Shown: piece after piece, positions 1-64,000 of the stretch
Layout: each line of letters begins with the position of its first letter
Position numbering within the stretch: the first letter of the stretch is position 1
DNA from: an uncultured Clostridium sp.
GTDB lineage: Bacteria; Bacillota_I; Bacilli_A; RF39; UBA660
Reading direction: 5' to 3'
DNA length: 64,000 nucleotides
Assembly: GCA_964578175.1 (NCBI GenBank)
Contig: CAZOBH010000003.1
Location: 10,159 to 74,158, forward strand
Position numbers and translations under genes: made by a program
Notes under the pieces: generated by a model
Database searches by the model: none
What the model was told of the DNA's origin: nothing
What the model saw: the letters and a program-made list of their open reading frames with translations, nothing else

Positions 1-613
1 CATATTCTTGTAGAGCTAATACTTCATTAACTAAACTTTGATGATAACCTAAATCATTAAAATGATTAATTACTTTACTTTTCATAATAGTATAACTTTT
101 ATTTCTAATTGTTTTCATATATTTAGGTATTAACTTTTCTAATTTATCTTTTTCTAAATCAAAATCATATTTATCTAAATATTCATTAATTATATTATCA
201 TCTACTTTAGCATTTTCTAATTCTTTTCTTATTTTAAATGGACCATCATTACTAAAATTAATTTTATCATTTATAAACGCTTCAGTATAAATTTTATCAT
301 CTAAATATCTTTCTTTAATAAGTCTTTTTATAACATCATTAATAGTGTCGTATTCTATCTCTTTATTTTTTAAATACATTCTAACTTCAAATACAGATCT
401 ATATCTAGTAGAAATATATCTAATAGCTAAATCATATGCTGATAAATTATTGTTTAAGACCTCTATATTATTCATAGTTTCATCATCTATTTCTTTAGTT
501 AATAACATATCTTTTTTTAGAATTAAATCTTCATGTACTTTAATAGTACTTTTATCTTCCAATGTCAATTTATACATACTATTTCTAAGTTTAGTAAATT
601 TTAAAATCTTCAT
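1..613 (-). CDS. recX: Regulatory protein RecX. N-terminal ~204 aa; the C-terminus runs off the window start, so it is absent from the six-frame ORF track.
   Basis: Hand translation of the minus strand gives MKILKFTKLRNSMYKLTLEDKSTIKVHEDLILKKDMLLTKEIDDETMNNIEVLNNNLSAYDLAIRYISTRYRSVFEVRMYLKNKEIEYDTINDVIKRLIKERYLDDKIYTEAFINDKINF... This matches the RecX three-repeat helical pattern (AYDxALRYLSxRxRSExEVRxKL; YLDDxxYAxxF). An AGAGGT RBS precedes the ATG at 613. Confidence 0.6.
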   Translation of the reverse strand, partial: MKILKFTKLRNSMYKLTLEDKSTIKVHEDLILKKDMLLTKEIDDETMNNIEVLNNNLSAYDLAIRYISTRYRSVFEVRMYLKNKEIEYDTINDVIKRLIKERYLDDKIYTEAFINDKINFSNDGPFKIRKELENAKVDDNIINEYLDKYDFDLEKDKLEKLIPKYMKTIRNKSYTIMKSKVINHFNDLGYHQSLVNEVLALQEY

Positions 614-652
614 ATCAATACCTCTAATATTATTATATAAAAAAAGAAGAAA

Positions 653-859
653 TTATTCTTCATCTTTTTTTACTGTTATAAGTCCTTCTGCAACTTCTTC
701 CAATGCTCTTCCAATAGGTTTACTACATTTATAATTTTTCTCAGGCATTTGATAAAACCCAGTTCTTTCCATTTCTCTAGCTCTACGAGAAGCTATATGA
801 ACTAATTCATATTTAGAAGTTACAATATTTAATAATTTGTCTACTGAAGGATAAATCAC
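653..859 (-). CDS. rpoZ: DNA-directed RNA polymerase subunit omega
   Basis: 68 aa. The KYELVHIASRRAREM and GRALEEVAEGL segments match the RpoZ family. Confidence 0.85.
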   Translation of the reverse strand: MIYPSVDKLLNIVTSKYELVHIASRRAREMERTGFYQMPEKNYKCSKPIGRALEEVAEGLITVKKDEE

Positions 860-934
860 TATATCACACTCCTATTTTAAAGATAAAACTATTTACATAA
901 GTGTTCAACTATTTACAAATAATTTTACAATAAT

Positions 935-1819
935 TTACACACCAGTATTATCAAATTCAGGTATAAATGACTCCTTCATTGTATCCCCTTCTTGAATAAA
1001 TGCGTTGGTAATACCTATATCTAATGCGTAATTAATAACATCATCATATTCTTCATCAGTTACTTTTCTATTTAAGTTTTCATATTCTAATTTATATACA
1101 GGTGTATATTGATTCATAATACTTATATAAATATTATCTTTATATTCATCATATAAATATTTAATAATTTTTTTAGCGTCATCTACTTCACCTGGTAGAA
1201 CTAAAACTCTAACTATAACTCCTTTTTTTATTATTCCATTTTCAATAATAGGTTTACCTACTTGCTTATACATTTCTTTTATATTTCTAGTTGCAACTTC
1301 AAAATAATCTGGAACTTTTGAATATTTAAGAGCTAACTTATTATCAAAATATTTTAAATCTGGTAAATACACATCTATTTTATTATTTAATTCTTTCATA
1401 GCTTCTAAACTTTCATATGAACTAGTATTGTAAATTATTGGTATATTAAGACCTTTATTTTTACTTAATTCAATAGCTTTAATAATACTAGGTATATAAT
1501 GAGTAGGAGTTACTAAATTAATATTATTAGCTTTTTTTTCTTGTAATTCTATAAATATATCACTAAGTCTTTCTATTGTTATCTCTTTACCAAAACCATC
1601 TCTACTTATATCTCTATTTTGGCAAAAAATACATTTTAAATTACAATTAGAGAAAAATACTGCTCCACTACCATTTTCACCAGATATAATTGGTTCTTCC
1701 CAGTAATGAAGAGCAGCTCGTGCAACAACTAACTTATTTGATGCATTACACATACCCTTTTCTTTTTCTCTATTTATATGACATTTTCTGTTACATAAAA
1801 TACAATCTTTATAATCCAT
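935..1819 (-). CDS. Radical SAM protein, PflX-like (COG1313-type activating-enzyme homolog)
   Basis: CxxxCxxC radical SAM motif (NLKCIFCQN) plus an N-terminal Cys cluster (CILCNRKCHINREKEKGMC). Confidence 0.5.
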   Translation of the reverse strand: MDYKDCILCNRKCHINREKEKGMCNASNKLVVARAALHYWEEPIISGENGSGAVFFSNCNLKCIFCQNRDISRDGFGKEITIERLSDIFIELQEKKANNINLVTPTHYIPSIIKAIELSKNKGLNIPIIYNTSSYESLEAMKELNNKIDVYLPDLKYFDNKLALKYSKVPDYFEVATRNIKEMYKQVGKPIIENGIIKKGVIVRVLVLPGEVDDAKKIIKYLYDEYKDNIYISIMNQYTPVYKLEYENLNRKVTDEEYDDVINYALDIGITNAFIQEGDTMKESFIPEFDNTGV

Positions 1820-2333
1820 ATCTTCTTTTAACCAATCCTTTAACTATAATTTCTTGATCAATAAAATGATTAGTTATTATATACAACTTTTGTCTTTTAT
1901 TAAATAGGTATCTAGCATATGGAATTTTATTTAATGAAAAATGTACTCCCTTTTTTCTAAGATAAGGACATACAAATAACTTACAAGCAATATTTCTTGT
2001 AGTGCATCTTCCATCCTTTAGTTTTTCACAATCTCTACCTTCCTTATATCCATGACAACAACCATTTTCATATGTATCCCTTATTATTCCTTTGTCTATC
2101 ATATCTTGTCGTCTACTACATATATTATTTTTAAATCCACAAAGATTCTTTCCATAGAACTCATCATCTAAATAATCACATATAAAATTATGAGCTAATA
2201 AATATCTTTTTTCTATATTTTTTTCATTTATTATTTTTTCAAAATTCTTAAGTTCTTCTTTCTTTTTCTTTTCACTTATTTTTTGTTTATTAATAAACCT
2301 TTTAGTTCTTATATAAATTATTTTATCAAACAT
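1809..2333 (-). CDS. Cysteine-rich hypothetical protein, possible Zn/Fe-S cluster protein. Overlaps the start of the radical SAM gene.
   Basis: 174 aa with several Cys clusters (CGFKNNIC, NGCCHGY, CEKLKDGRC, CKLFVCPY). The overlap with the downstream radical SAM gene suggests co-translation. Confidence 0.4.
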   Translation of the reverse strand: MFDKIIYIRTKRFINKQKISEKKKKEELKNFEKIINEKNIEKRYLLAHNFICDYLDDEFYGKNLCGFKNNICSRRQDMIDKGIIRDTYENGCCHGYKEGRDCEKLKDGRCTTRNIACKLFVCPYLRKKGVHFSLNKIPYARYLFNKRQKLYIITNHFIDQEIIVKGLVKRRYGL

Positions 2334-2341
2334 CTAATTAC

Positions 2342-2854
2342 CTACTTATATTCAATTGATTTACCATTTATATCAACTAAGTATATTTTCTTTTCACCCT
2401 TTGAAGATAATACTGATTTAACATTAGTTATATTATTATATCTAGTATTTTTTTCAATATAAGTACCATTTTCATTAATTAATTCAGAAAGAGTTCCATC
2501 TTCTTTTAATATAAAGCACTTATCATTTTCAATATCAATATCTAATACATTAGTAATATTAGTTTTTATTCCACAAATGTTGTCAAGTCCAGGTATTAAT
2601 TCACAGTTGGCATTACCTTTTGCATATAAAACATTATCTGTTCCAAGATAATATCCACTAAAATCACTAAATGATACTTCTTTAACATAGTCTCTATTTT
2701 TTAACCCATTTAAATAATCATTATAATTATTTTTAACAATCTTTGTGCAGACTTTTTCTTTTACATCTTCTCTAACTTCAGTACTAGTAACTATATACAA
2801 TCCAGTTAAAAATATAATTAATGATATTAAAATTATAAATACATTCTTTTTCAT
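2342..2854 (-). CDS. Hypothetical secreted or membrane-anchored protein
   Basis: N-terminal hydrophobic signal/anchor (MKKNVFIILISLIIFLTGLYIV). No recognisable catalytic motif. Confidence 0.4.
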   Translation of the reverse strand: MKKNVFIILISLIIFLTGLYIVTSTEVREDVKEKVCTKIVKNNYNDYLNGLKNRDYVKEVSFSDFSGYYLGTDNVLYAKGNANCELIPGLDNICGIKTNITNVLDIDIENDKCFILKEDGTLSELINENGTYIEKNTRYNNITNVKSVLSSKGEKKIYLVDINGKSIEYK

Positions 2855-3531
2855 TATTTCTCCTTTTTATAAAATGGTTTTGCTTTTAAATTATCAATAA
2901 ATTCTTTTATAACATCATTATTTAGATAAGCGATATCAACTAAAATATTTTTTGTTTCCAATTCTTTTCCTAGTTTCTCAAATAACTTGCTATCATCTTT
3001 ATCTATAACTAATAACATGCCAAGGTTATTCTTTTTATGTATTTTAAATATATATGCTTTAGTTATATCTTTATACTTTTTAAGTACTTTTATTATATCT
3101 TTTGTTTCTTCTGGATCTTTATCAAATAATTCTACTCCTACTTTATTAGAATTATATATCTCTTCTAAATTTTCTTTTGTAAGAGATATATTTTCAGTAA
3201 AAGGATTAATTACAAGACCAGTTGCATTATTACTCATAATAATATGAACAAATTCAGTAAAAGATACGTTAACTGTATCATATTCTTTATTATCAGGATG
3301 TTTTAAAAATGCCTCATTATCTGTATATGCTTGGAAATAATTTTCTCCTTTATCATTTGTTAATAAATATAAATTTATTTCATCTTCAATATTTTCTCCC
3401 TTACCTATAGGAGCAATAAATACTGAATCCATAAGAGTTGTAGTAAATTCTTCTAATAATTCAGGATTATTCTGTAGACTTAGTTCTATCATTAACATTT
3501 TAAGTTTATCATTGTTAATTTCTATATTCAT
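2854..3531 (-). CDS. SseB-like family protein (tentative)
   Basis: 225 aa. The ...YLLTNDKGENYFQAYTDNEAF... segment is reminiscent of the SseB N-terminal domain. Recognition by memory only. Confidence 0.35.
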   Translation of the reverse strand: MNIEINNDKLKMLMIELSLQNNPELLEEFTTTLMDSVFIAPIGKGENIEDEINLYLLTNDKGENYFQAYTDNEAFLKHPDNKEYDTVNVSFTEFVHIIMSNNATGLVINPFTENISLTKENLEEIYNSNKVGVELFDKDPEETKDIIKVLKKYKDITKAYIFKIHKKNNLGMLLVIDKDDSKLFEKLGKELETKNILVDIAYLNNDVIKEFIDNLKAKPFYKKEK

Positions 3532-3622
3532 ACAATCACCAACACTATTATAACATTAATAAATAGTGATGTCTAAATTAGTATTTTATGTTAAAATATA
3601 TTAGAGAATAGAAGGTGATAAC

Positions 3623-4309
3623 ATGCCAGCTGCAACAATTCATAGATGTGTTGGTAAGAAGATATTAGAAATAACAAATATGTATACTGATGAATATGAT
3701 AAAAAATTATTTGAAATAGGTTGTGTTGCTCCAGATAGTTGGAAGAATACATCTAGATATAAAAATTCTCTATTACCTAAAAAGATTAAAAGACGTGCAT
3801 CTCATTTTTCACCTGAAGGTAAATACATAGAATATTATTTAAACTTTTATGATAAATATAAACCTACTATTGATGATCCATTTATGATGGGATATCTAAT
3901 ACATTTAATGACAGATTTCTACTGGAGATATATTATGTTTTATAATTATTTTAATAGAGATGGATCAATCAGGTTATTAGATGGATCTTCAGTAAATGGA
4001 GAGAAAGGTGTAAGAAAAACACTTCTTAAAAATGAGACAGCAAAGATAGCTACTTTAATTTCAAAAGAATATAAATTAAAATGGCTTGATCAATTATCTG
4101 ATAATGAAATAGAAAGATTAACTAAAATTGATGAGTTAGAATACGATGGTCTAAATGAAACATTAATATATGATAATAAAGAAGCAAATGACACCATCGA
4201 TTATGAATTAAAAGTATATAGAGTAAAAGATTTTAAAAATGGTATTACAAAATGTTCTAATATTATTATTGGAGAATTAGGTAATATAGGAATAGCAGAA
4301 TTATTATAA
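3623..4309 (+). CDS. Zinc-dependent phospholipase C / P1-nuclease-like domain protein, cytoplasmic (no signal peptide)
   Basis: ASHFSPEGKY resembles Bacillus cereus PLC ASHFYDPDNGKTY. An HLMTDFYW H-x3-D metal-ligand pattern and an N-terminal IHRCVG segment are also present. Confidence 0.4.
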   Translation: MPAATIHRCVGKKILEITNMYTDEYDKKLFEIGCVAPDSWKNTSRYKNSLLPKKIKRRASHFSPEGKYIEYYLNFYDKYKPTIDDPFMMGYLIHLMTDFYWRYIMFYNYFNRDGSIRLLDGSSVNGEKGVRKTLLKNETAKIATLISKEYKLKWLDQLSDNEIERLTKIDELEYDGLNETLIYDNKEANDTIDYELKVYRVKDFKNGITKCSNIIIGELGNIGIAELL

Positions 4310-4330
4310 AAAAAATAACATCACAAGATG

Positions 4331-5968
4331 TTATTTTACTATGTCTTTTACTTTTAGTAATTGATCATATACTTTTTCAAAGGATTGGACTACTTTTGGA
4401 TTATAAAGAGTTCCACTTCCTTTTTTTATTATTTCTAAAGGATTATCTAATTCCTTTGTCTCCATATCGTTAAAATCAACTGCTATTTTTAAAACTTGAG
4501 CTGAAATTGGAATAGAATCTCCTTCAACTTTATTAGGAAGTCCTGATCCATCATAATTTTCTTGATGAAAACTAATCATATCTTTAACATAATGATTAAA
4601 AATACGATCTGTATTTCTATATAATATACTATCAAATATAGTAAGACCTATCTGAGTACTACTATTTATTATTTGTAAATCTTCTTCTGTATACTCTTTC
4701 TTTTTTAATATCTTTTTAGGTAAAGTAAATACACCAATATCATAATACTTAGATGCTTCCGTAATCTTTTCTAATCTTTCATTATCGACTCTATATTCTT
4801 CATAATCATCTGATACTTGTTTCATAATTATATTTGTATAAGTACTTATTCTTTTAAGACCAGTTTCACAATCTAATAGATATGATTTTAATATTACTCT
4901 TAATACATTTTTAATATCTTCATGTTGAGTTAATACAATTTCATTTAATGAGTTATTAGATTTATATATTTTAATTAAATTATTCATTCTATGTTTAACT
5001 ATTGGAACAGTAAATGGTTTTTCAAGAACGTCAGCTATTGGGTAGTTATAAGCTTTATTACGAACTTCTTGGTTATCACCACTAATGATTATTATAGGCA
5101 TCTTTGTTATTAAGTTTTTACTAGCTAAATAGTTTAATACATCGAACCCATCAACTCCAGGCATATTTAAATCTAAAAACATACCAACTATCTTTATCTT
5201 TTTTTCTAATCTTTCATTTAAATTATCATCTATTAATTTAATTACTTCTTCTCCATTACTACATACTTTAACTTTATAAGAACCAATAAAACATCTTTTT
5301 AAAATATCACAAGTAACATTATCATCATCAACAATAAGTAATGTTTTTTCTCCTTCTCCTAAATCAGTTAACATAGATTCACTAACTTTTTGACATAATT
5401 CAGGATAAGAATTAGATAAATCCATAGTAGCATTATTTACATATTCAATAATACCTCTTATTTCAGGATTTCTTGATGATACATTTATATCTACTACTCT
5501 ATTTAATTTGATAATAGTATCAGCAACACTATCTAATATTACTTCAATTTTCTTTTCTAATTCTTCTTCTCTAGGACTGTTTTCTACAGTAATTGATTTA
5601 AATTTATCAGGAGTAATTAATAGTAGTACTACATCATTTCCATCACTATCTTTTATTACTTTAGAAACATTTGTATACCAGTTATAAATACCTTCTTCAT
5701 TTTTTTTACGATATTTACATTTTTTGATTTCTCCTGGTCCAAAATTATTAATAGTAATACAATCAATCATTTCCTTTATATCATCTGTATGAACTAACTT
5801 TTCAATATCAGCAAATCTAGTAGTAAATGCATATCTATTTACTTCTTTTAATTCTTTATTATCAATTTTATATTCTATTTCTATATCTTTTAAAGTATCT
5901 AATACAAAAACACCCTCAAAAAAATCAGGTAATATACCTATGATTGATTCAAAATATTCATTATTCAT
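4331..5968 (-). CDS. PAS-like / REC / degenerate HD-GYP three-domain response regulator. The start is probably M14 of the listed ORF, MNNEYFES, which is preceded by AGGAG.
   Basis: Receiver motifs (LIVDDD...; FLDLNMPGVDGFDVL; KPF). The C-terminus has the HD-GYP fold signature with substitutions (YYDIG for HDIG; FHQENYDGSGLP for HHExxDGxGYP). Confidence 0.65.
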   Translation of the reverse strand: MNNEYFESIIGILPDFFEGVFVLDTLKDIEIEYKIDNKELKEVNRYAFTTRFADIEKLVHTDDIKEMIDCITINNFGPGEIKKCKYRKKNEEGIYNWYTNVSKVIKDSDGNDVVLLLITPDKFKSITVENSPREEELEKKIEVILDSVADTIIKLNRVVDINVSSRNPEIRGIIEYVNNATMDLSNSYPELCQKVSESMLTDLGEGEKTLLIVDDDNVTCDILKRCFIGSYKVKVCSNGEEVIKLIDDNLNERLEKKIKIVGMFLDLNMPGVDGFDVLNYLASKNLITKMPIIIISGDNQEVRNKAYNYPIADVLEKPFTVPIVKHRMNNLIKIYKSNNSLNEIVLTQHEDIKNVLRVILKSYLLDCETGLKRISTYTNIIMKQVSDDYEEYRVDNERLEKITEASKYYDIGVFTLPKKILKKKEYTEEDLQIINSSTQIGLTIFDSILYRNTDRIFNHYVKDMISFHQENYDGSGLPNKVEGDSIPISAQVLKIAVDFNDMETKELDNPLEIIKKGSGTLYNPKVVQSFEKVYDQLLKVKDIVK

Positions 5969-6004
5969 ACTACCAACTCCTATTATTGATTTAAGTATAA
6001 CATA

Positions 6005-6030
6005 CAAATAAAAAAAAGACTATCAGTCTT
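6005..6030 (-). terminator. Rho-independent terminator/attenuator between the REC gene and the PAS-REC-HD-GYP gene
   Basis: AAGACT-gat-AGTCTT hairpin followed by U8 on the minus strand. It overlaps the REC stop codon. Confidence 0.5.
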
Positions 6031-6412
6031 ATTTCATTTCCATAATACTAATAGTCTTCTCTACAATATTTCTAACGTTATCAATTGTAAATGGCTTTTT
6101 TAATACATCTATAATTGGATATTCAAATGCTTTTTCAATAGTATCTTGTCCATCATCTCCAGTAATAATAGAAACAGGTACAGTATTAAATAGATTTCTA
6201 TTTCTCATATACTCTAATACTTGAAACCCATCAACTTCTGGCATATTTAAATCAAGAAGCATTCCAACTACTTCTGTTAAATTATTATTTTCTATATAAT
6301 TAATTGCTTCTCTACCATTTTGAGCTCCAAATACATTATATTGTCCTTCAAACGCTTTCTTAGCAACATTAATAATTATATTAGAATCATCTGCAACAAT
6401 TATTGTTTTCAT
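6029..6412 (-). CDS. Single-domain response regulator (CheY-like receiver)
   Basis: 127 aa. IIVADDS, LLDLNMPEVDGFQVL and KKPF receiver motifs. Confidence 0.8.
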   Translation of the reverse strand: MKTIIVADDSNIIINVAKKAFEGQYNVFGAQNGREAINYIENNNLTEVVGMLLDLNMPEVDGFQVLEYMRNRNLFNTVPVSIITGDDGQDTIEKAFEYPIIDVLKKPFTIDNVRNIVEKTISIMEMK

Positions 6413-6413
6413 C

Positions 6414-6773
6414 CTATACCTCCAAATAGTTTTTTACTATTTCTTCTACTTTTTTACATTCTTCTACATATTGATTAAATCTTGTATTAACAAAATTTAT
6501 ATCATTTGATTTACCAGCCATTTCATGTTGATATGATAAATCAGCAAGATTCATTAATCCTAGATATTTACAATCACTTTTAATAGAATGAGCAAGTATT
6601 CCATAGTTTTCCATATCATTTGTATTTTTATAATTATCAAGTTCAACCAATCTTTGTTCTAAACTATTATAGAATTCAGTTAATGTTTCATTGTAAAACT
6701 CAATATCACCTAATAATTCTAAGCCTTTATCAACATCAACACTATTTTCTTTCAAATAATCTATAGTCTTCAT
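6414..6773 (-). CDS. Hpt (histidine phosphotransfer) domain protein. Start corrected to MKTIDYL, which is preceded by AGGAGGG.
   Basis: AHSIKSDCKYLGLMNLADLSYQHE matches the Hpt HxxKG...G signature. The 4-nt overlap with the downstream REC gene suggests an operon. Confidence 0.7.
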   Translation of the reverse strand: MKTIDYLKENSVDVDKGLELLGDIEFYNETLTEFYNSLEQRLVELDNYKNTNDMENYGILAHSIKSDCKYLGLMNLADLSYQHEMAGKSNDINFVNTRFNQYVEECKKVEEIVKNYLEV

Positions 6774-6812
6774 ATACCCTCCTATAATAATTTTAACATA
6801 TTTAATTAAATA

Positions 6813-6851
6813 TAGAATAAAAAATAAAAAAAGTTGACATATATCAACTTT
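6813..6851 (-). terminator. Terminator of der
   Basis: AAAGTTGA-tatatg-TCAACTTT 8-bp stem followed by TTTTTATTTTTTATT on the minus strand. Confidence 0.6.
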
Positions 6852-8145
6852 CATCTTTGTTTTTAAATTGAATTATTATCGGAGTACCTTCTAATTCAAA
6901 ATTCTCTCTTAATTTATTTTCTAGATATCTTTCATAAGAGAAGTGTACTAATTTTTTATTATTAACTCTAAACGTAAATTTAGGAGGTTTAATTCCTGAT
7001 TGGTTTACAAAGAATATTTTTAATCTATTACCTTTATATGAAGGAGGTATATTTAATTGATAAGCATCATTTATAACATCATTTAAGACACTTGTTTTGA
7101 TCTCTCTTTTTATATTTTCTCCTACTTTAATAATTTCAGGCATAATAAGATGTATTCTCTTTTTAGTTAATGCACTACAAAATACTACTGGACAATAAGT
7201 AATAAATTGAAATTCTGCTCTAACTTTTTTAGTAAATTCTTGAATTGATTCAGTTGCAGTATCCCATTTATTAACAACTATTATAAGTCCTTTTCCTTTT
7301 TCTAAAACATATCCAGCTATATGTTTATCATGTTCAATTATTCCTTCTTCAGCATTAATTACAAGCAAACATATATCACTTCTATCAATTGCTTCCATAC
7401 TACGTAATAAACTATATTTCTCAATAGATTCATAGATTCTACCTTTTTTTCTCATACCAGCAGTATCTATTACAACATACTCAGAACCATTATATTTTAA
7501 TACTGTATCAACAGCATCTCTAGTAGTACCTGATACATCACTAACTATAACTCTTTCTTCATTTAATAAGGCATTAATTAAACTACTTTTACCTACATTA
7601 GGTCTACCTACTACTGAAAACTTTAGTCTTTCATCAGTCTCTATGATTTCAGAAGGAAACTTTTCAGTTAATAATTCCATCATTTCATAGAATCCTTGTC
7701 CAGATTCACCACTTACTGGTATATACTTATCAAAACCTAATTCATAGAAATCATATTCATGTTCTGCAAATGATTTTGAATCAATTTTATTAATAGCTAC
7801 AACTACATCTTTTTTAGCTTTTCTTAGCATATCTCTAACTACTAAATCATTTTGAGTAAGTCCTTCTTTTCCATCTACTACAAATAAAACTATATCAGCT
7901 TCATCTATAGCTAGTTCAACTTGAACTCTAATTTCATCATTAAATATTTCTTTGGAAACATCTATTCCACCAGTATCTATAACATTGAAATGTTTATTAT
8001 TAAACTCTCCTTCAGAGTATATTCTATCTCTAGTAACACCAGGAGTATCTTCAATTATTGCAACTCTACTTTTAACTATTTTATTAAATATTGTACTTTT
8101 ACCTACATTAGGTCTACCAACTAAAGCAATAACTGGTAATTTCAT
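6844..8145 (-). CDS. der: GTPase Der (EngA), double GTP-binding domain
   Basis: Two G-domains (GRPNVGKST twice) plus a KH-like C-terminus. Confidence 0.9.
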   Translation of the reverse strand: MKLPVIALVGRPNVGKSTIFNKIVKSRVAIIEDTPGVTRDRIYSEGEFNNKHFNVIDTGGIDVSKEIFNDEIRVQVELAIDEADIVLFVVDGKEGLTQNDLVVRDMLRKAKKDVVVAINKIDSKSFAEHEYDFYELGFDKYIPVSGESGQGFYEMMELLTEKFPSEIIETDERLKFSVVGRPNVGKSSLINALLNEERVIVSDVSGTTRDAVDTVLKYNGSEYVVIDTAGMRKKGRIYESIEKYSLLRSMEAIDRSDICLLVINAEEGIIEHDKHIAGYVLEKGKGLIIVVNKWDTATESIQEFTKKVRAEFQFITYCPVVFCSALTKKRIHLIMPEIIKVGENIKREIKTSVLNDVINDAYQLNIPPSYKGNRLKIFFVNQSGIKPPKFTFRVNNKKLVHFSYERYLENKLRENFELEGTPIIIQFKNKDES

Positions 8146-8173
8146 AAAACTACCTCCTTTCTACAAAAAAAGA

Positions 8174-8767
8174 TTAGATAATATCAACTGATAAATTATC
8201 AATCTTTGTAAGTATTTCATCTCTTCCAGTTTTATTAACACTAGAAAATAATACTATATCATCTCCAACTACAATATTTAAAGTATCTGTAAGAATCTTC
8301 ATATTCTTTTCTCTTTTAGATCCAGAAACTTTATCAGCTTTTGTAGCAATTATTGTAACCGGAATATTATAATATTTTAAGAAATTATACATAAGAACAT
8401 CATCTTCTGTAGGCTTATGACGAAAATCTATAAGTAAAAATACTCTTTTTAATTGTTTCCTATTTTTAATATATTCTTCAATCATAAGACCAAATTTCTT
8501 TTGTTTTTCTTTATCTACTAAAGCATATCCATATCCAGGAACATCAACTAAATAAAAGGTTTCATTAACTATGTAAAAATTAAGAGTTTGAGTTCTTCCA
8601 GGTCTTCCTGAAATTCTAGCTAAATTTTTTCTATTAACCAATGTATTTACAAAACTACTCTTTCCTACGTTACTTCTACCTAACAATAAGAATTCAGGTA
8701 AATAATCTTCAGGATATTGACTTAATCTAACTGCAGATATACTAAGTTCAACACTACTAATTTTCAT
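8174..8767 (-). CDS. engB: Ribosome biogenesis GTP-binding protein EngB/YsxC
   Basis: GRSNVGKSSFVN G1 motif and YsxC-family length. Confidence 0.85.
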   Translation of the reverse strand: MKISSVELSISAVRLSQYPEDYLPEFLLLGRSNVGKSSFVNTLVNRKNLARISGRPGRTQTLNFYIVNETFYLVDVPGYGYALVDKEKQKKFGLMIEEYIKNRKQLKRVFLLIDFRHKPTEDDVLMYNFLKYYNIPVTIIATKADKVSGSKREKNMKILTDTLNIVVGDDIVLFSSVNKTGRDEILTKIDNLSVDII

Positions 8768-8769
8768 AA

Positions 8770-9717
8770 TTACACCTCTTCATTCATACTTTTGTAATCT
8801 TTACATACACAATCTAAATCTTTAATAAGTTCATCTACTTTATCTTTTTCAAATACTCTTGCACCAGCAGCAAATTTATGTCCACCGCCATTATAATTTT
8901 CAGCAATTAAATTGATTACAGGTCCACGTGATCTAATATTAAATCTATATACATTGTTTTTAACATCTTCTGATATTATCGTCCATACAAGAACTTCATC
9001 TATATTATTAAAATTATTAATTAGATTCCCTGCACTTGCTGCATCTACATCTAATTCCTTTATAATTTTATCTGTAAGAATTATATAAGCAAGACCATTT
9101 TCAGTAACTATGAAATTTTGTTCAATAAACCCTTGTAAATTTATCTCTTTTAAAGGACGAGAGAAAATATTACTATAAAGAGTTTTTAAATCTAAATCAT
9201 AATCTTTCATCAACTTAGATACTAAATAAAATGTCTTAGAAGTTGTCGAATATAAAAATCTATTAGTATCTGATACTATTCCCATAAATAACATACTAGC
9301 TATTTCATCATTAATCATTAAATCATTCTTATAAACAAAATCCAATATTATTTCACAAGCACTAGATGCTCTATCATCTATATATTCATAATCACAAATA
9401 CTCTCAAAATATGGATGATGATCGATCTTAATACTATAATTGAATCCATCAATGCTTTTAATATCCATTCTTTTTTTATCAGGAGTATCAAGTAATATCA
9501 ATAATCCATTATTATCTTCTAAACTTTTATCTAACCTTGGTAAAAATTTAAACTTAGCACTAGACATACCTGTTGCATAAACTGTTTTATTAGGGAAATT
9601 TAAGTTAATAATTTCTCTTAGTGATAATTGACTACATAAAGCATCTGGATCAGGTCCAGTATGCCTTATAATAGTAATATTATCGAATTCTTTTATTTTT
9701 TCTAATATTTTTTGCAC
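8770..9717 (-). CDS. nrnA: DHH-DHHA1 phosphoesterase, NrnA-type oligoribonuclease / pAp phosphatase
   Basis: DHH N-terminal motifs (RHTGPDPDA). GGGHKFAAGA DHHA1 motif. Confidence 0.75.
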   Translation of the reverse strand: MQKILEKIKEFDNITIIRHTGPDPDALCSQLSLREIINLNFPNKTVYATGMSSAKFKFLPRLDKSLEDNNGLLILLDTPDKKRMDIKSIDGFNYSIKIDHHPYFESICDYEYIDDRASSACEIILDFVYKNDLMINDEIASMLFMGIVSDTNRFLYSTTSKTFYLVSKLMKDYDLDLKTLYSNIFSRPLKEINLQGFIEQNFIVTENGLAYIILTDKIIKELDVDAASAGNLINNFNNIDEVLVWTIISEDVKNNVYRFNIRSRGPVINLIAENYNGGGHKFAAGARVFEKDKVDELIKDLDCVCKDYKSMNEEV

Positions 9718-9725
9718 TATAATAC

Positions 9726-10904
9726 CTATTTTATTAAGTCTTTAGTATCCATTGCTATCATTAATTCTTCATCAGTTGGTACTAAATATGATAGAATTGA
9801 TGAATCTTCAGCACTTATCTTTCTAAGTTCTCCACGAACATCATTTGCTTTATTATCAACTTTTACACCTAAAACATCTAATTTGTTTAAGATTTCAGCT
9901 CTAGTAGTAGCACTATTTTCCCCAATTCCAGCAGTAAATGTAATTACATCACATCCACCTAGTTCTACATAATATTGAGCTATATATTTAACTACACTAT
10001 TAACGAATAAATCTTCAGCTAATTTACACCTTTCGTTTCCTTCTTTGATTCCATCTTCGATATCGCGTGAATCAGAACTAACTCCACTAACACCTAAGAA
10101 TCCAGATTTTTTATTTAAAGCATTAACTACTTCTCCAGCACTTAATCCTTCTTTTTCCATAACATAAGGAACCATAGATACATCAATATCTCCTGAACGT
10201 GTTCCCATAACTACTCCTGCAAGTGGAGTAAATCCCATAGATGTATCAACACATTTTCCAGAATCAATTGCGCATATACTTGCTCCTTGTCCTAAATGAC
10301 ATGAAATAACTTTTAAATCATCTCTTCCAAGTTCTTCAGCAATTTTCTTAGATATATATTTATGACTTGTTCCATGAGCACCATATTTTCTAACACCATC
10401 TTTTTCATACCATTCATATGGTACAGCATATAAGAATCTTTCCTTTGTCATTGTTTGATGAAATGCTGTATCAAATACTGCAACCATTGGAGTATTAGGT
10501 AAAATCTTTTTAAATGCCTTAATTCCAATAACATGTGCAGGATTATGAAGAGGAGCAAGATCAGATAATTCAATAATATCATTTAGAACTTTATCAGTGA
10601 TTACTACTGACTTATCATATCTATCAGCACCTTGTACTATACGATGTCCAACACCATCAATTTCTTCATAACTTGATATAATTTTTAATTCTATTAATTT
10701 ATCAAGTAATATCTTTACTGCTTCAGAATGATCTTCCATTTCAGCATCTTCTTGAATTTTAAATTCTTTATTTTTTATAGTGTAACAACTTCCATCAGTA
10801 CCTATTCTTTCAAATAGACCTGAAACCATTACTTCGTTAGTGTCCATATCAAATAATTTAAATTTTAATGAACTACTACCAGCATTAATTGACATAATTT
10901 TCAT
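9726..10904 (-). CDS. ackA: Acetate kinase
   Basis: MKIMSINAGSSSLKFKLF N-terminus and acetokinase-family length and motifs. Confidence 0.9.
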   Translation of the reverse strand: MKIMSINAGSSSLKFKLFDMDTNEVMVSGLFERIGTDGSCYTIKNKEFKIQEDAEMEDHSEAVKILLDKLIELKIISSYEEIDGVGHRIVQGADRYDKSVVITDKVLNDIIELSDLAPLHNPAHVIGIKAFKKILPNTPMVAVFDTAFHQTMTKERFLYAVPYEWYEKDGVRKYGAHGTSHKYISKKIAEELGRDDLKVISCHLGQGASICAIDSGKCVDTSMGFTPLAGVVMGTRSGDIDVSMVPYVMEKEGLSAGEVVNALNKKSGFLGVSGVSSDSRDIEDGIKEGNERCKLAEDLFVNSVVKYIAQYYVELGGCDVITFTAGIGENSATTRAEILNKLDVLGVKVDNKANDVRGELRKISAEDSSILSYLVPTDEELMIAMDTKDLIK

Positions 10905-10957
10905 AATATTCCCTCATTTCTACTTCTATATTATACTATAATACATATTATTTTAAA

Positions 10958-10984
10958 AGAAAAAACTTAGTATCTAACTAAGTC
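10958..10984 (-). terminator. Terminator of thiI
   Basis: ACTTAGT-tagat-ACTAAGT hairpin followed by a U-tract. Confidence 0.5.
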
Positions 10985-10991
10985 TTATACT

Positions 10992-12176
10992 TTATAAAAT
11001 ATCATCAAAAGAATCATCTTTTTTATCTGTAATTGTAATTGTTTTTATTTTACCAATACATTTATTTAATAGAGTTTGATAATCAAATTTATCTTCTTCT
11101 TCACCACAAACATATAGTTTTGGATTAATAACTGGATGCTTAGGCACAAAAATTGTGCAGCAATCTTCAAAAGGAAGAATGCTTATGTCATATGTATCTA
11201 TTTTTTTTGCAATATCTATTATTTCAAGTTTATCAAGACACGCAACAGGTCTTACAACAGGCATATTAGTTACTTCATTAATTACAGACATACTAGATAG
11301 AGTTTGTGATGCTACTTGACCAATCGATTCACCATTAGTAATAATTTGACAATCCTTTTCTCTAGCTACTATTTCACTTATTCTATACATCATTCTTCTC
11401 ATAATAGTAATACAATAATCTTCTCTTACATAATGATATATAGCTTCTTGTAATTCAGTAAAAGGAACTATATGTAGATCAATATAATCAGTATACTTTG
11501 CTAACTTTTTAGCAAGATCAATAACTTTATTTCTAGCTTCAATTGAAGTATGAGGCATAGATTCAAAATATATACAATCTAATTTAACTCCTCTTTTTAA
11601 AGTTAAATAACCAGCAACAGGAGAATCAATTCCTCCACTAAGCATAAGAAGTCCTTTACCTAAAGTACCACTAGGATATCCACCAAGCCCTTTATATACA
11701 TTAGTATAAATATAAGTATAATTCTCTCTTATTTCCACATGAACAGTAAGTTCAGGATTATTAACATCTACTTTGATATTATCTACATTCTTAAGAATTA
11801 CTCCTCCTAATTTAGCAGAAAACTCAATACTATTATACGGAAAAGATTTATAACTTCTTTTTGTTTCTACTTTAAATGTACTGGGATTAAATTCTTTAAC
11901 CACTTCTACTGCTTTTTCATTTATTTTATCAATATCAGTATCTATTCTATATGCAACATCATATTCATGTATTCCAAAAATAGAATTAACTACTTCTAAT
12001 ACTTTATCTAATTCACTATCTTGAAATTCAATATACATTCTTGCTAGTTCTTTTTTTATATTAACATCTAATCCATTTAATTTATGTTTTAAATTTTGAT
12101 ACAAAGTATTTACAAAGAACTTTCTATTTCCTTTTTTAGTTGTTAATTCTCCATATTTAATAAGAATTACACGCAT
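10992..12176 (-). CDS. thiI: tRNA 4-thiouridine(8) synthase ThiI
   Basis: THUMP-like N-terminus and SGGIDSPVA PP-loop. Confidence 0.85.
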   Translation of the reverse strand: MRVILIKYGELTTKKGNRKFFVNTLYQNLKHKLNGLDVNIKKELARMYIEFQDSELDKVLEVVNSIFGIHEYDVAYRIDTDIDKINEKAVEVVKEFNPSTFKVETKRSYKSFPYNSIEFSAKLGGVILKNVDNIKVDVNNPELTVHVEIRENYTYIYTNVYKGLGGYPSGTLGKGLLMLSGGIDSPVAGYLTLKRGVKLDCIYFESMPHTSIEARNKVIDLAKKLAKYTDYIDLHIVPFTELQEAIYHYVREDYCITIMRRMMYRISEIVAREKDCQIITNGESIGQVASQTLSSMSVINEVTNMPVVRPVACLDKLEIIDIAKKIDTYDISILPFEDCCTIFVPKHPVINPKLYVCGEEEDKFDYQTLLNKCIGKIKTITITDKKDDSFDDIL

Positions 12177-12190
12177 AGTATCACCTCTTT

Positions 12191-13438
12191 TTATAAATTA
12201 CTAACCCAAATTGATATATACTTAGATAATATATCATATCCTTTACCATTTAAATGTATTTCATACATATCTTCATTTCTAAAACAAGATCCATTTTCAA
12301 CATCTAATAATTCACTATAAGAAATTGACTTTTTATTTTCATATACTTTTCCACTATATAAGTCTAAATAAGGAATATCCCATTTATTTGCTATTTCTTT
12401 TCCAAGTTCTATTTGTTTATCTCTATCTACAGTTTTTTGATTTTTAGCTTTAGGAGTACTATAAGTTAATATATATCCTATTTTAGCATCTTTATGATAT
12501 TTTCTTAAATAATAAAATATTTCTTCTAATCCACCTGCATAAGTATCAGTATCAAACTCATCTACTCTTTTTGAATCTGCTATTTCTCCGTTTTCTACGC
12601 CTCTACTTGCATCATTTATTCCACCTTGTACAATTATATAGTCGTACTCTTGATCTTTAGTTTTTTCAACTTGATCAATTATAGATTTATTGGAATGAGA
12701 AATAGTTGCACCATTTATTCCATAATTCTCCCAATCCATAAAATTAGCAAAACCAACTCTAGATGCCCATCCACCATATTTTTCATAAGTTGCTGCTGTA
12801 ATACTATCACCAATAAATAGTATTTTTTTACCTTCTAATTTATGTTTGTTGTTATAATATATAGTTTGTTCACTAATACTTTCTAATCCATTTTTGGATT
12901 TAGCTGTACATACTACTTTAGAATTATATATAGATTTATTTTTAACTTCACAATTGAATGATAAAATACCTATTTTTGATTTAACTTCATACATTGATTT
13001 ATAATCTAATTCTTCATTTTTATTATTTTGTATTATTACTTCATATTTTGGTTTTATAACAGGAAGACTTGCATCTACTAAATAGTATTTTTCATCACAA
13101 TATTTATTAACTTTTCCATTAACATCAGTAATTTTTATACAAATATGTTTCTTTTCCTCATACTCAGGATAAGAAATATTCAAATTAATAATTCTTTTAT
13201 TAACATCTACTTCACTGTTTAAAAAATCATTACAATAATCTTCAGTTGTAAAACAATAATCAATAGATTTAATTTTCTTATTAAAATTTAAAATTATTGA
13301 TTTAACTATAACACTATTATAATATGAATCAGTACCTGATTTCTTACTATAAGTAAAATATATTGGTGAACTATATATATTCCCACCAAAAATAGTTAAT
13401 GTTGTAATTAATATTATTAAGTATATAATCTTTTTCAT
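12191..13438 (-). CDS. Secreted SGNH/GDSL-family hydrolase with an N-terminal domain of unknown function
   Basis: Signal peptide. Block I FIGDSIT and block III GGINDA. Confidence 0.65.
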   Translation of the reverse strand: MKKIIYLIILITTLTIFGGNIYSSPIYFTYSKKSGTDSYYNSVIVKSIILNFNKKIKSIDYCFTTEDYCNDFLNSEVDVNKRIINLNISYPEYEEKKHICIKITDVNGKVNKYCDEKYYLVDASLPVIKPKYEVIIQNNKNEELDYKSMYEVKSKIGILSFNCEVKNKSIYNSKVVCTAKSKNGLESISEQTIYYNNKHKLEGKKILFIGDSITAATYEKYGGWASRVGFANFMDWENYGINGATISHSNKSIIDQVEKTKDQEYDYIIVQGGINDASRGVENGEIADSKRVDEFDTDTYAGGLEEIFYYLRKYHKDAKIGYILTYSTPKAKNQKTVDRDKQIELGKEIANKWDIPYLDLYSGKVYENKKSISYSELLDVENGSCFRNEDMYEIHLNGKGYDILSKYISIWVSNL

Positions 13439-13487
13439 ATTTTTTCTCCAAGTGATACCTATTATATATCTTAATTATTCATTTTTC

Positions 13488-13519
13488 AACAAATAAAAAT
13501 AGGTATTTAAACCTATTTT
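13488..13519 (-). terminator. Hairpin terminator, probably bidirectional
   Basis: AAATAGGT-atttaa-ACCTATTT stem flanked by A/T tracts. Confidence 0.45.
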
Positions 13520-14181
13520 ATTATAACTATTGAAAGTAGTTTTTCTTTTTCATGAACAAGTGTTATTTCAGCACTAGTTGGATACCCTGAACCATCATTA
13601 TCGTATTCCCATGAAAGACTTACTTTATAAGCATTTTGATCATTAATATCAATCTTTCTACTAGAATCTGTATATTTATAATTAGTCTTTTTTACAGTTC
13701 CTTCATCAACTTCTTTTACAACAGGAAGTTTTTGTTCACGATCACCATATACATTACTTTTTATATATTTATATATAGTATCAGTAGCTTTTAATTTAAA
13801 GTTTTCTTTAATTGATGAATGAACAAAATCTAATCCACCAACATCTTGATTAGTTATTCTATTATCAAATGAATAAAAATCAATTACAAATAATTTAGAT
13901 ACTAATAAAGCGTATTGTTCTTCATCTATTTCTTCACTCTCTAATACTTTTTTTAATTCAGTATAATATTTTTTATATAAATCAGAACTATTTTCATATA
14001 AATTGTATTCATACCCATTTATACTTTCAACTTTTTCTGCAACTTTATTTACTTTATTTTCTGTTTTCTTATTATCTTTATTTAAAAATATAAATACAGC
14101 ACCAACTATTAAAGCAACAATTATTAAAAATATTAATAATTTCAAAAATATTCTATTTTTTTTCTTATTCTTCTTTCTCAT
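13513..14181 (-). CDS. Membrane-anchored hypothetical protein
   Basis: N-terminal TM (FLKLLIFLIIVALIVGAVFIFL) and a K-rich N-terminus. Confidence 0.4.
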   Translation of the reverse strand: MRKKNKKKNRIFLKLLIFLIIVALIVGAVFIFLNKDNKKTENKVNKVAEKVESINGYEYNLYENSSDLYKKYYTELKKVLESEEIDEEQYALLVSKLFVIDFYSFDNRITNQDVGGLDFVHSSIKENFKLKATDTIYKYIKSNVYGDREQKLPVVKEVDEGTVKKTNYKYTDSSRKIDINDQNAYKVSLSWEYDNDGSGYPTSAEITLVHEKEKLLSIVIIK

Positions 14182-16322
14182 TAATTATTAGCTCCCTCTA
14201 TAATTTCAGATTCATTTAATTTTTCTTTACTTTCTTCAGTTGTTTCTAATAAATCATATACAATAATACTATTAGATGTACTAAGTAGTTTCTCTGCATA
14301 TGCAGAATTTTCTTCAATATAGTTATCAGGTAATATAGTATTTTCTTTAATCATATATGTTTCATTACGTTGTGCATTATAATAAACTTTATTAGTTAAC
14401 CAGTTACCTGTTGGGAATACTACTATATTATCTTTAGTTTTAAGACTAAACATATCATGTCCTAATTCATACTTGTTATAAATACCTAACATATTACCAA
14501 GAGTTGGCATTACATCATACATCCCCATTACAGTAGTTATTTCCTTCTTCATAGATACTCCCTTTATCTTTTTCTCTTTAGTCCATATAAAGAATGGAGT
14601 ACTTCTATTAAGTTCATATTCATAACTACCAAATTCTACATAATTTTCATCATCTGGACTTAAAATAGAATCTGTTTTGTAATCATAATTATAAAATTTT
14701 ACATAATCTGCTTTAGGAAGTCTAGCATCATGATCTCCATAAAATACTATAGCTGTATCATCAAGGATTCCTTTTTCCTCAAGATTATCCATTAACTCAC
14801 CTAAAGCTTCATCTGCGTAGTGAACTGATTTAAAATAACGACCAAGTTTAGTACCTTCCATATAAGGATAAACATTTTCAACTGTTTCTCCTTTTTCATT
14901 TTTTTCTTTAACCTTTAATGTAACATCAAATCCATCATCTACATAGAATGGAGTGTGATTAGTTAACATTATCAATATAGAATACAATTTGTCATGTTCA
15001 CTTCTTAATTTATCTATTTTATCAACAGATTGACGGAAGAATGATTTATCAGATAACCCAAGTCCTATAACTTCATCAATATCATATTCACTTTTACCAA
15101 TAACTTCATCATATCCTAAAGTCTTATGCATTGTTGCTCTATTCCAATAAGATGCAACATTTCCATGCATTGATACTGAATAATATCCTTTATCTTTTAA
15201 TAATTTAGGAATACTAATATAATGTCTATCAAAATATGAAACAAATGCAGTACCATTATTTGATGGCATTAAACTAGTATTAAAAGTAAATTCACTATCA
15301 CTACTTGTTCCTACACTAACTTGAGTATAAAAATTACTAAAATATAAACTTTCTTTTGCTAATTTAGTTAAATTTGGAGCCACTTCTTCTCCATTAATTT
15401 TAAGACCTATAACAAAGTCTTGTATACTTTCACCATGAATAACTATTATATTCTTACCTTCTAATATATTTGAATATTTATTAACTGTATTCGTGTCTTC
15501 TCTATCTGCAAAGTAATCATTAAATTTTCTAAGAGCTTCATCATATCCAAATAATGCTGATATTTTTGGTTCTACACTTTTTATAACGTCATTTATTTGA
15601 TAAGTATAGATACCATATTTAACTACTATATATTCTCTATTCCATTGTTTAGAAATTCTACTAATATCAGTTGATGATAATGTAGACATAAATATTAAAG
15701 CTACACTTACACCTAAAAGTACATTAGTAAACCATTTATTTTTTTCTTTATTATTAGCCTCAATATTAGTAAAATATTTTCTCTTAGATAAATTAATATG
15801 TAATATTATTAAAAGAATAGGCACTAAAATATATACAAAATCTTTTAACTTTAATATTGCAAAGATTGCATCACTTACATCCTCCCCATATTTAGCAGTT
15901 GATAAAAGTGATACTGATACATATGAAGAATAAAAAGTATAATATACAGAATTTATTATACAAATAAATGCATAAATTAAAGTTAGAAAATGCCAATAAA
16001 TCATTCTTATTTTATGTCTCATTAAATAACCAAATGAACCAAGTAAAACTACTACAGCAAAATCTGCTAGAATTGGTTGAATTTGCCATATATTAGATGG
16101 ATTATTAGTTGTTAAATATCTAACTAATATTCCACTAATAACATTTAAAACTATGTATATAAAAAAGAATAAATTAGTTGTTATATATAATTTTATATAA
16201 GAACCAAAATCTTTAAATACTTCAATTGGATTATTTTTAAGATTTTTAAGAAATTTTTTAAATTTATGAATTGTATTATTTTTTTTACTTTTAATCTTTT
16301 TCATAACATTCCTCTTTATCAC
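14181..16322 (-). CDS. ltaS: LTA-synthase family protein (polytopic N-terminus plus extracellular sulfatase-like domain)
   Basis: Five N-terminal TM helices followed by a sulfatase/LtaS catalytic-domain pattern (IVIHGESIQ...; 713 aa). Confidence 0.7.
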   Translation of the reverse strand: MIKRNVMKKIKSKKNNTIHKFKKFLKNLKNNPIEVFKDFGSYIKLYITTNLFFFIYIVLNVISGILVRYLTTNNPSNIWQIQPILADFAVVVLLGSFGYLMRHKIRMIYWHFLTLIYAFICIINSVYYTFYSSYVSVSLLSTAKYGEDVSDAIFAILKLKDFVYILVPILLIILHINLSKRKYFTNIEANNKEKNKWFTNVLLGVSVALIFMSTLSSTDISRISKQWNREYIVVKYGIYTYQINDVIKSVEPKISALFGYDEALRKFNDYFADREDTNTVNKYSNILEGKNIIVIHGESIQDFVIGLKINGEEVAPNLTKLAKESLYFSNFYTQVSVGTSSDSEFTFNTSLMPSNNGTAFVSYFDRHYISIPKLLKDKGYYSVSMHGNVASYWNRATMHKTLGYDEVIGKSEYDIDEVIGLGLSDKSFFRQSVDKIDKLRSEHDKLYSILIMLTNHTPFYVDDGFDVTLKVKEKNEKGETVENVYPYMEGTKLGRYFKSVHYADEALGELMDNLEEKGILDDTAIVFYGDHDARLPKADYVKFYNYDYKTDSILSPDDENYVEFGSYEYELNRSTPFFIWTKEKKIKGVSMKKEITTVMGMYDVMPTLGNMLGIYNKYELGHDMFSLKTKDNIVVFPTGNWLTNKVYYNAQRNETYMIKENTILPDNYIEENSAYAEKLLSTSNSIIVYDLLETTEESKEKLNESEIIEGANN

Positions 16323-16357
16323 TATAATTTTACATCAAATAACAAAAAAAGAAAATA

Positions 16358-17233
16358 TTACTTTTCTTTTTCTTCGTATTTAGACACATTAAGCGCCATA
16401 CCCATAACAAATATATATGATAAGAAATAAATCCACCACATCAAAATAATGATGTTAGAAATATTTCCATATAATGAATTAACATTGGCAGTTAAACCTA
16501 TGTATATTGCATATAGCTTTGTAAATAAAACCCATGAAAGACTGGTAAATAATACTCCATAGTTAACATTTTTTCTAGATATTTTAGCATCAGGTGCCAT
16601 AATATATATAATCTTAATTAACCAAAATATTATAAAATATGAAATCGGTAAGTTAAATAATTTATATGTAATTCTAATATATCTACCAATATCATCGTTA
16701 TGAAAAAATGTAGATATAATTGTTACGATTTGATTACCAAGAACAGGTACTATCATAATGAACAAAAATAATAGAACCATTATAAATAATATACCTACTG
16801 ATTTAGCTCTATCATATAAATATCCTTTATTTTTAATATGATAGATTCTATTTGATACTACGATTATTGTATAAGTACCATTACTAGCTAAAATAAGGGC
16901 TGATATATAAAATATTATATTATTAATATTAGCTGAACTACCTTTTGATATAGTTTCAATCATTTGAACAAATACATTTGGTAATTCATTAGCTATAAGC
17001 CTATTTAAAAATGAATTAGATACATTAAAGTTAGAACTAATAGCAAAAACTAAAGCTATTAATGGTACTAACATAAGTAAAAAGAAGAAAGCAAGTTGTC
17101 CAGGAAGAACTTGCATTTCTGTTGATCTAAAGTTCTTATTTAATCTTTTAGCTAAAGCTTTTATTCTTTTCTTAGTCTTTTTCATTTTATTTATAATCCT
17201 CTTTATTTGTACGCATTTCAAGAGTTGCTTCAT
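16358..17233 (-). CDS. YihY/BrkB family membrane protein. The true start may be the internal Met at 17185, which would remove the overlap with the upstream gene.
   Basis: PGQLAFFFLLMLVPLIALV matches the YihY N-terminal signature. The protein is polytopic. Confidence 0.65.
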   Translation of the reverse strand: MKQLLKCVQIKRIINKMKKTKKRIKALAKRLNKNFRSTEMQVLPGQLAFFFLLMLVPLIALVFAISSNFNVSNSFLNRLIANELPNVFVQMIETISKGSSANINNIIFYISALILASNGTYTIIVVSNRIYHIKNKGYLYDRAKSVGILFIMVLLFLFIMIVPVLGNQIVTIISTFFHNDDIGRYIRITYKLFNLPISYFIIFWLIKIIYIMAPDAKISRKNVNYGVLFTSLSWVLFTKLYAIYIGLTANVNSLYGNISNIIILMWWIYFLSYIFVMGMALNVSKYEEKEK

Positions 17234-19226
17234 TTATAGCATCATCAATAGTTTTCATTCCATCTTTAATCATACTGTAACCTATAGCAGCACCAAATCC
17301 ATATGGTAATTCTTTTAATTCTTTAGTTAATTTCTTAGTATAAGTTTCTATTTGTTTATCACTATAACCAATTAAATAAATTAAGAATTCATTACCATCA
17401 GTTCTGATTAATTCACTGTTTTCAAGTTGAGTATTTAATAATGTAGATGCAGCTTGAACTATTAACTTATCCCCTGCTTCATGTCCATAGTTATCATTTA
17501 CGTATTTAACATTATTTAAATCAACTATAACTATAGTTTGAGGATATTTTTCACTCTTATTCCACGCTTCCATATTGAAGTTTAAATAACTACGATTTTT
17601 AAGAGAAGTTAAATTATCAATATATTTTCTTCTTTCTTCTTTTTTAACCTTCTTAACTACTTTTTTCTTTCTTAATAAAGTATATAAAGAAATAAGCACT
17701 AATACAGGAATTAGAATTATTACCAAGATAATTATATATAATTCATTAAAACTCTTATTATCTATATTATTTCTATTATTAATTTCATTTATTCCCATAT
17801 TACGATAACGATAATATGAATTAGTGGCCATTAAATAATTTAAAATATCAGAGAATTCTTTTTCTTCCCCAGATACCATAAAGGCATAATCTTTTGTAAA
17901 TGTATTTGTATATAATACTTCATAGTTTTTAAATTTAGAATTACGATAATAATTATATACTTCTAAATCAACCACTATTATGTTATCTCTACTTTCTTTT
18001 ATCATTTTATCCAAATTATTAAAAGGTATAATATTTGCTTTACTATTATCTTTGAAATAATTAAATAAGGCAGTATTTTCTAATATTCCAATACTCTTTC
18101 CTTTTAATGATTCAAAAGATGTAACTACATTAGAAGAACTTAATTTAGATATAACAACATATTGTTCTACAAATGATGTATTTGATTCAATATAATTTTC
18201 ATTAGCAACATCATAATAATTAAAGTATATATCTACTTCTTTATTTTCAACTGCTTTTAATAGACTTTCAATACTATCATATTTTTTATAATTAAAATCT
18301 ATTCCAGTAAGTCTATTTATTCTTGAAATATATTCTCCACAAATACCTATTAAAGCATCACCGTTTTTTACTTCATAAGGATAATTTTCAACATATCCAT
18401 AAGTATAGGTTTTAGCTTGTAATGCACTCTTAGTACTATCAGAAATATTTTTAGATTCTATATAATAGTTAAATAACGCATCATTATATTTTTCAACATA
18501 ATCATTTTCTTTCCAATAATCAAAGTACTTTGCTATTATTTTATTAAATCTATCATTTTCATTTTCTGTAGTTATTACAATCTTTTTAGACATTTCAGAT
18601 AAAGTATAATTAATTGTATACTTATCATTTAATGTTTTATTTAAATACATAGTATTTGGTATGATAATTGAATTAACTTCAGATGTATCCAAAGCATTAA
18701 ATAAAAGATCAGCAGTATCATACTTTTTATAAACTAATTTATCTACATTACTTAAATAATAACTAACTTCTGCAGCATCATTAGTAAGAACTCCTACTTT
18801 AGTATTAGATATATCTAATACATTATCTATCTTTTGAGGAGTAGTACTTACAAGTACATATACATCTTCTCCTAGAAGTCTATCATTTTTACCTAAATCT
18901 TCATTATTATCTAATACTCTAAATCTTAATCCTGTTGTTGTAGGATTATTTTCTTTAGAATAACTAATTTTATTAAATTCTACCTTTCCTACAGTTTCAA
19001 AACTTTTTAAAAATGATGATATAATTCCATTATTTTCTCCATATACTGGATAATCATTAGGTATTTCTACATCTACTAAAGAATCTATATTTTTTTCAAG
19101 CCAGTTTTTATCTGTAACACTTATTGATTCTCCATTATTACGATAAAAATAAATAGATAAACCAGCAAAAACTATAATTGCTATTAGAATCGGAATAAAT
19201 ATTATCCATATTTTTTTATTTTTCAT
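17187..19226 (-). CDS. Membrane sensor: TM, ~480-aa extracytoplasmic region, TM, then a GGDEF-domain protein with a degenerate active site (RTDGNEF)
   Basis: GGDEF-domain hallmarks (DNLTSLKNRSYL; DLNNVKYVNDNYGHEAGDKLI) are present, but the GG[DE]EF motif reads DGNEF. Confidence 0.7.
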   Translation of the reverse strand: MKNKKIWIIFIPILIAIIVFAGLSIYFYRNNGESISVTDKNWLEKNIDSLVDVEIPNDYPVYGENNGIISSFLKSFETVGKVEFNKISYSKENNPTTTGLRFRVLDNNEDLGKNDRLLGEDVYVLVSTTPQKIDNVLDISNTKVGVLTNDAAEVSYYLSNVDKLVYKKYDTADLLFNALDTSEVNSIIIPNTMYLNKTLNDKYTINYTLSEMSKKIVITTENENDRFNKIIAKYFDYWKENDYVEKYNDALFNYYIESKNISDSTKSALQAKTYTYGYVENYPYEVKNGDALIGICGEYISRINRLTGIDFNYKKYDSIESLLKAVENKEVDIYFNYYDVANENYIESNTSFVEQYVVISKLSSSNVVTSFESLKGKSIGILENTALFNYFKDNSKANIIPFNNLDKMIKESRDNIIVVDLEVYNYYRNSKFKNYEVLYTNTFTKDYAFMVSGEEKEFSDILNYLMATNSYYRYRNMGINEINNRNNIDNKSFNELYIIILVIILIPVLVLISLYTLLRKKKVVKKVKKEERRKYIDNLTSLKNRSYLNFNMEAWNKSEKYPQTIVIVDLNNVKYVNDNYGHEAGDKLIVQAASTLLNTQLENSELIRTDGNEFLIYLIGYSDKQIETYTKKLTKELKELPYGFGAAIGYSMIKDGMKTIDDAINEATLEMRTNKEDYK

Positions 19227-19235
19227 AAATATCTC

Positions 19236-19703
19236 CTATCTATCCTTCGTCCATGATATATCTTTACTTGTATAATGTTTATAACCTACAATAGGGAAAT
19301 CAGTCTTTGTTGCATCGTCTTTATAAAAGTAAAATTGAATAGAAAAATATGATAATTGATCTTCTGTGAAATACGCAAGCATCTCACTACCCATTATTCT
19401 AGCATTATCATCTTTTAATTCAGGTTTAACTTTTATTTCTAAGTTAATTATCTTTCCTTCTTGATGATATTTAACATCTACTACATCTTCATCTTTTTTA
19501 ATATTTTCTTTTACTTTTTCTATATCACTATCAGATAATTGATAATTTTCAATACCATCAAGTCTACTTCCATAAGCTGCAGCATCATTATTATCCCAAT
19601 ACAAATTTTTTAAATATGATAAAACTAACATTGCTATTATAAATAAAATAATAACAAATACTGTTAATAAATTGTTTTTTAATAATTTTATAGTAGATTT
19701 CAT
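19236..19703 (-). CDS. Membrane-anchored hypothetical protein
   Basis: Single N-terminal TM. Confidence 0.4.
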   Translation of the reverse strand: MKSTIKLLKNNLLTVFVIILFIIAMLVLSYLKNLYWDNNDAAAYGSRLDGIENYQLSDSDIEKVKENIKKDEDVVDVKYHQEGKIINLEIKVKPELKDDNARIMGSEMLAYFTEDQLSYFSIQFYFYKDDATKTDFPIVGYKHYTSKDISWTKDR

Positions 19704-19754
19704 TTCAATCCCTCCATATTTTAATTATATACTAGTATTATTTTTTTGTAAAAA

Positions 19755-21173
19755 TTATTTTTTAAGTTCAGTTATTAGTAATTTATTAACCATTTCAGGA
19801 TTGGCTGAACCCTTAGTTTCCTTCATAATTTGACCCATTAAATACTTAATTGCTCTTTCATTACCATTTTTATAATCATTGACACTATTCTCATTATTTT
19901 TAAGTACATTATTTATAATTTCTAATAATTCTGATGGATCATTTATAATTTTAATTCCACTATTTTTTAATATTTCATCAACATTAATATCTTTCTCCAT
20001 CAAATCATTTAATATTTCTTTAAATACTTTACTATTAATATCTCCATTATCAAGTTTATTAACAACATCAATAAATTTTTCTACTGATAATTCAGTATCA
20101 GCAATTCTTTTTTCACTCTTATTTAAATAAGCAGAAATATCACCTAGTAATAAATTTGATGCTATTACAAAATTAATATCTTTATCTAAAAATTGATTTA
20201 AGTAATCAGATATTTCTCTATTTTGAATTATTTTACTAGCATTTAATTCACTAATTCCAAATGAAATATATTTCTTTTTTCTTTCATCTGCAAGCATTGG
20301 AATATTATTTTTAACATCCTCTATCATTCCATCAGTTATTTCAACAAATGGAATATCTGGTTCTGGGAAGTATCTATAGTCATTTCCAGCTTCTTTTATA
20401 CGCATAACTATAGTTTTATCGTTCTTTTCATCATATCTATATGTAGCAAATTCTACTTCTTTTCCACTTTCAAGTAATTCTTCTTGTCTTTTTGCTTCTG
20501 CAGTTATTGCTTTACCTACATTACTTATAGATCCAATATTTTTAATTTCTGCACGAGTTCCTAATTCATCAGTTTTAGAAATAGAAATATTAACATCACA
20601 TCTCATACTTCCTTCTTCTATCTTACAATCAGAAATATCAGCATATAAGAATAATTCTCTTAATTTTTCAATATAAGCCATTGCTTCTTCTTCACTATTC
20701 ATATCTGGTTCAGTAACTATTTCAACAAGTGGAACACCAGCTCTATTAAAATCTAAGAATGAATGTTGTTTATAGTGAATACTCTTACAAGTATCTTCTT
20801 CAATATGTATATCATGTATTCTAATTCTTTTAGTTTCATTATTTACATCTATATCAACATATCCATTAACACCAATTGGTGTTTCGGCTTGAGTAATTTG
20901 ATATCCTTTTGGTAAATCAGGATAAAAATAATTCTTACGATCAAAATGCATTAATTTATTAATATCACAATGTAATATTATTGCAGCTTTTAATGCTGTT
21001 TTAATTACTCCGTCATTTAATGTTGGAAGAGTTCCAGGATAACCTAAATCTACTACTGTTACATTTGAATTAGCAGTTCTTCCATATCCATTAATACTAT
21101 CAGAATAAATTTTTGTTTTAGTTTTTAATTCACAATGGATTTCAATACCAATTGTCTTCTTATAATCGCTCAT
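19755..21173 (-). CDS. gatB: Asp/Glu-tRNA amidotransferase subunit B
   Basis: IGIEIHCEL N-terminal motif. GatB length. Position in a gatCAB operon. Confidence 0.9.
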   Translation of the reverse strand: MSDYKKTIGIEIHCELKTKTKIYSDSINGYGRTANSNVTVVDLGYPGTLPTLNDGVIKTALKAAIILHCDINKLMHFDRKNYFYPDLPKGYQITQAETPIGVNGYVDIDVNNETKRIRIHDIHIEEDTCKSIHYKQHSFLDFNRAGVPLVEIVTEPDMNSEEEAMAYIEKLRELFLYADISDCKIEEGSMRCDVNISISKTDELGTRAEIKNIGSISNVGKAITAEAKRQEELLESGKEVEFATYRYDEKNDKTIVMRIKEAGNDYRYFPEPDIPFVEITDGMIEDVKNNIPMLADERKKKYISFGISELNASKIIQNREISDYLNQFLDKDINFVIASNLLLGDISAYLNKSEKRIADTELSVEKFIDVVNKLDNGDINSKVFKEILNDLMEKDINVDEILKNSGIKIINDPSELLEIINNVLKNNENSVNDYKNGNERAIKYLMGQIMKETKGSANPEMVNKLLITELKK

Positions 21174-22624
21174 TATTTAACCTCCCTTGGAATTAATTCT
21201 AAGTCTAATTTTTTCTCAATAAAACTAGCTAATTGATACATAGTAGCTTCATCCCATGAATTACCTATTATTTGTAGTCCAATTGGTAGATTATCATTAT
21301 TAAATCCAATTGGAACATTCATTCCAGGAAGTCCAGCCATATTAACTGGTATAACAAGAATATCATCTAAGAAAGTCTTACGTGGATCATCTAATCCTTC
21401 ATTTAAATTATAAGCAACTGTTGTAGCATTAGGTCCAATAATTAAATCATATTTTTTAAATGCTTCTAAGAATGATTCTCTAATACCATTTCTTATTTGT
21501 AATGCTTTATCATAATAGATTTTTGCATTATCTCCACTTAAAAGATAAGAACCTACCATAATACGTCTTTTAACTTCTTCTCCAAATCCTTCTCCTCTAG
21601 TATATCCATATAAATCATCTACACTAGATGGATTTTCTTTTGAATAACCATATTTAACCCCATCAAATCTAGCTAAGTTAGAACTTGCTTCACCCATAGC
21701 AATGATTTGATATAAAGTAACTGCATTTTCTATATAATCTATATCTATATAATCAATTGTTGCTCCATTTTCTTTAAGCATATCTATAACTTCATTTACT
21801 TTATCTTTAACTTCTTTAGATACGATTTCACTCATAAAGAAATTAGGTACAGCTATATGCATTCCTCTAATATCTTTACCTATTTTTCTTGTATAATCTT
21901 CTACTTCTCTATGTGAACTAGTTAAATCATTATCATCTCTTCCAGAAATAAGATTAAGAAGAACTGCATTTTCATATACGTTTCTAGTCATTGGACCAAT
22001 TTGATCTAGACTTGAACCAAATGCAACTAAACCAAAACGAGATACTCTTCCATATGTTGGCTTCATACCTACTATTCCACAATAACTTGATGGTTGTCTT
22101 ATAGATCCACCAGTATCACTTCCTAAAGCAAAAGGTGTAAGTCTTGCACTAACACAAACAGCAGAACCTCCACTTGATCCACCAGACACTTTAGTTTTAT
22201 TCCATGGATTTAATGGAGCTCCAAAATAACTAGTTTGACTAGTTGAACCCATTGCAAATTCATCCATATTTGTTTTACCTATAATTATCATATTTGCATC
22301 TTTTATTTTTTTAACAACAGTAGCATCATATATAGGCATAAAATTATCCAATATGTGTGATGCACATGTAGTTTTTAAATCTTTTGTTACAATATTATCC
22401 TTAATAGCTATAGGTATTCCATATAATAAATTATTAGGAGTAACTTCTTCTAATTCTTTTGCTCTTTTTAAAGCATTTTCTTTATCTAAAGTTATAAAAG
22501 CATTTAAATCTTTATTATTTTCTATTCTTTCAAAAGCCTCATTTACTAAATCTATTGGTTTAATTTTTTTATCAACTAATAATTTATGTATTTCATTTAT
22601 ATCTAAATCTAAGTAATTATTCAT
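21173..22624 (-). CDS. gatA: Glutamyl-tRNA(Gln) amidotransferase subunit A
   Basis: Amidase signature (GGSSGGSA). Confidence 0.9.
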   Translation of the reverse strand: MNNYLDLDINEIHKLLVDKKIKPIDLVNEAFERIENNKDLNAFITLDKENALKRAKELEEVTPNNLLYGIPIAIKDNIVTKDLKTTCASHILDNFMPIYDATVVKKIKDANMIIIGKTNMDEFAMGSTSQTSYFGAPLNPWNKTKVSGGSSGGSAVCVSARLTPFALGSDTGGSIRQPSSYCGIVGMKPTYGRVSRFGLVAFGSSLDQIGPMTRNVYENAVLLNLISGRDDNDLTSSHREVEDYTRKIGKDIRGMHIAVPNFFMSEIVSKEVKDKVNEVIDMLKENGATIDYIDIDYIENAVTLYQIIAMGEASSNLARFDGVKYGYSKENPSSVDDLYGYTRGEGFGEEVKRRIMVGSYLLSGDNAKIYYDKALQIRNGIRESFLEAFKKYDLIIGPNATTVAYNLNEGLDDPRKTFLDDILVIPVNMAGLPGMNVPIGFNNDNLPIGLQIIGNSWDEATMYQLASFIEKKLDLELIPREVK

Positions 22625-22913
22625 CTATCATCACCGGAACTTCCACAAAATTACCATTACTTTCAGGTACATTTTTCATTATATCTTCTGGATCCAACAT
22701 TGGACCTTCTACATCTTCTCTACAAATAGTATATTCTGTAACAGGAGTTATAACTCTTCCTTCATCTTTTAATTCAACATCTTTTATCTTATCAACATCA
22801 TCCATTAATGTTTTCAATTGAACTCTATATTTCTCTATTTCTTCATCAGTTAAATAAATTCTTGCAAGTCTAGCAACATGTTCTACTTCTTCTTTCGATA
22901 ATTTATCTGCCAT
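22617..22913 (-). CDS. gatC: Glutamyl-tRNA(Gln) amidotransferase subunit C. ATG start at MADK; the listed ORF extends upstream from a TTG.
   Basis: LARIYLTDEEIEKY GatC motif. GGAGGA RBS 6 nt before the ATG. Confidence 0.85.
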   Translation of the reverse strand: MADKLSKEEVEHVARLARIYLTDEEIEKYRVQLKTLMDDVDKIKDVELKDEGRVITPVTEYTICREDVEGPMLDPEDIMKNVPESNGNFVEVPVMIDE

Positions 22914-22971
22914 AATTTCCTCCAATATCTAACTTATTTTATCATAAATAATTATTATTTTAAACAAAAGC

Positions 22972-22999
22972 ATAAAAAAAGTAGATATTTCTATCTACT
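22972..22999 (-). terminator. Terminator after the 174-aa gene
   Basis: AGTAGAT-agaaat-ATCTACT hairpin followed by U7 on the minus strand. Confidence 0.55.
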
Positions 23000-23515
23000 T
23001 CTTTTAAATGTTCTAATTAATGATTTAACTGTTGTTTTATTAATTGCTTGTCCTATTTCACTTTCATCAATTCTTCCCATTGGGTGGAAAGGATCTGGAT
23101 CATATTCATCAAAGTAGATTTCTCCACTTTCTTTCATTTCTTTTCTCTTATCTTCTCCAAGTTGTAAAACATCTTTAATTGAACAAGGATAATCTTCTTC
23201 TAATCCAGCAGTTCTCTCTAATGATTCTTTTGCAGTTGTTACAAATTCAACTGGTGAACTATATCCATTTCTTTTTAAAAATCTAACCATACCCCTATCA
23301 AATAACAAATTATTATTTGGATCTATTCTATCTAACATTTCTCCTCTTACTTGATCATATCTAACCATACAAGCAATTGGATTAGTTCCTAATGAACGAT
23401 TTTTAACCAATTTTAAACTATCTCTTAACTCAGATACTGTTTTTCCTCTTAATAAAACTCTTCCTGTATTTAAGAATACTTCTAAATCACTAGCATATAC
23501 ATTTTTTCTTGCCAT
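22991..23515 (-). CDS. Conserved hypothetical protein (basic, cytoplasmic)
   Basis: 174 aa. No recognised motif. Confidence 0.4.
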   Translation of the reverse strand: MARKNVYASDLEVFLNTGRVLLRGKTVSELRDSLKLVKNRSLGTNPIACMVRYDQVRGEMLDRIDPNNNLLFDRGMVRFLKRNGYSSPVEFVTTAKESLERTAGLEEDYPCSIKDVLQLGEDKRKEMKESGEIYFDEYDPDPFHPMGRIDESEIGQAINKTTVKSLIRTFKRSR

Positions 23516-23619
23516 TATATATTCCTCCCTTTAAATGACGAGTTATATAATAACATAAAAATTGCATTTATGCCAATATAGACACTTTTTTGTTCATTTT
23601 TATGCTTTAATAGAGCATT

Positions 23620-25227
23620 TTAACTAAGTCCAACAACTTCAAAATTATCATTTAAGTCAATATGTTCATAATTAGGTACTTTAGGTAAACCAGGCATTGT
23701 TACTGTTTTTCCCATGAATGCAACAATAAATCCTGCACCATTATAAACCTCTAAATCTCTAATATGCATTGTATGATCTATTGAATATCCTAATTTATGT
23801 GGATCATCTGTAATTGAATATTGAGTCTTAGATATACATATTGGCATATTATTTAATTCTAATTTATTAAATAATTCTATTTTTTCTTTAGCTAATTCAC
23901 TATATTCTACATCTTTTGCTCTATATACTTCCTTGCAAAGTTTTTCTATCTTATTAGTTATACTATCATCTACATCATATAGGTATTTAAATTCATTTTC
24001 TTTATTTAAAGAATTAATAACTTCATCTGCAAGGACAATTGAACCTACTCCACCTTTTATATAACTATCAGATATTACAAAAGGTACATTGTAACATTGC
24101 ACTGATTTTCTTACTACATCTATTTCTTCCAAACTATCTGTTTTATATTTATTTAAACAAACTATAACATTTGAATTAAACTTAAGCATATTTTCGATAT
24201 GAACATTAAGATTAGGTAATCCTTTATGAACAGCATCTACATTTACTTGATCAAGGTTCTCTTGTGTTACTCCACCATTATATTTTAATGCTTTAATAGT
24301 ACATACAAGAACTACACAATCAGGTTTAATACCAGCTTTACGGCATTTTATATCAAAGAATTTTTCTGCTCCCAAATCACTTCCAAAACCTGCTTCAGTC
24401 ACAACATAATCAGAAAGTCTTCTACCAAGTTTTGTAGCAATAATAGAATTACATCCAATTGAAATATTTGCAAATGGTCCACCATGTATTAAAACAGGAT
24501 TATTCTCTAATGTTTGAACTATATTTGGATTAATTGCATCTTTTAATATAACAGCTAAACTACCTACTATATTTAAATCTCTTACATAAACAGGATTTCC
24601 ATCTAAGTTATAAGCAGCTATTATATTACCAAGATTTTCTTTTAAATCATCTAAATCATTTGATAAACAAAAGATACTCATTACTTCACTTGCAGCAGTA
24701 ATATTAAATTTATCACGCAAAGATCTATCATTAACGTCTAAACATCTTTTAAAAGCAATTCTATTTTGGTCGATTCTTAATTCATTTCCTTGATAAATAT
24801 GATTATCAATTGCAGCACTAATTAAATTGTTAGCGCTAGTTATTGCGTGAAGATCACCAGTAAAATGAAGATTAATATCTTCCATTGGTACAACTTGTGC
24901 ATAACCTCCACCAGTTGCTCCTCCTTTTAATCCAAACACAGGTCCTAAAGAAGGTTCTCTTAAAACACCTAAAGCATTTTTCTTCATATATCTTAAAGCA
25001 TCTAAAAGGCCTATGCTGATAGTGGTTTTTCCTTCACCAAATGGAGTTGGATTAATAGCTGTTACAAGTATTACTTTTCCGTTTTTATTTTTCATTACAT
25101 CATTAAATTTTATCTTAGCTTTATAATCTCCATATTGATCTATTAGATTTCTATCTATTTCTAATTCATCACAAATTTCTAAGATATTTTTCTTACTAAC
25201 AGATTTTGCAATTTCTATATCATTCAT
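23620..25227 (-). CDS. fhs: Formate--tetrahydrofolate ligase. Start set at MNDIEIAKS, which is preceded by GGTGGTGA.
   Basis: PTPFGEGKTTISIGL P-loop and full-length FTHFS pattern. Confidence 0.9.
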   Translation of the reverse strand: MNDIEIAKSVSKKNILEICDELEIDRNLIDQYGDYKAKIKFNDVMKNKNGKVILVTAINPTPFGEGKTTISIGLLDALRYMKKNALGVLREPSLGPVFGLKGGATGGGYAQVVPMEDINLHFTGDLHAITSANNLISAAIDNHIYQGNELRIDQNRIAFKRCLDVNDRSLRDKFNITAASEVMSIFCLSNDLDDLKENLGNIIAAYNLDGNPVYVRDLNIVGSLAVILKDAINPNIVQTLENNPVLIHGGPFANISIGCNSIIATKLGRRLSDYVVTEAGFGSDLGAEKFFDIKCRKAGIKPDCVVLVCTIKALKYNGGVTQENLDQVNVDAVHKGLPNLNVHIENMLKFNSNVIVCLNKYKTDSLEEIDVVRKSVQCYNVPFVISDSYIKGGVGSIVLADEVINSLNKENEFKYLYDVDDSITNKIEKLCKEVYRAKDVEYSELAKEKIELFNKLELNNMPICISKTQYSITDDPHKLGYSIDHTMHIRDLEVYNGAGFIVAFMGKTVTMPGLPKVPNYEHIDLNDNFEVVGLS

Positions 25228-25349
25228 ACTATCACCACCATAATTATACAAAAATTAGCCTTATTTTCCAAGAAAATGTCAAATATTACTAATATTTTTA
25301 TTATATTTAAATAAATAATGCTATAATTATTATAATAGAGGGTGATTAA

Positions 25350-27089
25350 ATGGCTAGTAACAATGAGGCTCTAGTAATCAGTGCAGCAAATTTAGACGTA
25401 ATTGAAAGAAATTTAGGTAATCTTGCTAACAATGTAGGTCAAGTAAGCTCTAATATAGAACACGTTGATTCTAAAGTTAACAAAGTCACTGATTCAGTAA
25501 AAACTATTGAAGAAGAAATTAAAAATTTTATGGTTGAAATAAGAGGTAGTACGGTTGTTGCTAACGCAAAACAATCAATTACTTTAGACCAAGATGAGAT
25601 CAATAAACAATATGGTCATTATGATAATGTTAGAAGAAAAATAAATGGAATATTTCAAGCTACTGATATTAATTCAATAAAAAAATCAACAATTGAAAAT
25701 ATTAGTGAACAAGTTATAATTGATACTCCTAACTACTGGCTTGCTCCGGCATTAGTTGCTATTTGTGCTTGGTTTAATGATAATAAAGACTTAGCTAATA
25801 GAGCATTAAAAGAAGCAATGACAAGAGACGATGAAAAAACTAGTTTATTATTTTGTTTAATTCATTTAAGAGCTGGAAGAAATGATACCGCTCTTCGTTG
25901 GTTAAGAAGATATTTAGAAATGCAAGATCCAACTAAAATGGAAAATAAAATTGTAACTATAATTGATGCAATTACAAACGGTACATTTGATGTAGATGCT
26001 AGAACTATGTGTCTAGACAAAATAAATACATGGCTTCAAGAATTAAATAATCAACCTGAATATAGAAATATTCAAGTAGATAGATGGACAACTTGTTTAA
26101 ATAGTTGGATTAAAGAAACTGAACCACAAAACTTTTATCATTTAAAAAATTATACTAACCAACATGATCAAATTCAAAAGATATTAGCTGTTACTACTTC
26201 CGAAAGGAATATATTAGAAGAACTTAAAAATATTCTCAAAGAAGATAGTGGTCCAAAGATATCAAGAGAAGCTGAAATAGATAAAATTATTAATTTGTTA
26301 GTGTTCAACTATGAAGATGAGGAATTAGAACTTAGAAAAGATATTGCTAAAAATAAATTAATTGTTGAAGAAAATGGAAATGTTAATAAAGCATTAGAAA
26401 GATTTAAAGAAACCGAGTTTGCATTTCAAAAGAATACTGATTTCTATTCACAACTAACTAATATAGTTTTAGAGAACAAATCAGTAAAACCTACAGTTAA
26501 TACTAGAAAACTTGCATTTGCACTATCTAAAGATTGGATTCTAGAAGCATACAATAAGAACATTAATAATGATGAAAATAATAACTTAAATATAAATATT
26601 AAAATTGGTAATTGGAATGGTAATACAATAAACGGATCAAATGAAAAAGAATTAGTACAAGATCTACATAATCACATAAATAATGATACTAACCAAGATA
26701 TTTATGGAAATAAATTATTTGATACTAAAATGATGATTGCAACAGTTATTGGCGTAATACTTACTATTATTTGTTTTATTATTAAGCAACCTCTAATTGC
26801 TCTTGTTGTATTAATTGGTGTATTAATAGTAGATGGATACTTCTTATTCTTAAATTATACTGAAAGAGAAAATAAAATTAAGAAAAGAGAAGAAAGAAAG
26901 AAAAATGAAACTTTAATACTTATGAATACTATTGCAGAAGTAGTAGATTTTAGATTCCTATATAAAGATGGAAAAGATACAGAAAATGAAATTATAGCGT
27001 TTATAAATTCATTAGATTATAACAATTATGTTAAAGCTGAAAGAAATCAAAGAAATATTCAGGTAGGTGATTTAAATGCTAGAAGATAA
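25350..27089 (+). CDS. Gene A of the plus-strand cassette. Domains: N-terminal coiled coil, a ~350-aa cytoplasmic alpha-helical domain, a two-helix membrane hairpin (aa ~459-505), and a short basic C-terminal tail. No recognised family.
   Basis: 579 aa. No signal peptide. Hydrophobic hairpin MMIATVIGVILTIICFIIKQPLIALVVLIGVLIVDGYFLFL. AGAGGGTGA RBS. Confidence 0.55.
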   Translation: MASNNEALVISAANLDVIERNLGNLANNVGQVSSNIEHVDSKVNKVTDSVKTIEEEIKNFMVEIRGSTVVANAKQSITLDQDEINKQYGHYDNVRRKINGIFQATDINSIKKSTIENISEQVIIDTPNYWLAPALVAICAWFNDNKDLANRALKEAMTRDDEKTSLLFCLIHLRAGRNDTALRWLRRYLEMQDPTKMENKIVTIIDAITNGTFDVDARTMCLDKINTWLQELNNQPEYRNIQVDRWTTCLNSWIKETEPQNFYHLKNYTNQHDQIQKILAVTTSERNILEELKNILKEDSGPKISREAEIDKIINLLVFNYEDEELELRKDIAKNKLIVEENGNVNKALERFKETEFAFQKNTDFYSQLTNIVLENKSVKPTVNTRKLAFALSKDWILEAYNKNINNDENNNLNINIKIGNWNGNTINGSNEKELVQDLHNHINNDTNQDIYGNKLFDTKMMIATVIGVILTIICFIIKQPLIALVVLIGVLIVDGYFLFLNYTERENKIKKREERKKNETLILMNTIAEVVDFRFLYKDGKDTENEIIAFINSLDYNNYVKAERNQRNIQVGDLNARR

Positions 27090-27267
27090 TACAGATTTTT
27101 TAGAAAAGAAAACTGAGTTATTTGATCAAGTTGATCAAGAAAGAAAAATTAAAGAACAAGAAAATAGAAAAAGTATAAATCCTAATGATGAAAAGTTTAT
27201 TAATGCTTTACCAGATTGGGATTTACCACCACTTTATGAAGGAGTAAGGAGAGTGGTTAGAAGATGA
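27076..27267 (+). CDS. Gene B: small acidic/basic protein (63 aa), translationally coupled to gene A
   Basis: Overlaps gene A by 14 nt. GGTAGGTGA RBS. C-terminal DWDLPPLYEG motif. Confidence 0.45.
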   Translation: MLEDNTDFLEKKTELFDQVDQERKIKEQENRKSINPNDEKFINALPDWDLPPLYEGVRRVVRR

Positions 27268-27695
27268 CTTATTATGAATGGATTGATTATTTAGATAAGT
27301 TAAAACATAACGCTATAACCGATAATGATGTTAACAAAATTGATCAAGCCAATTTAACCTATACTGGTGATATTAAAATAAGATTTCTAAATCACATCGT
27401 AGATTTAATAAACTATAGACTTAATGCATCAGTAGATAACTTTGTTTTAAAATTAGACAGAGTTAAACAAGATCAAAATACTTTACTTTTAGAATTAGGA
27501 TATATTAAAAATGAAATGGTATTTGCAAAGAAATTAGCTTCAGTAAGACATTTTGATGAAAATACCAAAAACTCATTACTTCAAAATATACATAAGTTTG
27601 GTGAAGATATAAATGGTCAAATAAGAAATGCATTTATGAATGATACAAATCCAGAAATAGCAATGATCATAAATAATTTGGATTTAAATAGTTAG
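27264..27695 (+). CDS. Gene C: 143-aa helical protein of unknown function
   Basis: ATGA start/stop overlap with gene B. AAGGAGAG RBS. Confidence 0.5.
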   Translation: MTYYEWIDYLDKLKHNAITDNDVNKIDQANLTYTGDIKIRFLNHIVDLINYRLNASVDNFVLKLDRVKQDQNTLLLELGYIKNEMVFAKKLASVRHFDENTKNSLLQNIHKFGEDINGQIRNAFMNDTNPEIAMIINNLDLNS

Positions 27696-27703
27696 GAGGA
27701 TTT

Positions 27704-29275
27704 ATGAACTATAAAGAAACAAAAGAAACTTTAATAAAATACATATTGGCAAGAATTCCTTTTATAGGAATAGACACTATTGAAAAAACTAGAACTTTAA
27801 ATTTATTAAGAGAAATTAGTAAAGAAACTAATACTATGATTAAAGTTCATTCTATGTCTAATGGATTTACTAATATATTAACTGGAGAAGTATATAATAA
27901 CGATAAACTATTGATGGGTGCTTTAGATTATATAGCAAAAGAATTACAAACGAGTGAAAATCAAATATATATATTAAGTGATGTACAAGAATTAGACACA
28001 GAAAATGTTACATCCAGATACCTAGCAGATTTAACTACATTAGCTGAAGAAAAATCATCAATTATTATGGTTATTACAGCTAATCCTTTATGGGTATTCT
28101 TACAAAGACAAGGAATGGTAATAGATTTTGAATTACCTGATGAAGATGAAATATTTAATTTAATAATTGAAGAAATTAGACCATATCAAAATCAAATTAA
28201 AATTGAATGGGATAAAGACGACGTAAAAGAGATTGCAAATATATTAGTTGGTGTTAGTTCAATTGAAATTAAAAATGTAATAGCTACTCTACTTGCTAGA
28301 GGTGAATTATTAAAAGATGATAAAATTGAACTTAGATTTGCTAAAGATAGTTTATTTTCTAATATTAATGGATTAGAAAAAATTAATGTAGAAGATGACT
28401 TAGCATTTGGAGGACTTCAAAATCTTAAACAATGGTTAGATGATAAACAAAAATTATTAGTTCCCGAAAAAAGAGAAGAAATGAAAAAAAGAGGTATAAA
28501 ACCTCCACGTGGAATATTATTAATGGGTGTTCCTGGATGTGGAAAGAGTTTATCTTCTAAAGCAATAGCTCAAAGATGGAAAAGACCTTTATATAGACTA
28601 GACTTTGCAACTATTCAAGGTAGATATGTAGGACAAAGTGAACAACAATTAAAAGAAGCTTTTGAAACAGCAGAACATGTATCTCCATGTATATTATGGA
28701 TTGATGAAATTGAAAAAGGATTAGCTGCTGGATCAAGTGATTCATCTGGAGTAACTCAAAGATTAATAGGTCAATTTCTATTCTGGTTACAAGAATGTAA
28801 TAAAGATGTATTCGTAGTTGCCACTGCCAATAATGTTAATGAACTCCCTCCTGAATTATTAAGAAAAGGAAGATTTGATGAATTATTCTTTATAGATTTA
28901 CCTAACTCTACAGAAAGAAAAGAAATACTTGAATTATATTTAAATAAATATTTTGAATTCCCTGGAGATGATAATTTAATTGCTCAATTAGTTAAAATAA
29001 CAGAGAATTATACTGGATCTGATATAGAAGCAATTCTAAGAGATTTAGCATATCAAAACATAGCAGGACTTATTGAAGTAAATGCAAATACTGTAATAAA
29101 TGCATTTAATGGTTCTGTATCTATGTATAATACAAATAAAGAGAAAATTGAAAAAATTAGAAACTGGGCAAAAGATAGAACAATTAATGCATCTATCCCT
29201 GATCAAGTACAACCTCAAAACACACCAGTTCAAAGTGCACCAGTTACACCACAAGAACAAATTGAAGTATTATAA
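27704..29275 (+). CDS. Gene D: classic-clade AAA ATPase (katanin/Vps4/FtsH-like module) with a ~260-aa N-terminal extension
   Basis: KPPRGILLMGVPGCGKSLSSKAIA (Walker A), ILWIDEIE (Walker B), ATANNVNELPPELLRKGRFD (SRH / Arg finger). AGGAGGA RBS. Confidence 0.8.
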   Translation: MNYKETKETLIKYILARIPFIGIDTIEKTRTLNLLREISKETNTMIKVHSMSNGFTNILTGEVYNNDKLLMGALDYIAKELQTSENQIYILSDVQELDTENVTSRYLADLTTLAEEKSSIIMVITANPLWVFLQRQGMVIDFELPDEDEIFNLIIEEIRPYQNQIKIEWDKDDVKEIANILVGVSSIEIKNVIATLLARGELLKDDKIELRFAKDSLFSNINGLEKINVEDDLAFGGLQNLKQWLDDKQKLLVPEKREEMKKRGIKPPRGILLMGVPGCGKSLSSKAIAQRWKRPLYRLDFATIQGRYVGQSEQQLKEAFETAEHVSPCILWIDEIEKGLAAGSSDSSGVTQRLIGQFLFWLQECNKDVFVVATANNVNELPPELLRKGRFDELFFIDLPNSTERKEILELYLNKYFEFPGDDNLIAQLVKITENYTGSDIEAILRDLAYQNIAGLIEVNANTVINAFNGSVSMYNTNKEKIEKIRNWAKDRTINASIPDQVQPQNTPVQSAPVTPQEQIEVL

Positions 29276-29276
29276 A

Positions 29277-29300
29277 AAGCAACTTAGTTGCTTTTTTTAT
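29277..29300 (+). terminator. Terminator of the plus-strand cassette
   Basis: AAGCAAC-tta-GTTGCTT hairpin followed by TTTTTT. Confidence 0.6.
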
Positions 29301-29650
29301 TATATAAAAATTAAACTAAAGAGATTTACAAATACTATTAAACTTATTTGAGTTATAAGTATAGAAAATATTGCAAAGCCTACTTTAATTGATACTTCTT
29401 TTTTAGATTTTCTAGCTAAATGAATCATTGCAATAGAAAATATTATTACAAGAATCATATCTGTCCATAGTAACCAAGTAAAAAACTTAGAAGTCATAAA
29501 ATTATTAATTAATGATATATCTTTATTAATATTTATAAAATAAGTTTCATACATAGTTAAGATTAAAAAATTAATAATATCTAATATATATAATGTTCTT
29601 CTAACAATCATTTCTTGATGCCAAACTGGTTCTTTTTCTTTCTTTTTCAT
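29300..29650 (-). CDS. Small polytopic membrane protein
   Basis: 116 aa with 3 predicted TM segments. Confidence 0.4.
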   Translation of the reverse strand: MKKKEKEPVWHQEMIVRRTLYILDIINFLILTMYETYFININKDISLINNFMTSKFFTWLLWTDMILVIIFSIAMIHLARKSKKEVSIKVGFAIFSILITQISLIVFVNLFSLIFI

Positions 29651-29674
29651 AAATCCTCCTATAAAAAAAGAGAA

Positions 29675-30214
29675 TTACTCTTCTCTTGCTTTTACAACTA
29701 CAAATATTGTACCAACTATTATAACAATAGCTACAATACCTATAATTAAATCAGATGTTTTTGATTCTTTTTTTGATGTATTTGTAGCACCATCAGGTTC
29801 TCCACCACCATTTTTTTCAATTACATCTTTTACTTTAGTTGATCTGTTATCATTTTTATATTCATCATCTATTGCTTTAAGAATTTCTTCTCCATCACCT
29901 TCACCATATCCAGAGAAAACTTTTTCTCCAATAATCATAAAAGGAACTCCTGATGCTTGTTGACCTAATGCTTCTCCAACTTTATTCATTAGTTCAGCAT
30001 TCTTTTCATTTTCCCAAACTTCAAATTTAATTAAATTATATTTAGCTTTTTCTTCTTGATCAACTGTTTCAAACCATTCATGTAATTCTTGGCAATGTGG
30101 ACAAGTACTTCCATAGAATAAATATACATCTACTGGTTCTTCTCCTTCAGCATTTACTCCAAAAGGGATAAATAACATTATTGCAACTAATAAAATACTT
30201 AATATCTTTTTCAT
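29675..30214 (-). CDS. Secreted thioredoxin-fold thiol-disulfide oxidoreductase with a C-terminal membrane anchor
   Basis: Signal peptide. CPHC active-site motif (YGSTCPHCQELHEW). C-terminal TM. Confidence 0.65.
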   Translation of the reverse strand: MKKILSILLVAIMLFIPFGVNAEGEEPVDVYLFYGSTCPHCQELHEWFETVDQEEKAKYNLIKFEVWENEKNAELMNKVGEALGQQASGVPFMIIGEKVFSGYGEGDGEEILKAIDDEYKNDNRSTKVKDVIEKNGGGEPDGATNTSKKESKTSDLIIGIVAIVIIVGTIFVVVKAREE

Positions 30215-30240
30215 TTTAAACCTCCATACTAATTATACAT

Positions 30241-30849
30241 TTATTTTTCATTATTTTTCAACTTATAAATGAAAAATGTAGCTATACCAACAACTATTAA
30301 AACAACAAATACTATTATATATCTTAAAGATTCACTAATATTTTTTTCGTTTTTATTCTTTTTAATACTATCCGTTTTACTAACTTGAATATTTATATCT
30401 TTATCTAATTTATTCCAAGTAAGAACATTATCATTTATACTATCAGCATTACTATTAATAATATTTTTATCTGTTTTAAAATTTACTTTTATATCATAAT
30501 TCTTACAATACTTTTCTCCACCAGTTTGTATTGTAAAATAATTAGACTCATTAATTAAATATATATCTTCATAGCAATAATTAAGTAATTTAGTAACAAC
30601 TAAATCTTCTCCAATATCAAGTGTAATAGTTTTAGTTTTACCATTATCAATATACTTATATTCTAAATTATTTTCTTCGTCTTTAAAATTATCAGAAGCT
30701 TTTAATTTATCGAATTTGCTAAGTTCCTCATCATTAATATTTTCAATAATTACTTCTTCATTAAAATTATTATTTTCATAAGTCAAAGTATAATTAGCAG
30801 TACATCCAGTTAATATAATAGGAACAATTAATAATAGATATTTTTTCAT
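30241..30849 (-). CDS. Lipoprotein with a C-terminal TM. Start corrected to MKKYLLL.
   Basis: Lipobox LTGC after a hydrophobic h-region. AGAGGTGA RBS. Confidence 0.5.
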   Translation of the reverse strand: MKKYLLLIVPIILTGCTANYTLTYENNNFNEEVIIENINDEELSKFDKLKASDNFKDEENNLEYKYIDNGKTKTITLDIGEDLVVTKLLNYCYEDIYLINESNYFTIQTGGEKYCKNYDIKVNFKTDKNIINSNADSINDNVLTWNKLDKDINIQVSKTDSIKKNKNEKNISESLRYIIVFVVLIVVGIATFFIYKLKNNEK

Positions 30850-30859
30850 TTTATCACCT

Positions 30860-31882
30860 CTATAAATTTTTATCATTTTTATATTTTTCTGCTGTAGATG
30901 TATAGAAGAATATATTACCATCATTTCCAGATACTGTAATACAATAATACTTACCTGATGAACCATAAACATTATTTAATTGAGTAACATGAGGTGTATA
31001 AGACTTATAAGATTCCCAACTAGCGCCTCTTATATCATTTGGATACCAGTCAAATTCATCTATATATAGTGGTAAAGTTCTCTTTCCTTCTACTAAAACG
31101 GATCTAACTACTTGTTGAGCTTGACTATTATCGTAACTAGAATCTCCTAATTTCCTTGCACAAGCATACCAACCACATGTTGTTATATATTGATATAAAC
31201 TTTTCCCTCCAGTTTGATTATTATGAGTTCTCAGTTCATATAAATTTGCCATATGTGATGCAACAGCACTCATACCATTAGCGTCAGTTCCATATTCGCA
31301 TGTAACCATCCTTGCAAGTCCTATTACTTCATCATTTGATAAATTATATTTAGTTCCATTGTAGTTACCTTTGCAATCATTTTCTCCTCCACTACCACTA
31401 CCATTTTGTTTCTCTTGTTTTTTTCTTGCTTCTTCAGCCTTTTTTTCATTTTTCTTTCTTGCTTCTTCTCTAACTTTTTCAACTCTTTTTCTATTTTCTT
31501 CAGCTTTTTCTTGTTCCTTCTTTTCTTTTTCATCCTGTATCTTTTGATTACTCTTTTCTATCTCTTTATACATTGCAACAGTAGTCATATTAGCATTATC
31601 CCAACACTTTGTTTCAGTATATGGAGTTTCATTAAGCATTGATAGAAATAGATTGGTAAATGTCGGCATAAAAAAAACTAAAGAAGTAGCAATTATTTTA
31701 AGAATAATACTTTTAACATGTTTTTTAAAATTCTCTTCACTACCAAAAACTATTTTAGCTAATTCTATAGCTAAAAATACTACTAAAAGTATAGGTACTA
31801 GTATACTAATAATATTTATTACTGCTTTTGCATAAACTAAAACACCTAAGAACCCTGATTCTTCACAAATATCTATGAACAT
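30860..31882 (-). CDS. Membrane protein with a K/E-rich low-complexity linker and a C-terminal domain resembling SleB/Hydrolase_2 cell-wall hydrolases
   Basis: Two N-terminal TMs. EKKEQEKAEENRKRVEKVREEARKKNEKKAEEARKKQEKQ linker. IGLARMVTCEYGTDANG is comparable to the SleB LARVxxAEARGE motif. Confidence 0.35.
   Translation of the reverse strand: MFIDICEESGFLGVLVYAKAVINIISILVPILLVVFLAIELAKIVFGSEENFKKHVKSIILKIIATSLVFFMPTFTNLFLSMLNETPYTETKCWDNANMTTVAMYKEIEKSNQKIQDEKEKKEQEKAEENRKRVEKVREEARKKNEKKAEEARKKQEKQNGSGSGGENDCKGNYNGTKYNLSNDEVIGLARMVTCEYGTDANGMSAVASHMANLYELRTHNNQTGGKSLYQYITTCGWYACARKLGDSSYDNSQAQQVVRSVLVEGKRTLPLYIDEFDWYPNDIRGASWESYKSYTPHVTQLNNVYGSSGKYYCITVSGNDGNIFFYTSTAEKYKNDKNL
31380..31560 (-). 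repeat. Low-complexity K/E-rich coding repeat inside the membrane-protein gene
   Basis: Reiterated KK/EE/AEEARKK units in the protein, with matching purine-rich periodic DNA. Confidence 0.6.
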
Positions 31883-31926
31883 ATATTATCACCTATTTTA
31901 AGTATAACAAAAAAAGAAATAGATTA

Positions 31927-33057
31927 CTATTTCTTTATAAGACATTTATTCAACTTTTCAATAATACCATCTTTATCCATGTTTTTACCAATGAATACTA
32001 TTTTATCCATTCTATCTCCATATTCAGGATCCCAATCAGCTTCAAGTTTTGGTTCTGCTTTTCTTAATTTATCTTGTTCTTCTTTTGGTAGCATTACAAA
32101 CCATTCTCCAGCTTCCATTAAAGATTTTTGAGTTCCAGCTTGTTCAAACATATAACTCATATTATCTTCATCATCAAAATAAAGTATACCTTTACATCTA
32201 ATTATTGTATTATCGAATTCTTTTTCTACAAACTCTTTAAATTTTTTCCTATCAAATGGATCTCTTTGAAAATAAACAAATGTACTTATTCCATATTCTA
32301 ATGCTTCACCTTCAGCTTCTTCCTCTTCTTCTTTTTCTAGTTCTTCTATCCATCCAGCTGAAGATAATGCTTTTTCAAAATCAAATAAATTAACATCTAT
32401 TATTTCATTTAGATTTACTTTTGAATAATCAGTTTCAATTATTTTGGCGTGTGGTTGTAACTTTCTAATTACTGTTTTAACTTCAGCTAACTCATCATTA
32501 GTAACGTCTGATACTTTATTAAGTACAACAATATCACAGAATTCTAGTTGTTGAATAATAAGATTTTCTATATCATCATCTTCTATTTTTTCTTTTAAAA
32601 GATTATCTCCTTTATTAAACTCTTTGCTAAGTCTTAAAGCATCTGTTACTGTTATTATTGAATCTAATCTAACAATATCGTCTAGTCCACTTTCATTAAC
32701 CATTTGATTAATTGCCATAATACTTTGAGCAATAGGTATTGGTTCACATATTCCACTTGCTTCAATTAATAAATAATCATATTTTCCAGTGTCATATAAT
32801 CCAGCTATTTGTTCAATCAAATTAGTTTTTAATGTACAACAAATACATCCATTTGATAAAGGTACTAAACTATCATCTTGTTCTGTTACTAATCCATTTT
32901 TTTCAATTAAATTAGCATCTATATTTACCTCTCCAATATCATTTACTATAACTGCAACTTTATATCCTTCTTGGTTTCTTAATATATGATTAATTAAAGT
33001 TGTTTTACCACTTCCTAAATATCCTGTTAATACAGTAATAGGCATAATTCTTCCCAT
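31927..33057 (-). CDS. COG0523 (CobW/ZigA/YciC-type) metallochaperone GTPase
   Basis: GYLGSGKTT Walker A and GCICCT metal-binding motif. Confidence 0.8.
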   Translation of the reverse strand: MGRIMPITVLTGYLGSGKTTLINHILRNQEGYKVAVIVNDIGEVNIDANLIEKNGLVTEQDDSLVPLSNGCICCTLKTNLIEQIAGLYDTGKYDYLLIEASGICEPIPIAQSIMAINQMVNESGLDDIVRLDSIITVTDALRLSKEFNKGDNLLKEKIEDDDIENLIIQQLEFCDIVVLNKVSDVTNDELAEVKTVIRKLQPHAKIIETDYSKVNLNEIIDVNLFDFEKALSSAGWIEELEKEEEEEAEGEALEYGISTFVYFQRDPFDRKKFKEFVEKEFDNTIIRCKGILYFDDEDNMSYMFEQAGTQKSLMEAGEWFVMLPKEEQDKLRKAEPKLEADWDPEYGDRMDKIVFIGKNMDKDGIIEKLNKCLIKK

Positions 33058-33148
33058 AATATCACCTTCCGATGTATATTATAACATATTAAAAATCTTT
33101 AATAAATAAAATAAATATGATAAAATTGTTATATAAAAAGGAGGAGAA

Positions 33149-33784
33149 ATGAATAATAGTTTTATATCTAAGGTATACCAATGGTTATGCATAGGACTAG
33201 TTATTACTTTTGGTTGTGGATATTTATTATCTATTAATACAAGTTTACTTACAACTCTATTTAATATATATCATTTATTAGCAATTGCTGAAGTAGTTGT
33301 GGGTTTTGTATTTATATTAGCAATTAATAAATTAAGTGATACTCTAGCCAAAATATTATATTGTTCTTATGCAGCATTAACTGGGGTTACGTTTGGTGCA
33401 GTATTTTTAGTATATGATGTAGCTTCAATAATGTATGTATTTCTAGCAACTGCTATAATATTTGCTATTATGTCTTTTGTTGGTAAGAATATAAAAGCCA
33501 ATTTAAATGGTATTGCTACTTTCTTAGCAGTAGCTTTACTAGGTATGATTGTATTATCAATTATAAATATATTCGTAGCTAATCAAGCACTTGATTTAAC
33601 TATAGCATTCGTAGTATTAATAATATTTATTGCTTATATTATGATTGATATAAATAGAATATATAAAAAAGATACAAATGGTCTTAGTGAAAAACATGCA
33701 GTATATTGGGCATTCCAATTATACTTAGATATCATCAATATTATATTAGAATTACTTAGATTATTTGGTAAAAGTAGAGACTAA
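33149..33784 (+). CDS. Bax-inhibitor-1/YccA family membrane protein
   Basis: 7-TM pattern and an N-terminus (FISKVYQWLCIGLVIT) typical of the BI-1 family. Confidence 0.75.
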   Translation: MNNSFISKVYQWLCIGLVITFGCGYLLSINTSLLTTLFNIYHLLAIAEVVVGFVFILAINKLSDTLAKILYCSYAALTGVTFGAVFLVYDVASIMYVFLATAIIFAIMSFVGKNIKANLNGIATFLAVALLGMIVLSIINIFVANQALDLTIAFVVLIIFIAYIMIDINRIYKKDTNGLSEKHAVYWAFQLYLDIINIILELLRLFGKSRD

Positions 33785-33815
33785 AAAAACATCTCATAAG
33801 AGATGTTTTATTTTG
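33783..33815. terminator. Bidirectional terminator between the BI-1 gene (+) and yidD (-)
   Basis: AAACATCTC-ataa-GAGATGTTT 9-bp stem with an A-tract upstream and a T-tract downstream. Confidence 0.6.
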
Positions 33816-34026
33816 TCTTTTTAGGTACTGGATCATATCCACTACCACCCCAAGGAGCACATCTAAGTATTCTTTTAAATCCCATAAAACTTCCTTTAAT
33901 TGCTCCATACTCTTCTATTGCTTCTTTTGTATATTCAGAGCAAGTAGGAGTATATCTACATAAACTATGACTATGAAAAGAAATTGACTGATACATTTCT
34001 ATTAGTTTTATCAAAATTCTTTTCAT
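33808..34026 (-). CDS. yidD: Membrane protein insertion efficiency factor YidD
   Basis: [10 protein letters not shown] motif. 72 aa. Confidence 0.85.
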
Positions 34027-34036
34027 ATTTCCTCCA

Positions 34037-34228
34037 TTATTTTATATTATTAACTGTCTTTTTAATATTATTTAATTCATCTACAATATTATTAAGATTT
34101 TCATTTATTTCATTAATAATAAAGAAATTACCAAATTCATTAAAATAATTAATATTATTTTGAAACTTAGCAATCGTTTTATCTAATTTTTCGTTATATT
34201 CTTTTAATTTCTCATCCATTAGTTTCAC
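34037..34228 (-). CDS. Small coiled-coil protein
   Basis: 63 aa, helical. Overlaps the upstream gene by 4 nt. Confidence 0.3.
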
Positions 34229-34521
34229 CCTTTATAATTATCCCAATCTTCTTTTACTCTTTCAAATAATAATCTAATATTATCATAGCTTTCTTGCATA
34301 TTATTTTTTGCTTCTGCTATGGCAATATTTATTTCTTTTTCATATTCTTTAGCTCTTTCAGGATCTTCTTTTTCTAGTTCTTCTATTATGCCTTTATAAT
34401 CAGACATATTATTTAATGCTTCCTTAGTAGCTGATGCAATATCACTCATTAATTTAGTAATTCCATCTATAGACATACCATAAGTTAACATTTTAGCTAA
34501 TTTTTTATCTTCTTCATTCAT
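34225..34521 (-). CDS. Small helical protein (98 aa), unknown
   Basis: ORF with coupled downstream partner. No motif recognised. Confidence 0.35.
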   Translation of the reverse strand: MNEEDKKLAKMLTYGMSIDGITKLMSDIASATKEALNNMSDYKGIIEELEKEDPERAKEYEKEINIAIAEAKNNMQESYDNIRLLFERVKEDWDNYKG

Positions 34522-34575
34522 CTTTTTATCCTCTTTCCATATTTTAAATATACCTTTAAAACTATTTTAAGTCAA

Positions 34576-36123
34576 TTAATTCTCCAGAATAGATCTAGCA
34601 ACTCTAATGCCATCTATTGCGGCACTCATTATTCCTCCTGCATAACCTGGTCCTTCTCCACATGGATATATTCCTTTTATGCTAGATTCAAATTTATCAT
34701 CTCTAACAATTCTAAGTGGAGAACTACTTCTAGTTTCAACTCCCGTTAAAATTGCATCATTATCATTAAATCCTTTTATTTTTCTATCAAAGTATATAAG
34801 CGCTTCTTTTAAAGTTTGTGAGACAAAGTTCGGTAGTATTATATTTAAATCTGTCATGGTAACACCAGGCTTATAAGTAGGTTTAACTTTTCCTAAATAT
34901 GTTGTTTTTATATTTTTGTGAAAATCTTCTGCTCTTTGAATTGGTGCATAGTAATTGTTTCCACCTAACTTAAATGCTTTATTCTCTAATTCTTCTTGAA
35001 AGATAATACCAGATAATGGAGAATCATCTTTATAATCACTAGGAATAACATTTACTAATAACGCACTATTAGAATTTACTCCATCTCTTTTATATTTACT
35101 CATTCCATTAGTTACAATTTCATTTTCCGAGCTTGATGAGGCTATTACCTCTCCTCCAGGACACATGCAGAATGTATAAGCAGATCTATCCTTACCATGA
35201 TATACAAGTTTGTATTCAGCTGGAGGTAAGTTCAATTTAGTTTTATCTCCATATTGAGATTTATTTATATCTTCTTGTAAATGTTCAATTCTAACTCCTA
35301 CTGAGAATGCTTTTTGTTCCATATTAATATTATAACTATATAAAGTTCTAAATGTATCTCTAGCACTATGACCAACAGCTAGAATAACTATGTCACTCTT
35401 ATACTCTTTATTACCAATTACTCCAACTAATTTATTATTTTCTATTATAAAATCACTTATTCTTTCATTAAAATGATATTCTCCTCCATTTTCTATAACA
35501 TATTCTCTTATATTTTTAATAATGTTTATTAAATTATCTGTACCAATATGTGGTTTACTCTCATATGTAATTTCAATCGGAGCACCAAATCTATAGAAAG
35601 TATCTAAAACTTTCTTACATAGTTTACTATTTAAACCGGTAGTTAATTTACCATCAGAAAAAGTTCCTGCTCCTCCTTCTCCAAATTGAACATTACATTC
35701 TGTATCTAATTTACCTTCATTCCTAAATCTTTCTACTTTTTCAGCTCTTTCTAAAACATCTGAACCTCTTTCAAAAATAATAGGTTTAATACCATTCTCA
35801 ATAAAAGTTAAAGCAGCAAACAATCCTGCTGGTCCAGCACCAATTATAATAGGTCTAAAATCTTTATCTTTATTAACTACAATACTTTCTAGTTCTTCCT
35901 CATCAACATGAATACAATCTTCAACATCATATTCTAAATCATATTCAATATCAAAAGAGTAATTATAATATATATCATCTTTATTTCTTGCATCAATTGA
36001 TTTTTTTCTTATATAAAATTTAGTAACATGTTCTTTAAATAATTTTTTTTCTTCACATAATAAATCTAATAATTCATCATTATTTAAGTCTTTTCTAACT
36101 TTTATATTATTAAATCTAATCAT
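34576..36123 (-). CDS. FAD-dependent oxidoreductase (COG2509-like)
   Basis: Dinucleotide-binding IIIGAGPAGLFAAL and a GGAGTFSDGKL motif. Confidence 0.7.
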   Translation of the reverse strand: MIRFNNIKVRKDLNNDELLDLLCEEKKLFKEHVTKFYIRKKSIDARNKDDIYYNYSFDIEYDLEYDVEDCIHVDEEELESIVVNKDKDFRPIIIGAGPAGLFAALTFIENGIKPIIFERGSDVLERAEKVERFRNEGKLDTECNVQFGEGGAGTFSDGKLTTGLNSKLCKKVLDTFYRFGAPIEITYESKPHIGTDNLINIIKNIREYVIENGGEYHFNERISDFIIENNKLVGVIGNKEYKSDIVILAVGHSARDTFRTLYSYNINMEQKAFSVGVRIEHLQEDINKSQYGDKTKLNLPPAEYKLVYHGKDRSAYTFCMCPGGEVIASSSSENEIVTNGMSKYKRDGVNSNSALLVNVIPSDYKDDSPLSGIIFQEELENKAFKLGGNNYYAPIQRAEDFHKNIKTTYLGKVKPTYKPGVTMTDLNIILPNFVSQTLKEALIYFDRKIKGFNDNDAILTGVETRSSSPLRIVRDDKFESSIKGIYPCGEGPGYAGGIMSAAIDGIRVARSILEN

Positions 36124-36159
36124 AATATCACCAACATATTTATTATATCATTAATACAT

Positions 36160-36186
36160 ATAAAAACTCGAGATATACTCTCGAGT
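36160..36186 (-). terminator. Hairpin terminator-like element
   Basis: CTCGAGA-gtata-TCTCGAG hairpin with a U-tract on the minus strand. Confidence 0.4.
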
Positions 36187-36363
36187 TAACATGATTTTAA
36201 AATTTTATATTTTTTGTTTTTAGTTAGATAGGGGGTTGTTTATATATATTTAAAACTTTTAGTTTATGTTCATTTTTATTATATTATTTTTATCTTATTA
36301 CACATCATCTCCTTTGATAATTTAATAATACTATTAAAATATGAAAAATATGTGATATATTTA

Positions 36364-36401
36364 TGAAAAAAAACAAAAAGTAGTTTATCTATGTAAACTA
36401 C
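36364..36401 (-). terminator. Terminator of the phosphodiester-glycosidase gene
   Basis: GTAGTTTA-catagA-TAAACTAC hairpin overlapping the stop codon, then TTTTTGTTTTTTTT. Confidence 0.6.
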
Positions 36402-37666
36402 TTACTATTATCAGTTACAATCCAAGCATTAGGTAAATATCTAAATGTTGGTTTTTTACCATTCCATGGAGAATTAATGTATTTATTATTTAAAGTTAAT
36501 GAAGTCGATGTTCCTCCATCTAAATTAGCAGCGTTAATAGCTCCATATTTCTCCATTATAGCTGCTTCATCTGCAAATGATGCTCCAGCTGAAAAACTTT
36601 GTAATCCATCTATAACAAGTAATAAAACAACTCTATCTGCTCTTTGGCCAATTGCAGTCCTTGATGTTGCCCAGCTATATTTTGTTACCTTTTTATATCT
36701 ATTTTTACCATCAACTATTAAAAATGGCCCAAAATCTACTGCATCTCTATAATTAAAATTCTTTGCCTCTTCATATCCCATATTCTTTTTAAGCACTAAT
36801 TTATTATCAGTAGTAAAACCTATCATTCCTTCAGAATAATTAGGAGATACTTTATATCCTTTATATACTTGTCCGTTAGCAACCACAACTCCATGTGGAA
36901 TACCGCCATTACTTCTAAATCTTGGATCGTGGAACCCTCCAGCATTCATTGCTAGAATCGCATTATAATTTTTGGATATCTTCTTTAATTGTTCACCATA
37001 TGCATAGACATTATTCTTACCATTTTTTTCCATTCCAGTACTTAAACCTAATGTTACATTAGCTGGATCATATACAACAACCATTATACCTTCATAGTGA
37101 CGTTTAGAACCAATTACTGTTCCACTAACTTTTATTATTTTATATAACTCATCTTCATTATGATCTAATATTTCTCTTTCAAATTCATCTGCATATATTT
37201 CATTTTCTACTTTAATATCATCTAACGAAATAATATCTTTTGATAAATCTACTTCATTTTTAACTAAATATTTAGATATTTCTTCATCTTTATATATATA
37301 CTTAGTTATATTTTGATAATTAATTGATTTTAGACTAGTATTAATAATCCAAGATTTAAAATCATTATTATAATAAACAATACTTACTATACCTAATCCT
37401 TCTAATAGAAAGAATATTGAAAACATTGCAAGAGATATTTTCTTAAGTACATATTTTCTATTTTTCAACTTATCATTTTTAAATAACATGATTAAAGAGA
37501 TTATAAATAGCACTATAAAAACTATTAATAATACTATTAATAACATATTTATACTATTAGAAAATAAGGGATTATTATTGCTAATCAATAATAATATAAA
37601 TAAAAAAGGAAGTATGAAAATACTTAATGATAATATTATTGAAAATATATTCATTTTATTTTTCAT
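36398..37666 (-). CDS. Membrane-anchored phosphodiester glycosidase family protein (DUF2233/NAGPA-like)
   Basis: N-terminal TMs. C-terminal NAANLDGGTSTSL motif. Confidence 0.6.
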   Translation of the reverse strand: MKNKMNIFSIILSLSIFILPFLFILLLISNNNPLFSNSINMLLIVLLIVFIVLFIISLIMLFKNDKLKNRKYVLKKISLAMFSIFFLLEGLGIVSIVYYNNDFKSWIINTSLKSINYQNITKYIYKDEEISKYLVKNEVDLSKDIISLDDIKVENEIYADEFEREILDHNEDELYKIIKVSGTVIGSKRHYEGIMVVVYDPANVTLGLSTGMEKNGKNNVYAYGEQLKKISKNYNAILAMNAGGFHDPRFRSNGGIPHGVVVANGQVYKGYKVSPNYSEGMIGFTTDNKLVLKKNMGYEEAKNFNYRDAVDFGPFLIVDGKNRYKKVTKYSWATSRTAIGQRADRVVLLLVIDGLQSFSAGASFADEAAIMEKYGAINAANLDGGTSTSLTLNNKYINSPWNGKKPTFRYLPNAWIVTDNSK

Positions 37667-37686
37667 ACTTACCTCCTGTTTAATAA

Positions 37687-38196
37687 CTACTTAATTATTG
37701 TTTCCTTTTTTAAATTATGTAATAATGCATAATCATTATATTGAATTACTATTTTATTATATTCCTCATATATTTTATTTTTAGAATTAATAACTGTATT
37801 ATAATTTATTATATAAGTATCGCACTTACTTTTTACATTATCTCTTGATATTCCATAACTACATAACTTATCAAGTTCTTTTTTATTATTATCTAATTTT
37901 GTTATGTCATTATTTATTATATCAATCTTTGCAAGTATATCACTTTTTTTATTTGGAAATGTTGATAAATAAATACCATCAAATGACTCATAAGCGGATT
38001 CTAGATCATATTTAAACAAACCAACTTTTGAATTAAAAGCTGCATAGTTTTTATCAACGTCTTCACTTATTCTATCACTAAGTTCTACATCTTTATTAAA
38101 GTCTTCAATATATGCTGATGTTATATCTACTGATTGAATACATAGACCTAAAGCTATTAAAAAAACACCTAGCTTTATAAAAATCTTTCCGCTCAT
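37687..38196 (-). CDS. Secreted hypothetical protein. Start set at MSGKIF, which is preceded by AGGTGA.
   Basis: Signal peptide (FIKLGVFLIALGLCIQS). Confidence 0.4.
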   Translation of the reverse strand: MSGKIFIKLGVFLIALGLCIQSVDITSAYIEDFNKDVELSDRISEDVDKNYAAFNSKVGLFKYDLESAYESFDGIYLSTFPNKKSDILAKIDIINNDITKLDNNKKELDKLCSYGISRDNVKSKCDTYIINYNTVINSKNKIYEEYNKIVIQYNDYALLHNLKKETIIK

Positions 38197-38353
38197 ATTA
38201 TCACCTACTTTTATCATACAATATATAGTAAAAACGATGTAAAACTAAATACATTTTTTATGTAAACTTTACGAATTTTCTTTTAAACAGTATATTTCTA
38301 ATTAATTTGTAAAAAAGCAATAATTTAGTTATTATAAAAAAGAAGGTGTACGT

Positions 38354-38947
38354 ATGAAATATATTATTAAAAGTGTTAACGATTATAAAGAAAACGAATT
38401 ATATGAATTTTATAAAATAATACATAAAGAAAAAAGGAAAAAAATAGATAAATATAAAAATATTGATGATAAAAAAAGATCTATAATAGGTGAAATGATT
38501 CTAAAAGAATTATTATCTAAAGAAGACATTGATTACAACGAAACAAAATTTACATATAATGAATATGGAAAACCATTTATGAATAATAATATTTATTTTA
38601 ATATAAGTCATTCAGATCAATATATAATAGTTGCTATTTCTAATAAAGAGATTGGAATAGATATAGAAAGAATAAAAAAGACACAAATAAATGTTATAGA
38701 TCAATTTGCAAGTGATAAAGAAAAAGAGTATATTCTAAAATCACCAAATAATATAGAAGAAAGATTATTTCAAATATATACACTAAAAGAATCATATTTA
38801 AAGATGAAGGGAACTAATTTAAATGATATATCAAACGTAGAGTTCATAATTAATAATGATAATATTACTTGTAGTGATAATAATGTTAATATTGGATTTA
38901 TAAAAGATATATCAGATTATATTATTTCTTATTGTGAAAAAAGATAG
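38354..38947 (+). CDS. Sfp-type 4'-phosphopantetheinyl transferase
   Basis: FNISHS...GIDIE and FQIYTLKESYLKMKG motifs. Confidence 0.75.
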   Translation: MKYIIKSVNDYKENELYEFYKIIHKEKRKKIDKYKNIDDKKRSIIGEMILKELLSKEDIDYNETKFTYNEYGKPFMNNNIYFNISHSDQYIIVAISNKEIGIDIERIKKTQINVIDQFASDKEKEYILKSPNNIEERLFQIYTLKESYLKMKGTNLNDISNVEFIINNDNITCSDNNVNIGFIKDISDYIISYCEKR

Positions 38948-39003
38948 CAAAAAAAGATGTGAAGATATAATAAATTTATAATGACGATAAAAGGAGTAAG
39001 TAT

Positions 39004-39645
39004 ATGAAGTTATGTTACCATTTTACAAATAAAGATCAATTAGAATCAATATTAAGTGAAGGTTTAAAACCACAATGCGGCATTAATAGTCAATTAATAT
39101 CAGATTCTAGGAAAGAAAAAGTATATTATTCAGTAGGTGAAGAAGCAACTATAAAGATATTTACAGCATTTAATGAAATACTATTGAGAGCACTTGATGG
39201 AAAAATAAGTCCTGAGTTATATGAAACTTATAGTGATGAAATAAAGCAAAAATTAGAAACTTCCCATGATGTAGAATCTTGGATGGGTGATGGAATATAT
39301 TTAGCTTTTGATGGAGATACACTTAATAATTTTAACGAAGAACAGTTAAAAGATGCATATACAACTGACACTATTCCACCAGAAAACTTATATGTATGTG
39401 TATTAAAAGATGAAACTTCAGGTGAAATTGTATCAACAAAACCATCAGATATAGTTACTTACTTTATAGCTAAAAGAACAAATAACTTTAGTGAAGCATT
39501 AAATATTGCAGGATTTTTTGCTCTTGATATAGAAGAAAAAGTAGAAGAGTATAGAAATACACCTTTAACAGTTGATTATATACCATTGTCAAAATATTAT
39601 AAATCACCTCAAAGTGACATCAATGATAAAAGAACTCATTTGTAG
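39004..39645 (+). CDS. Hypothetical protein. The N-terminal CYHFTNKDQLESILSEGL motif is reminiscent of DarT/DUF4433 ART-fold proteins; this attribution is speculative.
   Basis: 213 aa. YHFT...SIL..GL N-terminal pattern only. Confidence 0.3.
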   Translation: MKLCYHFTNKDQLESILSEGLKPQCGINSQLISDSRKEKVYYSVGEEATIKIFTAFNEILLRALDGKISPELYETYSDEIKQKLETSHDVESWMGDGIYLAFDGDTLNNFNEEQLKDAYTTDTIPPENLYVCVLKDETSGEIVSTKPSDIVTYFIAKRTNNFSEALNIAGFFALDIEEKVEEYRNTPLTVDYIPLSKYYKSPQSDINDKRTHL

Positions 39646-39768
39646 TTCTTTTTTATTTATAATAAAAAATACATATACTACATTTTGAACTTTTGATTTT
39701 AATATGAAGTTACATTTATTAATATTATTATGTCATTAATTACAAAATTTTTACCTATAAAATAAAAA

Positions 39769-39788
39769 CTCTAACTAAATAGTTAGAG
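39769..39788. other. Perfect 8-bp stem hairpin (CTCTAACT-aaat-AGTTAGAG)
   Basis: Read directly from the sequence. It lies downstream of the 213-aa gene, but no T-tract follows it. Confidence 0.4.
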
Positions 39789-39945
39789 CAAATATTCTAA
39801 TGGCACGTGTCAAAATTGTGTAGAACGACTCGTACGCATAAATACTAAGTAGTAATAAGATTACTAACTAAAATAATTTTATAATGAAAACGTTAAAAAC
39901 AAATATTAATATTTGTTGGAATTCGTACAAAAGTTTGTAATATTG

Positions 39946-39975
39946 TTAGCATTTTACTAAGATGTATGTTATAAT
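39946..39975 (+). promoter_or_regulatory. Sigma-A type promoter with an extended -10 (TTAGCA, 18-nt spacer, TGtTATAAT)
   Basis: Read directly: tgtTATAAT at 39967-39975. It lies upstream of a ~320-nt leader. Confidence 0.5.
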
Positions 39976-39981
39976 CTAAGA

Positions 39982-40293
39982 GGAAAAATTTAATTGGACA
40001 CAAAAAAACCATGTGTTCACATGATTTTTCTAAGAACTAGGTAGCTACCAACTACCTCAATAAAGCAATAGAATAAAAACAAGCAAGACTATAGTGCTTA
40101 AAAGTGATTCTACCAAAATCACCTATCTTATTCTACATTTTAATGATACAGCAAATTTCTTTCTGTGTCAATGACGATTATGATAGCATAAGTAAAGCAC
40201 GTTAGTCAAGTTCTAATGGAAGGGGGTAACGTGTTTTTTATTGTAATTTGTGTAGTTGGTACTCCTAAAAAATATAATGAAAGGAGTAATAAT
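39982..40293 (+). ncRNA. Structured 5' leader or candidate riboswitch/attenuator. It ends in a terminator-like hairpin (CACGTTA...TAACGTG plus U6) that abuts the RBS of the 40294 gene.
   Basis: Several local hairpins (CATGTG/CACATG; GGTAG/CTACC; GTGAT/ATCAC). GC-richer than the surroundings. Intrinsic-terminator geometry at 40197-40240. Confidence 0.4.
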
Positions 40294-40953
40294 ATGCATA
40301 ATTTATTAGATTTAATCAAAACAACAGACGAGTACATAACTTATTTAAAAAAACATAATTTCAAATTTGATGAAAACGGTTTTCCAATATTTAAAGAAGA
40401 TATGTTCTTAAAAGAAACACCTGAGTTAATTGTTCCCTACTCTAATAGAAATGATAAAAGAGTAAAGAATAAAGAGAAAACATTGTTATGTACATTTGCC
40501 CCAGATCAAAGAATATATCCAAGAATTAAAAATATATTTAAAGAAATTGATGTATATAAGCAATATCTTGGAGTTGCTACTGCAGACATAACTGTTACAG
40601 ATGATATGGATAAAGAGTGGCAAGAATTAATAATATTATTAAATCAGTTATATGGTGCAGTATTAGCGGTAAACGGAATAAAAATAGTACTTAACACTCG
40701 TATTGGTAGTTCGATTAATATTAGACTATATAAATATTTACCTAAAAATATAATATGTATTTCAAGTTTCTTAGGATGTAAAAAAGAAAATAAATATGAC
40801 TACTCATATTTATCTAAAATCTTAAATTTCTTACCATCTAAGCTTTTAATTTATGGTAAAGAAGATAAAAATGTAAATGCTATGCTAGATAACACGGGAA
40901 TCAATTATAAATATTACAACGATTTTCATAAATTAAGTAAAGGAGTGGTATAA
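40294..40953 (+). CDS. Hypothetical protein (220 aa). Start at MHNLLDL, which is preceded by AAAGGAG.
   Basis: Clear RBS. The longer listed ORF would begin inside the terminator hairpin. Confidence 0.5.
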   Translation: MHNLLDLIKTTDEYITYLKKHNFKFDENGFPIFKEDMFLKETPELIVPYSNRNDKRVKNKEKTLLCTFAPDQRIYPRIKNIFKEIDVYKQYLGVATADITVTDDMDKEWQELIILLNQLYGAVLAVNGIKIVLNTRIGSSINIRLYKYLPKNIICISSFLGCKKENKYDYSYLSKILNFLPSKLLIYGKEDKNVNAMLDNTGINYKYYNDFHKLSKGVV

Positions 40954-40955
40954 TA

Positions 40956-41324
40956 ATGGCAGATAGCAAAGAAAAATATTCTGATAGTTCCAGTAATTAT
41001 ATAAACAAAACAGTTCCATATTCAGAAGAAGCAAAACATAATTATAATGTTAGCAAAAAGAAAGAGGAAAAATATAACGTTGAATGGAGTAAAAATAAAG
41101 TTAACATCAATGAGGTAGTAGATAAATTCGCTCCAAATTCAGAAGGTCATGTTGAAGGATATAAATATGTATTTGAAGGTGAAAGATACCAAATTATAGC
41201 AGATATGGTAGCAGGATCACTTAGAATAAAAGATAAAAAAACAAATCAACATGTCAAATTAGATGGAAAGCCTGGAAGTAGGAGTGAAACACATTTAAAA
41301 ATTAAAAAGAGAGGTGAAATGTAA
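40956..41324 (+). CDS. Hypothetical small protein (122 aa)
   Basis: ORF coupled 2 nt after the previous gene. Confidence 0.4.
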   Translation: MADSKEKYSDSSSNYINKTVPYSEEAKHNYNVSKKKEEKYNVEWSKNKVNINEVVDKFAPNSEGHVEGYKYVFEGERYQIIADMVAGSLRIKDKKTNQHVKLDGKPGSRSETHLKIKKRGEM

Positions 41325-41664
41325 ATTGTATTTAGCTTTATACTTAAAAAAACCAGAGATAGAACCTGGTTATTATCCAAAGATTGATAAAAAATATATT
41401 AAAGAATATAGAAATGGAACATTAGAGCAGTCTTTAAAATTAGGAGATTTTTTCTTAAATAATATTGATGAAGAATGCGATGTTTTAGTAGGTCCTTACG
41501 AATATGATTATTGGGATTCAAAGCAATGTAAAAAAATAGTCGATTGGATAGAAAAAAATCAAGATAAAATTAAAGAAGCAGAATTAGATGATTTCTTTAA
41601 AGTGATAACTGATTATTGTAAACAGGCTGTTGAATTAGATACTGGTGTAGAAATTGACTTATAA
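41314..41664 (+). CDS. Hypothetical small acidic protein (116 aa), immunity-protein-like composition
   Basis: Overlapping or tightly packed ORF. W/Y/D-rich core (YEYDYWD). Confidence 0.35.
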   Translation: MKCKLYLALYLKKPEIEPGYYPKIDKKYIKEYRNGTLEQSLKLGDFFLNNIDEECDVLVGPYEYDYWDSKQCKKIVDWIEKNQDKIKEAELDDFFKVITDYCKQAVELDTGVEIDL

Positions 41665-42054
41665 TTGAAAAGTAGTTATAAACTATTAGGGGTGTTTTGG
41701 GATAATTTACAAACTACAAACACAGTATCTTATTTAGATAGCAATAATTTTATTAATGAATTAGATGATGATTATAATATATTTGATATGAATAAAATTA
41801 GAAAAATTAATATTTCAAATATCCTTCAAGTAGAAAATACAACTGATTTAGAAGCGCTTATTATTAAAATGAAAAAACATGAATCAATACTAATAAATAT
41901 TGATTATATTCCATCTAACAATAATAAAATTTTAAATAAACTATATTATAAGAGAATTAATCAAATATATAATTATTTTTCTAATCGTTTAAAAAATACA
42001 AAAATTTATTTATCAAGCAATTATAAATTTTATTTAGAAAATCAAGATGCATGA
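41665..42054 (+). CDS. Hypothetical small protein (129 aa)
   Basis: Starts at the stop of the previous gene. Confidence 0.35.
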   Translation: MKSSYKLLGVFWDNLQTTNTVSYLDSNNFINELDDDYNIFDMNKIRKINISNILQVENTTDLEALIIKMKKHESILINIDYIPSNNNKILNKLYYKRINQIYNYFSNRLKNTKIYLSSNYKFYLENQDA

Positions 42055-42080
42055 TATTGAAATCATGCATCTTTTATTTG
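42046..42080 (+). terminator. Terminator of the small-gene operon
   Basis: GATGCATGAT-attgaa-ATCATGCATC 10-bp perfect stem followed by TTTTATTT. The stop codon sits inside the stem. Confidence 0.7.
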
Positions 42081-42114
42081 TCCATATATATCTAATTTTA
42101 TTTTTTTAAATTTA

Positions 42115-42150
42115 AGCATAAAAAATCTAACTCCTTTCTTGAAGTTAGAA
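42115..42150 (-). terminator. Terminator downstream of tRNA-Trp
   Basis: TCTAACT-tcaagaaagg-AGTTAGA stem followed by U6 on the minus strand. Confidence 0.5.
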
Positions 42151-42188
42151 ATAATATTAAGTTCGAAAAGTTCGAACAGAATTACTCA

Positions 42189-42262
42189 TGGCAGGGGATG
42201 AGAGAATCGAACTCCCAACTAAAGTTTTGGAGACTCCTATTATACCATTTAACTAATCCCCT
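42189..42262 (-). tRNA. trnW: tRNA-Trp (anticodon CCA), CCA end encoded
   Basis: Hand-folded cloverleaf: acceptor AGGGGAT/ATCCCCT, D-arm GTTA/TAAT, anticodon loop CUCCAAA, T-arm GGGAG-TTCGATT-CTCTC, discriminator G, CCA. A TTGTAC-N17-TATAAT promoter lies 16 nt upstream. Confidence 0.85.
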
Positions 42263-42314
42263 AAAAATGTACATAAATATTATATCATAAATATATTTAT
42301 GTACAAGTCATATT

Positions 42315-44045
42315 TTATTTATTTTCTTCTTCTAATTTTCTGTAGTCTACTTTACCTATTAATGTTTTTGGTAAACTTTCTCTAAATTCAAATTCTTTTG
42401 GTATCATATATTTAGCTAAATTCTTTTCACAATATTCTTTAATTTCACGTTTGATCTTAGAATTAACTTTTACACCATCTTTTAATACTATATATGCTTT
42501 AGGTACTTGTACTTTATATGGATGAGGTATTCCTACTACACAACAATTAAGTACATATTCATTTTTATTAATTACATCTTCTAAATGTGATGGGAATACA
42601 TTGTATCCAGATACGATTATTAATCTTTTTAATCTTTGGACAAAGAATAATACTCCATCTTCATTAATATAACCTAAATCACCTGTATGAACCCAAATAT
42701 TACCTTTTTTATCTTTTTCTAATATATCATTAGTTTCTTTTTCATTATTTAAATATCCAAGCATTACAGATGGTCCACTTACAAGAATCTCACCTGTTTC
42801 ATTAGGTTTTAACTCTTTATGAGTATTTGGATCAATTATTTTTAAATCATTACCAACAAGCGGAATTCCAACACTACCTAAAACATCTGACCCAAGTGCT
42901 GCAAATATTACTCCTCCTGATGCTTCAGTAAGTCCATATCCTTGTACAATATTATGCTTACAGTTATGTGCTTTTAAGAACTCATTAACTGCTTTATTTC
43001 TTTCTGGTGTTAAAGTATCTCCACCTGAAACTATATATTTAACTTTTGAAAAATCAACTTTATCCATGTGTTTATTACTTATTAATGCTTCAAATAAAGT
43101 AGGCACTCCTGGAATGATAGTTGGCTTATATTTTGTTAGTAATTTATCAAATCTACCAGCATCAAACTTAGGAACTAAAATAACAGTTGCACCAACACAT
43201 AATGGATAATGGATACATTCTACTAATCCAAATGCATGGAAAAGAGGTAGGATGGATAACATTGAATCTGTTCTATCAACTTCAGGTAAAGATATTTTAG
43301 CTTGACCAACAACTACATTAATATTTCCATTTGATAATAATATATGTTTTGGTGTACCACTAGTTCCACCACTATGCATAATTACTGCAGGTTGATCTTT
43401 TGTAGTATTAACTATAACTTGAGTATCATAATCTTTTCCTTGTTCAATAAAATCATTCCAATAAATAAACTTTTCACTACTTTTTGGTATTTTTGTTTTT
43501 CTATCTTCTAAAATATAATATCCAAGTCCCATTATTCCTGGCATAGAATCTTTTGCAGAGACTATAACAGTTTTATATACATTTGTTTCTTCAACTACAT
43601 GTTTTACTTTAGAATAAGTTATATTCATTGTTATTAATAAAACACTTTTAGTTTCATTTAATGAATATCTTATTTCCTCTTCTGCAGATAATGGATGGAT
43701 AAGATTTGCAATAGCCCCTATTTTACTAACAGCATACAATGATACAACAGCTTCTGGAGTATTTGCCATACATATACTTACAACATCACCAGGTCTTATT
43801 CCGTTAGTTCTTAATGCTTTCGCACAATTATCTATTTCAGAGAAGAAATCTCTATATGTTATTTTGTTTCCAAAATAGTTTATAGCAATACTATCCATAT
43901 TACCAATATTATTCTTTTTCAAGAACTCATATAATGACATATTTGGATAGTCTATTTTTCTTTTATCTTTGGGATAGAACTTCATCCATCTTTTATTATT
44001 GTCATTAAAACTTAATCTATCTTTAATTTCATCTATTATTTTCAT
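42315..44045 (-). CDS. AMP-dependent synthetase/ligase (acyl-CoA / fatty-acid-CoA ligase type)
   Basis: SGGTSGTPK (A3), GYGLTE (A5), TGDLG (A7). Confidence 0.8.
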   Translation of the reverse strand: MKIIDEIKDRLSFNDNNKRWMKFYPKDKRKIDYPNMSLYEFLKKNNIGNMDSIAINYFGNKITYRDFFSEIDNCAKALRTNGIRPGDVVSICMANTPEAVVSLYAVSKIGAIANLIHPLSAEEEIRYSLNETKSVLLITMNITYSKVKHVVEETNVYKTVIVSAKDSMPGIMGLGYYILEDRKTKIPKSSEKFIYWNDFIEQGKDYDTQVIVNTTKDQPAVIMHSGGTSGTPKHILLSNGNINVVVGQAKISLPEVDRTDSMLSILPLFHAFGLVECIHYPLCVGATVILVPKFDAGRFDKLLTKYKPTIIPGVPTLFEALISNKHMDKVDFSKVKYIVSGGDTLTPERNKAVNEFLKAHNCKHNIVQGYGLTEASGGVIFAALGSDVLGSVGIPLVGNDLKIIDPNTHKELKPNETGEILVSGPSVMLGYLNNEKETNDILEKDKKGNIWVHTGDLGYINEDGVLFFVQRLKRLIIVSGYNVFPSHLEDVINKNEYVLNCCVVGIPHPYKVQVPKAYIVLKDGVKVNSKIKREIKEYCEKNLAKYMIPKEFEFRESLPKTLIGKVDYRKLEEENK

Positions 44046-44085
44046 ATGTTCTCCTTTTTAAACAATTGTTGAATAAAATACACTT

Positions 44086-44130
44086 ATATTATATAATTTG
44101 CTTATAAGCATAATCAATATGCAATTATTT
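44086..44130. promoter_or_regulatory. Candidate TetR operator: perfect 12-bp palindrome TGCTTATAAGCA in the divergent intergenic region
   Basis: Palindrome read directly. It sits between the divergent TetR gene and the acyl-CoA ligase gene. A second near-palindrome, AAACAAAAATTTTAATTTTGTTT, is at ~44148-44171. Confidence 0.35.
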
Positions 44131-44185
44131 AAATTATGTTAGTTATTAAACAAAAATTTTAATTTTGTTTAAAAAAGGAGTATTT

Positions 44186-44758
44186 ATGGATAGAAGAGTT
44201 AAATATACAAAGAAAGTTATCGAAGATACATTTTTGAGTCTACTAGAAAAAAAAGATATATCTAAGATAAGTATTACTGAAATATGTGAAATAGCAGATG
44301 TTAACAGAGCTACATTTTATAGATACTATTTAGATATTAATGATTTATTAAAAAAAATAGAAGAAGAATTTGCATATGAATTAAAGACTTCTGATCCATT
44401 AGAGAACTTATCTGATCAATCAGTATTTTCGTTTACAAAAGGAATCCTTTCTATTTTAAAAAAGAATAAAAAATTAGTAAGAATACTATTCAATACTAAT
44501 CATAATTTATATTTTTTGAATGATGTATTAGAAATAGCTTATGATAAATGTATTGAAAAATGGGAATTAGATTTAGAGATAGAAGATCAAGATGAAGTAA
44601 CTTATGCTGTTATATTTGTATTTAATGGTGCTTTAGGGATTATTAATTATTGGGTAAAAGAAGACTTTAATGAAGATGTTGAAGAACTTGCTAAAAGAAT
44701 AGAAAAATTAACTATATATGGTGCCAAGAAGTTTGTACATAATAAAGGAAATGTTTAA
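44186..44758 (+). CDS. TetR/AcrR family transcriptional regulator. Start at MDRRVKY, which is preceded by AAGGAG.
   Basis: HTH SITEICEIADVNRATFYRYY. Confidence 0.8.
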   Translation: MDRRVKYTKKVIEDTFLSLLEKKDISKISITEICEIADVNRATFYRYYLDINDLLKKIEEEFAYELKTSDPLENLSDQSVFSFTKGILSILKKNKKLVRILFNTNHNLYFLNDVLEIAYDKCIEKWELDLEIEDQDEVTYAVIFVFNGALGIINYWVKEDFNEDVEELAKRIEKLTIYGAKKFVHNKGNV

Positions 44759-45696
44759 TCCACATTCCCTATTATTTCTTCAATATTATCATATTCATTA
44801 TCTTCATTAATTATTCTTAATCTATACAAATCACATTCATCATAATTACAATTAAATACTTTACTCATATCATAATTATCTAATAAAGAAATATTAAATA
44901 CTTTATATTCTTCATTTCTTATTATTAATATATTTAAGTCATAATCAGATATTAAATAATCTTTTAAATCTTTATTATTATCATCAATATTTTTAAGTAT
45001 TTCTTCATCATTTATATTTATATTATTACAATCAACATAATAATATGAGTATTGGCTATATTTATTCATCCATGATATAAATATAGGAATAAAGTTATAT
45101 GAATTAACAGACATATTTTTATTTAATATTAAGACTATAGCATTTTTATCATTCATTTTTAAATTGATATATTCATCGATTGATAATTGATTTATAGCAG
45201 TTAATTTACTTATTTGAGCACTCTTATAATCAACATCACTTATCTTATTCTTTATATTAATTATTTTATCTATCTCATCTTCTGATATGTCTTTTAATTT
45301 ATTTTCCTTCATATAATCTATTATTTCTTTATATTTATAATATTTTTTAGTTACAGTAGTTTTAGAATTATCATAAGAAATAATCATTCTATATGAATTT
45401 ATATCTAATACTTTATAATCAATATTTAAACATTTTAAATATATTTTATTACTATCAAGAATATAATTATAATCACAATTATCTAACTTTTTATCTGAGC
45501 TTTTTATTTTACCATTAACAAACTCTAAAGTTGAACCATCTTCCTCACTATACCAAACTAATCCATTTATTTTTGATGGAAGATCATTATTAACATTTAT
45601 TTGTTCATCTATTATATATATTTTTACGTAAGTTATTATAGATATAATAAATAATATATATAAAATTATTCTAAAAGCTCTACTTTCTCTAATCAT
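44755..45696 (-). CDS. Membrane-anchored hypothetical protein
   Basis: N-terminal TM. N/D/Y-rich. Confidence 0.4.
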   Translation of the reverse strand: MIRESRAFRIILYILFIISIITYVKIYIIDEQINVNNDLPSKINGLVWYSEEDGSTLEFVNGKIKSSDKKLDNCDYNYILDSNKIYLKCLNIDYKVLDINSYRMIISYDNSKTTVTKKYYKYKEIIDYMKENKLKDISEDEIDKIINIKNKISDVDYKSAQISKLTAINQLSIDEYINLKMNDKNAIVLILNKNMSVNSYNFIPIFISWMNKYSQYSYYYVDCNNININDEEILKNIDDNNKDLKDYLISDYDLNILIIRNEEYKVFNISLLDNYDMSKVFNCNYDECDLYRLRIINEDNEYDNIEEIIGNVD

Positions 45697-45744
45697 TCAA
45701 GTCACCTAACTGTATTATACTACAAATAAAAATAATGACCAATA

Positions 45745-46830
45745 TTAGCCATTATTTTTTGTTAATGTTACTTCAGTAGTTTTAATCTTACCATCTCTTA
45801 TATATGTTACTTTAATTTTATCTCCTACTTTATAACTATATAATACATATTTTAAATAAGCTTGATTCTCTATTTTTTCTTGTCCAATCATTGTTATTAC
45901 GTCACCTTTTTGAAGTCCTGAATTAGCAGCTCCACTATCTTTAATAACAGACATAACAACAACACCATATTCGATACTATCATCTACATCTATTCCATAC
46001 ATTTTTAAATAACCTTTATCACTTACATTAACTAATGTTATTCCAAGTAATGGTCTCTCAATAGATTCTCCTTTTTCAAATGTAGAAATATATGCCATTG
46101 CATCTTCTATTTTTATACAGAATCCCATATTTTCAATACTATTATCAACTAATTTCATTGAAGTAATACCTACTACTTGTCCATTACTATTTACAAGTGG
46201 TCCTCCACTATTACCAGAATTTATAGCTGTATCTACTTGGATAGCTTTCATTACCCAATCACTATTTGACTCTACACTTACAGTTATTTTTCTATCTAGG
46301 CCTGAAACAATACCTCTAGTTATAGTATTAAAATATTCTTCTCCAATAGGAGATCCAACTGCGAATATTGTATCTCCTAATTTTAAATCTGAACTTGAAC
46401 CTAATTCAGCTACTTCAAGAACTGAATTCTTATCAACTCTTACTACAGCTACATCTAAATACTTATCTCCACCAAGTACTTTAGCTTCAACTTCACTTTC
46501 ATCACTATAGTGTACAACTACCTTTTTTGCATTTTCAACAACGTGATAGTTAGTTAAAATATATCCATATTTATTATCTACTTTATATACAAATCCACTT
46601 CCAGAACCATAATAAGTATCATTTTTATAAAGTTTAATCATTACAACTGAATTATATATCTTATTAACAGCTTCTGATATTCCACTATTATCTGTAATAG
46701 TTACATTTCTATTTTCTATTACTCCAGTTTCAGCATCAAATTTGTATTTACTTGAAAAATAATACATTGATCCAGCACCTAATGCAAACACTACTATTAT
46801 TAATAATATATTTATTGCTTTACTTCTCAT
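45745..46830 (-). CDS. htrA: HtrA/DegP-family serine protease (trypsin-like domain plus PDZ)
   Basis: TNYHVV (His), D, GNSGGPLVN (Ser). N-terminal anchor. C-terminal PDZ. Confidence 0.85.
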   Translation of the reverse strand: MRSKAINILLIIVVFALGAGSMYYFSSKYKFDAETGVIENRNVTITDNSGISEAVNKIYNSVVMIKLYKNDTYYGSGSGFVYKVDNKYGYILTNYHVVENAKKVVVHYSDESEVEAKVLGGDKYLDVAVVRVDKNSVLEVAELGSSSDLKLGDTIFAVGSPIGEEYFNTITRGIVSGLDRKITVSVESNSDWVMKAIQVDTAINSGNSGGPLVNSNGQVVGITSMKLVDNSIENMGFCIKIEDAMAYISTFEKGESIERPLLGITLVNVSDKGYLKMYGIDVDDSIEYGVVVMSVIKDSGAANSGLQKGDVITMIGQEKIENQAYLKYVLYSYKVGDKIKVTYIRDGKIKTTEVTLTKNNG

Positions 46831-46834
46831 CTTT

Positions 46835-47782
46835 TTATTCCACCTCTATACTTGCAATATCTTTCCAATTTTCAGGGAATCCCATTCTGTCTAGGACATC
46901 ACTTATATCAATAGAATGAAGATTATATTCTAAATTATCTAGTCTGTTTTGAATTTCAATAATTAAATTCTTTACTTCATCTTGAGTTAACATTTGTTTT
47001 AAAATAATTATTAACGCAAATAAATCATTTTTACCATATATGTACTCATCATCCATCTTATCTATACCTAAAATTTTATGATAAATAGTATCATCTATAG
47101 ATCTTTTAGTTCTATTTTCAAACAATATATCTTCGTGTGCACAAAGATTTCGATAATTTGCAAGAATTGGTAAATAATTAACAAGCTCTTCATGATCTAT
47201 CCCATATATACTTGCAATACTTAATCTATCTTCTAATTTTAAAATAGAATACATTTCGCTAACAATACCAAATGATAGTACTTTAACTAAAACCCATAAT
47301 GGTATATAACCATAGTTAGTTATATAGTGACTAGTAGCCGAATGCTGTGTAGCATTAACTCTTATTTGTCTTTTCATTTTCTTAAGTAAATCATTGATTT
47401 GTTTTTGTTTACCAGGATCATTATCGAAGTTTTTGTTCTTTAAATAATCACTTTCTTTATATCCATATTTTTTAGATAATTGATAAGATATTATTGATTT
47501 AATATTATTTTCAATTATAAGTAAATTTTTAAAGATTATGTTACGAATTTGTCTATCAAATAAAAACAAACTATATAACTCTTCAAATGTTGAACCAGGT
47601 ATATACATTTTATTGTTTTTTGATTTCATGAACAAATGTCTATAACCACTTAAAAAGAAATAATTTTCTCTTAATAGAACATTTTTAGCATATTCTTCAT
47701 TTTCTATAGTGAGACCTTTAAATCTAAAGATTTCTATTTGTTCATCCAAGTTTACAAAGTGTTTTTCCCTCATTATTCTCAC
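46835..47782 (-). CDS. Abi_2 family (AbiD/AbiF-like) abortive-infection protein
   Basis: 315 aa. The N-terminus (EQIEIFRFKGLTIENEEYAKNVLLRENYFFLSGYRHLF) is typical of the Abi_2/AbiD1 family. Confidence 0.6.
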   Translation of the reverse strand: MRIMREKHFVNLDEQIEIFRFKGLTIENEEYAKNVLLRENYFFLSGYRHLFMKSKNNKMYIPGSTFEELYSLFLFDRQIRNIIFKNLLIIENNIKSIISYQLSKKYGYKESDYLKNKNFDNDPGKQKQINDLLKKMKRQIRVNATQHSATSHYITNYGYIPLWVLVKVLSFGIVSEMYSILKLEDRLSIASIYGIDHEELVNYLPILANYRNLCAHEDILFENRTKRSIDDTIYHKILGIDKMDDEYIYGKNDLFALIIILKQMLTQDEVKNLIIEIQNRLDNLEYNLHSIDISDVLDRMGFPENWKDIASIEVE

Positions 47783-47847
47783 CTATTAGAATTATAACAC
47801 AGAGTAAATCCTTTTGTATGAAATTTTAGTGAAATAATGTGAATTTA

Positions 47848-47880
47848 AATAAAAAAAATAAGTTAAATACAAACTTATTT
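47848..47880 (-). terminator. Terminator between the HD gene and the Abi gene
   Basis: AATAAGTT-tgtattt-AACTTATT hairpin followed by U-rich sequence on the minus strand. Confidence 0.55.
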
Positions 47881-47881
47881 T

Positions 47882-48943
47882 TTATTTATCTGTAAAGTTA
47901 AAATCCATATAAATATATCTATCAAATGTATAATTTAAGCATGAATCTATATATTCTTTTGCCTTTAATGATATATCAGATATTCTTTTAATACCATCTT
48001 CAGTTTTAACTAATGGATCAATATATCTTTTCTTAGCTTTGACATTAACACAGTACTTATCCTTTATCTCTTTATCACTAATTTTAACATCAGTTCCATT
48101 TTGCCATTTTTCAAAACATTTAGATATATTATATTTATCACATTTTTTAATCTTTTCTATAATTTCTAATTCTGATAATTCATATAAATCAGATATTGAT
48201 ATTATACCTAGTTCTGACATTTTTTTCATAATATCAGCAAGAAATTGCATTCCAAATCTTCTTTTATCATCCATATATAAACGAGATAACTCACTCATTA
48301 CTTCTACAAATCTTAAAGCTATATCTTTATCTTTAAAACACATTTCTTGTATTCCATTTTCTTTTTCCACAATAATTATATTATCATATATTCTTTTTAT
48401 TTCATCTAATCCCCATATTTTCTTAGTTTGACCTAAAGCATTAGATAAAGTATATTCAAGTCTATCAGCAGACAACATAGGTGTATCATTATCAGCAATG
48501 GGATACATGTGATAGTCTGCTACTTCATCTACTTTTATATTATCTCTAGTTAGTAAATTCATTATCTCAGTTGATTCTAAAATCATATTCTTTGTAAGAT
48601 ACTCAGTTGATTCTTGGGTTTCATGATCATTATTCATAAAATCAATACAATGTTTAAATGAAGGAGTAGAAATATCGTGGAACAAACCAGATAAAGTTTG
48701 TTTCTTATCGTGGGTAAAATGCCATATGATAAGAGCTACTGCAATACTGTGATCTAAACTTGAAAACCAAAATTCAATATCATACATCTTGGAATAATAT
48801 GTACCACAAGAACAACTTATTCTATTTTGTTTCAACATTCTAGGTGTTTCTATATAATCTATTAAAAATTCTGGGAAATCATCTGATAGAATTTTATAAT
48901 AGTCTTTAATAATTGGATTAATAATATCTATGTATTTACTCAT
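47882..48943 (-). CDS. HD-domain phosphohydrolase-like protein. Start at MSKYIDI, which is preceded by AGGTGA.
   Basis: LDHSIAVALIIWHFTHD...LSGLFHDIS, an H...HD...H...D metal-ligand pattern. Confidence 0.6.
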   Translation of the reverse strand: MSKYIDIINPIIKDYYKILSDDFPEFLIDYIETPRMLKQNRISCSCGTYYSKMYDIEFWFSSLDHSIAVALIIWHFTHDKKQTLSGLFHDISTPSFKHCIDFMNNDHETQESTEYLTKNMILESTEIMNLLTRDNIKVDEVADYHMYPIADNDTPMLSADRLEYTLSNALGQTKKIWGLDEIKRIYDNIIIVEKENGIQEMCFKDKDIALRFVEVMSELSRLYMDDKRRFGMQFLADIMKKMSELGIISISDLYELSELEIIEKIKKCDKYNISKCFEKWQNGTDVKISDKEIKDKYCVNVKAKKRYIDPLVKTEDGIKRISDISLKAKEYIDSCLNYTFDRYIYMDFNFTDK

Positions 48944-49003
48944 GTTAAATTCACCTAAAATAATTATACAACAAAACATCACTTTTTATAATCTACTTAT
49001 AGC

Positions 49004-49032
49004 ACAAAAAAAGCCCGAATAATCGGACTTTC
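49004..49032 (-). terminator. Terminator of the rplM-rpsI operon
   Basis: AAAGtCCGA-ttat-TCGGGCTTT hairpin followed by U7 on the minus strand. Confidence 0.55.
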
Positions 49033-49038
49033 AAATTT

Positions 49039-49458
49039 TTATCTCTTACTAAATTGTGGAGCACGACGTGCTTTCTTTAATCCTGGTTTCTTACGTTCTT
49101 TAATTCTAGAATCTCTTGTAATAAATCCAGCTGGTTTTAAAATCTTTCTAAAACTATCTTCATTTCCTTCATTTGGTTTATCATATTCAAGAAGTGCTCT
49201 AGTAATTCCTAATCTAATAGCACCAGTTTGTCCTGAGAAACCTCCACCTTTAACTTGAACTTCTACATCAAAAATTTCTTTTGTATTAGTTAATTCAAGT
49301 GGTTGAACTAAATCCATAACTAATGTTTCATAAGGTAGATATTCATGAACATCTTTACCATTAACAGTTATTTTTCCTTTTCCAGGAACTAATTTAACTT
49401 TTGCAATACTAGTTTTTCTTTTTCCAGTACCATAGTATACTTTATCATTCTTTGCCAT
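49039..49458 (-). CDS. rpsI: 30S ribosomal protein S9
   Basis: C-terminus [14 protein letters not shown]. Confidence 0.95.
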
Positions 49459-49471
49459 TACAACCTACCTC

Positions 49472-49903
49472 CTATTTAATTTCCATCTTTTCTGGTTTTT
49501 GAGCAATGTGTGGATGTTCACTACCAGTATAAACAAATAATTTTTTATACATTTGTCTTCCTAATCTATTATGAGGAAGCATTCCTTTTACAGCTCTTTC
49601 TACCATTTCAACTGGATATTTTTCTTTCATAGTTTTAGCGTTTCTTACTCTTAATCCTCCTGGATACATTGAGTGATTATAATACATTTTATCTTCTAGT
49701 TTATTACCAGTTAATGCAACTTTATCAGCGTTAATGATAATAACATAATCACCACAATCTAAATGTGGAGTATAAGTAGGTTTATTCTTTCCACGTAAGA
49801 TATGTGCTGCTTTAGTAGCAACTCTACCTAAAATTTGATCTTCTGCATCGATAACGTACCATTTACGTTCGATTGTTTCCTTTTTTTGCATATAGCTATT
49901 CAT
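49472..49903 (-). CDS. rplM: 50S ribosomal protein L13
   Basis: L13 family pattern. Position ahead of rpsI. Confidence 0.95.
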
Positions 49904-49973
49904 AATTATTTTCTCCTTAATATATATGACTTTCCGGCCAAAGTCTTATATGGGATTCAATGTACCAGTTTGA

Positions 49974-50002
49974 ATTATACTAAAATGCTCCTAAAATGTC
50001 AA
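49974..50002 (-). promoter_or_regulatory. Consensus sigma-A promoter for rplM-rpsI (TTGACA, 17-nt spacer, TATAAT) plus a leader hairpin
   Basis: Exact -35/-10 hexamers with a 17-nt spacer. The leader contains a GACTTT-ggccgg-AAAGTC hairpin (49928-49945 on the plus strand). Confidence 0.6.
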
Positions 50003-50026
50003 TAATTTCAAGCAAAATAAAAGGAA

Positions 50027-50758
50027 TTAGTAATTTACTTTAAATAAATACAATCCCTCACTTTTAGCAGTATATACATACTTATCATATTTTTTATCTT
50101 CAAATATTTTATCGATGATATCAACATCCAGTTTACCAGCACCAATTTTTATTAATGTACCTACCATATTCCTAATTTGGTACTTCATAAATCCATTACC
50201 AGTAAAAGAAATAGTAATTATATCTTTATCTTTAGCTATATTTACTTTATATATTTCTCTAACATAATTATCTTTTTTTGCATTCTTAGAAACAAAAGAT
50301 TCGAAATTATGTATACCAATATATTTCTTTATCGCTAAATTCATTTTATCAATATCTAATTCCCTATTGTATTGATAAACATAATTTCTATCTAACGGAT
50401 TATATTCACCTACGTTAATTTTATAGATATACTCTTTTTCTTTAACCATATATCTTGGATGAAAATCATCATCAATTCTATTTACCTCAAAAACATGTAT
50501 ATCATCTGGTAAAAATGTATTCAAAGCTCTTTTCAATTTATAATCAGTTATTGATATATCTAATGTAAAAGAAACAACTTGATCCAATGCATGAACTCCT
50601 CTATCAGTTCTACCAGATGCTGTTACCTTACTATAAATATTATTATTAATCTCTTTAACTGCTCTTTCTAATTCACTTTCAACACATCTTTTATTAGGTT
50701 GTTTTTCATACCCATAAAAATTGGTTCCATCATAAGATAATCTAACAATATATCTCAT
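50027..50758 (-). CDS. truA: tRNA pseudouridine(38-40) synthase TruA
   Basis: MRYIVRLSYDGTNFYGYEKQP. Catalytic Asp in a RTDRGVHA motif. Confidence 0.9.
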   Translation of the reverse strand: MRYIVRLSYDGTNFYGYEKQPNKRCVESELERAVKEINNNIYSKVTASGRTDRGVHALDQVVSFTLDISITDYKLKRALNTFLPDDIHVFEVNRIDDDFHPRYMVKEKEYIYKINVGEYNPLDRNYVYQYNRELDIDKMNLAIKKYIGIHNFESFVSKNAKKDNYVREIYKVNIAKDKDIITISFTGNGFMKYQIRNMVGTLIKIGAGKLDVDIIDKIFEDKKYDKYVYTAKSEGLYLFKVNY

Positions 50759-50759
50759 A

Positions 50760-51389
50760 TTACATACCAAATACTATAACTATAACAAAGAATAGTAATG
50801 TAACTGCTATATAAAAATTGTCATAATTATTCCAAGAGAAAGACAACTTACTCTTCTTATTAGTAAAGAATCTATCAAATCTCATCTTATCTAATAAATA
50901 TAAATCATCAATTCTTACTTCAGCTTTCTTCTCAGCTTCTTCTTTTAAGAATTTTTTATATTTATCTTTTTCAAATAAGTATTTATTAACACTTTCATTA
51001 TAATCATCAATTTCATTAATAATATCTTTGTAATAGTATCTTCTCATATATCTTTTTAATTGTTTTGTAGTTCTATTTCTATAAAATAATTTATCATATA
51101 GATATCTCTTTTCTAGAGATAATAAACTTGACTCTATTATTAAAGCATATAAAATGACTAAACATACTCTTAACGCTATAAACGTTGGTAAATTATAAGG
51201 TACTAAATATGTTACTAAAAACAATAAAAGAGAGATAAAAAACAAAATCTTATTTTTATTTAAAAAACTAACAATAAAAATCATACCACATATCAATAAG
51301 AAAATATTGTAATTTTTAATAATAACCATTGATATAACTAAAAGGATAAAACTAACTAACTTACCATAAAAACTTAAACCCTTATACAT
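50760..51389 (-). CDS. Polytopic membrane protein in the EcfT position (short and divergent; possible degenerate ECF T-component)
   Basis: Synteny (ecfA-ecfA-X-truA) and TM helices. No recognisable EcfT coupling motif. 209 aa versus the usual ~265. Confidence 0.35.
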   Translation of the reverse strand: MYKGLSFYGKLVSFILLVISMVIIKNYNIFLLICGMIFIVSFLNKNKILFFISLLLFLVTYLVPYNLPTFIALRVCLVILYALIIESSLLSLEKRYLYDKLFYRNRTTKQLKRYMRRYYYKDIINEIDDYNESVNKYLFEKDKYKKFLKEEAEKKAEVRIDDLYLLDKMRFDRFFTNKKSKLSFSWNNYDNFYIAVTLLFFVIVIVFGM

Positions 51390-52170
51390 GTTTATAAATA
51401 TCCTTTATTATATCTCTTGTATCTTTGTGATAAGATAATTTAACAGATTTTTTAGTCTTAGCTAGGTAAGTTACTTTAGTTATACTTGGCATTGGTATGA
51501 TGCCCCCTTTCATAATCTCAGGTGATGTAAATATTTTATCAGTTTGTCCATTCTTATATACTTGATTATTATCTAATAATAATGTTTCATCTGTATATTG
51601 ATATAAAATATTAGTATCGTTTGATGTAATAATTACTAATTTATGATCCTCTTTTAAATTATTTATAATTGTTGCAAGAATTTTCATATTTTTATGATCT
51701 AGTCCTAAAGCATAATTCTTAAATAAAATTACTTCAGGTCCAAATGATAAATTAACAGCAATTGTTAATAAATATTTTTCACTTCTAGATAAAGTATTAA
51801 TACTTCTTCCTAATATATTTTCTTTTAAATTAACTAAACCAATAAACTTTTTAATTATTTTGTCATAATCTCCAGATACTTTTCTAAGTTGTAAATTAAA
51901 TCTAAATTCTTCTTCTACTTTATTTGTATAAAATCTAGGCATACTATCTATAAGTGCAATTGAACTCGAATTATTTTTATAAAATGATTCATTTATTTCA
52001 TTTTTATCATATTGAATATTACCTGAATAATCACTTATATCTCCATTAATAATATCTAATATATATTTTGAATTATCTCCATATATACCAAATATTCTAT
52101 TATTTCCTATTCTAAAAGATATGTCATCTAAATAGTCTTTATATTTTAAATTATTTACTACTAATCCCAT
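51382..52170 (-). CDS. EcfA2-like ABC ATPase homolog with eroded catalytic motifs (pseudo-ATPase)
   Basis: Alignable to the EcfA2 layout, but Walker A reads GIYGDNSKY, the signature motif reads LSRSEK, and Walker B reads ILFKNY. Confidence 0.55.
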   Translation of the reverse strand: MGLVVNNLKYKDYLDDISFRIGNNRIFGIYGDNSKYILDIINGDISDYSGNIQYDKNEINESFYKNNSSSIALIDSMPRFYTNKVEEEFRFNLQLRKVSGDYDKIIKKFIGLVNLKENILGRSINTLSRSEKYLLTIAVNLSFGPEVILFKNYALGLDHKNMKILATIINNLKEDHKLVIITSNDTNILYQYTDETLLLDNNQVYKNGQTDKIFTSPEIMKGGIIPMPSITKVTYLAKTKKSVKLSYHKDTRDIIKDIYKHV

Positions 52171-52985
52171 AATGTATCAACCATCTCTTCTTCATTTAAT
52201 ATTACTTTATCTAATAAATTATAAAATTTTAATTTTAAAGACATATCCATCATCACAGGTATTTCAATTCCAATTTTAGTTAACGTATTATCATGTTCTA
52301 ATATATCTTTAAGTCTACCACTATATACTATTGTTCCTTCATTAAGAATTAATAAAGCATCACTATATATTGCCTCTTCTAAATCAGAAGTAGTCATAAT
52401 AACAATAAGTTTTAGCTCTTTTATTATTTTTCTAAGCATTAATAATACTCTTTCTTTATCTTCGGTAGATAATGTTGTTAATATATCATCTAATAATAAT
52501 ACCTTTGGTTCATATATTATAGTAGTAGCAAGTAATACTTTTATTTTCTCAAATTCAGTTAAATCAGAAATACTCTTATTCAATATATCTTGTAAGAATA
52601 ATAGTTTTTTAATCTTATTAACTTGTTGTTTTATTTTCTTCTTACTATAGTTCAAATTATATAAAGGAAATGATACTTCATCTATTACTTTACCAAATAG
52701 GAATTGTTTATTATCCAATGAAAATATAGTCCCAATACTTCTAGAATACTTTCTAATAGTCTTCTTATTTAATGTATCTTCATCTATACTTATTTCCCCA
52801 TCAGTTGGAACAACTCCAGATAAGCATTTGATAAAAGTAGTTTTTCCTCCATTATTCGGAGCAATAAAAGATATTAAAGATGGAACTTTTACTTTAAAAT
52901 TAATATCTTTTAAAATTTCCTTATCACCATATTTAAAACTTAAATCATTAATAGAAATCACACTCATAGAATCACCTTGTCTCAT
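52161..52985 (-). CDS. EcfA1-like ABC ATPase homolog with partly degenerate motifs
   Basis: Walker A APNNGGKTT. The signature region reads ISDLTEFEK rather than LSGGQ. Walker B VLLLDD. Confidence 0.55.
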   Translation of the reverse strand: MRQGDSMSVISINDLSFKYGDKEILKDINFKVKVPSLISFIAPNNGGKTTFIKCLSGVVPTDGEISIDEDTLNKKTIRKYSRSIGTIFSLDNKQFLFGKVIDEVSFPLYNLNYSKKKIKQQVNKIKKLLFLQDILNKSISDLTEFEKIKVLLATTIIYEPKVLLLDDILTTLSTEDKERVLLMLRKIIKELKLIVIMTTSDLEEAIYSDALLILNEGTIVYSGRLKDILEHDNTLTKIGIEIPVMMDMSLKLKFYNLLDKVILNEEEMVDTLWD

Positions 52986-53012
52986 TATTATATTATAAAA
53001 AAGTTAAAAGGT

Positions 53013-53780
53013 CTACTTACCTTTTCGACTTTTTAACTTTTGTTTTTGTATTTTATATGTAAATTTAGCTAGTTTCTTAGTTGATAAGAATCTAGAACCA
53101 AAAATAGCTAGTTTCATTTTTACTCCAGGAATTATAATTAATTTATTTTTAAACATTTTATCGATAGCATATCTAGCTACTTTTTCACTAGACAAAGCTT
53201 TAACTCCAAATTCAACATTTGCTACATTGTTAAAGTTAGTATTAACTGGTCCAGGACATAAACATGAAACATGTACATTTGATTTTTCTCTTCTTAATTC
53301 TTCATATAAGGATGTAGTAAATCTTAGTACATAAGCTTTTGTACTATAATAAGTAGTCATTAAAGGCCCCGGCATAAATGCTGCTGATGAGGCAACATTT
53401 AAAATATAACCTTTATTTTTCTTTTTCATCTCTTTAAGAAATAATTTAGTTAATACATGAACAGCAATAATATTTGTATTAATCATTTCTATTTCTTTAC
53501 TCAAATCTAATTCATCAAAATTACCACACAAACCAAAACCTGCATTGTTTATTAATACATCTACATCTTCGTTTTTGCACAAAACAAATATATCTTTTAA
53601 TTTACTTTCAATAGATAAATCAGCAACTATTATTTTTACATTTGTTTTTATATCTTTTTGCATAAACTGTAGTTTTTCCTTATCTCTTGCAACTAGAATT
53701 AAATCATAACCAAGTTCAGCAAGATAATAAGACATATCTTTTCCAATACCAGATGATGCGCCAGTTATTAATGCTTTCAT
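53013..53780 (-). CDS. SDR-family short-chain dehydrogenase/reductase
   Basis: TGASSGIG cofactor motif and a YxxxK region. Confidence 0.8.
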   Translation of the reverse strand: MKALITGASSGIGKDMSYYLAELGYDLILVARDKEKLQFMQKDIKTNVKIIVADLSIESKLKDIFVLCKNEDVDVLINNAGFGLCGNFDELDLSKEIEMINTNIIAVHVLTKLFLKEMKKKNKGYILNVASSAAFMPGPLMTTYYSTKAYVLRFTTSLYEELRREKSNVHVSCLCPGPVNTNFNNVANVEFGVKALSSEKVARYAIDKMFKNKLIIIPGVKMKLAIFGSRFLSTKKLAKFTYKIQKQKLKSRKGK

Positions 53781-53813
53781 ACAATCATCTCCATTACCAT
53801 TATATCATACTAT

Positions 53814-54890
53814 TTAAATATCAAAGAAATCTCTTATTAATTCTATATCTTTTTTACTTATATCTTTTACATCTTTAGATTTACTAATATCTACTGATGG
53901 CATAGTTTTATTTATTTCTTCAATAGTTAATGTATAATTTAATTTTAAACTATCTAAGTTAGTAGATAATTCTAAATTAATTTTTTTATCTTTTAATGTA
54001 TATTTTAATGTACCAATAGAATTATTTTTTAAATTCATAAATTCTATATTAAAAATATTATCCTTGTATGTTCCTTTTCCTTTAAATAAGGAATCAACAT
54101 ATAAATCAATTTTGTTATTATTAAAATCAATATATGAATTTTTCTTATTATTAATATATGTAATTCTTAAATGATTTTTATAATTAAATAATTGAAACGA
54201 GATATTCTCTTTAGAATCTATCTCTAATTCTGTTACTATCGGATTATTTTTATATACATAAACAGATAACACACAATTATATTTATTATCTTTTATTTGA
54301 TCCGTAAAACTATTTGATATATTAAAATTATTAAAGAATTTAATTAATGTATCATTATTAATTTTTAATGAATACTTTTTAGTTTTAAATTTATCATTAT
54401 TAATATTAATTGTTTCATTAGTTTTTGTATAATCTTTTTTATATGTATTATTTTTTAAAAAATCTATATAATCTTTATAATTCATTTTTAAATTTTCGTA
54501 ATTAGTATAATAATAACTATCTTGTATTTTAAAATATAATTTATTATCACGATTAAATGCTTTTAAATTATTTTTATCCCTATTTAATGATAGATAGATT
54601 ATATTATCTTTGTAGTAGACATCTCCAGTTAGATTAACTAGATTATCATTATAATTTAATTTTTGTTCTATATTTACACTATAATCATCGTCTAAAAATG
54701 TTGCATACTTATTAATTATTTCATTATATGTTTTTTGTGTTATATCAGCGCTATTATCAATGTATTTGTAAAACTTATTTTTAGGATGATTAAAATAGAA
54801 TAAAAAAGCTAGAAATAGTATGACAATTATTAGAAAAATAAAGAAACTTTTCTTAACTCTTAATTTTTTCTTTTTTCTTTTTTTGTTCAT
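53814..54890 (-). CDS. Secreted or membrane-anchored N/K/Y-rich hypothetical protein
   Basis: Poly-K N-terminus plus a TM helix. Low-complexity composition. Confidence 0.4.
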   Translation of the reverse strand: MNKKRKKKKLRVKKSFFIFLIIVILFLAFLFYFNHPKNKFYKYIDNSADITQKTYNEIINKYATFLDDDYSVNIEQKLNYNDNLVNLTGDVYYKDNIIYLSLNRDKNNLKAFNRDNKLYFKIQDSYYYTNYENLKMNYKDYIDFLKNNTYKKDYTKTNETININNDKFKTKKYSLKINNDTLIKFFNNFNISNSFTDQIKDNKYNCVLSVYVYKNNPIVTELEIDSKENISFQLFNYKNHLRITYINNKKNSYIDFNNNKIDLYVDSLFKGKGTYKDNIFNIEFMNLKNNSIGTLKYTLKDKKINLELSTNLDSLKLNYTLTIEEINKTMPSVDISKSKDVKDISKKDIELIRDFFDI

Positions 54891-54913
54891 ACTATCACCT
54901 GTATAAATTATAA

Positions 54914-54946
54914 CACAAAAAAAGAAGTTTAATATTAAACTTCTAA
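54914..54946 (-). terminator. Terminator of the alpha operon, after rplQ
   Basis: AGAAGTTTA-atat-TAAACTTCT hairpin followed by U7 on the minus strand. Confidence 0.6.
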
Positions 54947-55294
54947 TTATTCTTCTACTAACTCTAAAATTGCCATTAGAGAATTATCTCCTCTTCTTTC
55001 TGACAATTTAATTATTCTAGTATATCCACCATTTCTTTTTGCGTATTTAGTTGCAAGTTCATCAAATACTTTCTTAACAGCTGCTTCATCATTTTGTAAA
55101 AATGCAAGAGCTTTTCTTCTAGAAACTAAGTTTCCATTTTTACCATAAGTAATCATTTTGTCGACAAACTTACGAACTTCTTTAGCTCTAGTCTCAGTTG
55201 TTTCAATTCTACCGTTCATAATAACATCTTTAGTAAGATTAGCAAGCATACTTCTTCTATGCTTATTATCAACACCTAATTTTCTATATGCCAT
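54947..55294 (-). CDS. rplQ: 50S ribosomal protein L17
   Basis: MAYRKLG...RRGDN pattern. Confidence 0.95.
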
Positions 55295-55309
55295 ATTAAT
55301 TCCTCCTTA

Positions 55310-56260
55310 CTAGTCTTCGTCTTTTAATACTAAACCTAGTTCTTTAACTTTGTCTAATACTTCTTTTAAAGACTTCTTTCCTAAATTATGAATTTTCATA
55401 ATATCACTTTCAGTCATATTAACTAAATCATGAAGTGTATGAATATTTGCTCTCTTTAAACAATTATATGCACGAGCAGAGAAATCTAAATCTTCAATAG
55501 TTACTTCTAAAGCTTTGACTTTTGAATCTTCAGTTTTTTCAATCATCATACCAGTAACATCTGCTATTTCAGATAGATCTGTTAATAGTTCAAAATGTTC
55601 AATTAAGATTCTTGCAGCTAATGCTACAGCTTCTTCTGGTTTAATTGATCCATTAGTCCAAACTTGAAGAACTAATTTATCATAACTTTCATCTTGCCCT
55701 ACACGAGCACTCTCAACATCATAAGAAACTCTTTCAATTGGAGAAAATAAAGAATCTACTGGAATAATTCCAACTTTTTTAATATCTAATAACTTCTTAT
55801 TTTCTTCACTTCTAACATATCCACGACCATTTGATACAGTCATTTCCATAACTAAACTTCCACCTTTAGCAACATTAGCTATTACTAAATCTGGATTAAG
55901 TATTTCAATGTCACTGTCATGATCTATATCTCCAGCAGTAACTGGACCTTCTTTAGATACATTGATTCTTACAGTTTTCATTTCTTCTGAATAATTTTTT
56001 ATTACTATTTTCTTTAAATTAAGAATAATTGTAGTAACATCTTCAACAATTCCTTCAATTGTTTGGAATTCATGAAGTGCTCCTTCAATTTTAACACTAC
56101 TTATTGCGCTACCAGGAAGTGAAGATAACATTACTCTTCTTAGTGCATTTCCTAAAGTAGTACCAAATCCTCTCTCTAATGGTTCTAATTCAAACTTACC
56201 ATAGAAATTATTTTCTACATAATCAGTTATTTTATAACTTGGTTTTTTAAATTCAATCAT
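55310..56260 (-). CDS. rpoA: DNA-directed RNA polymerase subunit alpha
   Basis: 316 aa. NTD/CTD pattern and synteny. Confidence 0.95.
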   Translation of the reverse strand: MIEFKKPSYKITDYVENNFYGKFELEPLERGFGTTLGNALRRVMLSSLPGSAISSVKIEGALHEFQTIEGIVEDVTTIILNLKKIVIKNYSEEMKTVRINVSKEGPVTAGDIDHDSDIEILNPDLVIANVAKGGSLVMEMTVSNGRGYVRSEENKKLLDIKKVGIIPVDSLFSPIERVSYDVESARVGQDESYDKLVLQVWTNGSIKPEEAVALAARILIEHFELLTDLSEIADVTGMMIEKTEDSKVKALEVTIEDLDFSARAYNCLKRANIHTLHDLVNMTESDIMKIHNLGKKSLKEVLDKVKELGLVLKDED

Positions 56261-56281
56261 GAAACTACCTCCCTTTTATTA

Positions 56282-56665
56282 TTAACCACGTGGACGTTTT
56301 GGTGGACGACATCCGTTATGTGGAATTGGTGTCACGTCTGTAATTGCAGTTATTTCAAGTCCTGCAGTTTGAAGTGATCTAATAGCTGTTTCACGTCCAG
56401 GACCTAGTCCTTTTACAAATACTTCAACTTTTCTCATTCCTAAATCAAATGCAGCTTTTCCTGCAGCTTCTGCAGCTTGTCCAGCAGCAAATGGTGTAGA
56501 TTTCTTACTTCCTTTGAAACCTATAGCTCCACTACTAGCCCAAGAAATTACATTTCCTTCTTTATCACTGATAGTTGTTATTGTATTATTAAATGTTGCA
56601 TGAATATGTGCTACACCTTCAGGAACATTTTTCTTAACTTTTCTTTTTCTTGTCTTATAAGCCAT
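56282..56665 (-). CDS. rpsK: 30S ribosomal protein S11
   Basis: Family pattern and synteny. Confidence 0.95.
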
Positions 56666-56687
56666 AATCCGTAGACCTCCTTTTTAA

Positions 56688-57059
56688 CTAACTAGCTTTC
56701 TTCTTATTTGCTACTGTTTTTCCTCTACCTTTACGAGTACGAGCGTTACTTCTAGTTGATTGTCCTCTTACAGGTAAACCTCTTTTATGACGAACTCCTT
56801 GATAACAGTTAATTTCCATTTTAGTTTTAATGTTCATATTAACTTCTCTTCTTAAATCTCCTTCAACTAAATGTTTAGAGATTTCTTCTCTTATTTTATC
56901 AAGTTCTTCATCACTTAAATCTTTTACTCTTCTTGTTGGATCAATTTTAACATTATCTAAAATAGTCAATGCTAAATTCTTTCCTATTCCATAAATATAA
57001 GTTAATGATGTACCAACTTGTTTATCATTTGGTATATCTACTCCTTTTATACGAGCCAT
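56688..57059 (-). CDS. rpsM: 30S ribosomal protein S13
   Basis: [11 protein letters not shown]-terminus. Confidence 0.95.
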
Positions 57060-57078
57060 CTAAATGCACTTCCTTTCA

Positions 57079-57192
57079 TTAACCTTGTACTTGTTTGTGC
57101 TTTGGGTTTTCACAAATTACCATAACTTTTCCATTACGTTTGATAACTTTGCATTTAGCACACATTTTCTTTACTGATGATCTTACTTTCAT
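57079..57192 (-). CDS. rpmJ: 50S ribosomal protein L36 (zinc-ribbon form). Absent from the ORF track because it is below the length cutoff.
   Basis: Hand translation: [37 protein letters not shown]. Confidence 0.9.
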
Positions 57193-57206
57193 ATTTTTCC
57201 CTCCTA

Positions 57207-57422
57207 TTATTTCCTATAGGTAATTCGCCCACGTGTTAAGTCATAAGGCGATAGTTCTAACATTACGGTATCCCCCGGTAAAATGCGAATGTAATTCATA
57301 CGGATTTTACCAGAAACGTGAGCTTCCACAATGTAACCATTCTCAAGTTCTACTTTAAACTTACCACCGGGTAATATTTCAAGAACTTTTCCTTCAACTT
57401 CAATTGTATCATCTTTTGCCAT
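57207..57422 (-). CDS. infA: Translation initiation factor IF-1
   Basis: 71 aa. [13 protein letters not shown]... Confidence 0.95.
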
Positions 57423-57426
57423 ACAA

Positions 57427-58176
57427 TCACTCCTTTGTTAGGATTTCATACCCGTCATCTGTGATGACTACAGTATGTTCAAAATGACCAGATAAACTAC
57501 CGTCGTCTGTCTTTATAGTCCATCCATCTTCCAACATATATATATCTGGACTTCCAATTGTTAACATAGGTTCAACTGCTATTACCATACCAGTTCTTAG
57601 GATAGGTCCACTTCCTGCTTTACCATAATTTGGAACATATGGTTCTTCATGTAAATTTCTTCCTATTCCATGCCCAGTTAACTCTTTGATAACACCTAAA
57701 TGATATCTATTAGCATATTCTTCAACTGCATGAGAAATATCTCCTACACGGCATCCATTTTTTATAACAGATAATCCTGCATATAAAGCTTCCTCAGTAT
57801 GTTCAAGTATATATTGTGCATCACTTGATACTTTCCCAACAGGATAACTCCAACCAGAGTCACCATGATATCCTTTATAACAAGCACATATATCAAGAGT
57901 TACAATATCTCCTTCCTTCAATTTTCTTTTGGAAGAAGCGATTCCATGTACTACTTCATCATTAATACTAATACATATATTAGCAGGATATCCTTCATAT
58001 CCTTTACATGATGGAGTAGCACCTTTACTAATTATGAAATCTCTTGCTAAATCATCTATCTCTTTAGTTGTTATTCCTGGTTTAATAAATGGTTTTAAAT
58101 ATTGATGCGTTTCATATACTATATGTCCAGCTTCTCTCATTAATTCTATTTCTCTTGAACTTTTAACTTCTACCAT
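57427..58176 (-). CDS. map: Methionine aminopeptidase type I
   Basis: Metal-ligand pattern (D, D, H, E, E) and synteny. Confidence 0.9.
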
Positions 58177-58179
58177 TTA

Positions 58180-58836
58180 CTATACTTCCTTAATAATCTC
58201 AGAAACTTGATTTAAAGTATCATCTGGATTATTTCCAGCATCAACTCTACTTAAACAATTTTTATTTTCATAAAAATCTATTAATGGTTTTGTTTGTTCT
58301 ACAAATGTTTTATATCTAACTTTTAATGATTCTTCATTATCATCATTTCTTTGATATAAATCAGATCCACACTTATCACAAACACCTTCATTTTTAGGCA
58401 TCATTTCTGGATTATTGATATTGTATATTTCACCACATTTAGAACAAATTCTTCTACCTGTGATTCTATTTATTAATATACTTTCATCAACATCAAGTAA
58501 AATAGCTTCACCTAAATCTATATTTAATTCTGAAATTATTTCATCATATTTTTTTGCTTGTTCTATATTTCTAGGAAAACCATCTAAAATAATTCCATTT
58601 TTCACATCAGGTTTTTCTAATCTATTTTTTAATACTTCATATACAAGTTCATCATCTACAAGCAAACCTTTTTCTTGTATACCTTTTATTTTTTCTCCTA
58701 AGGGAGTACCACTTTTAACAATATCCCTTAGTAAATCTCCTGTTGATATATGAATATAATTGTATTTTTCTACTAAAGCATTTGCTAAAGTTCCTTTTCC
58801 TGCTCCTGGAGCAGCAATCAATATCAAATTCTTCAT
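58180..58836 (-). CDS. adk: Adenylate kinase (with a Zn-finger lid, CxxC...CxxC)
   Basis: GAPGAGKGT P-loop. Lid CSKCGEIY...CDKCG. Confidence 0.95.
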   Translation of the reverse strand: MKNLILIAAPGAGKGTLANALVEKYNYIHISTGDLLRDIVKSGTPLGEKIKGIQEKGLLVDDELVYEVLKNRLEKPDVKNGIILDGFPRNIEQAKKYDEIISELNIDLGEAILLDVDESILINRITGRRICSKCGEIYNINNPEMMPKNEGVCDKCGSDLYQRNDDNEESLKVRYKTFVEQTKPLIDFYENKNCLSRVDAGNNPDDTLNQVSEIIKEV

Positions 58837-58837
58837 A

Positions 58838-60103
58838 CTATCTTCTTGAATAACCTCTTTTATAATTTCTACTAACTAAACTTGCTTCCAATTGTTTATA
58901 TGTTTCAAGTAAAACTCCAACAACGATTAACAAACTTGTACCACCAATTGATACAGTAGTTGGCATCTTTGTTACAGCACTGAATACAATTGGAATAGCA
59001 GCTAAGAATGCAATAGCAAAACCTCCAACTAATGTAAGTCTTACTAATACTCTACTTAAATAATTTTCAGTTGCTTTTCCTGGTCTTACTCCTGGTATAT
59101 ATCCACCAGCTTCATTAATATTTTTTGCAAATTCATCTGGTCTAATTTGAATAAATGTATATACATATGAGAATAAATAAATTAATAATACATAAATTAT
59201 AAATCCTACTGGTTGTGTATATGTTAAATATTTATTTGCAAATGAAGTAAATGCTTCATTTTTAGCAAAATTTGCAATTGTTGCAGGTATTGCAAGTAAA
59301 CTTGATGCAAATATTACTGGTATAACTCCAGCTACATTTATTTTAATAGGCATATATGATCTATTATTAGCATAAGCAATTGTTGTTTTATTAGCGTATT
59401 GAATTTTAATTTTTCTATGAGCTTCTTCAACAAAAATAACACCTATAATAACTAATAAATAAATAACTATAAATCCTATAAATAATGCTGGTCCAACAAT
59501 ATCATTATAAGTTCCTTTAGAAATTAATTCTTGGAATGCTGTTGAGAATGTTTGAGGCATCTCAATTATAATTCCAGCCATGATTATCAAAGACACTCCG
59601 TTACCTAAACCTTTTTGAGTAACTTGATCTCCTAACCATAATAAGAATGCTGTACCTGCTGTTAATATTAGTGATATATAAAGATATTCAAATGTGCTTT
59701 TTCCACTTCCTAACATAAGAAATGAATAAGCAAAACCTTGAATAAATGCAAAAGCAATTCCTGTATATCTCGTTATTTTAGTAATTTTTTGTCTTCCTGT
59801 AGGTCCTTCCTTACGCAACTCACTGAAATATGGAACTATATCCATTTGAAGTAATTGCATAACGATTGATGCACTAATATATGGCATAACACCTAATGCA
59901 AATATTGAAAAGTTTCTAAGAGCTCCTCCACTCATTGCATTAACTATTTCCATAAATCCAAGTGAACCAGTATAATCTGTAGTTCCTGGAACACGTACAT
60001 TAACACCTATAACAAAAATTAATAATACTAATAAAGTAAAATAAATTCTATGTCTTATATCTTTATTAGATGGTGAAAATATAAGTTTCAAATTACGAAA
60101 CAT
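58838..60103 (-). CDS. secY: Preprotein translocase subunit SecY
   Basis: 10-TM pattern and synteny. Confidence 0.95.
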   Translation of the reverse strand: MFRNLKLIFSPSNKDIRHRIYFTLLVLLIFVIGVNVRVPGTTDYTGSLGFMEIVNAMSGGALRNFSIFALGVMPYISASIVMQLLQMDIVPYFSELRKEGPTGRQKITKITRYTGIAFAFIQGFAYSFLMLGSGKSTFEYLYISLILTAGTAFLLWLGDQVTQKGLGNGVSLIIMAGIIIEMPQTFSTAFQELISKGTYNDIVGPALFIGFIVIYLLVIIGVIFVEEAHRKIKIQYANKTTIAYANNRSYMPIKINVAGVIPVIFASSLLAIPATIANFAKNEAFTSFANKYLTYTQPVGFIIYVLLIYLFSYVYTFIQIRPDEFAKNINEAGGYIPGVRPGKATENYLSRVLVRLTLVGGFAIAFLAAIPIVFSAVTKMPTTVSIGGTSLLIVVGVLLETYKQLEASLVSRNYKRGYSRR

Positions 60104-60104
60104 A

Positions 60105-60548
60105 TTAGATCACCTCGTATTTACTTCCTGCTGCATTTATCTTTTCTATTGCAATTTTTGAAAATTTATTAGCTTGAATTGTAACTTTTTTAGTTAATTC
60201 ACCATTTCCTAATACTTTAACTCCGTCTTTTTGATTCTTTAAAAGACCACTTTCTTTTAATAGTGCTGGTGTAATTAAAGTATTGTCATCAAAAACATTT
60301 AAATCACTAACATTAATAACTGAATAAGTTGTTTTAAATTTGGCATTAGAGAATCCTCTTTTTGGTAATCTTCTATATAGTGGTAATTGTCCACCTTCGA
60401 AGTTAACTCTAACTCCTCCACCGCTTCTTGAATTTTGTCCTTTTTGTCCTCTTCCAGCTGTTTTTCCGTTTCCTGTTCCTCTACCTAAACCTTTTCTTTT
60501 AGCACGATGAGTAGCACCGATATTTTTTTCTAATTCATGTAATTTCAT
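60105..60548 (-). CDS. rplO: 50S ribosomal protein L15
   Basis: Gly-rich N-terminus and synteny. Confidence 0.95.
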
Positions 60549-61060
60549 TATCCTAAAATCTCCTCTACTGTTTTTCCTCTTAATTCTGCAACATGTTCAG
60601 GTGTTTTTAATTGTTTTAATGCATTTAATGTAGCATTAGCCATATTATTTTTAGTTCTTGAACCTAATGATTTTGATAAAATATCATGAATTCCAGCAAG
60701 TTCAAGTACAGAACGAACAGCTCCACCAGCGATAACTCCAGTACCAGCTGATGCAGGTCTTAATACAACTTTAGCTGCTCCACTTACACCTAATAATTCA
60801 TGTGCAATTGTTCTATTATCTGTTATAGGTACTTTAATAACATTTTTATTTGCAGCTTGAATAGCTTTCTTTATAGCATCAGGTACTTCAGCGGCTTTTC
60901 CAATACCTAATCCAACGCGACCTTTTCTATCTCCAACAACTACAGTAGCAGAAAATCTTCTTTGTCTACCACCTTTATTAACTTTAGTAACACTTTTGAT
61001 TTCAATTACTTGTTCTTCAAAAATCTTATTAGCCTTTGGGTCTTTCTTTTCTCTTTGCAT
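60548..61060 (-). CDS. rpsE: 30S ribosomal protein S5
   Basis: Family pattern and synteny. Confidence 0.95.
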
Positions 61061-61073
61061 AATTACCCTCCTT

Positions 61074-61436
61074 TTAGAATTCTAAACCTTGTTCACGTGC
61101 TGCTTCAGCTAATGCTTCAACACGTCCATGATAAAGATAACCACCTCTATCAAATACAACTTTTTTAATGTTAGCTTTTAATGCTTTTTTAGCAATGTCT
61201 TCACCAACTATTTTAGCTGCTTCAACATTACTTCCATTTGTTATCTTTAAACTCTTATCTGTTGAAGTAGAACTAACTAAAGTTTTTCCACTTTCATCAT
61301 CAATGATTTGAGCAGATATATTAGAGTTTGATCTATAAACGTTTAATCTTGGAACAGCACTAGTACCAAAGATTACATTTCTTTCACGATCATGTCTAGC
61401 TTTACGCATAACATTTCTTGATTCTTTTTTAATCAT
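61074..61436 (-). CDS. rplR: 50S ribosomal protein L18
   Basis: Family pattern and synteny. Confidence 0.95.
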
Positions 61437-61460
61437 AAGTAACTCTCCTTATCTTAATTT

Positions 61461-61997
61461 TTAAGCAGCCTTTTTACCTTCTTTAGTATGAACGACTTCG
61501 TCTTTATAACGAATTCCTTTACCTTTATAAGGTTCTGGTTGTCTTACTTTTCTTACTTGTGCTGCAAATTCTCCTACTAAAACTTTATCAATTCCACTAA
61601 TACTTAATTCAGTATTACTTGGAACTTCAACTTTTAATCCTTCTGGTATATCTAATTCTACAGGATGAGAATATCCAGCATTAATTACAATTTTATTTCC
61701 TTTTAATGCAAATCTATATCCAACACCAATTATTTCTAATCCTTTTGTGTAACCATTAGTTACTCCGATCATCATATTATTGATGTTAGCATTAATAGTT
61801 CCTTGCATAACATTAGTTGTATCGTTATCTTTTACTTTATGAACTTCTAAAGTGTCTCCTTCTACTTTAATCTCTATACCTTTTACAAGATGAGTAGTAA
61901 GTTCTCCTTTAGGTCCTTTAACAGTTACAACGTTGTTATCTACATTAATAGTAACTCCTGCAGGAATTACCAATTTTCTATCTCCTATACGACTCAT
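61461..61997 (-). CDS. rplF: 50S ribosomal protein L6
   Basis: Family pattern and synteny. Confidence 0.95.
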   Translation of the reverse strand: MSRIGDRKLVIPAGVTINVDNNVVTVKGPKGELTTHLVKGIEIKVEGDTLEVHKVKDNDTTNVMQGTINANINNMMIGVTNGYTKGLEIIGVGYRFALKGNKIVINAGYSHPVELDIPEGLKVEVPSNTELSISGIDKVLVGEFAAQVRKVRQPEPYKGKGIRYKDEVVHTKEGKKAA

Positions 61998-62024
61998 AAT
62001 AGACCTCCTTACACTTTATCCATT

Positions 62025-62423
62025 CTACCAAATATACGCAAGTACTTCTCCACCAAGATGTTGTTTTCTTGCTTCTTTATCTGTCATTATACCTTTAGAA
62101 GTAGAAATAATAGCTATTCCAAGTCCATTTAATACTTTTGGTATTTCTTCTGACTTAGCATATACTCTTAATCCTGGTTTTGATATACGTTTTAATTCAG
62201 TAATAACTCTTTCTTTATTAACATATTTTAAAGTTAATATAATATTACTTTGGTTTTTGTCTTTTTCAATTTTATAATCTTTTATAAATCCTTCTTCTTT
62301 TAAAATTCTAGCAATTTCTTCTTTAAGTTTAGAAGCAGGTACTGAAACTTCTTCATAACGCATTGCATTTGCATTTCTAATACGAGTAAGCATATCAGCG
62401 ATTGTATCAGTTACTACAGCCAT
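62025..62423 (-). CDS. rpsH: 30S ribosomal protein S8
   Basis: Family pattern and synteny. Confidence 0.95.
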
Positions 62424-62443
62424 TTTTATTTCCTCCTTCCCAA

Positions 62444-62629
62444 TTACCAGCTTGATTTTTTAACGCCTGGTATTTGTCCTTTACTAGCTAATTCTCTAAA
62501 GCAAATACGGCATATTCCAAATTCACTCATAACTGCATGTGGTCTTCCACATCTTTTGCAACGAGAATATTCTCTAACTTTGAATTTTTGCTTTCTATTA
62601 GCTTTTACTATCATACTTTTTCTTGCCAT
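62444..62629 (-). CDS. rpsZ: 30S ribosomal protein S14 type Z (zinc-binding, C4)
   Basis: 61 aa. CxxC...CxxC ([20 protein letters not shown]). Confidence 0.95.
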
Positions 62630-62642
62630 AATTTACCTCCGA

Positions 62643-63182
62643 TTACTTTCTAAATGGAATTCCAAGTTCATCTAGTAAGTCAAATGCTTCTTCATTAGTT
62701 TTAGCAGTTGTAACTAAAACAATATCCATTCCTCTTACTTTAACTACTTTATCAAATTCTATTTCTCCAAAAATTAATTGTTCTTTAATTCCTAAAGTAT
62801 AGTTTCCTCTTCCATCAAATGCTTTAGGAGAAACTCCTCTAAAATCACGAACACGAGGTAATGATATAGATATAAGTTTATCTAAGAAGTTATACATATT
62901 TTCTCCTCTTAGAGTAACTTTACATCCAATAGCTTGACCTTCTCTAACTTTAAATCCAGCTATTGATTTTTTAGCTTTAGTAATTATTGGTTTTTGTCCA
63001 GAAATTAAAGCTAAATCTTCTACTGCTGCTTCTAACATTTTAGAATTAGTAGTAGCGTCTCCTACACCCATATTTATTACTATCTTATCAAGTTTTGGTA
63101 CTTCCATAACTGATTTGTAATTATATTTTTTCTTTAAACTTGGTACTATTTCCTTTAGATATTTTTCTTTTAGGCGGTTCAT
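62643..63182 (-). CDS. rplE: 50S ribosomal protein L5
   Basis: Family pattern and synteny. Confidence 0.95.
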
Positions 63183-63196
63183 TTTAACACCTTCCT

Positions 63197-63505
63197 TTAC
63201 TTATCTATCTTTTCGCCAGATTTTTTAGCGACTCTAATTTTTTTATCTTTGTTGATAGTATGACCTATTCTAGTAGGTTTCTTAGTTTTTGGATCAACTA
63301 ACATAACGTTTGATGCATCAATCTTAGCTTCCTTTTCTATAATTCCACCAGTTGATGTAGCGCTTTGTCTTTCATGTTTTTTTACGATATTAACACCTTC
63401 AACAATTACTTTATTTTCATTCTTGAAAGTTCTAAGTATTTTTCCTTGTTTACCCTTACTAGCTCCAGTTATTACTTCAACATTATCTCCAACTTTTAAC
63501 TTCAT
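63197..63505 (-). CDS. rplX: 50S ribosomal protein L24
   Basis: KOW motif and synteny. Confidence 0.95.
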
Positions 63506-63514
63506 AATGTCCTC

Positions 63515-63883
63515 CTATAATACTTCCTTAGCTAAAGACACAATTTTCATGAAATCTTTTTCACGAAGTTCACGTGCTACAGGTCCGAAAATACGAGTTC
63601 CGATTGGGCTCTTATCATCTCTGATAATTACACATGCATTATCATCAAATTTAATATAAGATCCATCTTCTCTTCTTATTCCGAATGTTGTTCTTACTAT
63701 AACAGCTTTAACTACAGCTCCCTTTTTTACAGCTCCATTAGGTGTTGTATTCTTAACTGTACCAACAACTATGTCTCCTATGTTTCCTGTTTTAACTTTA
63801 CTTCCACCAAGGACTTTAATAACTAAAAGTTCTTTAGCTCCTGTATTATCAGCAACTTTTAAACGACTTTCTTGTTGAATCAT
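63515..63883 (-). CDS. rplN: 50S ribosomal protein L14
   Basis: [18 protein letters not shown]-terminus. Confidence 0.95.
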
Positions 63884-63904
63884 AATTAATCCTCCTTCAC
63901 CTAA

Positions 63905-64000
63905 TTATAATATAACTGCTTCTTTAACAATCTCTGCTAAATAGAAACGTTTAGTAGCTGAAATTGGTTTAGTTTCAACTATTTTAACTACATCTCCTTC
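63905..64000 (-). CDS. rpsQ: 30S ribosomal protein S17, C-terminal fragment; truncated by the window end
   Basis: Hand translation: ...[30 protein letters not shown]. Confidence 0.8.

What the first reader, a model, noticed from the sequence alone, without database searches (positions are those of the whole stretch)
39946..40293. Long structured 5' leader with a strong promoter and a terminator/attenuator hairpin abutting the downstream RBS; candidate riboswitch or attenuator of unknown class
This is the longest non-coding stretch in the window and it is GC-enriched relative to flanking DNA. An extended -10 promoter (TGtTATAAT) is followed by ~250 nt containing several short perfect hairpins (CATGTG/CACATG, GGTAG/CTACC, GTGAT/ATCAC).

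An intrinsic-terminator-like structure (CACGUUA ... UAACGUG plus U6) ends only ~50 nt before the AAAGGAG RBS of the first of four small unknown genes.

A GGGGGUAACGUG segment in the 5' half of that stem is loosely T-box-like. However, no tRNA-binding specifier or UGGN bulge is evident, and the regulated genes are not aminoacyl-tRNA related. The class is therefore open.
Basis: seen in the sequence. Interest (0 to 1): 0.65.

Follow-up and report, generated by a model that had tools for sequence, protein, structure and literature searches.

The report
Antisense-RNA-gated leader of unknown operon
The long non-coding stretch is a real, conserved about 310-nt mRNA leader that most likely switches a four-gene operon of unknown function off through a small RNA made from the opposite strand, as some plasmids control their copy number, and not through a metabolite-sensing riboswitch.

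Summary
Positions 39946-40293 carry an extended -10 promoter, several hairpins and a hairpin followed by U6, upstream of the RBS of a DUF4417 gene and three small genes. The leader is conserved in 9 sequence lineages (about 33 metagenome contigs) that carry the same four-gene cassette.

- Two tandem sigma-70-type promoters are invariant in their hexamers and in the TG of P2: P1 is TTGACA-17-TATCAT and P2 is TTGACt-17/18-TGnTAnnnT.
- An intrinsic terminator lies about 135 nt downstream of P1. Its stem sequence differs between lineages, but the stem and the U-run are always kept.
- Together these predict a cis-antisense RNA of 125-139 nt (or 162-176 nt from P2) that covers the 5' half of the leader.

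The 3' half of the leader holds two segments that mimic this antisense RNA.
- M3, at the terminator's 5' arm, pairs with hairpin H3.
- D, at -53 to -19 from the ATG and including an anti-SD, pairs with hairpin H2. H2 and D covary completely (2 of 5040 permutations score as well).

Best model: the antisense RNA binds H2-H4, which frees M3 to form the terminator and frees D to mask the SD. This is attenuation as in pT181/pIP501 combined with competition as in IncI-alpha/IncB.

There is no Rfam match. Nothing has been tested experimentally. The main rivals are an invertible DNA switch, a cis riboswitch and a long-range RNA clamp unrelated to the antisense RNA.

The parts
39946..39975 (+). Sense promoter: -35 TTAGCA (39946-51) and extended -10 TGtTATAAT (39967-75). 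Predicted TSS about 39982.
   Evidence: 10 of 12 matches plus TG. TGnTAnnnT with a -35-like hexamer sits at the same place in 9 lineages.
39982..40293 (+). About 312-nt 5' leader of the g1-g4 operon.
   Evidence: Fold z = -5.3. Homologous leaders of 305-339 nt occur in all lineages. Indels that are not multiples of 3 argue against coding.
40000..40029 (-). Intrinsic terminator of the antisense RNA. On the minus strand: UCAUGU-GAAC-ACAUGG followed by U7 (complement of 40002-40008).
   Evidence: On the + strand an A-run of 6 or more lies immediately 5' of a hairpin in every lineage, and the stems differ: CATGTG/CACATG, GAGAATC/GATTCTC, ATCGTG/CACGAT, GAAAGAATCA/TGATTCTTTC, GTCATGCC/GGCATGGC. In L076, L093 and L094 there is no + strand U-run after it.
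40002..40136 (-). Predicted cis-antisense RNA, about 135 nt from P1 (about 172 nt, starting near 40173, if P2 fires). Its fold is a 5' stem enclosing hairpins H4' and H3', then H2', then the terminator.
   Evidence: The same architecture is predicted independently in 9 lineages. Energies are -32 to -44 kcal/mol, against -18 to -33 for the same stretch in + sense. The MFEs contain 65 G-U of 419 pairs against 8 of 302. Predicted sizes are 125-139 and 162-176 nt.
40040..40056 (+). Hairpin H2 (GGTAG-CTACCAA-CTACC). It is the target of the antisense hairpin H2' (loop UUGGUAG) and the partner of segment D.
   Evidence: The stem covaries: GGCAG/CTGCC, TAACTG/CAGTTA, AGCAGC/GCTGCT, GTAGTAA/TTACTAC.
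40069..40135 (+). Junction stem TAGAATAA (40069-76) with TTATTCTA (40128-35), enclosing H3 (40081-99, AAGCA/TGCTT) and H4 (40104-22, GTGATT/AATCAC, loop CTACCAA as in H2).
   Evidence: The junction pair changes A-T to G-C in L076. L056 and L093 have C.A in + sense, which is G.U in - sense. H4 extends to 9-10 bp in L059.
40143..40171 (-). Antisense promoter P1: TTGACA-17-TATCAT. TSS about 40136.
   Evidence: Best promoter match in the 3.5 kb scanned, 11 of 12. The hexamers and the 17-nt spacing are the same in all 11 lineages or partial lineages, except ATGACA in L085.
40145..40169 (+). Hairpin H5 (GATACAG/CTGTGTC), a + sense structure inside the P1 spacer.
   Evidence: 99% of cells are paired in 17 sequences. 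One pair changes G-C to U-A or A-U. A U.G pair is present in + sense in 17 of 17.
40180..40209 (-). Antisense promoter P2: TTGACT-18-TGcTATCAT. TSS about 40173.
   Evidence: 10 of 12 plus TG. In all 11 sequences examined, TTGAC, TG and T1, A2, T6 of the -10 are invariant, while -10 positions 3-5 and the spacer vary (TATCAT, TATTAT, TAAAAT, TACTAT, TAATAT).
40195..40209 (+). M3: AAGCACGTTAGTCAA. It covers the 5' flank and 5' arm of the terminator and mimics antisense H3'. It pairs with H3 (GACTATAGTGCTT) as the presumed antiterminator.
   Evidence: Duplex of -17.2 kcal/mol against -8.4 +/- 2.1 in 500 shuffles (0 of 500 as good). Significant in 6 of 9 lineages (p <= 0.04) and 0.10 in L059. L095 has H3 ATAAAGTACTTTAT and M3 ATAAAGTAC.
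40198..40239 (+). Leader terminator/attenuator: CACGTTA ... TAACGTG followed by U6.
   Evidence: Energies are -12.2 kcal/mol in the window and -7.5 to -10.2 in relatives. Three of 7 pairs show double changes and 88% of cells are paired. Variants are CATGTTA/TAACATG, TACGTTA/TAACGTA and TACATTAG/CTAATGTA. It is weak or absent in L076, L093 and L094.
40218..40226 (+). Conserved purine-rich SD-like box GGAAGGGGG in the terminator loop. Its role is unexplained.
   Evidence: Conserved in all lineages except L094. See the notebook entry under 'unexplained'.
40252..40265 (+). Segment D (GTAGTTGGTA, 40252-61) plus anti-SD (TACTCC, 40260-65). It mimics antisense H2'. It pairs either with H2 or with the SD.
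   Evidence: The H2 x D duplex is -17.9 kcal/mol. Cognate pairs are the best of all 5040 permutations over 7 lineages (2 of 5040 as good). D always lies at -53 to -19 from the ATG.
40280..40296 (+). RBS AAAGGAGTA (GGAGTA at 40283-88 pairs with TACTCC) and start codon ATG 40294.
   Evidence: helix 4, 74.5% of cells paired, no double changes. The modelled probability that the SD is unpaired falls from 0.67 to 0.00 when the antisense target is blocked.
40294..42054 (+). Regulated operon: g1 DUF4417 (40294-40953), g2 (40956-41324), g3 (41326-41664) and g4 (41665-42054). A bidirectional terminator lies at 42044-42073.
   Evidence: The four genes co-occur in loci from three phyla.

Best explanation
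The region is the control module of a four-gene operon (DUF4417 plus three small genes). The module is a long mRNA leader overlapped by a constitutively made cis-antisense RNA.

Anatomy:
- The sense promoter (39946-75) starts the mRNA near 39982.
- Inside the leader, two tandem promoters on the other strand (P1 at 40171-40143, P2 at 40209-40180) make an antisense RNA of about 135 or 172 nt. It ends at its own terminator (40024-40002).
- The antisense RNA is therefore complementary to leader hairpins H2, H3 and H4.
- The 3' half of the leader carries two internal copies of antisense sequence. M3 (40195-40209) is complementary to H3. D (40252-40265) is complementary to H2.

Proposed switch:
- Without antisense RNA, H3:M3 pairing keeps the terminator's 5' arm busy, so transcription reads through. 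H2:D pairing keeps the anti-SD busy, so the SD is open and the operon is ON.
- When the antisense RNA captures H2-H4 on the nascent transcript, probably by loop-loop kissing through the repeated CUACCAA/UUGGUAG loops, M3 pairs with TAACGUG and transcription stops at U6 (40234-39).
- In transcripts that escape termination, UACUCC pairs with GGAGUA and masks the RBS. The operon is OFF.

Shown in silico: conservation of all three promoters and of the antisense terminator, covariation of H2, the H2:D pairing, H5 and the leader terminator stem, and compensatory or retained pairing in the antisense terminator, the junction stem and H3:M3 (H3:M3 pairs in shifting registers).

Inferred, not shown: that the antisense RNA is made, that it binds, and that binding causes termination and translational block.

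In three distant lineages only the H2:D part is evident, so the attenuator may be an addition specific to the window's clade.
For: 1. Minus-strand promoters.
- P1 is the best sigma-70 match in the 3.5 kb scanned, 11 of 12.
- For both P1 and P2 the -35 hexamer, T1/A2/T6 of the -10 hexamer and (for P2) the TG extension are invariant in all 11 sequences examined (9 lineages plus the partial L085 and L061), except ATGACA for P1 in L085. The P2 spacer and -10 positions 3-5 drift. This is the pattern expected of promoters rather than of an aptamer.

2. Minus-strand terminator.
- It lies 125-139 nt downstream of P1 in every full-length lineage, with five different stem sequences and a U-run of 6-8.
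- On the + strand this appears as an A-run 5' of a hairpin, which has no obvious + strand use.

3. Fold of the antisense RNA.
- The same fold (junction stem with two hairpins, then H2', then the terminator) is predicted independently in 9 lineages, with z between -2.4 and -5.7 in the 8 lineages tested against shuffles.
- It is always more stable than the + sense fold of the same stretch.
- G-U pairs number 65 of 419 against 8 of 302.

4. H2:D long-range pairing.
- It holds with wholly different sequences in 7 lineages, for example 14 bp TAACTGTTGCAGCA/TGCTGCAACAGTTA in L094.
- The cognate assignment is the best of 5040 permutations, with 2 of 5040 as good.

5. H3:M3 complementarity is significant against shuffles in 6 of 9 lineages.

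6. Formal pair counts on 17 sequences.
- 82.7% of cells are paired, against 28-47% when partners are slid.
- The covariation score is 0.152 against about 0.055, and 0 of 500 shuffles reach it.
- Three of 7 terminator pairs show double changes.

7. Thermodynamic modelling.
- The probability of the terminator stem is 0.01-0.30 with the target region free, and 0.68-0.99 with it blocked.
- The probability that the SD is unpaired falls from 0.67 to 0.00 in the window.

8. Known precedents have the same anatomy.
- pIP501 RNAIII is a 136-nt antisense RNA that induces attenuation in the repR leader and needs two loop pairs (PMC4981023).
- pT181 uses kissing hairpins (PMC3753616).
- In ColIb-P9 pseudoknot formation competes with antisense binding at one loop (Asano & Mizobuchi 1998, reference list of PMC10724649).
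Against: - There is no expression data of any kind. Promoter-like hexamers are common in 25% GC DNA (26 found, 29 expected).
- The free-versus-blocked effect on the terminator is not special on its own. Shuffling the target region disrupts this weak hairpin as strongly in 9-54% of trials.
- The SD-masking prediction holds for the window, L088, L093 and L094. It shows little for L059, L090 and L076.
- A convincing leader terminator is missing in L076, L093 and L094.
- H3:M3 uses different registers in different lineages, so it is retained complementarity rather than strict covariation.
- The excess of G-U pairs on the minus strand partly reflects its G+U-rich composition.
- Structure on complementary strands cannot be fully separated.
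- The conserved purine box in the terminator loop has no role in the model.
Confidence: 0.6

Rival explanations
1. Cis-acting riboswitch or protein- or tRNA-sensing attenuator. The conserved core 40120-40233 would be an aptamer whose ligand or protein decides between the terminator and an antiterminator. No antisense RNA would be involved.
For: - The leader is strongly structured and conserved, with a terminator upstream of the RBS.
- H5 is a + sense hairpin with an invariant U.G pair.
- A conserved purine box sits in the terminator loop without explanation.
- Alternative pairings to the terminator exist.
Against: - No Rfam family matches, even at E <= 10.
- The invariant bases of the core coincide exactly with two -35/-10 hexamer pairs at 17-18 nt spacing on the other strand, while the bases between them vary.
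- An independent minus-strand terminator is conserved by compensation.
- The terminator, which would be the expression platform, is absent in three lineages that keep everything else.
- The downstream genes give no hint of a ligand.
Confidence: 0.12
2. Invertible DNA switch (inverton). H2 (40040-57) and D (40250-65) would be inverted repeats about 195 bp apart. They flank a segment that carries outward-facing promoters and a + strand terminator. A recombinase acting in trans would flip the segment. That flip would either remove the terminator, as in cwpV, or point P1/P2 at the operon, as in fimS.
For: - Inverted repeats of 10-14 bp flank a promoter-containing segment of about 195 bp, and the two arms always match each other. 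Co-evolution of the arms is also what recombining repeats would show.
- The comparison with cwpV and fimS is from general knowledge, not from a tool result.
Against: - The core is in the same orientation in 33 of 33 informative contigs. These were picked by protein identity or by a both-strand pattern scan, so selection was blind to orientation.
- The repeat sequence differs completely between lineages, so there is no conserved recombinase site.
- H2 is itself a covarying hairpin while D is not.
- Mismatches include G.U-type pairs and a bulge (L085, L095, L076).
- An upstream sense promoter, two internal antisense promoters and an antisense terminator outside the repeats are all conserved. An inverton does not need all of these.
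- No recombinase gene appears in any neighbourhood.
Confidence: 0.07
3. The minus-strand RNA and the leader structure are real but not coupled as a switch. For example, H2:D and H3:M3 might simply close the 5' UTR into a stable panhandle that protects the mRNA or directs RNase III processing. The antisense transcript would then act only through transcriptional interference or duplex-dependent decay, or it would be an independent sRNA.
For: - The full-length MFE closes H2 with D around the whole leader.
- Convergent promoters about 155 nt apart allow interference, as described for pIP501 (PMC4981023).
- The SD-masking prediction is inconsistent across lineages.
- The attenuator is missing in three lineages.
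Against: - D and M3 are copies of exactly those antisense segments (H2', H3') whose targets they pair with. That makes competition with the antisense RNA unavoidable if it is made.
- D sits next to the SD at a fixed distance and carries an anti-SD in 7 of the 10 lineages where D and the SD can be read.
- The 21-nt core pattern was found in metagenomes only next to this cassette.
Confidence: 0.12
4. Leader-peptide (ribosome-mediated) attenuation or translational coupling. The SD-like box GGAAGGRGG plus GTG/ATG in the terminator's 3' arm would start a short ORF, and its translation would open the terminator or the anti-SD:SD hairpin.
For: - A strong SD-like box is conserved and is followed 3-5 nt later by GTG or ATG in most lineages. 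The short ORFs of 3-15 codons end in or near D and the SD. In the window the frame runs into g1.
- IncI-alpha/IncB systems use a leader peptide together with a pseudoknot (general knowledge; titles).
Against: - The start codon is GTA in L056 and L084.
- These bases covary with the terminator's 5' arm.
- ORF length and stop position are not conserved.
- The spacing of 3-4 nt is short.
- L094 lacks the box altogether.
Confidence: 0.05

Closest known systems
Countertranscript-driven transcription attenuation of plasmid rep genes: pT181 RNAI/II, and the inc18 plasmids pIP501 (RNAIII) and pAM-beta-1. Also Anti-Q/prgQ of pCF10 and RnaG/icsA.
   Same: - A cis-antisense RNA is made from a promoter inside the leader, convergent with the sense promoter.
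- The predicted size of about 135 nt compares with 136 nt for RNAIII (PMC4981023).
- The antisense RNA has several stem-loops, and two repeated loops could serve for kissing.
- An intrinsic terminator lies just upstream of the RBS, and its 5' arm can alternatively pair with the antisense target region (H3:M3).
- The host is a low-GC Gram-positive-type organism.
   Different: - There is no sequence or Rfam relationship.
- It regulates a chromosomal DUF4417 four-gene operon, not a replication initiator.
- This g1 subfamily has no hit in 72,556 plasmid or 50,697 phage records.
- No Cop-like repressor gene is present.
- The attenuator is missing in three lineages.
- An extra translational layer (D/anti-SD) is present.
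IncI-alpha (ColIb-P9), IncB (pMU720) and IncL/M control of repZ/repA: an activator pseudoknot competes with antisense Inc RNA/RNAI.
   Same: - The loop of a 5' leader hairpin (H2) pairs with a sequence just upstream of the RBS (D).
- The same hairpin is the target of the antisense RNA, so long-range pairing and antisense binding exclude each other.
- The antisense loop is UUGGUAG. The ColIb-P9 loop motif is 5'-UUGGCG-3' (title cited).
   Different: - The organisms differ: Gram-negative plasmids there, chromosomes of uncultured low-GC bacteria here.
- The pairing here is 10-14 bp or more and includes stem bases, rather than a short loop pseudoknot.
- There is no conserved leader peptide.
- The antisense RNA is about twice as long and covers three hairpins.
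Rfam RNAI (RF00106, ColE1-type antisense RNA).
   Same: There is a weak match on the minus strand at 40000-40081 (23.5 bits, E = 0.07). It reflects two stem-loops followed by a U-run.
   Different: The score is far below the gathering score of 47. The system has no primer RNAII logic and is not a member.
Invertible promoter or terminator switches (fimS, C. difficile cwpV/flgB).
   Same: Short inverted repeats about 195 bp apart flank promoters and a terminator, and lie between a promoter and an ORF.
   Different: - Only one orientation is seen, in 33 of 33 contigs.
- There is no conserved repeat motif.
- There is no recombinase gene nearby.
- One repeat is itself a hairpin.

Membership tests
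Countertranscript (antisense RNA) transcription attenuators (pT181 / pIP501 type) | An antisense promoter lies inside the leader, convergent with the sense promoter. | tested here: met
   P1 is TTGACA-17-TATCAT and P2 is TTGACt-17/18-TGnTAnnnT. Both are conserved in all 11 sequences examined (9 lineages plus two partial). The evidence is in silico only.
Countertranscript (antisense RNA) transcription attenuators (pT181 / pIP501 type) | A discrete small antisense RNA that ends at its own terminator and overlaps the 5' leader. | tested here: met
   A terminator with compensatory stems and U6-8 lies 125-139 nt from the P1 TSS. The transcript itself has not been observed.
Countertranscript (antisense RNA) transcription attenuators (pT181 / pIP501 type) | An intrinsic terminator in the leader upstream of the RBS. 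| tested here: met
   Window: 7-bp stem, U6, -12.2 kcal/mol. Three of 7 pairs show double changes. The feature is not met in lineages L076, L093 and L094.
Countertranscript (antisense RNA) transcription attenuators (pT181 / pIP501 type) | A pre-emptor pairing between the antisense target region and the terminator's 5' arm, so that antisense binding favours the terminator. | tested here: inconclusive
   H3:M3 is significant against shuffles in 6 of 9 lineages. The terminator probability rises from 0.01-0.30 to 0.68-0.99 when the target is blocked. However, the shuffle control gives p of 0.09-0.54.
Countertranscript (antisense RNA) transcription attenuators (pT181 / pIP501 type) | Controls a plasmid replication initiator, or is homologous to known ctRNA families. 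| tested here: not met
   The downstream gene is DUF4417. There are no plasmid or phage hits. No Rfam ctRNA, CopA or RNAI membership was found.
IncI-alpha/IncB-type activator pseudoknot versus antisense RNA | The loop of a 5' hairpin pairs with a sequence adjacent to the RBS. | tested here: met
   H2 x D covaries in 7 lineages, with 2 of 5040 permutations as good. D lies at -53 to -19 from the ATG.
IncI-alpha/IncB-type activator pseudoknot versus antisense RNA | The long-range pairing activates translation and the antisense RNA blocks it. | tested here: inconclusive
   Modelled SD accessibility falls when the target is blocked in the window, L088, L093 and L094. It does not fall in L059, L090 or L076. 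An anti-SD:SD helix is present in 7 of 10 lineages, without double changes.
IncI-alpha/IncB-type activator pseudoknot versus antisense RNA | A translationally coupled leader peptide (repY/repB). | tested here: not met
   The short ORF after the SD-like box is not conserved. The start is GTA in L056 and L084, and lengths range from 3 to 15 codons.
Riboswitch / T-box leader | A match to a curated aptamer or T-box model (Stem I specifier, T-box sequence). | tested here: not met
   Nothing was found in cmscan at gathering score or at E <= 10.
Riboswitch / T-box leader | Ligand-dependent structural change. | not testable with these tools
   This needs in-line probing or in vitro transcription.
Invertible DNA switch | Both orientations of the segment between the inverted repeats occur in populations. 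| tested here: not met
   None of 33 informative contigs is inverted. Raw reads were not available.
Type I toxin-antitoxin | A small hydrophobic toxin ORF whose mRNA is targeted by the antisense RNA. | tested here: not met
   The first ORF is a 219-aa alpha/beta protein (AF2 pLDDT 90.6). No conserved small ORF lies in the leader, and indels are not in multiples of 3.

The most novel reading that the evidence does not exclude
The leader plus antisense RNA is a dosage- or threshold-sensing gate of the kind otherwise seen on plasmids, transposons and toxin-antitoxin loci. It has two built-in 'antisense mimic' segments, M3 and D, that act on both transcription and translation. It guards a widespread, uncharacterised four-gene module (DUF4417 plus three small proteins) found in Firmicutes, Fibrobacterota and Actinobacteriota, which may be toxic, defensive or mobile. 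At least seven specificity variants of the H2/D pair have evolved, resembling plasmid incompatibility groups.
Probability: 0.3. Interest if true: 0.7.

Novelty: new member of a known kind. Interest (0 to 1): 0.55.

Why it matters
If confirmed, this would be a chromosomal example of plasmid-style countertranscript control, found in uncultured gut and rumen bacteria. It would combine attenuation with a competition between antisense binding and long-range pairing in a single leader.

Three consequences follow.
- It flags the DUF4417 four-gene module as something the cell keeps tightly gated. The module is conserved across three phyla, is absent from the defence-system, phage-family and NCBI libraries searched, and g1 and g2 models have no match among solved structures. 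This gives a handle for studying it: de-repress it by removing P1 and P2.
- The natural series of orthogonal H2/D and terminator variants could be useful as parts for RNA-based transcription regulators, as the pT181 attenuator has been (PMC3753616).
- It is a caution for riboswitch hunting. A conserved, structured, GC-enriched leader with a terminator can owe its most conserved 'core' to promoters on the other strand.

Tried and rejected
RNA family and homology searches:
- Rfam at gathering score and at E <= 10 gave nothing except a weak RNAI-like hit.
- A 21-nt core pattern scan found 3 chance hits in viral contigs. In JGI metagenomes it found 11 hits, of which only 4 were true and near-identical to the window.
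- The genome-contig scan for DUF4417 relatives returned 55 loci, all at 55% identity or less. None has a homologous leader by nhmmer.
- A MAFFT alignment of the antisense region across distant lineages was too poor for column-wise covariation (which also contained my orientation error for L070). RNAalifold on the close clade recovered only three hairpins. I therefore used per-lineage folding, duplex matrices and permutation tests instead.

Structure modelling:
- The equilibrium 'free versus blocked' terminator model looked striking but did not survive a shuffle control as stand-alone evidence.
- Evaluating the mirrored antisense structure on the + strand gave meaningless energies and was dropped.

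Protein function searches:
- Pfam found only DUF4417, at its cut-off, for g1.
- PADLOC, PHROGs and NCBIfam gave nothing useful.
- PDB sequence searches for g2-g4 gave nothing.
- The AF2 model of g1 (pLDDT 90.6) and of g2 (pLDDT 71) had no significant Foldseek match in PDB.
- tblastn of g1 against phage and plasmid collections gave no match.

Ideas considered and set aside:
- Cassette mobility. Identical copies sit behind different left flanks in L095-L104, but the shared boundary is the last 7 nt of tRNA-His and the right flank is mostly constant. A tRNA integration hotspot to the left explains this better.
- Leader peptide and T-box ideas were rejected for the reasons given under the rival explanations.
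Full report
OBSERVATION

The window is low-GC DNA (about 25% GC). Between a 213-aa ORF that ends at 39645 and ATG 40294 lies the longest ORF-free stretch of the window.
- The promoter TTAGCA-18-TGtTATAAT at 39946-75, with 10 of 12 matches plus TG.
- The small hairpins.
- CACGTTA(40198-204)...TAACGTG(40227-33) followed by T6 (40234-39). Its 22-nt loop explains why the simple terminator scan skipped it. Its local fold is -12.2 kcal/mol.
- The RBS AAAGGAG at 40280.

GC is 0.28-0.31, against 0.19-0.25 in the adjoining non-coding DNA. The predicted leader (39982-40300) folds at -78.8 kcal/mol with z = -5.3. Rfam finds nothing at gathering score. At E <= 10 it finds only a weak RNAI-like hit, and that hit is on the minus strand.

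WHAT IS DOWNSTREAM

- g1 (40294-40953) is a DUF4417 protein, scoring exactly at the Pfam cut-off.
- g2, g3 and g4 match nothing in Pfam, PADLOC, PHROGs, NCBIfam or the PDB sequence set.
- An AF2 model of g1 (pLDDT 90.6) is an alpha/beta fold with no significant PDB neighbour. The g2 model (pLDDT 71) has none either.
- tblastn shows that all four genes travel together in DUF4417 loci from Lachnospiraceae, Oscillospiraceae, Fibrobacter, Bifidobacterium and Eggerthellaceae, with permuted gene order. This is a widespread, uncharacterised four-gene module.
- This g1 subfamily has no hits in the phage or plasmid collections.
- DUF4417 has been reported fused to ParB-CTPase folds in prophages (bioRxiv 10.1101/2025.10.10.680097).

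COMPARATIVE SET

Closer relatives (61-99% identity) exist only in metagenome assemblies. I fetched their contigs through protein look-ups and one DNA pattern scan. This gave nine sequence lineages with a homologous leader:
- the window with L070, L071, L073 and L075
- L056-58
- L088/89
- L059/60
- L090-92
- L085/84 (5'-truncated), plus the partial L061
- L076-79
- L093
- L094
- L095-104

The leader measures 305-339 nt from the -10 box to the ATG in all of them. More distant cassettes (55% identity or less) have no homologous leader.

THE MINUS STRAND

The most conserved block of the alignment (window 40143-40209) reads on the minus strand as two tandem promoters:
- P1 is TTGACA-17-TATCAT (40171-40143). 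It is the best match in the 3.5 kb scanned.
- P2 is TTGACT-18-TGcTATCAT (40209-40180).

Across all 11 sequences examined (the nine lineages plus the partial L085 and L061), TTGAC, the TG extension and positions T1, A2 and T6 of the -10 box never change. The -10 positions 3-5 vary (TATCAT, TATTAT, TAAAAT, TACTAT, TAATAT), and so does the P2 spacer. That is the constraint pattern of a promoter.

A hairpin plus a U-run of 6-8 lies 125-139 nt downstream of the P1 start. Its stem is different in each deep lineage:
- CATGTG/CACATG
- GAGAATC/GATTCTC
- ATCGTG/CACGAT
- GAAAGAATCA/TGATTCTTTC
- GTCATGCC/GGCATGGC

On the plus strand this appears as an A-run 5' of a hairpin. In L076, L093 and L094 no plus-strand U-run follows it, so it is a minus-strand terminator.

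Folded independently, the nine predicted antisense RNAs adopt one architecture: a 5' stem enclosing two hairpins, then a hairpin H2', then the terminator. Energies are -32 to -44 kcal/mol, with z from -2.4 to -5.7 in the eight lineages tested against shuffles. The antisense fold is always more stable than the same stretch in plus sense, which folds at -18 to -33 kcal/mol. G-U pairs are 65 of 419 in the antisense folds against 8 of 302 in the plus-sense folds. Composition contributes to that difference.

THE PLUS-STRAND LEADER HAS TWO 'ANTISENSE MIMICS'

First mimic: segment D.
- D (GTAGTTGGTA-CTCC, 40252-65) is nearly the reverse complement of hairpin H2 (GGTAGCTACCAACTACC, 40040-56). In sequence it therefore resembles the antisense hairpin H2'.
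- H2 and D change together in every lineage:
  - CAACTGC/GCAGTTG
  - AGCGTCAACTA/TAGTTGATGCT
  - AGCATCAAC/GTTGATGCT
  - TAACTGTTGCAGCA/TGCTGCAACAGTTA
  - GCTATTAGCTGCT/AGCAGTTAATGGC
- In a 7 x 7 matrix of duplex energies, the cognate assignment is the best of 5040 permutations. Two of 5040 score as well, the other being a swap of two similar lineages.
- D always lies at -53 to -19 from the ATG.
- In 7 of the 10 lineages where D and the SD can be read, its 3' end is an anti-SD. In the window this is UACUCC pairing with GGAGUA. Helix 4 is 74.5% paired, with no double changes.

Second mimic: segment M3.
- M3 (AAGCACGTTAGTCAA, 40195-209) covers the 5' flank and 5' arm of the leader terminator. 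It is complementary to hairpin H3 (GACTATAGTGCTT). The duplex is -17.2 kcal/mol, against -8.4 +/- 2.1 in shuffles, with 0 of 500 shuffles as good.
- Comparable complementarity, in shifting registers around the invariant TAGTCA/TGACTA, is significant in 6 of 9 lineages. It is also evident in L095, which has ATAAAGTAC in both H3 and M3.

Formal pair counting on 17 sequences covered the S stem, H5, the terminator and the anti-SD:SD helix:
- 82.7% of cells are paired, against 28-47% with slid partners.
- The covariation score is 0.152, against about 0.055 for slid partners, and 0 of 500 shuffles reach it.
- Three of the 7 terminator pairs show double changes: CACGTTA/TAACGTG, CATGTTA/TAACATG, TACGTTA/TAACGTA and TACATTAG/CTAATGTA.
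- H5 carries a U.G pair in plus sense in 17 of 17 sequences, so it is a plus-sense structure.

MECHANISM PROPOSED

1. Sense and antisense promoters face each other about 155 nt apart.
2. If no antisense RNA binds the nascent leader, H3:M3 pairing pre-empts the terminator. Later, H2:D pairing keeps the anti-SD away from the SD. The operon is ON.
3. If the antisense RNA captures H2-H4, M3 pairs with TAACGUG and RNA polymerase stops at U6. Transcripts that escape have D free to mask the SD. The operon is OFF. In the window clade both the H2 and H4 loops are CUACCAA and face UUGGUAG loops in the antisense RNA.

Modelling agrees with this in direction:
- The probability of the terminator stem is 0.01-0.30 with the target free, and 0.68-0.99 with it blocked.
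- In the window, the probability that the SD is unpaired falls from 0.67 to 0.00.

Two caveats apply to the modelling. The first effect is not significant against shuffled upstream sequence. The second is uneven across lineages.

L076, L093 and L094 keep the promoters, the antisense terminator and H2:D, but they lack a convincing leader terminator. The translational or long-range layer therefore looks ancestral, and the attenuator looks clade-specific.

All steps involving actual transcription, binding and outcome are inferred.

COMPARISON WITH KNOWN SYSTEMS

The anatomy matches countertranscript attenuation:
- pT181 uses kissing hairpins (PMC3753616).
- pIP501 RNAIII is 136 nt, acts in the repR leader and needs two loop pairs. 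Its convergent promoters also interfere with each other (PMC4981023).

It also matches the IncI-alpha/IncB scheme, in which a 5' hairpin loop either forms an activating pseudoknot next to the RBS or is bound by the antisense RNA (Asano & Mizobuchi 1998, titles in PMC10724649).

It is not a member of any of those families by sequence, by genetic context or by a leader peptide, which is not conserved here.

RIVALS

- Invertible DNA switch. This deserves mention because H2 and D are inverted repeats about 195 bp apart around promoters and a terminator. However, 33 of 33 informative contigs have the same orientation. The repeats share no motif between lineages, one repeat is itself a covarying hairpin, and no recombinase gene is nearby.
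- Ligand riboswitch. This is disfavoured because the 'core' is explained by the minus-strand promoters and the expression platform is dispensable in three lineages.
- Leader peptide. A start after the conserved SD-like box (40218-26) is not supported. It is GTA in two lineages and those bases covary with the stem. The box itself remains unexplained.

VERDICT

The feature is real and conserved. Most likely (about 0.6) it is an antisense-RNA-controlled leader. That makes it a new, non-homologous member of a known regulatory kind, sitting in front of an unknown but widely distributed four-gene module.

Noticed in passing
window 40294-42054; loci L001-L053: g1 (DUF4417), g2, g3 and g4 co-occur in almost every DUF4417 locus retrieved. 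The loci come from Firmicutes, Fibrobacter, Bifidobacterium, Eggerthellaceae and Atopobium, and the gene order is permuted. None of the four genes matches PADLOC or NCBIfam, and only g1 has a weak PHROGs match to a family of unknown function. This is an uncharacterised four-gene module spread across three phyla.
   Followed up: partly
window 40218-40233 (and ORF 40216..40953): A conserved SD-like purine box GGAAGGRGG is followed by GTG or ATG. In the window, GTG 40231 (and ATG 40216) are in frame with g1. Gene callers therefore sometimes report 239-245-aa products (P0002, P0013). The short ORF is not conserved elsewhere, and the role of the box is unknown.
   Followed up: partly
L095-L104, about 420 nt upstream of g1: Near-identical cassettes (98-99.7% identity) sit behind different left flanks. 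The shared sequence starts at CGCCCCA, the last 7 nt of a tRNA-His gene. That gene is intact in L095, L099 and L100 and absent in L096 and L104. The most likely reading is a tRNA-His integration hotspot to the left of the cassette, not mobility of the cassette itself.
   Followed up: partly
window 42044-42262: A bidirectional terminator (42044-42073) closes the operon. A tRNA-Trp (CCA anticodon) gene lies on the minus strand at 42189-42262, immediately downstream, with two more minus-strand terminator-like hairpins between them.
   Followed up: no
window 39768-39840: A minus-strand terminator-like hairpin (GCTCTAACTA...TAGTTAGAGT followed by a T-run, 39789-39768) lies next to a GC-richer stretch (GGCACGTGTCAAAATTGTGTAGAACGACTCGTACGC). 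Both are upstream of the sense promoter. Neither is conserved in the other cassette loci.
   Followed up: no
L080-L083: A decayed copy of the cassette. g1 is 5'-truncated (183 aa called), g2 is shortened to 83 aa, only a fragment of g4 remains, and no leader is present.
   Followed up: no
L086/L087, 300 nt upstream of g1: This 53%-identity lineage has a non-homologous upstream region of about 300 nt. It also shows an A-run followed by a hairpin (GCAATG...CATTGC) and long inverted repeats (TTGGCAG...CTGCCAA, GACTAA...TTAGTC). It may be an analogous control region.
   Followed up: no
window 40110-40117 versus 40045-40051: The loop of H4 (CTACCAAA) repeats the loop of H2 (CTACCAA) in the window clade. 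The antisense RNA would therefore present two identical UUGGUAG loops, and D could also pair with H4.
   Followed up: partly
window 39004-39645: The 213-aa ORF upstream of the leader has only a weak, sub-threshold similarity to the NrS-1 polymerase tail domain. It is absent from all other cassette loci.
   Followed up: no
L031 and L053 (contig CAVBHJ010000025.1): One contig carries two DUF4417 matches about 6.5 kb apart. A single genome can therefore hold more than one copy of the module.
   Followed up: no

Follow-up and report, generated by a model that had tools for sequence, protein, structure and literature searches.

EcfA1 and EcfA2 orthologues with altered ATPase motifs and a diverged EcfT-like protein in the rplQ–truA interval of uncultured gut Bacilli

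Gene order and family assignment

In the 64-kb stretch of DNA analysed here (hereafter the window), two ABC-type NBD genes, A1 and A2, and a gene for a short membrane protein, T, lie between rplQ and truA:

54947..55294, minus strand: rplQ, ribosomal protein L17 (PF01196), syntenic with B. thuringiensis; upstream flank of the canonical ecf position
53013..53780, minus strand: SDR (short-chain dehydrogenase/reductase), 255 aa (Pfam adh_short, E 5e-42), directly upstream of A1
52161..52967, minus strand: A1, EcfA1 homologue, 268 aa from the likely start Met7; the longest ORF, up to 52985, encodes 274 aa
51382..52170, minus strand: A2, EcfA2 homologue, 262 aa, with a 10-nt overlap between its start and the A1 stop
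50760..51389, minus strand: T, a truncated and highly diverged EcfT homologue by predicted fold, 209 aa, with an 8-nt overlap between its start and the A2 stop
50027..50758, minus strand: truA, 243 aa (TIGR00071, E 1e-62); downstream flank of the canonical ecf position

A1, A2, and T are three intact minus-strand ORFs with overlapping stops and starts and are translationally coupled, and the stop of T lies 1 nt ahead of the truA start. The start of A1 is probably Met7 at 52967, which is chosen by gene callers and preceded by a Shine-Dalgarno-like AAGGTGA; A1 residue numbers below are those of the 274-aa ORF. Genetic code 4 was rejected, as Trp is encoded by TGG and both TGA codons at the ends of long ORFs look like genuine stops. 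A promoter scan gave signals no better than chance.

The gene order of the window is rpoA-rplQ-(358 aa)-SDR-A1-A2-T-truA-rplM-rpsI, and that of the B. thuringiensis operon is rplQ-ecfA1-ecfA2-ecfT-truA-rplM-rpsI. A1 and A2 thus occupy the EcfA1 and EcfA2 slots of the canonical Firmicute arrangement, as a preliminary description of this DNA had proposed. Compared with B. thuringiensis, the 358-aa gene and the SDR gene are inserted between rplQ and A1. The SDR gene, which is missing from the B. thuringiensis ecf operon, is located directly upstream of A1 or at most two ORFs away in nearly all of 81 loci. It is a lineage-specific neighbour of A1, and a functional link between them is putative. 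No second ecf locus was found in the 64-kb window, where A1 and A2 are the sole ABC NBDs.

The best NCBIfam matches are TIGR04520 (ECF_ATPase_1) for A1, at 155.4 bits against a cutoff of 315, and TIGR04521 (ECF_ATPase_2) for A2, at 75.1 bits against a cutoff of 330. Homology to the EcfA families is clear, but the scores are less than half of the cutoffs, and membership in the curated equivalogs is not reached. The best PDB matches of A1 in phmmer are EcfA1 chains (E 3e-30). Against the B. thuringiensis proteins, A1 scores higher with EcfA1 (118.9 bits) than with EcfA2 (88.5 bits), and A2 scores higher with EcfA2 (37.3 bits) than with EcfA1 (26.0 bits). By position and by reciprocal best matches, we regard A1 and A2 as the orthologues of EcfA1 and EcfA2. 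These matches, the synteny, and the adjoining EcfT-fold gene rule out unrelated ABC paralogues. The EcfA-type C-terminal dimerisation domain is present in A1, where the alignment with 5d3m_A reaches the end (IGIEIPVMM...MVDTLW against IGLDIPFVY...LVQSLW), and the C-terminal domain of A2 aligns with EcfA chains up to residue 243. The 65 homologues of A2 share 33–68% identity, and nearly all are about 254–263 aa long, apart from a few truncated entries.

Fold of the EcfT-like protein T

T has no match in Pfam or NCBIfam; for Pfam CbiQ (PF02361), the best result in the T family is one of 44 members at E = 1.2. A profile of close T homologues returned only noise against PDB sequences, and phmmer with B. 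thuringiensis EcfT against all locus ORFs returned nothing. An initial AF2 model (pLDDT 75.8), built on a shallow alignment, had no significant fold match, with EcfT ranked second at E 6.4. The AF2 model built from a 44-sequence alignment reached a pLDDT of 89.9 and a pTM of 0.78, and its top eight Foldseek matches in the PDB are all EcfT or CbiQ chains, with probabilities of 0.89–0.99 for the top five and TM-scores of 0.38–0.49. The helix order of this model is that of EcfT: four N-terminal TM helices, two long cytoplasmic coupling helices, and a C-terminal TM helix. In hhalign, T is collinear end to end with Bacillus and Mesomycoplasma EcfT (P 0.003; P 0.009 in another comparison), and the best match of its C-terminal subprofile among 177,635 PDB sequences is L. 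delbrueckii EcfT, residues 227–263. The modelled fold identifies T as a truncated EcfT homologue.

The clearest local correspondence with EcfT covers the following region:

50820..50882, minus strand: Arg170 to Asp190 of T, RFDRFFTNKKSKLSFSWNNYD, the counterpart of ARGY...RT...W...D in EcfT, from the end of coupling helix 3 to the start of the last TM helix

This region aligns to EARGYQSGEGRTKFRQLRWKTSD of B. thuringiensis EcfT, and Arg170, Trp186, and Asp190 fall on the EcfT motif in hhalign. Among the 44 family members, Arg170 is conserved in at least 90% and Asp190 is invariant. Arg170 corresponds to the Arg of the second Ala-Arg-Gly motif of EcfT, and this second motif is kept, nearly invariant, as R170-F-[DY]. 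At the first Arg-motif position there is just a conserved Lys/Tyr (Lys136-Tyr137), in a part where the alignment is uncertain. T had been described as short and devoid of obvious coupling-helix motifs; the length of 209 aa stands, but the alignment of Arg170 with the second Arg motif contradicts the other half of that description.

Composite ATP sites of A1 and A2

Motifs were registered by phmmer against L. delbrueckii EcfA1 (5d3m_A) and by MAFFT alignment with B. thuringiensis EcfA1 and EcfA2, and were compared across 67–68 family members, as follows:

52836..52862, minus strand: A1 Walker A, APNNGGKTT, residues 42–50, aligned to GHNGSGKST and GQNGSGKST
52545..52562, minus strand: A1 signature position, LTEFEK instead of LSGGQK in alignments to EcfA, residues 142–147
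52485..52502, minus strand: A1 Walker B, VLLLDD, residues 162–167, Mg-binding Asp kept and catalytic Glu replaced by Asp
52386..52388, minus strand: A1 H-loop position, Ser200 instead of His, in the ungapped alignment of VIMTTSDLEEA with VISITHDLEEA
52063..52089, minus strand: A2 Walker A remnant, GIYGDNSKY, residues 28–36, with no GK[ST] and with Lys replaced by Ser in an ungapped alignment
51775..51792, minus strand: A2 signature variant, LSRSEK, residues 127–132, aligned to LSGGQ
51712..51732, minus strand: A2 Walker B position, VILFKNY, residues 147–153, acidic pair lost
51385..51417, minus strand: A2 C-terminal helix, RDIIKDIYKHV, residues 252–262

The motif registration of the preliminary description was reproduced in the HMM and MAFFT alignments to solved and Bacillus EcfA proteins, in which no gap falls near Walker A, Walker B, or the H-loop, and misregistration is rejected. 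Column entropies and residue counts refer to 67 relatives of A1 and 68 relatives of A2.

The P-loop of A1 is kept: GK[ST] is present, the sequence fits [AG]x4GK[ST], and Asn, Gly, and Lys of Walker A are invariant in the 67 relatives (mean column entropy 0.55 bits). The Walker B Asp is present in 65 of the 67 relatives, and the A-loop Tyr is conserved. The residue after the Walker B Asp is Asp in 46, Asn in 17, and Glu in 2 relatives, and this base position is Asn or Gln in about a quarter of the species. The signature position is highly variable across the family (mean entropy 2.37 bits), and the H-loop column contains no His (Ser in 32, Ile in 10, Leu in 5, others in the remainder). The D-loop is changed from SMLD to TTLS (family entropy 2.46 bits), and the Q-loop Gln is replaced by Ser in the window protein and deleted in 47 of the 67 relatives. 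The alignments agree with the earlier reading that A1 keeps GGKTT, has lost LSGGQ, and carries DD for DE, and they add the Q-loop Gln, the H-loop His, and the D-loop to its losses.

In A2, Walker A has a family entropy of 2.25 bits, and GxGKS persists in only two of the 68 relatives. The H-loop His is replaced by Asn, and the Walker B position still reads DEP or EEP in many relatives. The loss of the Walker A Lys and of the Walker B acidic pair from A2, as first noted, is borne out. The signature motif was also said to be lost, but its position keeps a conserved LSxSE, in which Ser and Glu are present in 68 of 68 relatives (mean entropy 0.81 bits) and the phosphate-contacting Ser is retained. 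The LD of the D-loop (residues 157–158) is kept, with the Asp invariant in 68 of 68 relatives. Neither NBD holds a complete set of ATPase motifs: A1 has only Walker A and the Walker B Asp, and A2 has only LSxSE and the D-loop. The C-terminal helix of A2 is invariant in all relatives found, both of the searches that collected them having started from exact words or patterns within this same helix. Since the synonymous codon positions of this helix vary freely, the constraint acts on the protein, and an RNA-level cause of the invariance is rejected.

Site 1, composed of the A1 P-loop, the A1 Walker B Asp, the A2 LSxSE, and the A2 D-loop, is nearly invariant. Site 2, composed of Walker A, Walker B, and the H-loop of A2 and the signature and D-loop of A1, is unconstrained, with entropies of 2.25–2.46 bits for Walker A, the signature, and the D-loop. 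Judged from the alignments, the clade conserves only one of the two composite nucleotide sites. It had been concluded that a heterodimer of this kind cannot form ATP sandwiches; this holds for site 2, which appears to be the only truly dead site, and is overstated for site 1, where a single ATP could still be clamped. At site 1, Asp or Asn stands in place of the catalytic Glu, and neither the H-loop His nor the Q-loop Gln is present. A missing Walker B Glu is the accepted hallmark of a non-hydrolytic ABC site (PMC7544095; PMC3971661), and the Glu-to-Asp change defines the inactive degenerate sites of heterodimeric ABC exporters (PMC3971661). The Asp may support residual hydrolysis at site 1, and slow hydrolysis and none would both be compatible with the motifs. 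That 17 of 67 species have Asn at this position speaks against hydrolysis as the property preserved by selection.

Conservation and possible roles

The same arrangement was found in metagenome assemblies of at least 135 species of uncultured gut Bacilli, and the altered motifs are themselves conserved over these species. We take the carrier clade to be probably RF39-like, from the GTDB placements of CAG:710, Scybalousia, and Faecimonas. The ORFs are full-length in 80 species-level loci, with no frameshifts or stops, and the lengths of about 262 (A2), 268 (A1), and 209 aa (T) are held in relatives down to 31–35% identity. The dN/dS ratios of A1, A2, and T are about 0.03–0.24, like that of truA, which points to purifying selection on all three genes and rules out pseudogenes. 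Since even the minimal M. hyopneumoniae retains fully canonical EcfA1, EcfA2, and EcfT, the altered state is lineage-specific.

In 57 of the 81 loci, A2 is followed directly by truA, and no T-like or EcfT gene is present within 10 kb. These loci form one large derived clade, in which dN/dS of A1 and A2 is still about 0.1, A1 has a different, conserved Q-loop region (I-P[LKQ][ED]) with a 1-aa deletion, and a novel 2-TM hairpin protein is encoded beside truA. The absence of T from these loci hints that EcfT is dispensable for the A1-A2 pair.

ECF modules are viewed as motors that must hydrolyse ATP, and they are pursued as antibiotic targets. We consider it modestly probable that A1-A2-T is this lineage's orthologue of the group-II ECF energising module, strongly derived, functional, and maintained by selection, with a single ATP site and poor or no hydrolysis. 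The A1-A2 heterodimer would be docked on T and would clamp a single Mg-ATP at site 1. It would close upon ATP binding and reopen through very slow hydrolysis or nucleotide release, and the complex may thus be a motor, of low turnover or driven by binding, for S-components whose genes lie elsewhere in the genome. Binding of ATP is by itself enough, in ECF transporters, to remodel the coupling helices and push out the S-component, and the module is then reset by hydrolysis (PMC10368641). Vitamin biosynthesis is missing from RF39-type gut Bacilli (PMC6784871), which therefore need uptake, and a low-turnover motor would suit a gut organism with a small genome and vitamin auxotrophy, for which trace fluxes suffice. 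No S-component was found among the membrane proteins of the window or in related loci totalling about 1.3 Mb; the small multi-TM ORFs of the window and 80 loci gave only Bax1-I, BrkB, ZIP, CDP-OH transferase, FNT, and similar families.

This result for S-components also favours a rival reading, in which the pair is no longer a transport motor and has been repurposed as an ATP-binding, non-hydrolysing pseudo-ABC heterodimer with a new role, such as sensing, regulation, or scaffolding. The EcfT remnant would tether it to the membrane in basal lineages, that of the window included; in the derived clade it would be free or attached to a different partner. The preliminary description had offered a repurposed non-catalytic module as one of two outcomes, and it stays viable, with catalytic motifs missing in both NBDs. 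The low dN/dS in the T-less loci, their restriction to one clade with its own A1 Q-loop region, and the Asn in place of the catalytic residue all favour repurposing, and the A2 C-terminal helix, invariant among relatives collected through that very motif, suggests a highly constrained partner interface. However, the window lineage keeps an EcfT homologue that is translationally coupled, under purifying selection, and conserved at the coupling-helix Arg, T may be encoded elsewhere in the T-less genomes, and no domain points to another function. The almost constant adjacency of the SDR gene also favours repurposing but is weak evidence, since the order of the ribosomal super-operon is kept by inertia. 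We regard repurposing in this sense as doubtful. A closely related formulation, in which the EcfA1/EcfA2 orthologues are a non-hydrolysing, single-ATP pseudo-ABC heterodimer with a selected function that needs no ATP turnover and, in most of the clade, no EcfT, as a switch or scaffold, perhaps with the SDR or the 2-TM hairpin protein as partner, is possible, and we put it forward tentatively.

An ordinary ECF ATPase, in which site 1 hydrolyses ATP at a physiologically normal rate through Asp or other replacement residues and the module behaves as any EcfAA'T does, seems unlikely. The P-loop, the Walker B Asp, the A-loop Tyr, the signature Ser, and the D-loop Asp are all conserved, and the catalytic position in A1 of the window is occupied by an Asp that might act as a weak general base. 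On the other hand, Glu, His, and Gln are absent simultaneously, the base position is Asn or Gln in many species, as noted above, Glu-to-Asp marks the inactive sites of heterodimeric exporters (PMC3971661), and the NCBIfam scores fall far below the equivalog cutoffs. The other outcome foreseen at the outset, a degenerating vitamin-uptake system, would explain the motif erosion in both NBDs, the truncation of T, and its absence from many relatives by relaxed selection. Such decay is extremely improbable and already refuted by the selection analysis: the ORFs are intact in every relative examined, dN/dS equals that of truA, lengths are conserved, and the variant motifs are invariant.

Compared with the group-II EcfA1-EcfA2-EcfT modules of L. 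delbrueckii (5d3m, 8bms), L. brevis (4huq), and B. thuringiensis, the window module shares the rplQ-truA slot, the A1-A2-T order with its overlaps, the EcfA C-terminal domain, the EcfT helix layout, the second coupling-helix Arg, and the W...D motif. It differs in that both NBDs lack LSGGQ, the catalytic Glu, and the H-loop His, A2 lacks the P-loop Lys, T is shortened by about 55 aa and invisible to Pfam CbiQ, the SDR gene is inserted upstream, and most of the clade has no T at this locus. The asymmetry obeys the rule known from the heterodimeric ABC proteins TM287/288, LmrCD, TAP1/2, CFTR, and ABCB11, where the dead site combines Walker A, Walker B, and the H-loop of one NBD with the signature of its partner; the conservation of the other site and the Glu-to-Asp change in Walker B are also shared. 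However, the better site of the window module also lacks Glu, His, and Gln and has LSxSE for LSGGQ, which sets it apart from a canonical consensus site. Its degenerate site lacks the P-loop Lys and probably binds no nucleotide, whereas classical degenerate sites bind ATP tightly, and the known heterodimers are exporters or channels, not ECF importers. A further parallel is the engineered E-to-Q ECF module (8bms, '2EQ', solitary, ATP-bound, and closed), which is hydrolysis-deficient yet binds ATP and closes; of the structures compared with the T model, it scored highest (TMq 0.49). That module is a laboratory mutant with two ATP sites and its other motifs intact, whereas the window state is natural, single-site, and conserved in an order-level clade. 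Literature searches returned no description of degenerate ECF modules.

If the derived-module reading is true, the locus would represent an ECF module that is natural and strongly conserved, in which one site is dead and the other is devoid of catalytic residues, and it would extend the concept of the degenerate site from exporters to ECF importers. With such a module one could ask to what extent the steps of the ECF cycle, namely expulsion of the S-component, docking, and toppling, can run on ATP binding alone. If the pseudo-ABC reading is true instead, the pair would be a natural, order-wide case in which an ABC motor has become a switch or scaffold that binds ATP. The uncultured gut Bacilli that carry the locus are prevalent, have reduced genomes, and lack vitamin biosynthesis, and their route of micronutrient acquisition bears on their ecology and on culturing. 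Annotation pipelines name such genes merely 'ATP-binding cassette domain-containing protein' or leave them unnamed, so metabolic reconstructions built on such annotation may miss the system.

Operon layout and nucleotide-binding motifs

The EcfA1 homolog (A1), the EcfA2 homolog (A2) and a 209-aa EcfT-like protein (T) lie in a tightly packed minus-strand operon between the rplQ side and truA, which is followed downstream by rplM and rpsI (window G+C ~25%; genetic code 11).

Features of the operon
55310-56260, minus, rpoA
54947-55294, minus, rplQ
53814-54890, minus, 358-aa membrane-anchored protein between rplQ and SDR
53013-53780, minus, SDR oxidoreductase
52161-52985, minus, A1 (start probably 52967)
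51382-52170, minus, A2
50760-51389, minus, T-like membrane protein, 209 aa
50027-50758, minus, truA

At the stop-start junctions, A1 and A2 share 10 nt and A2 and T share 8 nt, and 1 nt separates the T stop from the truA start. The same slot in Bacillus thuringiensis reads rplQ-ecfA1-ecfA2-ecfT-truA-rplM-rpsI. The 274-aa A1 ORF (to 52985) is probably over-extended, with the real start at 52967 (268 aa): the ATG there has an AAGGTGA Shine-Dalgarno-like sequence 5' of it, and the gene callers and all homologues begin at this position (52967-52985, minus).

In NCBI both nucleotide-binding domains (NBDs) carry no label beyond 'ATP-binding cassette domain-containing protein', and T has no name. The best NCBIfam models were TIGR04520 (ECF_ATPase_1) for A1, at 155 bits against a cutoff of 315, and TIGR04521 (ECF_ATPase_2) for A2, at 75 bits against 330; EcfA1 chains were the top PDB matches. 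The assignment is reciprocal, A1 scoring 118.9 bits with Bacillus EcfA1 and 88.5 with EcfA2, and A2 scoring 37.3 bits with Bacillus EcfA2 and 26.0 with EcfA1. Alignment to 5d3m_A with HMMER, and to the Bacillus proteins with MAFFT, set the motif register and confirmed the motif erosion claimed for both genes from the sequence alone. Since the minimal Mesomycoplasma hyopneumoniae has all canonical motifs in EcfA1, EcfA2 and EcfT, such erosion is not general to reduced Firmicute-derived genomes.

Nucleotide-binding motifs of A1 and A2
Walker A: A1, APNNGGKTT, GK[ST] intact; A2, GIYGDNSKY, Lys to Ser
Q-loop: A1, Gln to Ser; A2, not scored
Signature: A1, LTEFE; A2, LSRSE
Walker B: A1, LLLDD, Glu to Asp; A2, ILFKN
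D-loop: A1, TTLS; A2, LD kept
H-loop: A1, His to Ser; A2, His to Asn

Two composite nucleotide sites

Homologues of A1, A2 and T were found at 31-74% identity, most of equal length (~268, ~262 and ~209 aa). Since relatives were collected with exact words and patterns of the A2 C-terminus as seed, the invariance of RDIIKDIYKH[VI] is partly an ascertainment effect, and the species count for the A2 type, at least 135 in a scan with each species represented by a single genome, is a lower bound. All carriers are uncultured gut or rumen metagenome-assembled genomes labelled Bacilli, Tenericutes, Mollicutes or Erysipelotrichaceae, among them Clostridium sp. CAG:710, Ca. Scybalousia and Ca. Faecimonas; they probably belong to the GTDB order RF39 and its neighbours. 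Across 25 close species pairs (Nei-Gojobori), the dN/dS of A1 and A2 was 0.03-0.24 and that of T 0.10, in the same range as truA. With this constraint, the conserved lengths and the species spread, the earlier suggestion of a degenerating system does not hold.

Column entropies across 67-68 species show that one composite site is strongly constrained and the other is drifting. In site 1, N, G and K of the A1 Walker A are invariant (mean 0.55 bits), the A1 Walker B Asp is kept in 65/67 species, S and E of the A2 signature L-S-x-S-E in 68/68 (mean 0.81 bits) and the A2 D-loop Asp in 68/68. The abandoned site 2 averages 2.25 bits at the A2 Walker A, 2.37 at the A1 signature and 2.46 at the A1 D-loop. 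Asymmetric heterodimeric ABC proteins (PMC3971661) have the same geometry, with one site conserved and the other abandoned. Unlike in those proteins, however, the abandoned site of A1-A2 lacks even the P-loop Lys, and the conserved site lacks the catalytic base, the H-loop His and the Q-loop Gln, the last being deleted in 47/67 species. The catalytic-base position holds D in 46 species, N in 17 and E in 2. A missing Walker B Glu is the accepted hallmark of a non-hydrolytic site (PMC7544095). The Asn found here in a quarter of species argues that selection keeps ATP binding and not hydrolysis.

The T-like protein, loci without it and a possible mechanism

T is a cut-down EcfT homolog by fold. 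No Pfam or NCBIfam model detects T or any of 44 relatives, and a T profile search of 1.84 billion representatives returned 41 clusters only, the full-length ones nearly all 188-217 aa. The AlphaFold model built on the deeper alignment from this search (pLDDT 89.9, pTM 0.78) has three short TM helices and a TM4 extended cytoplasmically (67-88 and 91-102), then two long helices (108-135, 141-171) and, at the C-terminus, a last TM helix. The top eight Foldseek matches in the PDB were EcfT or CbiQ chains (TM-scores 0.38-0.49); for the top five the probability was 0.89-0.99. The match to the EcfT fold is consistent, though with modest E-values (0.03-0.1). The C-terminal subprofile found L. delbrueckii EcfT best among 177,635 PDB sequences. 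The preliminary description of T as lacking obvious coupling-helix motifs was half right, since hhalign with Bacillus EcfT (P 0.009 locally, P 0.003 end to end) places R170, W186 and D190 on the pattern ARGY...RT...W...D.

Gene order in 81 loci is rpoA-rplQ-(variable)-SDR-A1-A2-[T]-truA. Of these loci, 24 carry T; the remaining 57 have truA directly after A2 and no T-like or EcfT gene within 10 kb. In an A1+A2 neighbour-joining tree rooted on Bacillus, a long stem leads to T-bearing lineages, including the window, as basal branches, and, apart from two scattered loci (L042, L056), all T-less loci fall into a single large derived clade. By this topology the derived NBD state arose once, and T later disappeared from the locus, through loss or relocation, in one descendant clade.

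When a canonical ECF transporter binds ATP, its NBDs close, the two coupling helices bend and the S-component is expelled; hydrolysis then resets the motor (PMC10368641). The most economical reading of A1-A2-T would be a single-ATP motor: the A1-A2 heterodimer, joined through the conserved C-terminal domains, would sit on the short EcfT with one ATP clamped at site 1, and its cycling by very slow hydrolysis or nucleotide exchange could suffice for trace-level vitamin import. The organisms concerned lack vitamin biosynthesis (PMC6784871). The window and the flanks of related loci yielded no S-component. The T-less clade leaves some weight on a bolder reading, repurposing of the pair. Our full-text literature search found no description of ECF modules with degenerate sites.

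Two species have an apparently intact A2 Walker A (L015:10001-10792, GVTGEGKST; L069:7887-8678, GITGEGKSL), both with a DEP Walker B, which looks like an ancestral-state remnant within the T-less clade. The A1 Q-loop region (aa 86-92 of window A1; L001-L080) covaries with T, being ungapped (V/I)FS.D or VLEDID in T-bearing loci and almost always (I/V)I-P[LKQ][ED], with a 1-residue deletion, in T-less loci.

Neighbouring genes

Between truA and rplM, T-less relatives carry a conserved protein of ~255 aa (up to ~450) whose central 2-TM hairpin is flanked by highly charged stretches and which bears the motif NFQC[IV]N[IV]QNYNIYR (L020:11933-12700, plus; likewise in 29 further T-less loci, among them L012, L039 and L063). 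Alongside it lie one or two ~115-aa Thr/Ala-rich proteins (e.g. L020:12702-13049, plus); neither type has a Pfam match. Since the window and the T-bearing loci have neither, these proteins may be a replacement membrane partner.

The SDR gene is directly upstream of A1, or at most 2 ORFs away, in nearly all 81 loci; the canonical Bacillus junction between rplQ and ecfA1 has no such gene. The linkage may reflect a shared function or an inherited gene order. The C-terminal tail of the SDR (53013-53780, minus) is Lys-rich and amphipathic, and among NCBIfam models 'mycolate reductase' matches best (161 bits against a cutoff of 380). The 358-aa protein (53814-54890, minus) is Asn/Lys-rich with one N-terminal TM anchor, has no Pfam match and only a weak NCBIfam match to MG319/MPN454 (E 0.008); the gene at its position differs in length and identity among relatives.

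The gap between truA and rplM contains a sigma-70 consensus matching at all 12 of 12 positions (TTGACA-17-TATAAT; 49974-50002, minus), the overall number of promoter matches being at chance level, and a good intrinsic terminator lies downstream of rpsI (49009-49032, minus); rplM-rpsI may thus have their own promoter, apart from A1-A2-T-truA. Directly 3' of rpsI (46835-48982, minus) are a 366-aa protein without any Pfam match and a 315-aa Abi_2 (abortive-infection) protein; a defence-type gene adjoins the ribosomal operon. An Abi_2-like ORF downstream of rpsI also occurs in L002, L010 and L056.
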